UHGV virus genome: UHGV-0072940
Source: a virus
Length of the DNA: 16,360 nucleotides
Reading direction: 5' to 3' (one strand)
The number at the start of each line of letters is the position of its first letter. Positions within the stretch are counted from its first letter, which is position 1. Shown piece by piece: positions 1 through 16,360 of this stretch. A program made the position numbers and the translations under genes. The notes beneath the pieces were generated by a model. The model worked only from the letters and a program-made list of their open reading frames with translations. It was not told the DNA's origin and did not search any database.

Positions 1-53
1 TATTTGCAGTTTTCGCAGATGATGTCGGTGATACTTCGTCGCTGTCGCCTCAT
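1..53 (-). CDS. nin-region ORF, 5' end only (runs off the window start); possibly NinE-like
   Basis: ATG at 53..51 on the minus strand overlaps the TGA stop of the methyltransferase gene (ATGA coupling). The frame MRRQRRSITDIICENCK stays open to position 1. The NinE assignment is from memory and unverified. Confidence 0.4.
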   Translation of the reverse strand, partial: MRRQRRSITDIICENCK

Positions 54-577
54 GCCGCCCTCCTGACGCCCTGCCCGATCGCCATCAATGCCGCTTTGGA
101 TACGGTAGTAAACATCCGTCGAGGACTGATGAACGGTCGCCAAATCAGCAGCATGGAACCTTTGCTGTTTCCCTTCTTCTCCAGCCCTGTCGATGGTTCG
201 ATAAAATTAATCCGTCCATCAGTGATGATGCGAACTTCGTCAACACTCTCCAGAGCCTTACTGAACCATCCGACAGACATATCCTCTGGCACAAGCATCA
301 CTACCGTCTGTCGTTGTTGTATGCACTGCTCAGCGGCTTTTTCCACCCACGGCCTGATATTGCTGTACGGTGGGTTATTCCAGATTGCACCGTGGCTTAC
401 CCACTCAGAATTGAGCGCGTCGTCGGCCTCAGTTAGCCAGTGAGCACACAGAGCATTTTTGTCGCTCGCTGCCGAATCCAGCCAGAATCCAAACTCAATA
501 TCCAGTGCATCAAAAAGCCAAAGCGGCGTTTGCCAGCAGTCCTTGTCGTGTGCTGGCGTATTTGATTTGATAGTCAT
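50..577 (-). CDS. phage DNA N6-adenine methyltransferase (Dam-like, orphan)
   Basis: Six-frame ORF 50..604 contains the NPPY motif (AIWNNPPYSN) typical of N6-adenine methyltransferases. Start chosen at ATG 577..575, which overlaps the NinB stop as ATGA; the upstream ATG at 604 is an alternative. Confidence 0.75.
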   Translation of the reverse strand: MTIKSNTPAHDKDCWQTPLWLFDALDIEFGFWLDSAASDKNALCAHWLTEADDALNSEWVSHGAIWNNPPYSNIRPWVEKAAEQCIQQRQTVVMLVPEDMSVGWFSKALESVDEVRIITDGRINFIEPSTGLEKKGNSKGSMLLIWRPFISPRRMFTTVSKAALMAIGQGVRRAA

Positions 578-1020
578 GCAGCCTTCCCTTTTCGTTGTGA
601 CCATTCATACTCTCGCCAGGAGTCATCACTCCACCGCACGTTGCGCTCTGAGCCGAACCAGAACATGATTTCGATAAGCTCAGTCATGCTGGCCTTCCGC
701 ATTTTGCTGGTGCGCACACCAAGCATGACAACGCCACCGCCGATACCAGGCGCACTTCGTTGCTCCAGTTTTTTGGTCTTAAGCCACAGGGCAGTGAACA
801 GGTCTTTCCAGTCTTCCGGCGCCAGCCGTTGACCATGCCATAGCACCTGACGCGAAACATCGTTCAGCATCGGCCACATACGGTCATTCTGCGCTTTGCT
901 GCGCTTGGGTTCTTTAACGTGGACTTCGTGGGGTGACTTGTCGTCGATGGGTAGTGAGAGAATGGCGTCTATGGCGTTATTTCTGATTGCTTCGTTGCGA
1001 AGCAGAAAGGTTTGCTTCAT
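574..1020 (-). CDS. ninB: NinB (Orf-family recombination mediator)
   Basis: Translation from MKQTFLLRNEAIRNNAIDAIL to WSQRKGKAA is collinear with lambda NinB as recalled (148 vs 146 aa). Start placed at the internal ATG 1020..1018, preceded by a GGAG-type RBS; the six-frame ORF extends further upstream but that part lacks NinB similarity. Confidence 0.85.
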   Translation of the reverse strand: MKQTFLLRNEAIRNNAIDAILSLPIDDKSPHEVHVKEPKRSKAQNDRMWPMLNDVSRQVLWHGQRLAPEDWKDLFTALWLKTKKLEQRSAPGIGGGVVMLGVRTSKMRKASMTELIEIMFWFGSERNVRWSDDSWREYEWSQRKGKAA

Positions 1021-1213
1021 CTCCTGCTCTCCGGTTCCATTTTTCAGCCGCCGCAGCAACTGATGGTGCCCATGCCCCCCTGGCTTCACAGAGGTCACAT
1101 TCTGCATAGCCCCACACATCAATATTTATTCCGGCCTCAACCCACAGACGAGCATTACCGCCGCAAAACGGACATTCTTTTAGCTTTGGCTGGGTTAATG
1201 ATAGGTCGCTCAT
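977..1213 (-). CDS. Lar-family restriction alleviation protein (small zinc-ribbon)
   Basis: 78-aa product MSDLSLTQPKLKECPFCGG...YAECDLCEARGAW with a CPFCGG / CDLC pattern as in Lar/RalR-type proteins. ATG at 1213..1211 with GGAG RBS. The 3' end overlaps the ninB start by 44 nt in another frame. Confidence 0.65.
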   Translation of the reverse strand: MSDLSLTQPKLKECPFCGGNARLWVEAGINIDVWGYAECDLCEARGAWAPSVAAAAEKWNRRAGDEANLSASQRSNQK

Positions 1214-1223
1214 GCTCACTCCT

Positions 1224-1439
1224 TTACTTAAAATCCAGACTCCGGATAATTCTGTTGCGCTGAAACTCATTGTTGAGTTTGAACAACCGTCGAAGAACAC
1301 GGTCACGCGGATAGCGTCGTGCGGCAGGTGAATGCTCATACAACTCATCAAGCGGCAAACTGGACGATGAACGATACCGATACCAACGCACCAACTCTTC
1401 ACGAAAATTAGCCCTGACAAGCTCAGCTATCGTACTCAT
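1224..1439 (-). CDS. hypothetical protein, 71 aa, Arg-rich
   Basis: ORF with GGAGG RBS about 10 nt upstream of ATG 1439..1437. No recognisable motif. Lies between the tR2-like terminator and lar, a position that is empty in lambda. Confidence 0.5.
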   Translation of the reverse strand: MSTIAELVRANFREELVRWYRYRSSSSLPLDELYEHSPAARRYPRDRVLRRLFKLNNEFQRNRIIRSLDFK

Positions 1440-1465
1440 TTCTTAAAGCCTCCAATTACTCTTCC

Positions 1466-1499
1466 TCAAATAAAAAGGCCTGCGATTACCAGCAGGCCT
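1466..1499 (-). terminator. rho-independent terminator, tR2-like (after ren)
   Basis: 8-bp perfect stem AGGCCTGC (1476..1483) / GCAGGCCT (1492..1499) with an 8-nt loop. On the minus-strand transcript it is followed by UUUUUAUUU; the plus strand has no U tract, so it is unidirectional. Confidence 0.65.
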
Positions 1500-1524
1500 G
1501 TTACAAGCTCAGTGATGTAGATGG

Positions 1525-1815
1525 TCATCTTTTAACTCCATATACCGCCAATACCCGTTTCATCACTGCACTCTGGCGACACTCCTTAAAAATCAGGTTC
1601 GTGCTCACCTTTCCTTCCCGTTCTTCCCTGGTAGCAAACCGGTAATACACCGTTCGCCAGACCTTACCATCAATGACAAGGATTCCTGCCCGCGCCATTT
1701 TAGCCGCAGCCTGATTTATACTGGTTACGGTTGCGCCTGTTAGCGCGGCAACGTCCGGCGCACAGAAGCTATTATGCGTCCCCAGGTAATGAATAATTGC
1801 CTCTTTGCCCGTCAT
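1525..1815 (-). CDS. ren: Ren protein
   Basis: 96-aa product MTGKEAIIHYLGTHNSFCAPDVAALTGATVTS matches lambda Ren as recalled. Same length as lambda ren (291 nt). ATG overlaps the P stop (ATGA). Confidence 0.85.
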   Translation of the reverse strand: MTGKEAIIHYLGTHNSFCAPDVAALTGATVTSINQAAAKMARAGILVIDGKVWRTVYYRFATREEREGKVSTNLIFKECRQSAVMKRVLAVYGVKR

Positions 1816-2513
1816 ACACTTGCTCCTTTCAGTCCGAACTTAGCTTTAATTTCTGCGATCTTCGCCAGCGCCTGAACATGATTTAGAGGTCTGCCGCCCA
1901 TGACAGGAAGTTGTTTTACTGGTTCAGGGATCGCCTCACCACGGTTAATTCTCGCAGTCATATGGACAAGCTCATCTGCGGCCTTACGGCGTAATTCCGC
2001 ATCAGTAAGCGCATTGGCCCGCATGTTCTGATACAGGTTGGTAACCAGCCAGTAGTGCGCGTTTGATTTCCACGGATAAGACTCCGCATCCGGATACAGG
2101 CCTCGCTTCCGGCAATACTCGTAAACCATATCAACCAGCTCGCTGACGTTTGGCAGTCCGGCGATAACGGATGCTTCTTCCCGGCACCATGCAACAAACT
2201 GCCCGGGTGATGGCAGAAATGGTCGATTCTGCCGACGGGCTACGCGCATTCCTGCGTTAACCTGTTCCATTGTGGTGATCCCGTTTTCCCGGAAAGCCAG
2301 AACCCACTGGCGGCGGATTTCGTTCAGTTCGTTCTGGTCACGGTTAGCCAGACTCGCCGGGAAAGTTGCCAGTAACTGGCTGAACACACCGTTGATGATC
2401 TGCGCAACCTGCTGTACCTGCGGCTTTTCGTCGTACTGTTCCGGCATGTTGTTGGCGATCCGACGCATCTGCTCACGGTCAAAGTTAACCATCTGTGCGG
2501 CGATGTTTTTCAT
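1812..2513 (-). CDS. P: replication protein P (DnaB helicase loader)
   Basis: 233-aa product MKNIAAQMVNFDREQMRRIANNMPEQYDEKPQVQQVAQIINGVFSQLL is near-identical to lambda P as recalled. 702 nt, as in lambda. ATG overlaps the O stop. Confidence 0.9.
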   Translation of the reverse strand: MKNIAAQMVNFDREQMRRIANNMPEQYDEKPQVQQVAQIINGVFSQLLATFPASLANRDQNELNEIRRQWVLAFRENGITTMEQVNAGMRVARRQNRPFLPSPGQFVAWCREEASVIAGLPNVSELVDMVYEYCRKRGLYPDAESYPWKSNAHYWLVTNLYQNMRANALTDAELRRKAADELVHMTARINRGEAIPEPVKQLPVMGGRPLNHVQALAKIAEIKAKFGLKGASV

Positions 2514-3448
2514 AAATCCACCCCGTAAATCCAGTCAGTGTTTGTCAGGTCGAGTTTTGGTTTTCCAGCTGTCACGCCAGCCTGTTGCTTGTTACGGTTG
2601 ATTTCGAGTTGGGTCCACTTGTCGCGGAGTTTGGCCGGACTTAGCACGTTACCGGACCAGAAGTTGTCCTGGCATGCCCAGCGGAACAGCACGCACATGT
2701 CGCGGTGGTTACGTCCGTCACGTTCACGCATCAGGCGGATATCGTTAGCCCACCCTGCAAAATTCGGTTTTCTGGCTGATGGTGCGATGGTCTTCACCAT
2801 GTCAAACATCCACTCTGCGGCGGTCAGGTCTTCTGCTGTTCCCCACTTGCTGCCGCTCTGAATTGCAGCATCCGGTTTAACCACAGAAAGATCGTTTTCT
2901 GGCTGGTCAGAGGATTCGCCAGAATTCTCGGACGAATAATCTTTTCTTTTTTCTTTTGTAATAGTGTCTTTTGTGTCCCCCTGTTTTGAGGGATAGCAAT
3001 CCCCTAATTTGAGGGATGTTTTATCCCTCGTTTTAGGGGATTTTCCCTCGTTTTGAGGGATGTCCCTCATTTTAGGGGAACCTCCCTCGTTTTGAGGGAT
3101 GCACCATTCTGAGGTGTTTTTATTTGGTCCAAACATGCCGCCTTGCTGCTTGATAATATTCATTCTGACGAGTTCTAACTTGGCTTCATTGCACCGTTTG
3201 ACGGGTAACTTTGTAATCTCGCTAAGTTGAGAATCGGTGATTCTGTCCATTGGTTTATTCCACCCATAGGTTTTACGCAGAATGGCAAGCAGCACTTTAA
3301 ACTGTCGCTTGGTCAGATCTGCGCCTGAATAAGCCTCAAGCAGCATATTTGATAGTCTGGCGTAACCATCATCGAGATCTGCCACATTACGCTCCTGTTC
3401 GGCAAAGTTACCTCTGCCGAAGTTGAGTATTTTTGCTGTATTTGTCAT
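2510..3448 (-). CDS. O: replication initiator protein O
   Basis: 312-aa product. The N-terminal (MTNTAKILNFGRGNFAEQERNVADLDDGYARLSNMLLEAY) and C-terminal parts match lambda O; the central part is encoded by the iteron array. GGAG RBS 7 nt upstream of ATG 3448..3446. Confidence 0.9.
   Translation of the reverse strand: MTNTAKILNFGRGNFAEQERNVADLDDGYARLSNMLLEAYSGADLTKRQFKVLLAILRKTYGWNKPMDRITDSQLSEITKLPVKRCNEAKLELVRMNIIKQQGGMFGPNKNTSEWCIPQNEGGSPKMRDIPQNEGKSPKTRDKTSLKLGDCYPSKQGDTKDTITKEKRKDYSSENSGESSDQPENDLSVVKPDAAIQSGSKWGTAEDLTAAEWMFDMVKTIAPSARKPNFAGWANDIRLMRERDGRNHRDMCVLFRWACQDNFWSGNVLSPAKLRDKWTQLEINRNKQQAGVTAGKPKLDLTNTDWIYGVDL
2976..3100. repeat. ori iterons, about 6 copies of a ~19-bp O-binding repeat, with an adjacent AT-rich region at 2930..2975
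   Basis: Tandem units of the form tCCCTCnttTTgAGGGAt at about 2976..2994, 2999..3017, 3023..3041, 3043..3061, 3062..3079 and 3081..3100, all inside the O reading frame. They are followed, in the direction of O transcription, by an A/T-rich run (aataatcttttcttttttcttttgtaatagtg). Confidence 0.8.
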
Positions 3449-3458
3449 AATGACTCCT

Positions 3459-3535
3459 GTGGATTGATCCAGTAATTCCCTCAGAATTGCATATCAATTT
3501 GCTTAGAGTCCCCGGCGGCCACCGGGGATTTTTTC
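3459..3535 (+). ncRNA. oop: OOP-like antisense RNA (about 77 nt) with its promoter pO and terminator
   Basis: Plus-strand promoter-like hexamers TTGAGT (3424..3429), 16-bp spacer, CATAAT (3446..3451). Intrinsic terminator: stem CCCCGG (3510..3515) / CCGGGG (3522..3527) followed by TTTTTT. The transcript is antisense to the 3' end of cII and lies in the O-cII gap, as lambda oop does. Confidence 0.6.
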
Positions 3536-3777
3536 TTTGTGATTTCATCAAGCGCATACTTAAAAGCCCTGCTAATCGGACTGATGTCTGATGCCATTCC
3601 GAAAGCACACAGGACCGAAGCAATAAACCGCCAGTCCGTTCTGCTTATCTTCGATTCATGACAGCCAATCATCTTTGCCAGACCGCGCTGGGTAAGCGTT
3701 GACAGGTTGATGAGTAAATCAGTTTCAGCGCGATCAATTTCTCGCTGTGATAGTTTGCTGTAACTTGTTTGTTCCAT
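3481..3777 (-). CDS. cII: CII-like transcriptional activator
   Basis: 98 aa. The C-terminal KKKSPVAAGDSKQIDMQF resembles lambda CII KKRPAATERSEQIQMEF, there is a central HTH-like segment, and the gene sits between cro and O. Divergent from lambda CII overall. Confidence 0.7.
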   Translation of the reverse strand: MEQTSYSKLSQREIDRAETDLLINLSTLTQRGLAKMIGCHESKISRTDWRFIASVLCAFGMASDISPISRAFKYALDEITKKKSPVAAGDSKQIDMQF

Positions 3778-3790
3778 TTCTTAAGATTTC
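3755..3790 (+). promoter_or_regulatory. putative CII-dependent establishment promoter (pRE-like)
   Basis: TTGC-N6-TTGT direct repeat at 3755..3768 inside the first codons of cII on the opposite strand, with a weak -10 candidate TAAGAT at 3782..3787. The orientation would send transcripts antisense through cro into cI. Confidence 0.4.
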
Positions 3791-3862
3791 CAATAGTGAA
3801 TAGTTAGTTGAAAGGTATGCGTGGAAACGCATGTGGCCTTAGTTGGTCAGATATATTGGGAC

Positions 3863-3908
3863 TCGCTTTGTCAGCGACGTAGGACGAATGTCCATTGTGA
3901 AAAGAGCG
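3863..3908 (-). promoter_or_regulatory. nutR: boxA, spacer hairpin, boxB
   Basis: Minus-strand reading: boxA CGCTCTTTT (3908..3900) 8 nt past the cro stop; a spacer containing a GGAC/GTCC hairpin (3882..3893); CTACG; then boxB UCGCUGACAAAGCGA (3877..3863), a 5-bp stem with a GACAA pentaloop. Confidence 0.6.
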
Positions 3909-3915
3909 GTGTTAC

Positions 3916-4143
3916 TTATGCAGCCAGAAGGTTCTTTTTGCTTATTTCAAGCATTTCGCTTGCTTGATATTTGCCACCAGAAATCTCTTCGATTTTTGAT
4001 GCGTATTTAGTTTTCCCAAAAAACTCAGTCTTAGGGAGGAAGCCGTTTTTGAGCCACTTATAGACAGCCCTTTCGCTAACTCCACAAGCCTTCGCAACTT
4101 CAGGGATGCCGACACCTTTAATCGGCTCATCAAGATTTTGCAT
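3916..4143 (-). CDS. cro: Cro-like repressor (HTH)
   Basis: 75-aa product with HTH segment GIPEVAKACGVSERAVYKWLKNG. First gene of the PR operon, divergent from cI. AAGGA RBS upstream of ATG 4143..4141. Confidence 0.75.
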   Translation of the reverse strand: MQNLDEPIKGVGIPEVAKACGVSERAVYKWLKNGFLPKTEFFGKTKYASKIEEISGGKYQASEMLEISKKNLLAA

Positions 4144-4221
4144 AGGAATATCCTTTTTCGTACTTTCAGTACGTATTATGGTTGAACTGAAAGTTTTTGC
4201 AAGTGCTTTAGTATCGTACTC
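4144..4221. promoter_or_regulatory. OR operator region with divergent PR (minus) and PRM (plus)
   Basis: PR on the minus strand: -35 TTGCAA (4197..4202), 16-bp spacer, -10 CATAAT (4175..4180). Dyad sites: CGTACTTTCAGTACG (4159..4173) and GAACTGAAAGTTT (4184..4196), centres 24 bp apart; a third dyad AGTATCGTACT (4210..4220) overlaps a PRM -10 candidate TAGTAT (4208..4213). The cI ATG at 4222 is about 8 nt from that -10, so the cI mRNA is probably leaderless. Confidence 0.6.
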
Positions 4222-4929
4222 ATGGTTCAGAATGAAAAAGTGCGCAAAGAATTCGCCCAGCGGCTAGCGCAAGCCTGTAAAGAAGCTGGTCTTGATGAAC
4301 ATGGTAGGGGAATGGCTATAGCCCGTGCCCTTTCTCTTTCGTCCAAAGGCGTTAGCAAATGGTTTAATGCTGAGTCTTTACCGCGTCAGGAAAAAATGAA
4401 TGCGCTTGCGAAATTTCTAAACGTTGATGTTGTTTGGCTTCAGCACGGCACTTCGTTAAATGGAGCGAATGATGAAGATACTCTTTCATTTGTTGGCAAA
4501 TTAAAAAAAGGGTTAGTGCGCGTGGTTGGTGAGGCAATTCTTGGTGTTGATGGTGCCATCGAGATGACCGAAGAGCGCGATGGGTGGCTCAAAATTTATA
4601 GCGATGATCCAGATGCCTTTGGTCTTCGTGTGAAAGGAGACAGCATGTGGCCCAGAATAAAATCAGGAGAATATGTACTCATTGAGCCTAACACCAAAGT
4701 ATTCCCGGGTGATGAGGTGTTTGTCAGAACCGTTGAAGGACACAACATGATTAAGGTTCTTGGCTATGACAGAGATGGAGAATACCAATTTACAAGCATT
4801 AACCAGGATCACAGGCCTATAACGTTGCCTTATCATCAAGTAGCAAAGGTGGAGTATGTAGCTGGTATTCTGAAGCAATCTCGCCATCTGGATGACATCG
4901 AGGCAAGGGAGTGGCTGAAAAGTTCGTGA
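4222..4929 (+). CDS. cI: CI-type prophage repressor (N-terminal HTH, C-terminal S24/LexA-like peptidase domain)
   Basis: 235 aa. N-terminal HTH region, C-terminal GDSMWP serine motif with a downstream Lys (NMIKVLGYD). Divergent from cro across an operator region. Not lambda immunity by sequence. Confidence 0.85.
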   Translation: MVQNEKVRKEFAQRLAQACKEAGLDEHGRGMAIARALSLSSKGVSKWFNAESLPRQEKMNALAKFLNVDVVWLQHGTSLNGANDEDTLSFVGKLKKGLVRVVGEAILGVDGAIEMTEERDGWLKIYSDDPDAFGLRVKGDSMWPRIKSGEYVLIEPNTKVFPGDEVFVRTVEGHNMIKVLGYDRDGEYQFTSINQDHRPITLPYHQVAKVEYVAGILKQSRHLDDIEAREWLKSS

Positions 4930-4989
4930 CTTCATCGTCACATAGCTGGTAACCAGTGGCCAGAAGAAACGTTTGGGTGAGGAGGATAG

Positions 4990-5331
4990 ATGGCGTTCAC
5001 TGACCTTGAATATCAAGCGGTCAAAAAAGAAGTTCACCAATTCATTGAAAGCATAAGGCCGCCTGAACATATCCGCAATGAACTGGATATTGTTTATAGC
5101 ATCAATGACCAAACGATAGATATCGGCGAACAGCGCCCCGTGTGGCAGGGCAACCCAGGTGAAACAAACATCCTGCCATCAGCAAGAATCAAGTACATAC
5201 GTTCTCTGGATAGATGGAAAATCTATTGGATGCGGAAGGATATGAAATGGCATCAGTACAGTACTGAACTTTCGCTGACTGATGCGCTTGAGCTTGTGCG
5301 TGCTGACCCGGATTGCTGCTTCTTCGGATGA
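4990..5331 (+). CDS. hypothetical protein A (113 aa), first gene of the cI-linked operon
   Basis: Strong RBS GAGGAGG 5 nt upstream of ATG 4990. No terminator between the cI stop (4929) and this gene. No recognisable motif. Confidence 0.6.
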   Translation: MAFTDLEYQAVKKEVHQFIESIRPPEHIRNELDIVYSINDQTIDIGEQRPVWQGNPGETNILPSARIKYIRSLDRWKIYWMRKDMKWHQYSTELSLTDALELVRADPDCCFFG

Positions 5332-5401
5332 GTGAAGAGACGTTTGGATGATGGATGGTCGCAGAGATGCTCGTAGAGCATACAGCGATGCAGGAGAATT
5401 T

Positions 5402-5836
5402 ATGGCACTTAATTTAGAAAGAATATCTTTTATAACCCCATTTGATAGCAGCGAAGAACCCAACCAACCGACGCTTAATTTTACATGCAATGAATTTCCT
5501 GCGCGGCTATCAATTGATTTCAGGGTTGGTATGATCGGGTTGAAACCAAATTCAAGATATAATTTGGGTATTATGGTAATCCCCGCGCACCTAATTATAA
5601 AAAAAGGTGAGGAAATTCAATTCCCTGACGGCTCTTCGGAATCAGTTTCACTTTTCATCGATACGAAAGATAGCCATTTTGAAACAGGGGTTGGCGGACA
5701 GGTAATAGTAACATTGAAAGAAATTAGGGTCCCAGCTAAAGGGCTGTATAGTGTTATAGGGATATTGCAAGATAATGAAGACCCTAAAAATGAACTTCAT
5801 AAAAATGAATCATTTTTCACCGTAGAGCTATTATGA
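5402..5836 (+). CDS. hypothetical protein B (144 aa), second gene of the cI-linked operon
   Basis: Start placed at the internal ATG 5402 preceded by AGGAG (six-frame ORF begins at 5348). AT-rich coding sequence. Stop overlaps the next start (ATGA at 5833..5836). Confidence 0.55.
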   Translation: MALNLERISFITPFDSSEEPNQPTLNFTCNEFPARLSIDFRVGMIGLKPNSRYNLGIMVIPAHLIIKKGEEIQFPDGSSESVSLFIDTKDSHFETGVGGQVIVTLKEIRVPAKGLYSVIGILQDNEDPKNELHKNESFFTVELL

Positions 5837-6453
5837 GTGACGACAGTAATTTAAATAATCATGGAAAGCAAGACACCAACATATCTGAAAGCCGGAGGTT
5901 GAAGGTTGTTGGCGGTTCTGATTTTGAGGCTGAATTTGATAATTCTCCCACCAAGGTGCAAAATAATTACATAAAACCGCCACAAACGGAGGAAGAAGTG
6001 GGAACGATCAGCAGAGAGGAACTTGATGCTCGCTTAGCTGCTAATAAAGCAGAGATGGAGTCTATTGCTTCCTCCATTAGGGCTGACATGGCTCTATCTC
6101 GTGAAAGCGTTAATGTCCAATTTGCATCACTTAATGCAGCCATAAGCTCTCTATCGTCCAAGATCGATGGAAAGATGGATAGCGCTGCTGGCGATATAAA
6201 AGCAATTAATGGGAGATTCGAAGGAATTCAAGGACAAATAACAGGGGTTAATACCGCAATTAGTGGTGTTCAGTCGGGTATTTCTATACGATTAGCCATT
6301 TTTAGTGTCATTATCGCTGTAATAGTTGCGATTCCCGGGCTGGTATCAGCTTTAAAGTCAGACCACGCACCTTTGCAACAGCCTTCCACTTTGCAAGCGC
6401 CGCCACAAAATACCCAGCCAACAGACAACAAAAAAATCACTCCCCAGCATTAA
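5833..6453 (+). CDS. hypothetical membrane-anchored protein C (206 aa), third gene of the cI-linked operon
   Basis: Translationally coupled to B. Polar N-terminus, long Ala/Ser/Ile-rich helical segment, one hydrophobic span LAIFSVIIAVIVAIPGLVSAL near the C-terminus, then a Pro/Gln-rich tail. Confidence 0.6.
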   Translation: MSDDSNLNNHGKQDTNISESRRLKVVGGSDFEAEFDNSPTKVQNNYIKPPQTEEEVGTISREELDARLAANKAEMESIASSIRADMALSRESVNVQFASLNAAISSLSSKIDGKMDSAAGDIKAINGRFEGIQGQITGVNTAISGVQSGISIRLAIFSVIIAVIVAIPGLVSALKSDHAPLQQPSTLQAPPQNTQPTDNKKITPQH

Positions 6454-6460
6454 CGCATTA

Positions 6461-6488
6461 ACCCGGCTTCCGCGCCGGGTTTTCTTTG
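6461..6488 (+). terminator. rho-independent terminator closing the cI operon
   Basis: Stem CCCGGC (6463..6468) / GCCGGG (6474..6479), 5-nt loop, then TTTTCTTTG, immediately after the stop of gene C. Confidence 0.65.
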
Positions 6489-13860: not shown

Positions 13861-13995
13861 ATGAATAAAGCATTTGAACGATGGGTCCACCAGCGTTACG
13901 GCAATCGCTATGATCTGACGCGAGATGTTGACGGTTTCTACTGTCGTGAAGTTGTGAAGCGAATGTTTGAAATGTGGTGCCACTGCCGTGGATGA
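13861..13995 (+). CDS. small hypothetical protein (44 aa), candidate only
   Basis: ATG 13861 is 3 nt after the preceding stop. MNKAFERWVHQRYGNRYDLTRDVDGFYCREVVKRMFEMWCHCRG. Below the ORF-track cut-off. Confidence 0.35.
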   Translation: MNKAFERWVHQRYGNRYDLTRDVDGFYCREVVKRMFEMWCHCRG

Positions 13996-14013
13996 AAGTT
14001 TTATGAGGTTGGC

Positions 14014-14268
14014 ATGCAGACAATCATCTATCAGATAACCCCCAGCAAATGGTGTACGGAGAGAGTCCTTATTGCATCAACAGGGCTAAAGCCCGGCACC
14101 ATCGAGCGGGCCAGGAGAAAGTCATGGATGCAGGGAAAAGAATACCGCCATTACGCTGTAGAAGGTGATCCTGGGCATTACAGTGAATGCCTGTACAACA
14201 TCGAAGAAATTATGCGATGGATCGAAAACCAGAAACAACCAGGTGCCAAAAATGCAAGTTCCGGTTAA
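14014..14268 (+). CDS. putative excisionase / recombination directionality factor
   Basis: 84-aa basic protein immediately upstream of, and co-oriented with, the integrase. GAGG RBS. Called by position and size; it does not resemble lambda Xis. Confidence 0.5.
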   Translation: MQTIIYQITPSKWCTERVLIASTGLKPGTIERARRKSWMQGKEYRHYAVEGDPGHYSECLYNIEEIMRWIENQKQPGAKNASSG

Positions 14269-14301
14269 CCTGTTAATGCTCCTGGACGTCTGGGAGGTTT
14301 A

Positions 14302-15588
14302 ATGAGTAACGTATCATACCCGACAGGCGTTGAAAACCATGGAGGATCACTCCGTATATGGTTTCACTATAATGGCAAACGTGTCAGAGAAAACCTCGGT
14401 GTTCCTGACACCGCCAAAAACCGGAAGATCGCAGGTGAACTTCGCACTTCCGTTTGTTTTGCAATCAGAATGGGGAGTTTCGACTACGCCACACAGTTCC
14501 CTAATTCCCCTAACCTGAAACACTTTGGTCTGGGAAAAAGAGAGATAACCGTTAAGGCACTTTCGGAAAAATGGTTGGACCTTAAGAAAATTGAGATTTG
14601 TGCGAATGCACTTAATCGTTACCAGTCAGTAATTAAAAACATGTTGCCTATGTTGGGTGAGAAAAAACTGGTTTCATCCATAACAAAAGAGGATTTACTT
14701 TTCGCAAGGAGAGATTTGTTGACCGGTTACCAAAAGCTTTCTAATGGAAAGATTTCTTCCATAAAAGGGCGCTCAGTGGTCACAGTAAACTACTATATGA
14801 CAACCATAGCTGGAATGTTTCAATTTGCAACAGATAATGGTTATACCTCAGGAAACCCATTTAACGGTCTGGCTCCCTTAAAAAAGTCCAAGGTAAAACC
14901 AGATCCTCTCACCCGTGACGAATTTATTCGTTTTATTGAGGCTTGCCGTCATCAACAAACAAAAAACCTGTGGATTCTCGCTGTATACACGGGTATTCGT
15001 CACGGGGAGTTGGTATCGCTGGCATGGGAAGATATAGACCTTAAAGCAAGGACTATAACCATCCGTAGAAATTATACAAAACTTGGCGAATTCACTCCAC
15101 CAAAAACCGATGCAGGCACCGGAAGGACAATTCATCTGGTTCAACCAGCTATTGATGCTCTTAAAAGCCAGGCGGAAATGACCATGCTTGGAAAGCAACA
15201 TTCTGTAGAGGTGAAGCAGAGGGAATATGGGAGAACTGCTGTGCATAAATGCACTTTTGTTTTTAGTCCTCAGGTAACAAAACAGCAGCAGTTGTCCGGA
15301 CCTCACTACAAGGTTGACTCCATCAGGGAGTCATGGACAAGTATCTTAAAACGCGCAGGTCTGAGACACAGAAAATCGTACCAATCCAGGCATACTTATG
15401 CATGCTGGTCACTTGCCGCTGGAGCTAATCCTAGTTTTATCGCAAGCCAGATGGGCCACACAAACGCACAAATGGTATTCAATGTTTACGGAGCATGGAT
15501 GAAAGACAACAATCACGAACAGATAGAACTCCTTAACAAAAGACTATCTGAAAGTGTCCCATGTATGCCCCATAAGAAAGTGGGGTAA
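14302..15588 (+). CDS. int: tyrosine-type site-specific integrase
   Basis: 428 aa. The C-terminal catalytic region carries the conserved residues in the expected order (R in YTGIRHGEL, HTYACW, GHTNAQMVFNVYGAW with the tyrosine nucleophile). GGAGG RBS. Larger than and distinct from lambda Int. Confidence 0.9.
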   Translation: MSNVSYPTGVENHGGSLRIWFHYNGKRVRENLGVPDTAKNRKIAGELRTSVCFAIRMGSFDYATQFPNSPNLKHFGLGKREITVKALSEKWLDLKKIEICANALNRYQSVIKNMLPMLGEKKLVSSITKEDLLFARRDLLTGYQKLSNGKISSIKGRSVVTVNYYMTTIAGMFQFATDNGYTSGNPFNGLAPLKKSKVKPDPLTRDEFIRFIEACRHQQTKNLWILAVYTGIRHGELVSLAWEDIDLKARTITIRRNYTKLGEFTPPKTDAGTGRTIHLVQPAIDALKSQAEMTMLGKQHSVEVKQREYGRTAVHKCTFVFSPQVTKQQQLSGPHYKVDSIRESWTSILKRAGLRHRKSYQSRHTYACWSLAAGANPSFIASQMGHTNAQMVFNVYGAWMKDNNHEQIELLNKRLSESVPCMPHKKVG

Positions 15589-15662
15589 AATAAAAACTTG
15601 TAAAATCAGTTAGTTTACCCTTAATCCCTGTCACGTTACGCGCGTGGCAGAGGCGTTACGGA
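15589..15662. other. prophage-host junction (att region) at the integrase-proximal end
   Basis: The integrase stop is followed within about 40 nt by the point where similarity to a MerR-family HTH (PVTLRAWQRRYGLLKPQRTDGGHRLF) begins in the downstream frame. The exact core cannot be placed without the other prophage end. Confidence 0.5.
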
Positions 15663-16310
15663 TTGCTGAAACCGCAACGGACAGACGGCGGTCATCGGCT
15701 GTTCAACGATGCCGATATTGACCGGATCCGCGAGATCAAACGCTGGATCGACAACGGCGTGCAGGTCAGCAAAGTTAAAATGCTGCTCAGTAATGAAAAT
15801 GTTGATGTGCAGAACGGCTGGCGCGATCAGCAAGAAACATTACTGACTTACCTGCAAAGCGGCAATCTACATAGCCTGCGAACGTGGATCAAAGAGCGCG
15901 GTCAGGATTACCCCGCCCAGACACTCACCACACATCTGTTTATTCCTCTGCGCCGACGGCTTCAGTGCCAACAACCGACTCTCCAGGCGCTGCTGGCGAT
16001 CCTCGACGGCGTACTGATCAACTACATCGCCATTTGTCTGGCTTCGGCACGTAAAAAACAGGGTAAAGATGCGCTGGTGGTTGGCTGGAATATTCAGGAT
16101 ACCACCCGTCTGTGGCTGGAGGGCTGGATTGCCAGTCAACAAGGATGGCGCATTGATGTCCTCGCCCACTCGCTCAATCAACTACGCCCTGAACTATTCG
16201 AAGGCCGTACATTGCTGGTGTGGTGCGGTGAAAATCGAACCTCCGCCCAACAGCAGCAACTCACCAGTTGGCAAGAACAAGGCCATGATATTTTCCCACT
16301 CGGCATTTAA
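15627..16310 (+). pseudogene. mlrA: MerR-family transcriptional regulator, 5'-truncated by prophage insertion (mlrA/yehV-like)
   Basis: The frame encodes PVTLRAWQRRYGLLKPQRTDGGHRLFNDADIDRIREIKRWIDNG and continues to a stop at 16310. Upstream in frame there is no ATG or GTG before a stop at 15591, so the first ~15-20 codons of the HTH are missing. The mlrA assignment rests on recollection that Stx-type lambdoid prophages insert in yehV; the paralogue bluR cannot be excluded without a search. Confidence 0.6.
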
Positions 16311-16360
16311 TGATTCGTTAACAAATGCGCTTTACTGTACAATCCTTTCGTTAACATAAG

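What the first reader, a model, noticed from the sequence alone, without database searches (positions are those of the whole stretch)
50..1439. Nin region carries an orphan Dam-like methyltransferase and a Lar-type restriction-alleviation gene
Relative to lambda (ren, tR2, ninB), this phage has a 71-aa ORF and a Lar-like zinc-ribbon protein inserted between the tR2-like terminator and ninB. NinB is followed by an orphan N6-adenine methyltransferase, translationally coupled as an ATGA chain. Both Lar-type proteins and orphan methyltransferases are known counter-restriction devices, so this is a delayed-early anti-restriction cluster. The Arg-rich 71-aa ORF has no assigned function.
Basis: partly seen in the sequence, partly recalled or inferred. 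Interest (0 to 1): 0.45.

Follow-up and report, generated by a model that had tools for sequence, protein, structure and literature searches.

The report
Known Stx-phage nin-region dam/lar module
This stretch is the ordinary, already annotated start of the nin region of a 933W/VT2-Sakai-type lambdoid prophage of E. coli; its methyltransferase is identical to an enzyme reported to methylate GATC, and only the small 71-residue protein (DUF7301) has no known function.

Summary
On the minus strand, after a terminator hairpin identical to lambda tR2, lie a 71-aa Arg-rich ORF (1224-1439, Pfam DUF7301), a Lar-family zinc-ribbon gene (977-1213), ninB (574-1020), a Dam-family N6-adenine methyltransferase (50-577) and the start of ninE. 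The ninB/dam and dam/ninE junctions are ATGA overlaps.

None of it is new. RefSeq annotates the same five genes in E. coli genomes. The Dam and Lar proteins are 100% identical to VT2-Sakai orf32 and orf30, and 933W has carried the methylase annotation since its GenBank record. Orf32 is the only methylase-like gene in VT2-Sakai, so I take it to be M.EcoVT2Dam, reported to target GATC. The proposed specificity test is therefore already answered.

The "anti-restriction cluster" reading is only partly supported. Lar and Dam assort independently: 68 of 80 viral loci with the identical Dam lack DUF7301-Lar. They are separated by a recombination gene. GATC is already methylated by the host Dam. The prototype Lar (Rac RalR) has also been described as a DNase toxin.

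DUF7301 is a real, conserved family of unknown function. It usually sits directly upstream of ninB-type genes.

The parts
1..53 (-). 5' end of ninE (start ATG at 53-51; the gene runs off the window edge)
   Evidence: PGAP annotates a NinE family protein at the equivalent position in a 98.9%-identical locus. ATGA overlap with the dam stop codon at 50-53.
50..577 (-). dam: orphan phage N6-adenine DNA methyltransferase, 175 aa, identical to VT2-Sakai orf32 (taken to be M.EcoVT2Dam, GATC)
   Evidence: PF05869 E=6e-65. TIGR01712 266 bits against 97. PADLOC orphan MTase model. 175/175 identical to VT2-Sakai orf32. NPPY at residues 68-71.
574..1020 (-). ninB (Orf-family recombination mediator), 148 aa
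   Evidence: PF05772 E=3e-47. phrog_72. PGAP coordinates. phmmer E=3e-32 to lambda NinB.
977..1213 (-). Lar-family zinc-ribbon protein, 78 aa; CxxC...CxxC at Cys14/17/39/42
   Evidence: PF14354 41 bits, TIGR03655 62 bits, phrog_599 E=9e-39. 36% identical to Rac Lar/RalR. 78/78 identical to VT2-Sakai orf30.
1224..1439 (-). DUF7301 family gene, 71 aa, basic (14 Arg, pI 10.8), predicted three-helix protein, function unknown
   Evidence: PF23975 91 bits. phrog_1785, unknown function. Differences by codon position 23/7/30 against a 60%-identical homologue. 46 representative clusters in a profile search. Conserved core SSSLP..E....RP....Y[PR]RDRVL. AF2 pLDDT 75-76, all helical.
1466..1499 (-). Intrinsic terminator, hairpin identical to lambda tR2 (AGGCCTGC-TGGTAATC-GCAGGCCT then TTTTTATTT)
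   Evidence: Terminator scan. Alignment with the lambda ren-ninB intergenic region.
1525..1815 (-). ren (upstream neighbour, last gene before tR2)
   Evidence: phrog_142, Ren-like exclusion protein, E=2e-41. PGAP 'protein ren'.

Best explanation
This is the first part of the nin region of a 933W/VT2-Sakai/BP-4795-type lambdoid prophage of E. coli.

**Expression (inferred from lambda).** Transcription from pR reads through a lambda-identical tR2 terminator once N antitermination is active. It then expresses, as one tightly packed message, DUF7301, a Lar-family zinc-ribbon protein, NinB, the Dam methyltransferase and NinE. The ATGA overlaps are seen directly; the translational coupling they suggest is inferred.

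**Dam.** The protein is identical to VT2-Sakai orf32. I take this to be M.EcoVT2Dam, which is reported to methylate GATC. Methylation of GATC on replicating phage DNA follows from that identity plus the literature, not from a test here.

**Lar.** By homology to Rac Lar, the Lar-like protein most likely modulates type IA restriction-modification (restriction alleviation with enhanced modification). This is inferred and untested.

**NinB** is the Orf-type recombination mediator.

**DUF7301** is a real, conserved, small basic helical protein of unknown role. It typically precedes ninB-type genes.

The genes are independent mosaic cassettes that happen to be adjacent. They are not a co-inherited anti-restriction unit.
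For: - Domain hits are well above curated cutoffs.
- RefSeq annotates the identical gene set in an E. coli chromosome that is 98.9% identical.
- Megablast finds the region in 437 phage records and 3635 of 5426 complete E. coli genomes.
- The whole window is most similar to JLK-2012, BP-4795 and 933W.
- Dam and Lar are 100% identical to VT2-Sakai orf32 and orf30. Orf32 is the only methylase-like gene annotated in VT2-Sakai.
- 933W L0094 is annotated as a putative N6-adenine methyltransferase similar to those of HP1 and T1.
- The GATC specificity of M.EcoVT2Dam is cited in PMC6602927.
- The tR2 hairpin is identical to lambda's.
- Independent assortment: 68 of 80 loci with the identical Dam lack DUF7301-Lar. 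DUF7301 also occurs with a NinB-like protein and Dam but no Lar. 7 of 80 near-identical DUF7301 loci lack Lar.
Against: - Nothing here tests activity. GATC specificity rests on a paper I could only reach second-hand.
- Equating orf32 with M.EcoVT2Dam is an inference from it being the only methylase-like gene in that phage.
- Lar function rests on 36% identity to a protein with two different published activities.
- DUF7301 and Lar do travel together in most near-identical copies (about 70 of 80), so some functional linkage between those two is not excluded.
Confidence: 0.85

Rival explanations
1. One reading: DUF7301, Lar and Dam together form a coordinated delayed-early counter-restriction cluster. 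Lar would alleviate type I restriction, and Dam would protect phage DNA from GATC-cleaving enzymes.
For: Lar-family membership. The Dam matches orphan methyltransferase models. All three lie in one transcription unit after tR2. DUF7301 relatives lie within 3.5 kb of a DNA methyltransferase in 6 of 10 distinct contexts.
Against: Lar and Dam assort independently. They are separated by a recombination gene. GATC is already methylated by the host Dam. The role of phage Dam enzymes is described as not well understood (PMC7556043). No background rate was computed for the methyltransferase association.
Confidence: 0.25
2. The Lar-like protein is a RalR-type non-specific DNase toxin belonging to a type I toxin-antitoxin pair, not an anti-restriction factor.
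For: The family prototype, Rac b1348, is now annotated as endodeoxyribonuclease toxin RalR with an sRNA antitoxin RalA (PMC4041452). It is 36% identical, with the four Cys and the WN[KR]R motif conserved.
Against: The RalR equivalog model scores 27.6 bits against a cutoff of 113. The window contains no RalA-like sequence, and the longest complementarity between RalA and the lar mRNA is 8 nt, which is chance level. There is no Rfam hit nearby. The gene is embedded in an operon and overlaps ninB by 44 nt, which does not resemble a stand-alone TA locus.
Confidence: 0.1
3. The phage Dam serves the phage's own DNA transactions or regulation rather than defence evasion. Possible roles are keeping GATC fully methylated during rapid replication, influencing lysogeny stability, or affecting mismatch repair or packaging.
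For: Host Dam is reported to be essential for stable 933W lysogeny, and a Phi24B phage Dam was proposed to supplement it (PMC3342100). NinB-Dam pairing was constant in all 80 loci sampled, which links Dam to a recombination or replication gene rather than to Lar.
Against: There is no direct evidence for this protein. The NinB-Dam adjacency could simply be inherited synteny among very close relatives, since all 80 loci carry the identical Dam.
Confidence: 0.3
4. The 71-aa ORF is not a gene. The real product would be a longer Lar protein starting upstream in another frame, as annotated for 933W L0092 and BP-4795 ORF30.
For: A 147-codon TTG-start ORF (977-1420) overlaps the 71-aa ORF and was annotated in older records.
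Against: Differences by codon position in the 71-aa frame are 23/7/30. Read in the other frame, the most variable position would be codon position 2. The 71-aa protein belongs to a diverse family of 46 representative clusters with a conserved core, found in contexts without Lar. A GGAGG lies 8-9 nt upstream of its ATG, and an AAGGAG precedes the short Lar ATG. PGAP annotates both short genes.
Confidence: 0.03

Closest known systems
VT2-Sakai (Sp5) and 933W nin region: orf29-[unannotated DUF7301]-orf30-orf31(ninB)-orf32(dam)-orf33(ninE); 933W L0091-L0094
   Same: Same gene order. Dam and Lar proteins are 100% identical and DUF7301 is 70/71 identical. The same lambda-type tR2 is present upstream in the related phage JLK-2012.
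   Different: The window lacks the 396-bp segment encoding a 92-97 aa protein (phrog_343) that lies between tR2 and DUF7301 in 933W, VT2-Sakai and JLK-2012. 933W and VT2-Sakai do not annotate DUF7301, and 933W annotates an over-long Lar.
M.EcoVT2Dam and the HP1/T1-type small phage Dam methyltransferases (Pfam PF05869, TIGR01712)
   Same: Sequence identical to VT2-Sakai orf32. Full-length HMM match, NPPY motif, about 175 aa, no partner endonuclease.
   Different: None detected. Activity was not re-tested here.
Rac prophage Lar (= RalR, b1348)
   Same: Small CxxC...CxxC zinc-ribbon protein. 36% identity over 58 residues. Same Pfam and TIGRFAM family.
   Different: It lies in the pR/nin operon, whereas Rac lar sits next to recET in the pL-side region. 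No RalA antitoxin sRNA was found. The score is far below the RalR equivalog cutoff. There is a 14-residue longer C-terminal tail.
Lambda nin region (ren-tR2-ninB-ninC-ninD-ninE) and lambda Ral
   Same: Identical tR2 hairpin and homologous ren, ninB and ninE. If Lar acts like Ral, the outcome (enhanced EcoKI modification) would be the same.
   Different: Lambda has no DUF7301, lar or dam here, and dam replaces ninC and ninD. Lambda's Ral is unrelated in sequence and lies in the pL operon. No Pfam Ral hit was found among the pL ORFs of at least 60 aa tested in this window.

Membership tests
Phage N6-adenine methyltransferase (PF05869 / TIGR01712, HP1/T1/VT2 Dam type) | Full-length match to the family HMM above the curated cutoff | tested here: met
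   PF05869 218 bits against 28.1, covering profile positions 1-167 of 169. TIGR01712 equivalog 266 bits against 97.
Phage N6-adenine methyltransferase (PF05869 / TIGR01712, HP1/T1/VT2 Dam type) | Catalytic motif IV (D/N)PP(Y/F) | tested here: met
   NPPY at residues 68-71.
Phage N6-adenine methyltransferase (PF05869 / TIGR01712, HP1/T1/VT2 Dam type) | Methylates adenine in GATC | not testable with these tools
   The protein is 175/175 identical to VT2-Sakai orf32, the only methylase-like gene of that phage. M.EcoVT2Dam is stated to target GATC in PMC6602927, citing Radlinska & Bujnicki 2001.
Orphan methyltransferase | No cognate restriction endonuclease gene adjacent | tested here: met
   The neighbours are ninB and ninE. 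In the 98.9%-identical annotated locus, the next genes are antirepressor-type genes, DUF1364, rusA and Q. PADLOC matches orphan MTase models.
Lar family restriction alleviation protein (PF14354 / TIGR03655) | HMM match above the curated cutoff | tested here: met
   PF14354 41.3 bits against 28.6. TIGR03655 62.3 bits against 39.6. phrog_599 E=9e-39.
Lar family restriction alleviation protein (PF14354 / TIGR03655) | Four-cysteine zinc ribbon (CxxC...CxxC) shared with Rac Lar | tested here: met
   Cys14/17/39/42 align with the Cys pairs of Rac Lar.
Lar family restriction alleviation protein (PF14354 / TIGR03655) | Alleviates EcoKI restriction and enhances modification | not testable with these tools
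   Known only for Rac Lar (King & Murray 1995, cited in PMC6158711 and PMC4041452). This protein is 36% identical to it.
RalR/RalA type I toxin-antitoxin system | Toxin reaches the RalR equivalog model | tested here: not met
   NF007260 27.6 bits against a cutoff of 113.
RalR/RalA type I toxin-antitoxin system | RalA-like sRNA with about 16 nt complementarity to the toxin mRNA | tested here: not met
   Only chance-level matches of 11 nt or less to RalA anywhere in the window. The longest complementarity to the lar mRNA is 8 nt. No Rfam hit nearby.
NinB / Orf recombination mediator (PF05772) | HMM match above the cutoff and homology to lambda NinB | tested here: met
   160 bits against 23.8. 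phmmer E=3e-32 to lambda NinB.
DUF7301 (PF23975) | HMM match above the cutoff; conserved core Y[PR]RDRVL | tested here: met
   91.4 bits against 27. The core is near-invariant across 37 diverse members; only L28 and R45 are fully invariant.
Lambda tR2 intrinsic terminator | GC-rich hairpin plus U tract located between ren and the nin genes | tested here: met
   8-bp stem with 6 GC pairs followed by TTTTTATTT. Hairpin and T tract are identical to the lambda ren-ninB intergenic sequence.

The most novel reading that the evidence does not exclude
DUF7301 is a functional partner of the ninB/methyltransferase module rather than a bystander. It might be a small basic nucleic-acid-binding or protein-binding factor that modulates recombination, methylation or a host defence. 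This would explain why it sits directly upstream of NinB or a NinB-like protein in 6 of 10 distinct phage contexts. It would also explain why it lies near DNA methyltransferases of three unrelated families (PF05869, PF05063, PF00145) in 6 of 10.
Probability: 0.15. Interest if true: 0.35.

Novelty: already known. Interest (0 to 1): 0.1.

Why it matters
It matters little beyond good annotation. The module is common in Shiga-toxin and related lambdoid prophages of E. coli. Its methyltransferase has a published specificity, and its Lar-like gene already carries that family name in RefSeq.

Three modest points are of use:
- Older reference records (933W, VT2-Sakai, JLK-2012, BP-4795) miss DUF7301 or annotate an over-long Lar.
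- The biological role of the phage-borne GATC methylase in a Dam-positive host remains unresolved.
- DUF7301 is a widespread, uncharacterised small protein with a consistent position next to ninB-type genes.

Tried and rejected
- **PDB sequence searches** with Dam, Lar and DUF7301 gave nothing significant. Lar gave only weak zinc-ribbon similarity to ribosomal eL43.
- **RalA-like antitoxin RNA:** none found by Rfam or by local blastn and complementarity search.
- **Ral homologue in the pL operon:** none by Pfam among the ORFs tested.
- **Defence-system models (PADLOC)** hit only the Dam, as an orphan MTase, and an unrelated gene next to cI.
I therefore sampled the taxonomic and context spread of distant members with ten encoding-contig look-ups instead.
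- **Papers not held:** the Murphy 2013 review, Murphy 2008 and the original Radlinska & Bujnicki paper. The GATC specificity is cited second-hand.
- **No paper mentions DUF7301**.
- **The idea that the long 147-codon ORF is the true Lar** was rejected on codon-position evidence.

Full report
**Observation**

All genes in 50-1439 are on the minus strand. Reading in the direction of transcription:

| Feature | Coordinates | Notes |
|---|---|---|
| ren | 1525-1815 | last gene before the terminator |
| Intrinsic terminator | stem 1499..1476, then TTTTTATTT | |
| 71-aa ORF | 1224-1439 | |
| 78-aa ORF | 977-1213 | |
| ninB | 574-1020 | |
| 175-aa methyltransferase gene | 50-577 | |
| ninE start | 53 downwards | cut by the window edge |

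The ninB/dam junction (574-577) and the dam/ninE junction (50-53) both read ATGA on the coding strand. The 78-aa gene overlaps ninB by 44 nt. The 71-aa gene ends 10 nt before the 78-aa gene's ATG, which is preceded by AAGGAG. The 71-aa gene's own ATG is preceded by GGAGG. I first placed the ninB start at 1017; the ATG is at 1020, as in PGAP.

**Identification**

- **Methyltransferase.** It matches Pfam PF05869 (Dam) at E=6e-65 over the whole profile. It reaches the TIGR01712 equivalog at 266 bits against a cutoff of 97. It carries NPPY at residues 68-71.
- **ninB.** It matches PF05772.
- **78-aa protein.** It matches PF14354 (41 bits against 28.6), TIGR03655 (62 against 39.6) and phrog_599, all Lar families. 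It has Cys14/17/39/42. It is 36% identical to Rac Lar over 58 residues, with the cysteines and the WN[KR]R motif aligned.
- **71-aa protein.** It has 14 Arg and pI 10.8. It matches PF23975 (DUF7301, 91 bits) and phrog_1785, both of unknown function.
- **Terminator.** The hairpin and its T tract are identical to the lambda sequence between ren and ninB, which is tR2.

Lambda's order is ren-tR2-ninB-ninC-ninD-ninE. Relative to lambda, DUF7301 and lar are extra genes between tR2 and ninB, and dam takes the place of ninC and ninD.

**How common and how known**

- The 1.9-kb segment has megablast matches in 437 GenBank phage records, mostly Stx-converting phages, and in 3635 of 5426 complete E. coli genomes.
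- In E. coli O39:NM F8704-2, 98.9% identical, PGAP annotates at exactly equivalent coordinates: phage N-6-adenine-methyltransferase, recombination protein NinB, Lar family restriction alleviation protein, DUF7301 family protein and protein ren.
- The whole window is most similar to JLK-2012, BP-4795 and 933W.
- The Dam protein is 175/175 identical to VT2-Sakai orf32. The Lar-like protein is 78/78 identical to orf30. An unannotated VT2-Sakai ORF is 70/71 identical to the DUF7301 protein.
- In 933W, L0094 is annotated 'putative DNA N-6-adenine-methyltransferase, similar to methylases of bacteriophage HP1 and T1'.
- Orf32 is the only methylase-like gene annotated in VT2-Sakai, so I take it to be M.EcoVT2Dam. 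PMC6602927 states that this enzyme targets GATC, citing Radlinska & Bujnicki 2001. The original paper is not held, so this is second-hand.

**Is it an anti-restriction cluster?**

The parts are separable:

- Among 80 IMG/VR loci carrying the identical Dam, all have NinB immediately upstream. Only 12 have DUF7301-Lar, and 68 go straight from ren or other genes to NinB-Dam.
- In GenBank phages, 244 records carry a Dam at least 95% identical, against 119 with this Lar.
- Near-identical DUF7301 copies are mostly followed by Lar (about 70 of 80), but 7 are followed directly by NinB.
- A 60%-identical DUF7301 variant is followed by a 140-aa NinB-like protein and the same Dam, with no Lar at all.

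Functionally, GATC is already methylated by the host Dam. Any protective value would be limited to Dam-sensitive GATC endonucleases, or to under-methylation during rapid replication; this rests on general knowledge of Dam. PMC7556043 states that the role of phage Dam enzymes is still not well understood. PMC3342100 raises a lysogeny-related role instead.

The Lar inference rests on a prototype that MG1655 now annotates as RalR, a DNase toxin with an sRNA antitoxin (PMC4041452). The window's protein does not reach the RalR equivalog cutoff (27.6 bits against 113). No RalA-like RNA or complementarity is present. I therefore rate the toxin reading low, but it shows that the family's biochemical function is not settled.

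Overall, the gene calls are right and a counter-restriction contribution by Lar is plausible. A dedicated cluster is not supported.

**The 71-aa ORF (DUF7301)**

Older records annotate a long ORF in another frame that fuses an N-terminal extension to Lar and overlaps this ORF (933W L0092, BP-4795 ORF30). Comparison with a 60%-identical homologue gives 23, 7 and 30 differences at codon positions 1, 2 and 3 of the 71-aa frame. That is the pattern of a coding frame; in the alternative frame, the most variable position would be codon position 2.

- **Close relatives.** A word-index search found 33 clusters; every cluster to which a source gives an organism name is E. coli or E. albertii.
- **Wider family.** A profile search of 1.84 billion representatives found 46 clusters at E of 1e-3 or less. 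They share a core SSSLP..E....RP....Y[PR]RDRVL. It is a genuine protein family.
- **Literature.** No paper in the library mentions DUF7301.

Contexts of ten distinct subfamilies were sampled:

- DUF7301 lies directly upstream of NinB, or of a 140-148 aa protein related to the L007 protein that scores just under the NinB cutoff (20 bits against 23.8), in six of ten.
- A DNA methyltransferase (PF05869, MT-A70 PF05063 or C5 PF00145) lies within 3.5 kb in six of ten.

I did not compute a background rate, and methyltransferases are common in these regions. This is a lead, not a finding.

**Mechanism summary**

- **Shown by sequence:** gene order, overlaps, terminator identity, family memberships, and identity to the VT2-Sakai proteins.
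- **Shown in the literature for an identical protein, with the orf32 = M.EcoVT2Dam assignment inferred:** GATC methylation.
- **Inferred from lambda biology:** N-dependent read-through of tR2, hence delayed-early expression, and translational coupling at the ATGA overlaps.
- **Inferred by homology only:** restriction alleviation by the Lar-like protein.
- **Unknown:** the role of DUF7301.

**Verdict**

This is a correct but ordinary observation of an already annotated module. Interest is low. The only open element is DUF7301.

Noticed in passing
window 1224-1439 (-); loci L005-L011, L175-L185: DUF7301 relatives sit directly upstream of NinB or a 140-148 aa NinB-like protein in 6 of 10 distinct contexts. 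They lie within 3.5 kb of a DNA methyltransferase of three different families (PF05869, PF05063, PF00145) in 6 of 10. No background rate was computed.
   Followed up: partly
L012 (933W) 2498-2857; L013 (BP-4795) 2159-2584; L004 (VT2-Sakai) 15572-15787: Reference phage records annotate an over-long Lar ORF that overlaps the DUF7301 gene in another frame, or leave DUF7301 unannotated. The 933W Lar matches in two pieces (87% coverage), which suggests a frameshift in that record.
   Followed up: partly
between window 1439 and 1476; L001 4572-4850: A 396-bp segment encoding a 92-97 aa protein (phrog_343, unknown function) lies between tR2 and DUF7301 in 933W, VT2-Sakai, JLK-2012 and the Stx1a phages. 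It is absent from this window.
   Followed up: partly
window 4990-5331 (+), 5348-5836 (+), 5833-6453 (+): Immediately downstream of the cI repressor gene (4222-4929), in the position of lambda rexAB, lies a DUF3024 protein. It matches the PADLOC candidate defence model PDC-S43 (E=7e-42). Two ORFs follow that match only PHROG families of unknown function.
   Followed up: no
window 8931-8989 (+): Rfam Lambda_thermo (cIII thermoregulator RNA element), 88.5 bits. This was the only Rfam hit in the window.
   Followed up: no
L095-L174 (six IMG/VR loci): Six loci show a second DUF7301-like match upstream of the 97-aa ORF, in addition to the copy before Lar. This could be a duplication or a partial copy.
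   Followed up: no
protein P0031 (single Logan contig): A 68-aa protein joins a Cro/YdaS-like helix-turn-helix N-terminus to the conserved C-terminal half of DUF7301. It is probably a recombinant or deletion product.
   Followed up: no
whole window: GATC is mildly under-represented: 46 observed against 63-68 expected. Each strand has one EcoKI site (14234 and 14608), both near int and neither in the nin region.
   Followed up: no

Follow-up and report, generated by a model that had tools for sequence, protein, structure and literature searches.

The window analyzed here (the whole 16,360 nt stretch of viral genome UHGV-0072940) is filled by the early region of a lambdoid prophage, based on open reading frames (ORFs), Pfam matches, and a promoter scan, with the gene order P-O-cII-nutR-cro / cI-cargo-pL-nutL-N. 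The genes and landmarks that frame the two nut sites are as follows.

1812-2513, minus strand: P (ORF)
2510-3448, minus strand: O (ORF)
3481-3777, minus strand: cII (ORF)
3916-4143, minus strand: cro (ORF)
4222-4929, plus strand: cI (ORF)
6460-6481, plus strand: stem of a terminator-like stem-loop between the cargo ORFs and the pL-like promoter
6672-6700, plus strand: pL-like promoter, TTGATA-17-CATTAT, from the promoter scan and homology to the lambda pL leader
6950-7333, plus strand: N antiterminator gene, 127 aa, with matches to Pfam N_peptide (2e-15) and phrog_271 (3e-39) and the arginine-rich motif FKGNSRSRRRERLKAKA

N, cro, cI, cII, O, and P are all intact ORFs, although the prophage could still be cryptic. 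The cargo between cI and pL (4990-6453, plus strand) occupies the same position as rexAB in lambda and stk in 933W. Its three ORFs comprise one for a DUF3024 protein that matches a PADLOC candidate defense family (PDC-S43, 7e-42) and two of unassigned function (phrog_5893 and phrog_5820) that are common to the immunity regions of HK542 and HK244; where 933W carries stk, the window has HK542-like ORFs. An integrase gene (14302-15588, plus strand) is followed by an ORF (15663-16310) with MlrA helical and C-terminal domains and a partial MerR helix-turn-helix, which suggests that the prophage adjoins or sits inside mlrA (yehV), a known Stx-phage attachment locus. No nut or boxB family was found in Rfam, and the sole relevant Rfam match in the window was the cIII thermoregulator Lambda_thermo (8931-8989, plus strand, 88.5 bits), located upstream of, and overlapping, the start of cIII/kil-like ORFs.

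Organization of nutR

The nutR site lies between cro and cII, beginning seven bases past the cro stop, and reads CGCTCTTTT-CACAAT-GGACATTCGTCC-TACG-TCGCTGACAAAGCGA on the minus strand (3908-3863). Its elements are listed below in the order of transcription.

3900-3908, minus strand: boxA, CGCUCUUUU in RNA and CGCTCTTTT in DNA, sharing 8/9 bases with CGCUCUUUA, the boxA read in P22
3894-3899, minus strand: linker of C plus ACAAU, 5' of the hairpin, from the sequence and its relatives
3882-3893, minus strand: spacer hairpin GGAC-AUUC-GUCC (GGAC 3893-3890, ATTC 3889-3886, GTCC 3885-3882), from the fold z-score, covariation, and the two hairpins of H-19B nutR (PMC3526286)
3878-3881, minus strand: UACG linker from the hairpin to boxB, from the sequence and its relatives
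3863-3877, minus strand: boxB UCGCU-GACAA-AGCGA, a 5-bp stem with a P22-type pentaloop, from folding, the motif scan, and comparison with P22 and H-19B

Read directly on the minus strand, this layout and its coordinates agree with a preliminary description of the locus, made from the sequence alone, which had proposed a boxA, a 22-nt spacer containing a hairpin, CTACG, and a boxB. The spacer between boxA and boxB is indeed 22 nt long and the hairpin is present; however, its loop, previously given as GAAU, is the plus-strand reading, and the loop in the RNA sense is AUUC. Boxes resembling boxA are not above chance in the window when taken alone (three matches to the 9-mer, with 3.5 expected), and the weight of the nutR boxA therefore comes from its position and homology.

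Between nutR and cII, no intrinsic terminator was detected in the window. This interval, the tR1 region, does contain a hairpin (AUGCGU-UUCC-ACGCAU, 3817-3832, minus strand) that is not followed by a U-tract, and Salmonella phages have AUGCGC-CAGU-GCGCAU at the same position, a compensatory change.

Organization of nutL and the pL leader

The nutL site (6745-6784, plus strand) reads ACAAC-GATTCGAATATGAATC-TACG-GCGCTGACAAAGCGC and is located ~60 nt downstream of the pL-like promoter and 165 nt upstream of N. By homology with the lambda pL leader, the pL transcript would start at A6708 of AUCAGCAGGACGC. The leader carries the following elements.

6718-6726, plus strand: CGCAUUACU, with which the 933W record opens its nutL feature (implied boxA); aligned with the pL leader start conserved in lambda and P22
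6726-6740, plus strand: leader hairpin 1, UCACC-AGGGC-GGUGA, from folding; homologue of lambda CACC-AUGAA-GGUG, a hairpin preceding the lambda boxA
6741-6749, plus strand: AUAU plus ACAAC, the place of the boxA core in relatives, with the core absent here
6750-6765, plus strand: spacer hairpin GAUUC-GAAUAU-GAAUC, from folding and covariation
6766-6769, plus strand: UACG linker, from the sequence
6770-6784, plus strand: boxB GCGCU-GACAA-AGCGC (GCGCTGACAAAGCGC), identical to the P22 nutL boxB, from folding

The CTACG (6765-6769) and adjoining boxB (6770-6784) had been described in the same terms before. The structured spacer, on the other hand, had been presented as a trait of nutR; this holds for nutR but not as a property of nutR alone, as the hairpin at 6750-6765 in nutL had been overlooked.

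We found that the earlier statement that nutL has no convincing boxA was not only borne out but strengthened by an alignment of pL leaders. The sequence CAUCAGCAGGACGC opens the leaders of lambda, P22, VT2-Sakai, H-19B, and the window, and CGCAUUACU overlaps this conserved start, while the boxA of lambda and P22 sits 20-30 nt further on. We therefore rejected CGCAUUACU as a real nutL boxA, because it aligns with the conserved 5' leader of these phages and not with their boxA. After leader hairpin 1, relatives carry a boxA core and then ACAAC (for example, UGUUCUUUAC-ACAAC in locus L140), whereas at the homologous position in the window and in H-19B the alignment contains AUAU-ACAAC and no boxA core. 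A nutL lacking this core implies that the action of N there must not depend on a canonical boxA, and that boxA loading of NusB/NusE would not be essential for this N. The missing core would fit the "reduced requirement for host factors" named in the title of the study of H-19B by Neely and Friedman (2000).

Further along the leader, a ~20-bp long-range stem formed by ACUUUGGGGUGUGGUG with CACCACACCACCAAAGU (6795-6937, plus strand, z = -4.2) closes off the ~120 nt that separate nutL from the ribosome-binding site of N. The stem also forms in H-19B, where the inner sequence differs (GGUGAAUGCAG/CUGUAUUCACC), and the lambda homologue is CUUUGGGGUGUGUG. This stem resembles the RNase III site in the lambda N leader that controls N translation.

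Motif frequency and RNA folding

The exact 11-mer GCTGACAAAGC occurs twice in the window, once per strand, and both occurrences are at the expected nut positions; the expected count, even with up to one mismatch, was 0.36. A third match, to GACAAAGC at 13183, was discarded, since it carries one mismatch and is part of a DUF551 ORF, with neither loop nor context resembling boxB.

Folding of both nut regions recovered the boxB hairpins and the nutR spacer hairpin proposed earlier. Together with the nutL spacer hairpin, they are part of both the minimum-free-energy and the centroid structures, with fold z-scores of -3.8 and -3.2 for the two boxBs, -2.7 for the nutR spacer, and -1.4 for the nutR region as a whole. 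The hairpins also persist when the full 252-nt pL leader is folded.

Relationship to the nut sites of H-19B and 933W

Sites with this organization are known, and have been tested experimentally in H-19B (Neely and Friedman 1998, 2000; footprinting by the Sen laboratory, PMC3526286); judged by sequence, the window holds a copy of the published H-19B/933W sites in which nutR carries a single base change. The 46-nt nutR annotated in 933W (GenBank AF125520) corresponds exactly to the window span 3908-3863 and differs by a single boxA base (CGCTATTTT in 933W versus CGCTCTTTT in the window), while the annotated 67-nt nutL of 933W is 100% identical to that of the window. H-19B (GenBank AF034975) has the same nutR as 933W, identical to the window at 45/46 nt including the spacer hairpin, UACG, and boxB; at boxA position 5 the window has C (CGCUCUUUU), whereas both phages have A (CGCUAUUUU). 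The H-19B nutL is one leader base off (CGCACUACU versus CGCAUUACU in the window), and H-19B has another immunity region and other cargo in the interval from cI to pL. We considered whether the C-for-A boxA is unusual and ruled this out, as both variants are common, with the window variant CGCTCTTTT present in about 30 of roughly 75 related IMG/VR loci.

This near-identity supports the assignment of the structured spacer to the H-19B type, as had been suggested in the preliminary description, and the published footprinting of H-19B nutR reports two hairpins (PMC3526286). In the same study, the spacer was protected by NusA and by Rho, the boxB loop was protected in the presence of N, and nutR was found to overlap the rut site of the Rho-dependent terminator tR1 (PMC3526286). 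A literature search on the 933W boxB returned no match.

Stx phages, including 933W, match positions 3400-7400 of the window at 99% identity (megablast), and the N protein is 100% identical to that of many Stx phages, 933W among them, and 97.6% identical to H-19B N. The window as a whole is nonetheless a mosaic, and none of the complete E. coli genomes in the collection carried it over its full length with at least 99% identity, as might be expected if the hairpins and boxB-like sequences were non-functional relics in a defective prophage. We regard this explanation as very unlikely, since the intact N ORF encodes a protein identical to that of inducible Stx phages, each nut site either equals a functional H-19B/933W site or is one base away from it, and the boxA variant is a common one among related loci.

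Comparison with P22 and lambda

In both boxBs, a U-A pair closes the 5-bp stem below a GACAA pentaloop, which is the P22 type, and the earlier assignment of these loops to P22 rather than lambda was upheld by direct comparison, with 15/15 bases shared between the nutL boxB and that of P22 nutL (GCGCUGACAAAGCGC). The P22 sites read CGCTCTTTA-ACTTCGATGAT-GCGCTGACAAAGCGC (nutL) and CGCTCTTTA-CCAATCTGAA-CCGCCGACAACGCGG (nutR). In the solved P22 N-boxB complex (PDB 1A4T), GACAA adopts a GNRA-like fold from which its C is extruded (PMC12550061). P22 has a full CGCUCUUUA boxA in both nut sites and short spacers of 10-11 nt without a hairpin, in contrast to the 22-nt, hairpin-containing spacer of nutR in the window.

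The window N and P22 gp24 can be aligned over an apparently similar arginine-rich motif, FxGN[AS][KR][TS]RR[HR]ER (FKGNSRSRRRER versus FAGNAKTRRHER, with GNSRSRRRER aligned to GNAKTRRHER), whereas the central part of P22 N is unrelated, and a BLASTP comparison of the two proteins was significant at the C-terminus only, where the last 30 aa are 67% identical. A PDB sequence search with N gave no useful match to peptides, because the N peptides are too short.

With lambda, the window shares the positions of the nut sites, the order boxA-spacer-boxB, the 5-bp boxB stem, and a GNRA-like loop. Homology extends to the leader start CAUCAGCAGGACGC, leader hairpin 1, and the stretch that follows boxB. 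Lambda differs in its loops (GAAGA in nutL and GAAAA in nutR), in its unstructured 7-9-nt spacers, and in having a boxA in nutL.

Covariation of the spacer hairpin

To the sites read at related loci selected by their N genes, we added those from a scan of viral contigs with the pattern ACAAY-N(8-26)-TACG-NNGCTGAAAAGC, which demands no pairing in the spacer, for a combined set of 40 unique sites. As the pattern fixes ACAAY, UACG, and the inner boxB, conservation of these parts is not to be judged from that set; in the N-selected loci, ACAAY was kept at the linker position in all those read. A further scan of genome contigs with TACGNNGCTGACAAAGC (15 specified bases, 596 Gb) returned almost entirely chance matches in unrelated bacteria and was excluded from the counts.

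A stem of at least 4 bp that fills the spacer exactly, from directly after ACAAY to UACG, was found in 39/40 sites, compared with 2.2% of shuffled spacers. These stems fall into eight families (GGAC/GUCC, GGGC/GUCC, GGCC/GGCC, GGCA/UGCC, GAUU/AAUC, GAAG/CUUC, GGUG/CACC, and GUCG/CGAC). In an alignment of 35 sequences, 94.3% of cells were paired and four of the five pairs had changed on both sides, giving a covariation score of 0.943, versus 0.197 for shuffled alignments (0/500 reached the observed value) and at most 0.22 when the pairing partner was slid. Loops vary freely while stems are kept, and the few G-U pairs occur in the transcribed sense. The same layout, ACAAY-hairpin-UACG-boxB, is present in Stx phages of the VT2-Sakai type, whose nutR flanks are near identical to those of the window, and in P22-like Salmonella phages (g341c, S135, Si3, and MG40), both groups having GAAA-tetraloop boxBs.

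Dyads of 4-5 bp are common, and the z-score of the whole nutR region is modest, so the dyads might be DNA-level palindromes serving as protein-binding sites, or chance matches, rather than RNA structure. The comparative data make this extremely improbable: compensatory changes and the rarity of hairpins in shuffled spacers set the observed pairing far above the controls, stems were kept as loops varied, and on the opposite strand the few G-U pairs of the transcribed sense would become A-C mismatches, which favors pairing in RNA over DNA. The comparison thus points to selection on the spacer hairpin as an RNA structure, a modest addition to what is known of these sites.

With the hairpin left out of the count, the linear distance from boxA to boxB in nutR is 10 nt (CACAAU plus UACG), similar to the 10-11 nt of P22 and the 7-9 nt of lambda, which fits the "reducer" idea from the work of Neely and Friedman (2000) on H-19B. 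Alternatively, the hairpin could be selected as a specific recognition element, for instance for the RNA-binding domains of NusA or for Rho loading at rut, instead of acting as a passive reducer of distance. The pairing is strongly maintained at a fixed position across eight stem families, NusA and Rho both footprint the spacer of H-19B nutR (PMC3526286), and the nutR hairpin GGACAUUCGUCC is nearly invariant across divergent N types, including phages whose N proteins are only 40% identical. A purely passive "reducer" does not predict this near-invariance, which may reflect either a cro-cII module exchanged recently or a role that depends on the sequence itself. Nevertheless, the stems of nutL and nutR in a single phage are wholly different, as are those of different phages, which argues against sequence-specific recognition, and nutL carries its hairpin without an adjacent tR1-type terminator. 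In H-19B, deletion of the dyad reportedly had little effect. Considering both sides, we find a dedicated recognition element unlikely.

A broader reading, which we consider somewhat less likely than not, takes the hairpin beyond H-19B. It would comprise ACAAY-hairpin-UACG-boxB as a structural module kept by compensatory change across a large group of nut sites in lambdoid phages, both the Stx phages and the P22-like phages of Salmonella, with GACAA as well as GAAA loops, together with the complete loss of the boxA core from H-19B-type nutL and a mis-assigned boxA in the 933W record. If this generalization is new to the literature, it would define a selection-maintained "structured-spacer" nut architecture and would speak for a hairpin that is not simply dispensable.

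Correspondence between boxB class and N motif

Among related loci in which nutL and N were both readable, GACAA boxBs were paired only with the motif FKGNSRSRRRERLKAK, and GAAA boxBs only with motifs of the form G[ST][AS][AS]xRRR[EA]RRA. Phages of the GAAA class have a loop that is one C shorter, N proteins 40%-71% identical to that of the window (tblastn), and, in many cases, a clear nutL boxA. Between nutR and cII, VT2-Sakai and 933W are almost identical, apart from a small number of substitutions and a C that the GACAA loop of 933W has and the GAAA loop of VT2-Sakai lacks. By tblastn, their N proteins show an identity of only 40%, and the two arginine-rich motifs are of different types. This difference looks like a specificity switch via a single-base indel.

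Two other loci show further combinations. The Salmonella phage SPN9CC, with an N 86% identical to that of the window, has a nutL ~125 nt upstream of N (at 6001) whose boxB, GCUC-C-GUCAA-C-GAGC, combines a GUCAA loop with C-C at the closing position, as in P22 nutR (CCGC-C-GACAA-C-GCGG); its nutR reads UCGCUGACAAGGCGA with a U-G closing pair. IMG/VR contig 2563366943_000008 has a GACAA-type site with a GAUUC hairpin and a GAAA-type site with a GAAGA/UCUUC hairpin and a good boxA (CGCUCUUUUAACAAC) on the same strand of one short locus.

Proposed mechanism and implications

The sites occupy the expected positions in the early transcripts, have boxB stems with GNRA-like loops and a cognate N with an arginine-rich motif, and match H-19B/933W in sequence and in a spacer dyad that folds as an RNA hairpin. 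Taken together, we assign a probability of about 0.9 to their being the nutR and nutL of an H-19B/933W-type lambdoid prophage that act as follows. In the pR and pL transcripts, each boxB would fold into a 5-bp stem whose GACAA loop takes a GNRA-like conformation with an extruded C, as the P22 structure shows. Phage N would bind this loop through its arginine-rich N-terminus, and NusA would join on the spacer beside boxB. The ACAAY-UACG hairpin would sequester 12-16 nt, leaving a single-stranded path of ~10 nt between boxA and boxB, as in P22 and lambda, and nutL would work without a boxA core. The RNA-bound complex is then expected to loop back onto RNA polymerase and render it terminator resistant, allowing passage of the Rho-dependent tR1 region before cII-O-P from nutR, and of the terminators downstream of N from nutL.

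N binding, NusA binding, antitermination, and a reduced need for host factors are carried over from published work on H-19B and P22 and are thus probable by analogy. Likewise, the predicted independence of NusB/NusE draws on experiments with H-19B, whose nutR boxA is one base off that of the window.

N antitermination at nut sites controls delayed-early expression and, via Q, the late genes in Stx-type phages, and the N/boxB class tells which phages can cross-activate one another's early operons. For this window, the results are a confirmation rather than a discovery. They add three modest points, namely comparative proof of selection on the spacer hairpin, a single-C difference between GACAA and GAAA loops that tracks the N motif, and evidence for a nutL without a boxA core. 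Mutational studies of how the spacer is shared among NusA, Rho, and N could build on them.

Follow-up and report, generated by a model that had tools for sequence, protein, structure and literature searches.

Known operators and a probably leaderless cI mRNA in a 933W-like lambdoid immunity region

Background

The operators of the Shiga toxin phage 933W, OR1-3 and OL1-2, were characterised by the Koudelka and Friedman laboratories after the annotation of 1999. They are reportedly also described by Koudelka et al. in 2004, by Tyler et al. in 2004 and by Bullwinkle and Koudelka in 2011. The 933W repressor has five natural sites, each 15 bp long and rotationally symmetric, and there is no OL3 (Bullwinkle et al. 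2012, PMC3317979). Positions 2-5 of the half-site are conserved, positions 4 and 5 being invariant; position 2 is G-C in all half-sites except one of OR2, and at position 6 seven of the 10 half-sites have T, the other 3 having C (PMC3317979). Binding is non-cooperative and the affinity falls in the order OR1 > OR2 > OR3, as reported for a sequence identical to the one analysed here. The relative dissociation constants in the intact 933W OR are 1 : 13.6 : 26.4 (PMC5977221), OR1 being the natural site of highest affinity (PMC3317979; PMC5977221 Table 1).

A second described system of this kind is phage HK022, whose immunity region was treated by Carlson and Little in 1993, as cited in the text of PMC8053113. 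A review from the Koudelka laboratory has already noted that the 933W and HK022 repressors have related DNA-binding domains. The two domains are 49% identical over 80 aa, and the recognition-helix residues K42, S45, K46 and W47 are conserved in both.

The locus and its identity with 933W

The window, meaning the whole stretch of 16,360 bp that was analysed, contains a classic lambdoid immunity region, reversed with respect to the lambda map; the minus strand carries O, P and cII. In a megablast search, window positions 3900-4950 shared 99.9% identity with Stx phage 933W as well as with dozens of Stx1 and Stx2 converting phages. Compared with 933W base by base, the 1051 bp of this segment have a single mismatch, which is at 3904 and not in OR; the OL sites and the nucleotide sequence of the cI gene are also the same as in 933W. 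The features oR1, oR2, oR3, pR (4175-4202) and pM (4187-4214) of the 1999 record of 933W, AF125520, map exactly onto window bases. The OL1 and OL2 features in the immunity-region record of phi24B, EF517298, likewise coincide with the OL sites of the window. The window thus very probably comes from a lambdoid Shiga-toxin prophage of the 933W type and carries its immunity switch, and this assessment extends to the full explanation, with the PRM and leaderless cI mRNA discussed below. The operator system is already known, and the window adds no new site or motif to it.

The cro gene (3916-4143, minus strand) is transcribed from PR and codes for a 75-aa helix-turn-helix protein with 46% identity to HK022 Cro. 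A gap of 78 bp separates it from cI (4222-4929, plus strand), whose 235-aa product has HTH_3 and Peptidase_S24 domains. The cI protein shows 100% identity with the phi24B repressor and with cI in six further Stx or E. coli phage records among the matches listed. Three small genes follow 3' of cI, then a terminator, then N (6950-7333), which was identified by a Pfam N_peptide match. The terminator, tM (6460-6481, plus strand), is an intrinsic one found by a terminator scan; it lies upstream of OL, closes the cI operon and is also annotated in 933W at the equivalent relative position.

In OR, OL, the five sites, the promoters and the repressor sequence the window and 933W are all alike, and the switch itself shows no differences. 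The only difference is in the cargo between cI and tM, where two genes of the HK542/HK244 type replace L0083, stk and L0081. These two ORFs, of 162 and 206 aa (PHROG 5893 and 5820), occupy 5348-6453, between cI/DUF3024 and tM. This segment shares 98% identity with the HK542 and HK244 immunity regions; in 933W the same slot holds L0083, stk and L0081. Among phage records no contiguous counterpart of window 4930-6660 was found. The segment 5348-6453 is a mosaic swap at the slot that is occupied by rexAB in lambda. The gene directly 3' of cI (4990-5331) is a DUF3024 gene that corresponds to L0084 of 933W and matches the PADLOC candidate defence family PDC-S43 (E = 7e-42).

On the other side of the switch, an element at 3755-3768 (plus strand), inside the 5' end of cII and pointing towards cI, has the form TTGC-N6-TTGT and resembles the lambda CII box at PRE. 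An equivalent of this CII-box-like element is annotated in HK022.

The operator dyads

The initial annotation had called two operator regions from four GTAC/GAAC dyads, two at OR and two at OL, each pair with its centres 24 bp apart. Checked on the sequence, all four dyads lie where they had been placed and both pairs, OR1/OR2 and OL1/OL2, have the 24-bp centre-to-centre spacing. OR1 (4159-4173) is the 15-bp site CGTACTTTCAGTACG, centred at 4166 with perfect 6-bp arms; it is oR1 in AF125520 and is also annotated in phi24B. It begins 1 nt 3' of the PR -10 and lies over the predicted PR start. OR2 (4183-4197), known from AF125520 as well as from the sequence, is the 15-bp site TGAACTGAAAGTTTT, in which one half-site is degenerate (AAAAC). 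Its 13-bp core GAACTGAAAGTTT (4184-4196, centre 4190) has one mismatch to the strict form.

At OL, the promoter-proximal site is OL1 (6682-6696; 15 bp, CGAACTATTGGTTCA), annotated as OL1 in EF517298 and the same in 933W. Its 13-bp core is GAACTATTGGTTC (6683-6695, centre 6689); OL1 lies within the PL spacer and overlaps the PL -10. OL2 (6658-6672; 15 bp, CGTACCAATAGTTCT), which is OL2 in EF517298, is 24 bp from OL1; its 13-bp core is GTACCAATAGTTC (6659-6671, centre 6665) and the site adjoins the PL -35.

The list of two OR sites was correct but it overlooked a third. OR3 (4215-4229; 15 bp, CGTACTCATGGTTCA) is centred at 4222 and is supported both by oR3 in AF125520 and by the sequence. The A of the cI start codon supplies its central base pair. 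The experimentally defined size of the sites is 15 bp rather than the 13 bp first given; the 13-bp core is nevertheless a fair description because position 1 adds less than 2-fold to affinity (PMC3317979). Of the ten half-sites of the window, 9 have G at position 2, all 10 have A and C at positions 4 and 5, and at position 6 there are 7 with T and 3 with C. These counts agree with every statement of PMC3317979 on the natural 933W sites.

The strict palindrome GWAC-N5-GTWC has four matches in the 16,360 bp, starting at 4160, 4216, 6659 and 6683. All of them are in OR or OL, and the dyads of the two regions cross-validate the operator call. The expected number is 0.50, and none of 200 dinucleotide shuffles reached four. 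When one mismatch is allowed, two pairs of dyads stand exactly 24 bp apart in the window; in first-order Markov simulations the mean number of such pairs was 0.012, and none of 1000 simulations had at least two. The dyads are confirmed as real, far above chance. The degenerate search that had been proposed with them, G(T/A)AC-N5-G(T/A)(A/T)C, fails when run as written: it misses OR2, one of the sites from which it was drawn up, since OR2 ends in GTTT. Moreover it finds 6 loci in the window where about 4 are expected (1/8192 per position per strand), which is near chance.

No third OL dyad was found at up to one mismatch, consistent with the reported absence of OL3 (PMC3317979). At the same threshold there is no dyad between centres 2719 and 4166, the region searched for an HK022-like distal operator, and none between centres 6025 and 6665.

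For comparison, one genome per species was scanned with an alignment of the DNA-binding domain, which gave 38 loci. After one duplicate was dropped, the OR comparison set consisted of 38 regions, namely the window and 37 distinct related loci. The genera in the scan include Escherichia, Pectobacterium, Xenorhabdus, Arsenophonus, Proteus, Providencia, Enterobacter, Klebsiella, Pantoea, Haemophilus and others. Two of the loci come from short contigs of non-enteric assemblies. Over the OR stretch that was examined, L034 (Xanthomonas pisi, contig of 452 bp) is a match to the window; the OR of L037 (Streptomyces sp., contig of 1026 bp) is HK022-like. These coliphage-type OR regions are probable assembly contamination.

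The chance that the dyads are mere accidental palindromes or terminator hairpins, bound by no protein, is negligible. This reading draws on the terminator scan, which marks 4159-4173 as a stem-loop with T residues after it. The OR1 stem, though, is only 6 bp long and lies between divergent promoters. The four strict matches against 0.5 expected all fall in two divergent-promoter regions, and two 24-bp pairs are present against 0.012. In Enterobacterales and Pasteurellaceae the position and half-site of the dyads are conserved while the dyad centres vary, and binding of the repressor to the dyads has been published (PMC3317979). Published footprints likewise speak against repressor contacts on sequences other than the five sites. 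As a terminator, the OR1 palindrome was rejected.

Promoters and the proposed switch

The overlap of the OR dyads with PR, claimed at the outset, was corroborated by a promoter scan. It places PR at 4175-4202 on the minus strand, with the -35 TTGCAA at 4202-4197, a 16-bp spacer and the -10 CATAAT at 4180-4175, as for pR in AF125520. The TTGnnn -35 and the -10 of PR are conserved in relatives. The same scan found PL at 6672-6700 on the plus strand, directed towards N, with the -35 TTGATA (6672-6677), a 17-bp spacer and the -10 CATTAT (6695-6700). PRM, annotated as pM in AF125520, spans 4187-4214 on the plus strand and has a -35-like CTGAAA (4187-4192), a 16-bp spacer and a -10-like TAGTAT (4209-4214). 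It is a weak promoter that did not reach the cut-off of the promoter scan, which counts against the explanation favoured here. OR2 fills the PR spacer, and the centre of OR2, CTGAAA, is the -35-like hexamer of PRM. Each predicted start is also within 2 nt of an operator centre (4166 or 4222), the PR -10 adjoining OR1 and the PRM -10 adjoining OR3.

A different PRM, using the palindromic TTGCAA at 4197-4202 as its -35, was considered and rejected. Its -10 candidates, TCATGG and CATGGT, are poor, and so are the equivalents in HK022.

In the proposed switch, a dimer of the cI repressor would bind through its helix-turn-helix N-terminal domain to the five 15-bp two-fold symmetric sites, with the half-site (C/T)G(T/A)AC and with the specificity residing in half-site positions 2-5. 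Occupation of OR1 and OR2 would turn off cro and lytic transcription. Binding at OR3, centred on the initial A of the cI start codon, would turn off PRM when repressor is abundant. OL1 and OL2 would block PL, there being no OL3. PRM would consist of the weak -35 CTGAAA within OR2 and the -10 TAGTAT adjoining OR3. It would start at the A of the ATG or no more than 1 nt away, and translation of cI in the lysogen would be from a leaderless mRNA, as in lambda. The repressor-binding steps are those in the literature on the identical 933W sequence; the make-up and start of PRM we infer here.

The start of the cI mRNA

The PRM -10 had been placed about 8 nt from the cI ATG, with a leaderless transcript as the consequence. 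The hexamer is indeed close to the ATG, but the distance is 7 nt, between TAGTAT at 4209-4214 and the ATG at 4222. Since 7 nt remain before A4222 and the base at -1 is C, A4222 is the expected start of PRM. Upstream of the cI ATG no Shine-Dalgarno sequence (GGAG, GAGG, AGGA, AAGG or GGTG) was found within -20 to -4. A leaderless cI mRNA is therefore plausible, its 5' end being an assignment from the promoter layout, and the claim gains support from the relatives.

In 29 of the 38 OR regions, including the window, dyads are located at -56/-57, -32/-33 and 0, counted from the A of the ATG. The hexamer TAnnnT stands exactly 7 nt 5' of the ATG in 26 of these 29 ATG-centred regions and at 6-8 nt in 28. 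It occurs as TAGTAT, TAATAT, TATCAT, TATTAT, TATGAT, TATAGT and TATAAT. Such drift of the inner bases, with A2 and T6 kept, is characteristic of a functional -10. A Shine-Dalgarno sequence occurs in just one of the 29 regions, L021, which has no hexamer. In the other nine OR regions, eight from Pasteurellaceae and one from Pantoea, the third dyad lies 19-32 nt 5' of the ATG, and all nine carry AAGG or AGGA at -10 to -12. By eye, the Haemophilus-type regions L026-L029 and L031 have TATAAT followed directly by TGAACCG or TGAACCA, so that the hexamer adjoins the dyad.

This split of the Shine-Dalgarno sequences would put the start of transcription at the centre of the third dyad, and hence supports a leaderless cI where the ATG sits there, although the 38 OR regions are phylogenetically related and the split may represent three independent events, not 38. 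A related design is found in PaaR2 of the cryptic prophage CP-933P, a cI-like regulator in an O157 prophage which is another protein with other operators. By 5'-RACE, its PRM-type transcript starts at the start codon (PMC8630535). The leaderless design thus recurs among O157 prophages, with direct evidence for the PaaR2 locus only. In HK022, the supplement of the loopometer paper (PMC8053113) labels "PM-10" in the 21 nt upstream of the cI ATG. According to the text of Colon et al. 2016 (PMC4848623), its Fig. 6b shows the 933W PRM start, citing Koudelka 2004. No measured 5' end of the 933W PRM transcript and no statement that it is leaderless were found in the literature text, a search whose scope excluded the primary 933W papers and the figures. 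From the conserved arrangement of hexamer, dyad and start codon, the cI mRNA of the 933W type is likely to be leaderless, with the predicted PRM start at the ATG.

It is improbable that the operators are right but the PRM mRNA has a conventional leader, or starts inside the ORF and is translated from a later codon such as GTG 4240. A source of this reading is the record AP004402, which puts a putative maintenance promoter within the ORF (window 4228-4256) and would require a start such as GTG 4240. The 17-bp "operators" of that record, however, lack dyad symmetry and do not fit the characterised sites. A good -10-like TATTAT is present on the plus strand at 4174-4179, but OR1 would lie in the spacer of such a promoter and the repressor would silence it. 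With +1 at 4222, OR2 falls at -32, which is awkward for an activator. It can also be argued that the conserved N-terminal MVQ comes from the OR3 half-site TGGTTCA rather than from the protein. It tells against the whole reading that those relatives in which cI has a true leader also have a Shine-Dalgarno sequence, and that alignment of their proteins begins at residue 1. No Shine-Dalgarno sequence precedes either ATG 4222 or GTG 4240, and the TAnnnT kept at 7 nt in 26 of 29 OR regions, with its inner bases drifting, speaks for the start at 4222.

The annotation of AP004402 (Stx2 phage I; positions 3777-3859 of locus L003, equal to window 4176-4258), with 17-bp operators and PRM in the cI ORF, was itself rejected because it has neither dyad symmetry nor conservation and does not match the published sites. 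The AP004402 sequence matches 933W there, yet its annotation conflicts with the 933W record. The conflicting operator annotation should not be trusted.

OR2 and the activation of PRM

With the probable start at A4222, the centre of OR2 (4190) is at -32, OR3 is at +1, and the -35-like hexamer is inside OR2. Conservation was scored on 27 non-redundant relatives. OR1 and OR2 are 24 bp apart in 26 of these, and OR2 and OR3 are 32 or 33 bp apart in all 27; pairs of dyads spaced by 24 bp also recur downstream of cI in relatives. Across the 27, TGAnA at the OR2 centre hardly varies (1.8, 2.0, 2.0, 0.6 and 2.0 bits), and the centre of OR1 is variable (1.8, 1.1, 0.8, 0.1 and 1.2 bits). Published binding data for 933W show no more than weak preferences at the central operator positions (PMC3317979). 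Conservation of the OR2 centre beyond the preference in binding fits a second role as the -35 of PRM (cTGAnA, compared with TTGACA).

The lambda type of activation geometry, with OR2 near -42 and adjacent to the -35, was looked for and not found. Because OR2 is on top of the -35, stimulation of PRM is not explained by the lambda model. In lambda, CII at PRE is an activator bound on the helix face opposite sigma region 4. It may be suggested, as a rather doubtful possibility, that in the 933W/HK022 family the activating dimer sits over the PRM -35 (at -32/-33) with OR3 on +1, and that activation would occur either from the opposite face or by relief of competition with PR. If true, either reading departs from the lambda/434/P22 paradigm; an explicit prior statement of it was not found in the literature text.

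In a stricter version there would be no lambda-like contact at all. Filling of OR1 would clear RNA polymerase from PR and so free PRM, and OR2 and OR3 would both repress PRM. This version is quite unlikely. It has in its favour that the promoters overlap, the PR and PRM starts being only about 55 bp apart, that the PR -35 (4197-4202) lies between the PRM -35 and -10, and that all 27 relatives have the OR2 centre at -32 or -33. Furthermore, the binding of the 933W repressor is non-cooperative and OR1 is bound 13.6-fold more tightly than OR2, so there would be an intermediate window of concentration. Published work, on the other hand, has the repressor activating PRM and ascribes partial repression to OR3 (PMC3317979, PMC5977221, PMC4848623). 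The HK022 repressor binds adjacent OR sites cooperatively, so that OR1 and OR2 would there fill together. Finally, the invariant CTGAnA is equally compatible with sigma region 4 on the opposite face.

Comparison with HK022 and lambda

The dyad class of the window is also that of HK022 (X16093), which has 15-bp sites such as TGAACTTATGGTTCA, GGAACTGATAGTACA, TGTACTATTGGTACT and TGAACTTTAAGTACA. HK022 has two annotated OL sites 24 bp apart and three OR sites, with spacings of 24 and 33 bp. Its OR3 is centred on the cI ATG and its -10 hexamer, TATAGT, is 7 nt upstream, both as in the window; the OR2-OR3 distance is 33 bp compared with 32 in the window. The window thus has the architecture of the HK022 class, with dyads at about -56, -32 and 0 from the ATG and a 24-bp OL pair. 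The C-terminal domains of the HK022 and window repressors, in contrast, are unrelated beyond the S24 fold. HK022 repressor binds cooperatively, and HK022 has two extra sites, an OL3 and, about 300 bp beyond OR, a further operator, neither of which has a counterpart in the window. Four HK022-like loci, L040, L041, L043 and L044, have an extra dyad at about -324 from the cI ATG, about 270 bp beyond OR1, which corresponds to the distal operator of HK022.

The motif had been presented as newly defined by the window and distinct from those of lambda, 434 and P22. The distinction from the consensus sequences of those operators stands. The novelty does not, since the sites of 933W and HK022 were already annotated and, with the dyad class described for both phages, the motif is not new.

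Lambda shares with the window the divergent PR and PRM, the three operators and the 24 bp between OR1 and OR2, as well as a -10 at 6-7 nt from the ATG and the lack of a Shine-Dalgarno sequence (PMC3342100, PMC8630535). The half-site is another one, and the lambda sites are 17 bp long as against 15 bp in the window. Lambda OR2 is at -42 and OR3 at -19, compared with -32 and +1 in the window. There are three OL sites in lambda and two in the window, and for 933W no cooperativity has been reported.

Significance

The comparison of relatives supports a leaderless cI: a Shine-Dalgarno sequence is present where the start codon has left the operator centre. The layout of OR is conserved from Escherichia to Haemophilus, across the 38 OR regions. 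The 933W switch governs the release of Shiga toxin 2, and its operators, whose biochemistry was published between 2004 and 2012, are thereby of medical relevance.

Follow-up and report, generated by a model that had tools for sequence, protein, structure and literature searches.

Two genes, here called B and C, lie in the repressor operon of a lambdoid prophage, at the position that rexAB occupies in lambda and that stk occupies in 933W. The DNA analyzed, hereafter the window, is the 16,360-nucleotide sequence of UHGV virus genome UHGV-0072940, a lambdoid prophage of 933W immunity inserted in mlrA. The location in the cI operon, which the initial annotation of this sequence had missed, is the most informative fact about the pair. 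The cI-N interval is where lambdoid phages classically keep their lysogen-expressed exclusion genes, and most of its occupants are still hypothetical. Rex, Stk, and Hex share the repressor transcript and either exclude other phages or abort their infections (PMC3564112), with abortive infection of HK97 attributed to the Stk of 933W (Friedman 2011, as cited in PMC3564112). BstA occupies the same slot, and the interval has been described as a mosaic hotspot (PMC8585504). Because B and C stand in the slot of lambda rexAB and 933W stk, they are a good candidate for a new lysogen-protecting system, and we lean, with moderate confidence, toward an anti-phage role of some kind. The slot and its surroundings comprise the following features.

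4222..4929, + strand, cI repressor with HTH_3 (E 4e-16) and Peptidase_S24 (E 1e-05) matches in Pfam, of the 933W immunity type
4963..4980, + strand, first copy of a module-boundary sequence, GAAGAAACGTTTGGGTGA, an 18-nt direct repeat with 5334-5351 (89% identical)
4990..5331, + strand, DUF3024 gene, 113 aa (Pfam PF11225, E 2e-31)
5334..5351, + strand, second copy of the module-boundary sequence, direct repeat of 4963-4980
5402..5836, + strand, gene B, encoding an acidic soluble protein of 144 aa with a predicted stand-alone Ig/FnIII-like beta-sandwich fold
5833..6453, + strand, gene C, a 206-aa predicted tail-anchored coiled-coil inner-membrane protein
6460..6491, + strand, intrinsic terminator (tM/Timm) that ends the cI operon, with an 8-bp GC-rich stem and a T tract after it
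6672..6700, + strand, pL-like promoter TTGATA-17-CATTAT ahead of nutL and N, marking the right end of the slot
6950..7333, + strand, N antiterminator (Pfam N_peptide, E 2e-15), right neighbor of the slot

The first gene of the operon is cI, 99.4% identical to the cI of 933W, with the pM promoter and oR operators upstream of it according to the 933W annotation. On the + strand, no terminator-like site was found from cI (4222-4929) up to the hairpin at 6460-6481, which lines up with the terminators annotated as tM in 933W and as Timm in HK542. The pL-like promoter was assigned from its elements and from its place relative to the 933W annotation. B and C lie within the cI operon, ahead of its terminator and at the rex position, and would be expressed from pM in the lysogen. 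An internal promoter for C was considered and rejected, the sole promoter-like site in the cassette (5936-5964) being no better than shuffled expectation.

The flanks of the cassette, namely, cI and the DUF3024 gene on one side and the terminator and N on the other, are 99.4% identical to 933W. Identity to 933W stops at 5370 and returns at 6459, giving junctions at 5370/5371 and 6458/6459, and the block 5371-6458 stands where 933W has orf153-stk-orf54. The lambda-immunity phages HK542 and HK244 carry the same block, 98% identical, in place of rexAB. The block in common with HK542 has its left edge at 5333, and in HK542 the module-boundary sequence is found between the lambda-type cI and gene B. 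The DUF3024 gene, which matches the PADLOC candidate PDC-S43 (E 7e-42), is present in 933W and absent between cI and B in HK542 and in two further loci (L014 and L015); it appears to travel with the 933W-type cI, outside the B-C cassette. A near-identical cassette was found behind at least six repressor specificity types. The family of C comprises 28 close clusters, or 286 clusters at 50% identity in a profile search, and is nearly always prophage borne, mostly right after the repressor. The order of repressor, small open reading frame, and C homologue recurs in Cedecea, Yersinia, Pectobacterium, Salmonella, and Leclercia, at a distant locus (L063), and at a further locus (L070). At another locus (L066), a C homologue is immediately upstream of an N gene. 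Not every member sits in the repressor operon: some occur close to tail genes, others in the nin region or an immI-like region. A scan of genome contigs for C returned one locus only, in Xenorhabdus. As judged from these comparisons, B-C is best explained as a moron, a mobile accessory module of two genes, in the prophage repressor operon.

This distribution bears on a reading without any anti-phage role, in which B-C would tune the lysis-lysogeny switch of its own phage or host membrane physiology. Slot occupants can also act on the switch of their own phage: Hex, at the same operon position, lowers RecA-dependent induction (PMC3564112), and RexA and RexB are reported to aid the shift to lytic growth (Thomason 2021, as cited in PMC12315714). 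The absence of a defense-domain signal for B and C in PADLOC would also fit. However, the cassette is freely exchanged among at least six unrelated repressor types, and members of the C family are also found away from the repressor, so a function tied to one repressor or switch is disfavored. Furthermore, the fast turnover of partner genes described below looks like an arms race. Overall, we regard a role confined to the switch or to host physiology as unlikely.

How does the pair compare with known occupants of the slot? Lambda RexA and RexB share with B and C the place directly after cI and before Timm, the arrangement of two genes encoding a soluble and then a membrane protein, and AT richness relative to cI. 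However, RexB has 144 aa and about four hydrophobic segments, whereas C has 206 aa and is predicted to be a single-pass tail-anchored coiled coil; RexA, of 279 aa, is reported to be an RdgC-like DNA binder (cited in PMC12315714), whereas B is a 144-aa predicted beta sandwich. BLASTP of B and C against lambda RexA gave chance matches only (E at least 0.14) and revealed no similarity to RexB, Stk, orf153, or orf54. Stk of 933W is an allelic occupant of the slot within an immunity region (cI, DUF3024, tM, and N) that is otherwise 99.4% identical, but it is a eukaryotic-like kinase, and no kinase domain was found in B or C in Pfam at E values up to 1. BstA of Salmonella phage BTP1 and Hex of phage 434 are likewise encoded downstream of the repressor, presumably under its promoter, and have an anti-phage phenotype (PMC8585504 and PMC3564112), but neither has a membrane component or any homology to B or C, each being a single cytoplasmic protein. 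As a design analogy only, gp30 and gp31 of the mycobacteriophage Butters are an interacting soluble and membrane prophage pair that provides heterotypic phage defense (PMC7542560); they differ in host and genome position and presumably in sequence. Our search of the literature on HK542, HK244, the B and C accessions, and DUF3024 found no functional study, nor any article that names B or C.

The initial annotation had called the open reading frames of B and C with exact coordinates. B starts with an ATG that has AGGAG 5 nt upstream, and the same methionine begins every homologue; a longer start at 5348 was discarded, as it falls in the module-boundary sequence and is GTG in HK542. Compared to a 68%-identical copy on an IMG/VR contig (L037), both genes have a dN of 0.24 to 0.25 with saturated synonymous sites, and C has a dN/dS of 0.17 against its Cedecea homologue; hence, B and C are genuine genes under purifying selection. 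The stop of B overlaps the start of C in an ATGA (5833-5836), and this 4-nt overlap is present in all 36 of the B-family loci examined, suggesting that B and C are translationally coupled. A small protein first and a putative toxin second, joined by this invariable overlap, is also the layout expected of a toxin-antitoxin-like addiction module, in which C would be a membrane toxin and B its upstream neutralizer, the pair stabilizing the prophage and perhaps firing upon shutoff of host or prophage expression. The compact, mobile two-gene form and the combination of a conserved second gene with variable partners point the same way. Nevertheless, B has neither a DNA-binding domain nor a known antitoxin fold as judged by Pfam and its predicted structure, transcription apparently comes from the cI promoter rather than from an autoregulated promoter of its own, and no toxin or antitoxin family in Pfam, NCBIfam, or PADLOC matches the pair, making an addiction module quite improbable.

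The solubility of B proposed in the initial annotation was confirmed, since its Kyte-Doolittle maximum is 1.01, with no hydrophobic span and no signal peptide. The predicted structure is a seven-stranded beta sandwich, probably a generic binding fold without an informative relative. B is a full-length match to phrog_5893 (E 3e-50), a family labeled "unknown function"; it matched no Pfam family at E values up to 1 and nothing in PADLOC-DB v2, and a sequence-profile search of the PDB gave nothing informative, only chance matches to TRPM7.

C is divided into four regions.

5833..6006, + strand, C residues 1-58, a disordered, family-variable N-terminal region with the motif RLKVVGGSDFEAEFDN (pLDDT <50)
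6007..6288, + strand, C residues 59-152, the conserved motif SREELDARLAANKAEMESIASSIR and then heptad repeats running into the membrane helix
6292..6354, + strand, C residues 154-174, the single transmembrane helix LAIFSVIIAVIVAIPGLVSAL, from Kyte-Doolittle analysis, AF2, and conserved columns
6355..6450, + strand, C residues 175-206, a Pro/Gln-rich tail, presumably periplasmic

The polar N terminus, helical region, single hydrophobic span, and Pro/Gln-rich tail noted at first reading were borne out by Kyte-Doolittle analysis and the AF2 model. Transmembrane prediction gave one helix, the sole strong hydrophobic span in C (Kyte-Doolittle 2.71 in a 19-residue window), with L154, F157, I160, I161, and A166 as conserved alignment columns. 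With this helix at residues 154-174 of 206, a polar N terminus, and no signal peptide, C falls in the tail-anchored class, and a conserved R/K just before the helix, on its N side, is consistent with an N-in topology. The proposed coiled coil also held: hydrophobic residues occupy 0.70 of the a/d positions in residues 59-152 versus 0.54 in shuffled sequences, with 8 of 2,000 shuffles reaching 0.70. Across residues 122-150, Ile and Val fill the a as well as the d positions, and C is predicted to assemble as a parallel coiled coil of three or more chains. Its heptads read IDGKMDS, AAGDIKA, INGRFEG, IQGQITG, VNTAISG, and VQSGISI; the preceding motif SREELDARLAANKAEMESIASSIR was taken from invariant columns of the family alignment, in which homologues differ by 7-residue indels, i.e., in repeat number. 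In the low-confidence AF2 model, residues 1-55 are disordered, helices span 61-142 and 150-174, and the tail is disordered, giving one long helix and one transmembrane helix but no bundle. The tail motif of the family, QP(I/V)(I/V)IQVP, is degenerate in the window copy (QPSTLQAP). C is a full-length match to phrog_5820 (E 1e-76), again labeled "unknown function."

A cytoplasmic helical region followed by a C-terminal anchor is the tail-anchored coiled-coil layout of ElaB, YqjD, YgaM, and XhlA. C shares this layout but differs in having a dedicated upstream partner, which those proteins are not known to have, and in showing no DUF883, XhlA, or holin match in Pfam at E values up to 1. The resemblance of a coiled coil with a C-terminal transmembrane helix to XhlA-like proteins, together with the XhlA-like size of a 104-aa Xenorhabdus variant, raises the idea of an XhlA- or holin-type lysis accessory that lies near cI by chance. 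Apart from the missing Pfam match, this idea is opposed by the placement of the pair in the lysogenic operon, upstream of tM and on the opposite side from the late genes, lambdoid lysis cassettes being located elsewhere, and we consider it highly implausible.

Neither C, 22 of its relatives, nor its distant relatives matched Pfam, NCBIfam, or PADLOC above threshold. Against PADLOC, C and the 22 relatives gave weak coiled-coil noise (LmuB, JetC, and LeoA; E at least 1e-4), and C gave weak coiled-coil matches only in Pfam at E values up to 1. The name "Baculovirus PEP" carried by some records is an artifact, as Baculo_PEP_C (PF04513) scores 19.6 bits against a gathering threshold of 38 (E 0.001), a match due to repeat composition. 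A sequence-profile search of the PDB with C returned borderline matches to SmhB, haemagglutinin HA2, and reovirus sigma-1 coiled coils. The SmhB match has an E value of 0.014 over 58 residues; MakE scores 15.7 bits (E 0.0058, cutoff 360) and MakA 10.8 bits (E 0.18, cutoff 320). The Gly/Ile-rich heptads and hydrophobic helix of C are similar to the helix and hydrophobic head of ClyA-type toxins (SmhB/AhlB and MakA/MakE), but C is half their size, has no helical-bundle tail domain, and contains a single hydrophobic helix where the toxins have a hairpin. This similarity, weak though positionally consistent, may be purely compositional and is taken as a lead only.

The upstream partners of C belong to at least five unrelated families, and BLASTP and hhalign did not link B to the 92-, 97-, 99-, or 149-aa partners. 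None of the partner proteins matched Pfam, NCBIfam, or PADLOC above threshold. The core of C is independent of the partner family, and its N terminus covaries with the partner: the C proteins of the window and of L047 are 79% identical in the core versus 17% at the N terminus, and a C protein with a P99-type partner (L054) has a core nearer to the P92 type than to the other members of the P99 type. In addition, proteins similar to B are partnered with shorter tail-anchored coiled-coil proteins bearing the same N-terminal motif. These patterns suggest that the partner and the N terminus of C are exchanged as a unit, apart from the C core, and we propose residues 1-58 of C as the docking site for B, with the RLKVV segment predicted to extend the B sandwich by an edge strand. 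The Salmonella 149-aa partner and B have in common a C-terminal GLY...FFF.V pattern, a link that is not significant.

How might such a pair protect a lysogen? Our preferred reading, held at somewhat less than even confidence, is that B and C form a two-component exclusion module of the Rex kind, in which B would be the sensor or adaptor and C the membrane effector. Transcribed with cI, the pair would protect the lysogen against other phages. C would be a tail-anchored inner-membrane protein with its N-terminal ~150 residues in the cytoplasm and the short tail outside, an oligomeric coiled coil continuing straight into the single transmembrane helix. B, a small cytoplasmic beta-sandwich protein kept at a fixed ratio to C by translational coupling, would dock on the variable N-terminal peptide of C and give specificity by sensing a product of the infecting phage. 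Once triggered, the C oligomer would perturb the inner membrane by leakage or depolarization, and the infection would be aborted. The resemblance to abortive-infection or superinfection-exclusion effectors suggested in the initial annotation thus keeps circumstantial support from the slot and from the soluble-plus-membrane layout, but not from homology to any known defense protein.

The single-pass C is a weaker channel candidate than the four-transmembrane RexB, and its architecture, a single transmembrane helix on a long stalk with variable heptad number, looks more like a tether. Superinfection exclusion without suicide is an alternative on these grounds: C would tether B to the inner membrane on its cytoplasmic side, where the complex would intercept incoming phage DNA or ejection proteins or block the entry channel, and the cell would survive. 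The position of the putative docking peptide at the far end of the stalk, the minimal variants consisting of coiled coil and anchor only, and the lysogen-expressed slot fit this alternative as well, and most members conserve the extracytoplasmic motif QP(I/V)(I/V)IQVP, which suggests a contact at the outer face of the membrane. Yet nearly all of the mass of B and C is predicted to be cytoplasmic, and the diversity of partners fits the sensing of intracellular phage products. To our knowledge, moreover, the injection blockers HK97 gp15, T4 Imm, T4 Sp, and P22 SieA need no soluble partner. We regard such a tether as improbable, though in keeping with part of the evidence.

A broader form of the exclusion reading, which we hold as doubtful, is that the C family, whose 286 clusters range from E. 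coli to distant relatives, is a widespread, unrecognized class of prophage defense, with a conserved membrane effector, interchangeable sensors, and matching docking peptides, and that C may be a ClyA-related pore former. C would be armed in a plug-and-play fashion by small sensors of at least five unrelated folds; possibly a distant relative of the membrane-inserting head of ClyA-type toxins, it would work as an inside-out pore former, killing or sealing the infected cell. If B-C is defensive, the single-pass coiled-coil tail-anchored protein would be a new effector architecture among membrane-acting defenses, and, because partner and docking peptide change as a unit on a conserved effector, the family would offer a natural sensor-swap experiment. 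The 1.05-kb cassette is compact and directly clonable, with natural isogenic comparators in 933W-type prophages with stk and lambda-immunity phages with rexAB.

The cassette is present in 51 of 5,426 complete E. coli genomes (~1%), with one copy each; an O55:H7 food isolate and clinical isolates are among the carriers. The same slot carries stk in Stx-converting phages. Given the carriers and this slot distribution, B-C could affect which phages superinfect carrier strains, Stx and therapeutic phages included.

Base composition, from which horizontal acquisition had been argued in the initial annotation, proved the poorer guide; acquisition is strongly supported by comparative genomics instead, through flank identity and block swaps. 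B is distinctly AT-rich (GC 0.375, GC3 0.317), at the 3rd percentile among windows of the same length, and C is mildly so (GC 0.433, GC3 0.372; 22nd percentile). The cassette as a whole has a GC of 0.410 versus 0.464 ± 0.041 (8th percentile). Its neighbors have GC values of 0.452 (cI), 0.459 (DUF3024 gene), 0.492 (N), and about 0.525 (bet/exo), placing C 2 points under cI and 9 under bet/exo, and the block 7392-8871 is richer in AT than the cassette (GC 0.378). The claim that both genes are more AT-rich than their flanks therefore stands for B and is weak for C; since C is near cI and the block 7392-8871 is lower still, the shift of the cassette is real but modest and not unique. Occupants of the rex slot elsewhere are AT-rich like B and C, with GC values of 0.40 for rexA, 0.425 for rexB, and 0.35 for stk.

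The window is a lambdoid prophage, in which the two genes of interest, B and C, lie between the repressor gene and N:

minus strand: methylase, ninB, P, O, cII and cro
4222-4929, plus strand: cI, followed by three small genes and a terminator
5402-5836, plus strand: gene B, 144 aa
5833-6453, plus strand: gene C, 206 aa
6950-7333, plus strand: N
downstream of N, plus strand: AT-rich block of unknown ORFs, gam, bet, exo and several further ORFs
14302-15588, plus strand: integrase, adjoining a 5'-truncated mlrA/yehV

The host gene mlrA (yehV; 15663-16310) matches MlrA profile positions 29-243 of 243 but has lost its 5' end, where it is cut short by the prophage. Stx-type prophages are known to insert at yehV, which impairs the regulation of curli. 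The immunity type is that of 933W: cI, a DUF3024 gene, the operon terminator and N are 99.4% identical to those of phage 933W and of many Stx-converting phages. The 127-aa N antiterminator ORF of the window is intact (Pfam N_peptide, E = 2e-15), yet at the corresponding site of one comparison locus, L013 (5364-5432, equivalent to window 7265-7333), RefSeq gives only a 69-nt pseudogene fragment ("regulator, incomplete"); the pseudogene call is probably an annotation gap.

The operon position of B-C is the key fact about the pair. No terminator-like site was found on the plus strand between cI and a GC-rich hairpin with a T tract at 6460-6491, which aligns with tM and Timm as annotated in 933W and HK542, respectively; thus, the operon consists of cI, DUF3024, B, C and the terminator, after which come pL, nutL and N. 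Lambda has rexA-rexB at this position. The position contradicts an XhlA/holin-like role as a lysis accessory, which we regard as very improbable. Both genes had been placed correctly in the initial annotation. B starts with the Met at 5402, the common start of all homologues, with AGGAG 5 nt upstream; a longer ORF from 5348, which enters module-boundary sequence and has a GTG start in HK542, was rejected. The stop of B and the start of C overlap as ATGA. Judged from coding divergence, both genes are under purifying selection, with dN of 0.24-0.25 and saturated synonymous sites against a 68%-identical copy, and a dN/dS of 0.17 for C against its Cedecea homologue.

Horizontal exchange of the cassette, suggested earlier from base composition, is demonstrated directly by nucleotide comparisons. 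Identity to 933W stops at 5370 and restarts at 6459, and 1088 bp of the window stand in place of 1694 bp of 933W carrying orf153 ("RuvC-like"), the stk kinase and a 54-codon ORF. The lambda-immunity wild phages HK542 and HK244 carry the block 5333-6532 at 98% identity, directly behind a lambda-type cI, where rexAB would be. A near-identical cassette is found behind at least 6 repressor specificity types, whose DNA-binding domains share 18-31% identity between types. An 18-nt direct repeat (4963-4980 and 5334-5351) brackets the DUF3024 gene and behaves as module-boundary sequence, since the same sequence joins cI to B in HK542. Such free exchange among unrelated repressors, together with the pairs found away from the repressor, argues against a pair that has no defense role and adjusts the switch of its own prophage or the physiology of the host; this is unlikely here, even if such tuning is reported for Hex and for RexA/RexB. 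Of 5426 complete E. coli genomes, 51 carry the cassette, as a single chromosomal copy. The match in E. coli CFSAN064035 (NZ_CP031134.1) is split by ~780 bp annotated as an IS1A transposase, consistent with an IS1 insertion, and just 72% of the cassette is left in NZ_CP027445.1; these split and partial copies are occasional inactivations.

The claim that both genes are AT-rich is right for B (GC 0.375, GC3 0.317, 3rd percentile among same-length windows) but weak for C (GC 0.433, 22nd percentile, compared to 0.452 for cI), with 0.410 for the whole cassette versus 0.464 +/- 0.041. Nor is the shift peculiar to this region, because the block 7392-8871 is more extreme. Low GC is common to other occupants of this operon position (rexA, 0.40; rexB, 0.425; stk, 0.35). 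B, a soluble protein, has neither a hydrophobic span nor a signal peptide and is predicted to form a seven-strand beta sandwich (pLDDT 67, pTM 0.61). In C, residues 154-174 are the sole strong hydrophobic segment (Kyte-Doolittle 2.71), and the AF2 model has helices at 61-142 and 150-174, with disorder at 1-55 and in the Pro/Gln tail. Over residues 59-152, the occupancy of heptad a/d positions is 0.70 versus 0.54 in shuffles, and 8 of 2000 shuffles reach that value.

No Pfam, NCBIfam or PADLOC assignment was found for either protein, and their PHROGs (5893 for B, 5820 for C) are families of unknown function. B has ~20 homologous clusters, all stand-alone proteins of 141-160 aa from Enterobacterales. 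C has 28 close clusters, and a profile search of 1.84 billion representatives yielded 286 clusters at E <= 1e-3, 101 of them at E <= 1e-10. Its distant members retain the motif S/TREELDAKLxxNxAE, heptad repeats varying in number by steps of seven residues, the C-terminal transmembrane helix and, usually, the tail motif QP(I/V)(I/V)IQVP. In the C-family alignment this tail motif lies ~10-15 residues past the membrane helix and is strongly conserved in most members; it is degenerate in the window copy (tail 6358-6450, QPSTLQAP) and in comparison locus L047.

A small, tightly linked gene always precedes C immediately: the two overlap by 4 nt in 36 of 36 B-family loci, and elsewhere their junction varies between an 11-nt overlap and a 20-nt gap. 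The partners fall into at least 5 families without detectable mutual similarity: B-like beta-sandwich proteins, proteins of 92-97 aa, proteins of 98-101 aa, zinc-ribbon-like proteins (CxxC...CxxC) and a 149-aa Salmonella protein. At the N terminus of C, a variable stretch of 40-110 residues tracks the partner family, but the conserved core does not. Between the C proteins of the window (B partner) and L047 (zinc-ribbon partner), identity is 79% in the core and 17% at the N terminus; the core of L054, which has a 98-101-aa partner, is 67-69% identical to those of L011 and L052 (92-97-aa partners) and 40-42% identical to those of L058 and L059 (98-101-aa partners). The simplest reading is that the partner would bind the N-terminal peptide of C, the two being exchanged together while stalk and anchor stay conserved. 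B-like genes also occur in 4-nt overlap with genes for shorter tail-anchored coiled-coil proteins (165 aa and 104 aa), which lack the tail motif and retain the N-terminal motif (LKLVAGTDLKAGFEN and RLALVSNDILTENEG versus RLKVVGGSDFEAEFDN in the window C).

The order cro-like gene (opposite strand), repressor, small ORF and C homologue recurs in Cedecea, Yersinia, Pectobacterium, Salmonella and Leclercia, as well as in the distant loci L063 and L070. There, an additional ORF of 176 aa (L063, in the region 3055-4008) or 70 aa (L070, 3222-3434) separates repressor from small ORF, and in L054 a 160-aa ORF with a hydrophobic stretch (2502-2984) lies between repressor and partner-C pair; the module may sometimes be three-component. 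In L066 the C homologue is directly upstream of an N gene, and a minority of pairs are placed as morons elsewhere: close to tail genes, within the nin region or within an immI-like Arc/Ant region.

The genes characterized at this operon position counteract other phages (PMC3564112, PMC8585504). RexAB aborts infection, RexB reportedly being an ion channel that the sensor RexA activates, and Hex excludes P22; Stk is activated by infecting HK97, leading to self-inflicted abortive infection (PMC3564112). BstA also aborts infection (PMC8585504). By analogy, B-C probably acts against phages in some way. The favored but still tentative form of this role is a Rex-like two-component exclusion module with a membrane-damaging mechanism, because the pair has its slot, soluble-first/membrane-second order and AT-rich composition in common with Rex, to which it is functionally analogous in layout, as it is to the two-component prophage defense gp30/gp31 of Butters (PMC7542560). 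Tests for membership found B-C to belong to none of the Rex, Stk, BstA, ClyA toxin or PADLOC families; the Baculo_PEP_C label in some records was likewise rejected. In the Rex-like module, sensing or specificity would fall to B, docked on the cytoplasmic N terminus of an oligomeric C, the putative membrane effector. By established coiled-coil rules, Ile/Val in both core heptad positions favors trimers or higher oligomers. C has Ile/Val at both positions near the membrane and would form such oligomers; its coiled coil runs on into the transmembrane helix, and it has weak, positionally consistent matches to the helix and hydrophobic head of ClyA-type pore-forming toxins, far under family thresholds and possibly compositional. 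Together, these features lend some support to an effector role. Alternatively, C could be a stalked tether that keeps B beneath the membrane, where the pair would catch incoming DNA or ejection proteins. Non-suicidal superinfection exclusion of this sort agrees with the minimal variants and with the conserved external motif, and we consider it rather improbable; a toxin-antitoxin-like addiction pair seems more doubtful still. A lysogen-expressed exclusion cassette between cI and N is of a kind already known. The B-C pair, its single-pass coiled-coil effector candidate and its swap-in partners are uncharacterized; our literature search found no paper mentioning B or C. Its moron location is ordinary, yet as a candidate system B-C is coherent and widespread, and it lends itself to experiments.

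The DUF3024 gene (4990-5331), directly after cI and common to the window, 933W and Stx phages, matches the PADLOC phage-defense candidate PDC-S43 (E = 7e-42); given this match and the bracketing repeat, the cI operon may hold two independent accessory modules. In 933W (2678-4346), a 153-aa ORF annotated "RuvC-like Holliday junction resolvase" overlaps stk and is joined by the 54-codon ORF, all very AT-rich (0.35), and the stk module may also be multi-gene. Downstream of N, the block 7392-8871 (GC 0.378) contains four unknown-function ORFs of 156, 98, 52 and 122 aa, of which the first, the only one scanned against PHROGs, matches phrog_1636; the pL operon may have a further accessory region here.

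Follow-up and report, generated by a model that had tools for sequence, protein, structure and literature searches.

The right-hand end of the sequence analysed here (UHGV-0072940; the whole stretch of 16,360 nt is referred to as the window) carries an excisionase gene and a tyrosine integrase gene, followed by a short phage-derived arm and the distal part of a bacterial regulatory gene (Table 1). Homologues of the excisionase are annotated as xisR or excisionase in the matching genomes and in VT1-Sakai. The integrase contains an Arm-DNA-bind_2 domain (PF12167, residues 7-70, E 3.3e-24) and a Phage_integrase domain (PF00589, residues 203-396, E 4.9e-18), and the motifs GIRHGE, QSRHTYA, MGHTN and NVYGAW were spotted by eye in its translation. 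This integrase-side xis-int module adjoins the junction with the host gene.

Table 1 Features at the junction between the prophage and the host gene.
Feature	Position	Strand	Basis
xis, excisionase, 84 aa	14014-14268	+	Pfam DUF1233 putative excisionase, E 2e-29
int, tyrosine integrase, 428 aa, stop codon 15586-15588	14302-15588	+	Pfam
Candidate arm-type Int-binding site AAAGTGTCCCATGTATGCCCCAT, 23-mer	15551-15573	+	Repeats in attP; inside the int 3' end
Phage-derived arm between int stop and core, 38 nt	15589-15626		Alignments; holds the in-frame TAA and the ATC used by PGAP
20-bp att core CCTGTCACGTTACGCGCGTG, common to phage and host	15627-15646		att alignments, AP000400 annotation
Distal mlrA (yehV), codons 17-243 and stop codon	15627-16310	+	K-12 MlrA identity, Pfam, annotation in matching genomes
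First canonical in-frame start, TTG (MlrA codon 29)	15663-15665	+	ORF listing; putative 215-aa product

The window as a whole is a mosaic lambdoid early region. It holds genes for a DNA methyltransferase, ninB, ren, P, O, cII, cro and cI, the last encoding an S24/LexA-type repressor. From cI onwards there are three accessory ORFs, N, cIII, kil, gam, bet and exo, and from exo onwards a TraR/DksA-like gene, an Ea22-like gene, DUF551, DUF4222, xis and int. The left end of the window is the nin region (NinB, DNA methyltransferase), and the Q-stx-lysis region lies beyond it. The best phage matches to the window are JLK-2012 (87% coverage, 97.9% identity) and BP-4795 (76%, 97.2%), followed by 933W-type Stx2 phages over positions 1-12784.

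The three accessory ORFs (4990-6453, plus strand) occupy the interval from cI (4222-4929) to N (6950-7333), where lambda has rexAB and 933W-type phages have stk. The DUF3024 protein encoded by the first (4990-5331) matches the PADLOC candidate defence family PDC-S43 (E 7e-42), while the other two, 5348-5836 (PHROG 5893) and 5833-6453 (PHROG 5820), gave no Pfam family above the cut-off. The segment may be a prophage-encoded defence or moron cassette. The cI-N region of JLK-2012 and of the 933W-type phages contains IS629 and stk, which encodes a serine/threonine kinase, whereas the window has the DUF3024 gene and the two ORFs. Residues 145-243 of the Ea22-like protein (12013-12783) match the PADLOC profile 'DpdH' (E 1.4e-36, profile positions 13-111 of 127). 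Since other Dpd components were not seen, this match probably reflects a shared coiled-coil or ead/Ea22-type segment and not a Dpd system. The gam ORF (9175-9591) encodes 138 aa, of which the PHROG gam profile covers residues 41-138 only, and the homologue in 14EC017, a genome with a prophage in mlrA, has 98 aa; the true gam start is probably an internal ATG near 9295.

To the right of the integrase, the translation of positions 15627-16307 gives 227 residues with 0 mismatches to residues 17-243 of E. coli K-12 MlrA (100% amino acid identity), and the stop codon of this frame is 16308-16310. Because of this identity we identify the split host gene as mlrA (yehV), the curli and biofilm regulator of E. 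coli. The same identity, together with the MlrA-specific Pfam domains, ruled out bluR (ycgE) as the split gene. The two C-terminal domains, MlrA_helical (PF22270) and MlrA_C (PF22267), are both full length in the window product (E about 1e-32 and 1e-33). In intact MlrA, Pfam places the MerR HTH at residues 4-72 (MerR_1, PF13411, profile positions 1-68) and 5-42 (PF00376, positions 1-38, 46.6 bits). In the window product only positions 16-68 of MerR_1 are matched, positions 1-15 being lost, and PF00376 is reduced to positions 14-38 with 26.2 bits, below its gathering cut-off of 28.2. The product does not hold a complete MerR-type winged HTH by Pfam and, since both profiles are incomplete, we classify it as a truncated member of the MlrA family.

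The Pfam placement puts the break between helices 1 and 2 of the HTH. Exactly 16 mlrA codons (MALYTIGEVALLCDIN) are absent, including the first helix of the HTH, and distal mlrA stands here without its native promoter, ribosome-binding site and start codon. A preliminary description of the window, made from its letters, had recognised a MerR-family regulator, possibly mlrA/yehV, whose host-type sequence begins inside the HTH about 40 nt past the integrase stop with the first 15-20 or so codons missing. The identity to K-12 MlrA and the Pfam domains agree with that account and sharpen it to mlrA, 38 nt, 16 codons and the loss of MerR_1 positions 1-15. In K-12 the gene order is btsS-mlrA-yohO-yehW. 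The window stops 50 nt past the mlrA stop codon, before yohO; in the matching genomes yohO-yehWXY follow downstream and btsS lies beyond the prophage.

Alignment to unoccupied mlrA loci, which had been suggested along with the preliminary description, both confirmed the gene and defined the att core. In base-level alignments unbroken identity with empty mlrA begins at 15627, and the sequence to the left of this base is common only to occupied genomes and phage records. The 38-nt arm has no similarity to empty mlrA loci and is identical or nearly identical in occupied genomes and VT1-Sakai. The identity opens with the 20-bp core, CCTGTCACGTTACGCGCGTG, which lies inside mlrA codons 17-23. One copy is present in the window, against 0 expected by chance, and a search of the window with up to 3 mismatches allowed found no second core copy or far junction. 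GenBank AP000400 labels precisely this 20-bp stretch 'attachment site of Enterobacteria phage VT1-Sakai', and the same record describes yehV as 'divided by the insertion of prophage'. The YYZ-2008 record notes a 'direct repeat due to prophage insertion', and that of JLK-2012 places attL at the int-mlrA junction.

Empty attB has a single copy of the core, as does each prophage junction that was compared. The junction in the window reads GTTTACCCTTAATC-CCTGTCACGTTACGCGCGTG-GCAGAGGCG. The int-mlrA junction of 14EC017 is 100% identical to it, and a second core copy is found ~28.5 kb away at the far junction, beside btsS, which reads ATGGCGCTTTACACAATTGGTGAAGTGGCGTTGCTTTGTGATATTAAT-CCTGTCACGTTACGCGCGTG-ACGCAACATTTTT. 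In a four-way att alignment the 20-bp core is shared, and the phage and host arms around it change places between the two junctions. At the far junction of 14EC017 the proximal mlrA fragment would stop after 22 codons at a phage-borne TGA. The 14EC017 prophage is itself a remnant of ~28.5 kb, in which the lysis genes are followed by IS1 and soon after by the far junction (loci 1-9036 and 1-20247); int and xis are present and no head or tail genes are annotated. Thus, mlrA can stay split by a remnant without virion structural genes.

The attP core region, taken from the phi330 record, reads CCTGTCACG TTACGCG CGTGACGCAAC, with inverted half-sites GTCACG and CGTGAC around a 7-bp spacer. At the window core, GTCACG and CGTG(A/G)C flank TTACGCG at 15636-15642. 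Core-type sites of a lambda-type tyrosine integrase are expected to be arranged in this way around the overlap region, and strand exchange would probably take place within TTACGCG. The 23-mer AAAGTGTCCCATGTATGCCCCAT recurs twice on the opposite arm of the reconstructed phi330 attP, with 91% and 74% identity, and its kernel ATGCCCCAT, with an expectation of 0.03, is found 3 times in the 4.3-kb phi330 locus. A single copy falls in the window, which is not significant by itself. Given the Arm-DNA-bind_2 domain of Int, these repeats are reasonable candidates for arm-type sites. The 'complete genome' of phi330 (vB_EcoS_phi330, PV189401.1) has the 20-bp core twice in perfect tandem (2826-2865), which is probably an artefact of joining prophage ends that each carried a core copy and not a real attP. 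We rejected the record as a clean attP for this tandem core and used it for arm sequences only.

An A/T-rich inverted repeat, GGGTAAA (15583-15589) and TTTACCC (15613-15619), spans the int stop codon and the arm to the left of the core. It is kept in phi330, where its 12-nt arms are 92% complementary. Because no T-run comes after it, the repeat could serve as a binding site for a protein such as IHF or Xis, or form a weak hairpin.

We compared the integrase, arm and core with those of known phages. The int gene and arm (14302-15700) share 97.9-98.9% nucleotide identity with VT1-Sakai, YYZ-2008, JLK-2012, phi330, 1447, WGPS2, BP-4795 and PhiR5_1, among which 1447 and WGPS2 are Stx2a phages; JLK-2012 (O55:H7 DEC5E) and BP-4795 (O84:H4) carry the same integrase as the window. 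For VT1-Sakai (Sp15, or CP-933V; the Stx1 prophage of O157:H7, AP000400) the identity is 98.6% over 1,399 nt, the 20-bp core is identical and at the same position in yehV, and the xis-int arrangement is the same. VT1-Sakai differs from the window by a few arm substitutions, such as that at 15608, and by its mosaic early region. The stx position of the prophage analysed here lies outside the window, beyond its left end, and Stx-negative phages with this integrase exist, for example the 14EC017 remnant. By its integrase and core, the window prophage is assigned to the Stx-type lambdoid phages that integrate in yehV/mlrA.

Comparison with lambda Int and attP-attB reveals the same general design: a tyrosine integrase that has an N-terminal arm-binding domain and is encoded next to xis, a short core whose inverted half-sites probably enclose a 7-bp overlap, and candidate arm sites that recur on the two attP arms. 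However, lambda integrates between gal and bio with no gene disrupted, whereas the core in the window sits within coding sequence and the lost 5' end of the host gene is not replaced by the phage. In addition, unlike in lambda, the candidate arm sites overlap the int 3' end, and int stops 38 nt from the core.

We examined how the remaining part of mlrA could be read. In the mlrA frame, the translation from 15588 is K*KLVKSVSLPLI-PVTLRAWQRRYG; in full it is K*KLVKSVSLPLIPVTLRAWQRRYGLLKPQRTDGGHRLF, open until the stop codon at 16308-16310. A TAA interrupts this frame at 15591-15593, and the first ATG, GTG or TTG after it is the TTG at 15663. A GAGG lies ~9-10 nt upstream of this TTG (by eye), which is a candidate start only. 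A phage-supplied MlrA N-terminus is ruled out for canonical starts by the TAA and by the missing start codons before 15663. An intact regulator N-terminus in frame, which the preliminary description had named as a finding that would speak against it, was not found, the TAA being present and 16 codons absent. Its claim that the preceding codons are phage-derived and lack a start codon holds for canonical starts but not for the minor table-11 starts that PGAP uses, namely ATC at 15624-15626 and, in O157 strains, ATT at the equivalent of 15609. Base 15608 is G in the window and A in O157, giving GTT here and ATT there. Reading of the sequence revealed no Shine-Dalgarno-like motif upstream of the ATC or the ATT. 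Consensus scans, which are weak evidence, detected no sigma-70-like promoter in 14200-16360 and no plus-strand terminator-like site between int and distal mlrA.

We propose, with a probability of about 0.93, that the window ends at the integrase-proximal att junction of a 933W/VT1-Sakai-type lambdoid prophage, site-specifically integrated in mlrA, and that full-length MlrA is thereby blocked. The gene identity, the breakpoint, the core, the integrase family and the prevalence of the junction come directly from the data. The tyrosine integrase would recombine attP with the identical 20-bp sequence inside mlrA. Integration would split the gene, taking the promoter and codons 1-22 to the far prophage end, outside the window, and leaving codons 17-243 downstream of int. 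With promoter, ribosome-binding site, start codon and HTH helix 1 missing from the distal piece, the integrated prophage would prevent the cell from making full-length DNA-binding MlrA. In the lysogen csgD would be less activated by MlrA, and curli and biofilm formation would fall with it. Since the core is duplicated exactly, excision by Xis and Int would rebuild an intact mlrA.

That prophage insertion in mlrA limits csgD, curli and biofilm expression was published in 2013-2018 (PMC5931665, PMC3874044). PMC5931665 describes loss or reduction of curli, biofilm and Congo-red binding through the insertion (citing Uhlich 2013, Uhlich 2016, and Shaikh & Tarr 2003). It also describes regeneration of native mlrA by spontaneous or induced excision, including restoration by Stx1 prophage excision in strain PA20 (Uhlich et al. 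2016, as cited there). Published O157:H7 and other STEC strains have the insertion in the same gene, at the same proximal point disrupting the DNA-binding motif, with the same predicted consequence. Among non-O157 STEC it was present in 4 of 19 strains; mlrA in trans restored curli in two, while two O145 strains were not complemented, the phenotype depending on background such as rpoS (PMC3874044). The effect on curli and biofilm anticipated in the preliminary description matches these O157:H7 and non-O157 insertions (PMC5931665, PMC3874044). For the window, the phenotype and its reversal by excision would carry over from this literature on other strains.

The truncated gene could also be expressed as such. 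On induction, read-through from int or pL would then yield an N-terminally truncated MlrA, with translation starting at, for instance, the TTG at 15663, and this protein would influence csgD-dependent traits without binding DNA; such a role adds to the proposed block of full-length MlrA and does not replace it. The scan result between int and distal mlrA is consistent with such read-through, and MlrA_helical and MlrA_C are complete. Run-off transcription can reach distal mlrA, whose expression increased 20- to 62-fold upon SOS induction, but csgD was not raised despite this high level (PMC5931665). According to work cited there, recombinant distal fragments restored some Congo-red affinity but not biofilm, and they raised or lowered CsgD-dependent properties according to temperature and fragment length. 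However, these effects came from plasmid-expressed fragments and the TTG start is putative. We regard this reading as tentative and rather unlikely. Its more specific form, in which truncated MlrA is a phage-controlled, non-DNA-binding modulator of the csgD/c-di-GMP switch, made by int read-through on induction, appears improbable. If true, the insertion would rewire biofilm regulation rather than be a simple knock-out. This idea is only partly new, as literature hints exist for O157:H7 PA20 and a possible regulatory role of truncated MlrA has already been raised. The preliminary description had presumed the regulator inactivated. The loss of HTH helix 1, promoter and start codon bears this out, but not as an absolute statement, because no terminator-like site was found and the distal fragment is transcribed on induction and is partly active in published work.

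RefSeq/PGAP labels truncated mlrA as a non-pseudogene 'HTH-type transcriptional regulator MlrA'. In 14EC017 the annotated protein has 228 aa and an ATC start equivalent to window 15624 (locus 20225-20911, WP_042101647.1), and in O157 AR-0427 it has 233 aa and an ATT start where the window has GTT at 15609 (locus 3210-3911, WP_027868261.1). Such calls imply a working MlrA, started in the arm and carrying a short new N-terminus, and the product does keep MerR_1 positions 16-68 and both C-terminal domains. However, ATC and ATT are very rare initiators, here with no Shine-Dalgarno-like motif upstream, the native promoter lies at a distance of tens of kb, and the scan of 14200-16360 detected nothing resembling a promoter. 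Moreover, HTH helix 1 is gone, PF00376 scores below its gathering cut-off, and experiments have demonstrated curli and biofilm loss with rescue by wild-type mlrA or by excision (PMC5931665, PMC3874044). We judge the PGAP starts to be annotation artefacts, because a Shine-Dalgarno-like motif is lacking and the experimental literature contradicts function, and consider it very unlikely that mlrA stays functional. Should the three sampled annotations be representative of all 458 occupied genomes, surveys of gene presence would count mlrA as intact in them.

Finally, we investigated the prevalence of the junction by megablast of window positions 15400-16360 against 5,426 complete E. coli genomes, 5,424 of which matched. 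The junction was counted as spanned when a match covered at least 80% of the query, which was the case in 458 of the 5,426 genomes (~8%). The three junction-spanning genomes sampled are annotated 'tyrosine-type recombinase/integrase' followed by mlrA. Homology to the 4,900+ unoccupied genomes begins at the junction; these, K-12 derivatives included, match only from query position 222, equivalent to window 15621, in a feature annotated mlrA. The position of the prophage in the 5' end of the regulator gene, as first described, is thus borne out by the identical junction in these 458 genomes and by the core annotated in AP000400. The 16.4-kb window is matched over its full length by none of the complete E. 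coli genomes, the best reaching 90% coverage at 97.1% identity, which is ordinary lambdoid mosaicism. An assembly chimera, or a rearrangement that is not site-specific, placing phage DNA beside mlrA could be suspected from this partial coverage and from the single junction visible in the window, but is almost certainly wrong, given that 458 independent complete genomes and several deposited phage or prophage records with an annotated att site have the junction and that the breakpoint falls exactly on the 20-bp core.

The insertion is correct but already known, being annotated in GenBank (AP000400) with its phenotype characterised in 2013-2018. Occupancy of mlrA by a prophage is an established cause of the low curli and biofilm production of most clinical O157:H7 strains and some other STEC, and it doubles as a typing marker for Stx-phage insertion sites. 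The junction places the source strain of the window among the ~8% of complete E. coli genomes in which mlrA is occupied, and a curli-low phenotype, reversible by excision, is predicted for it.
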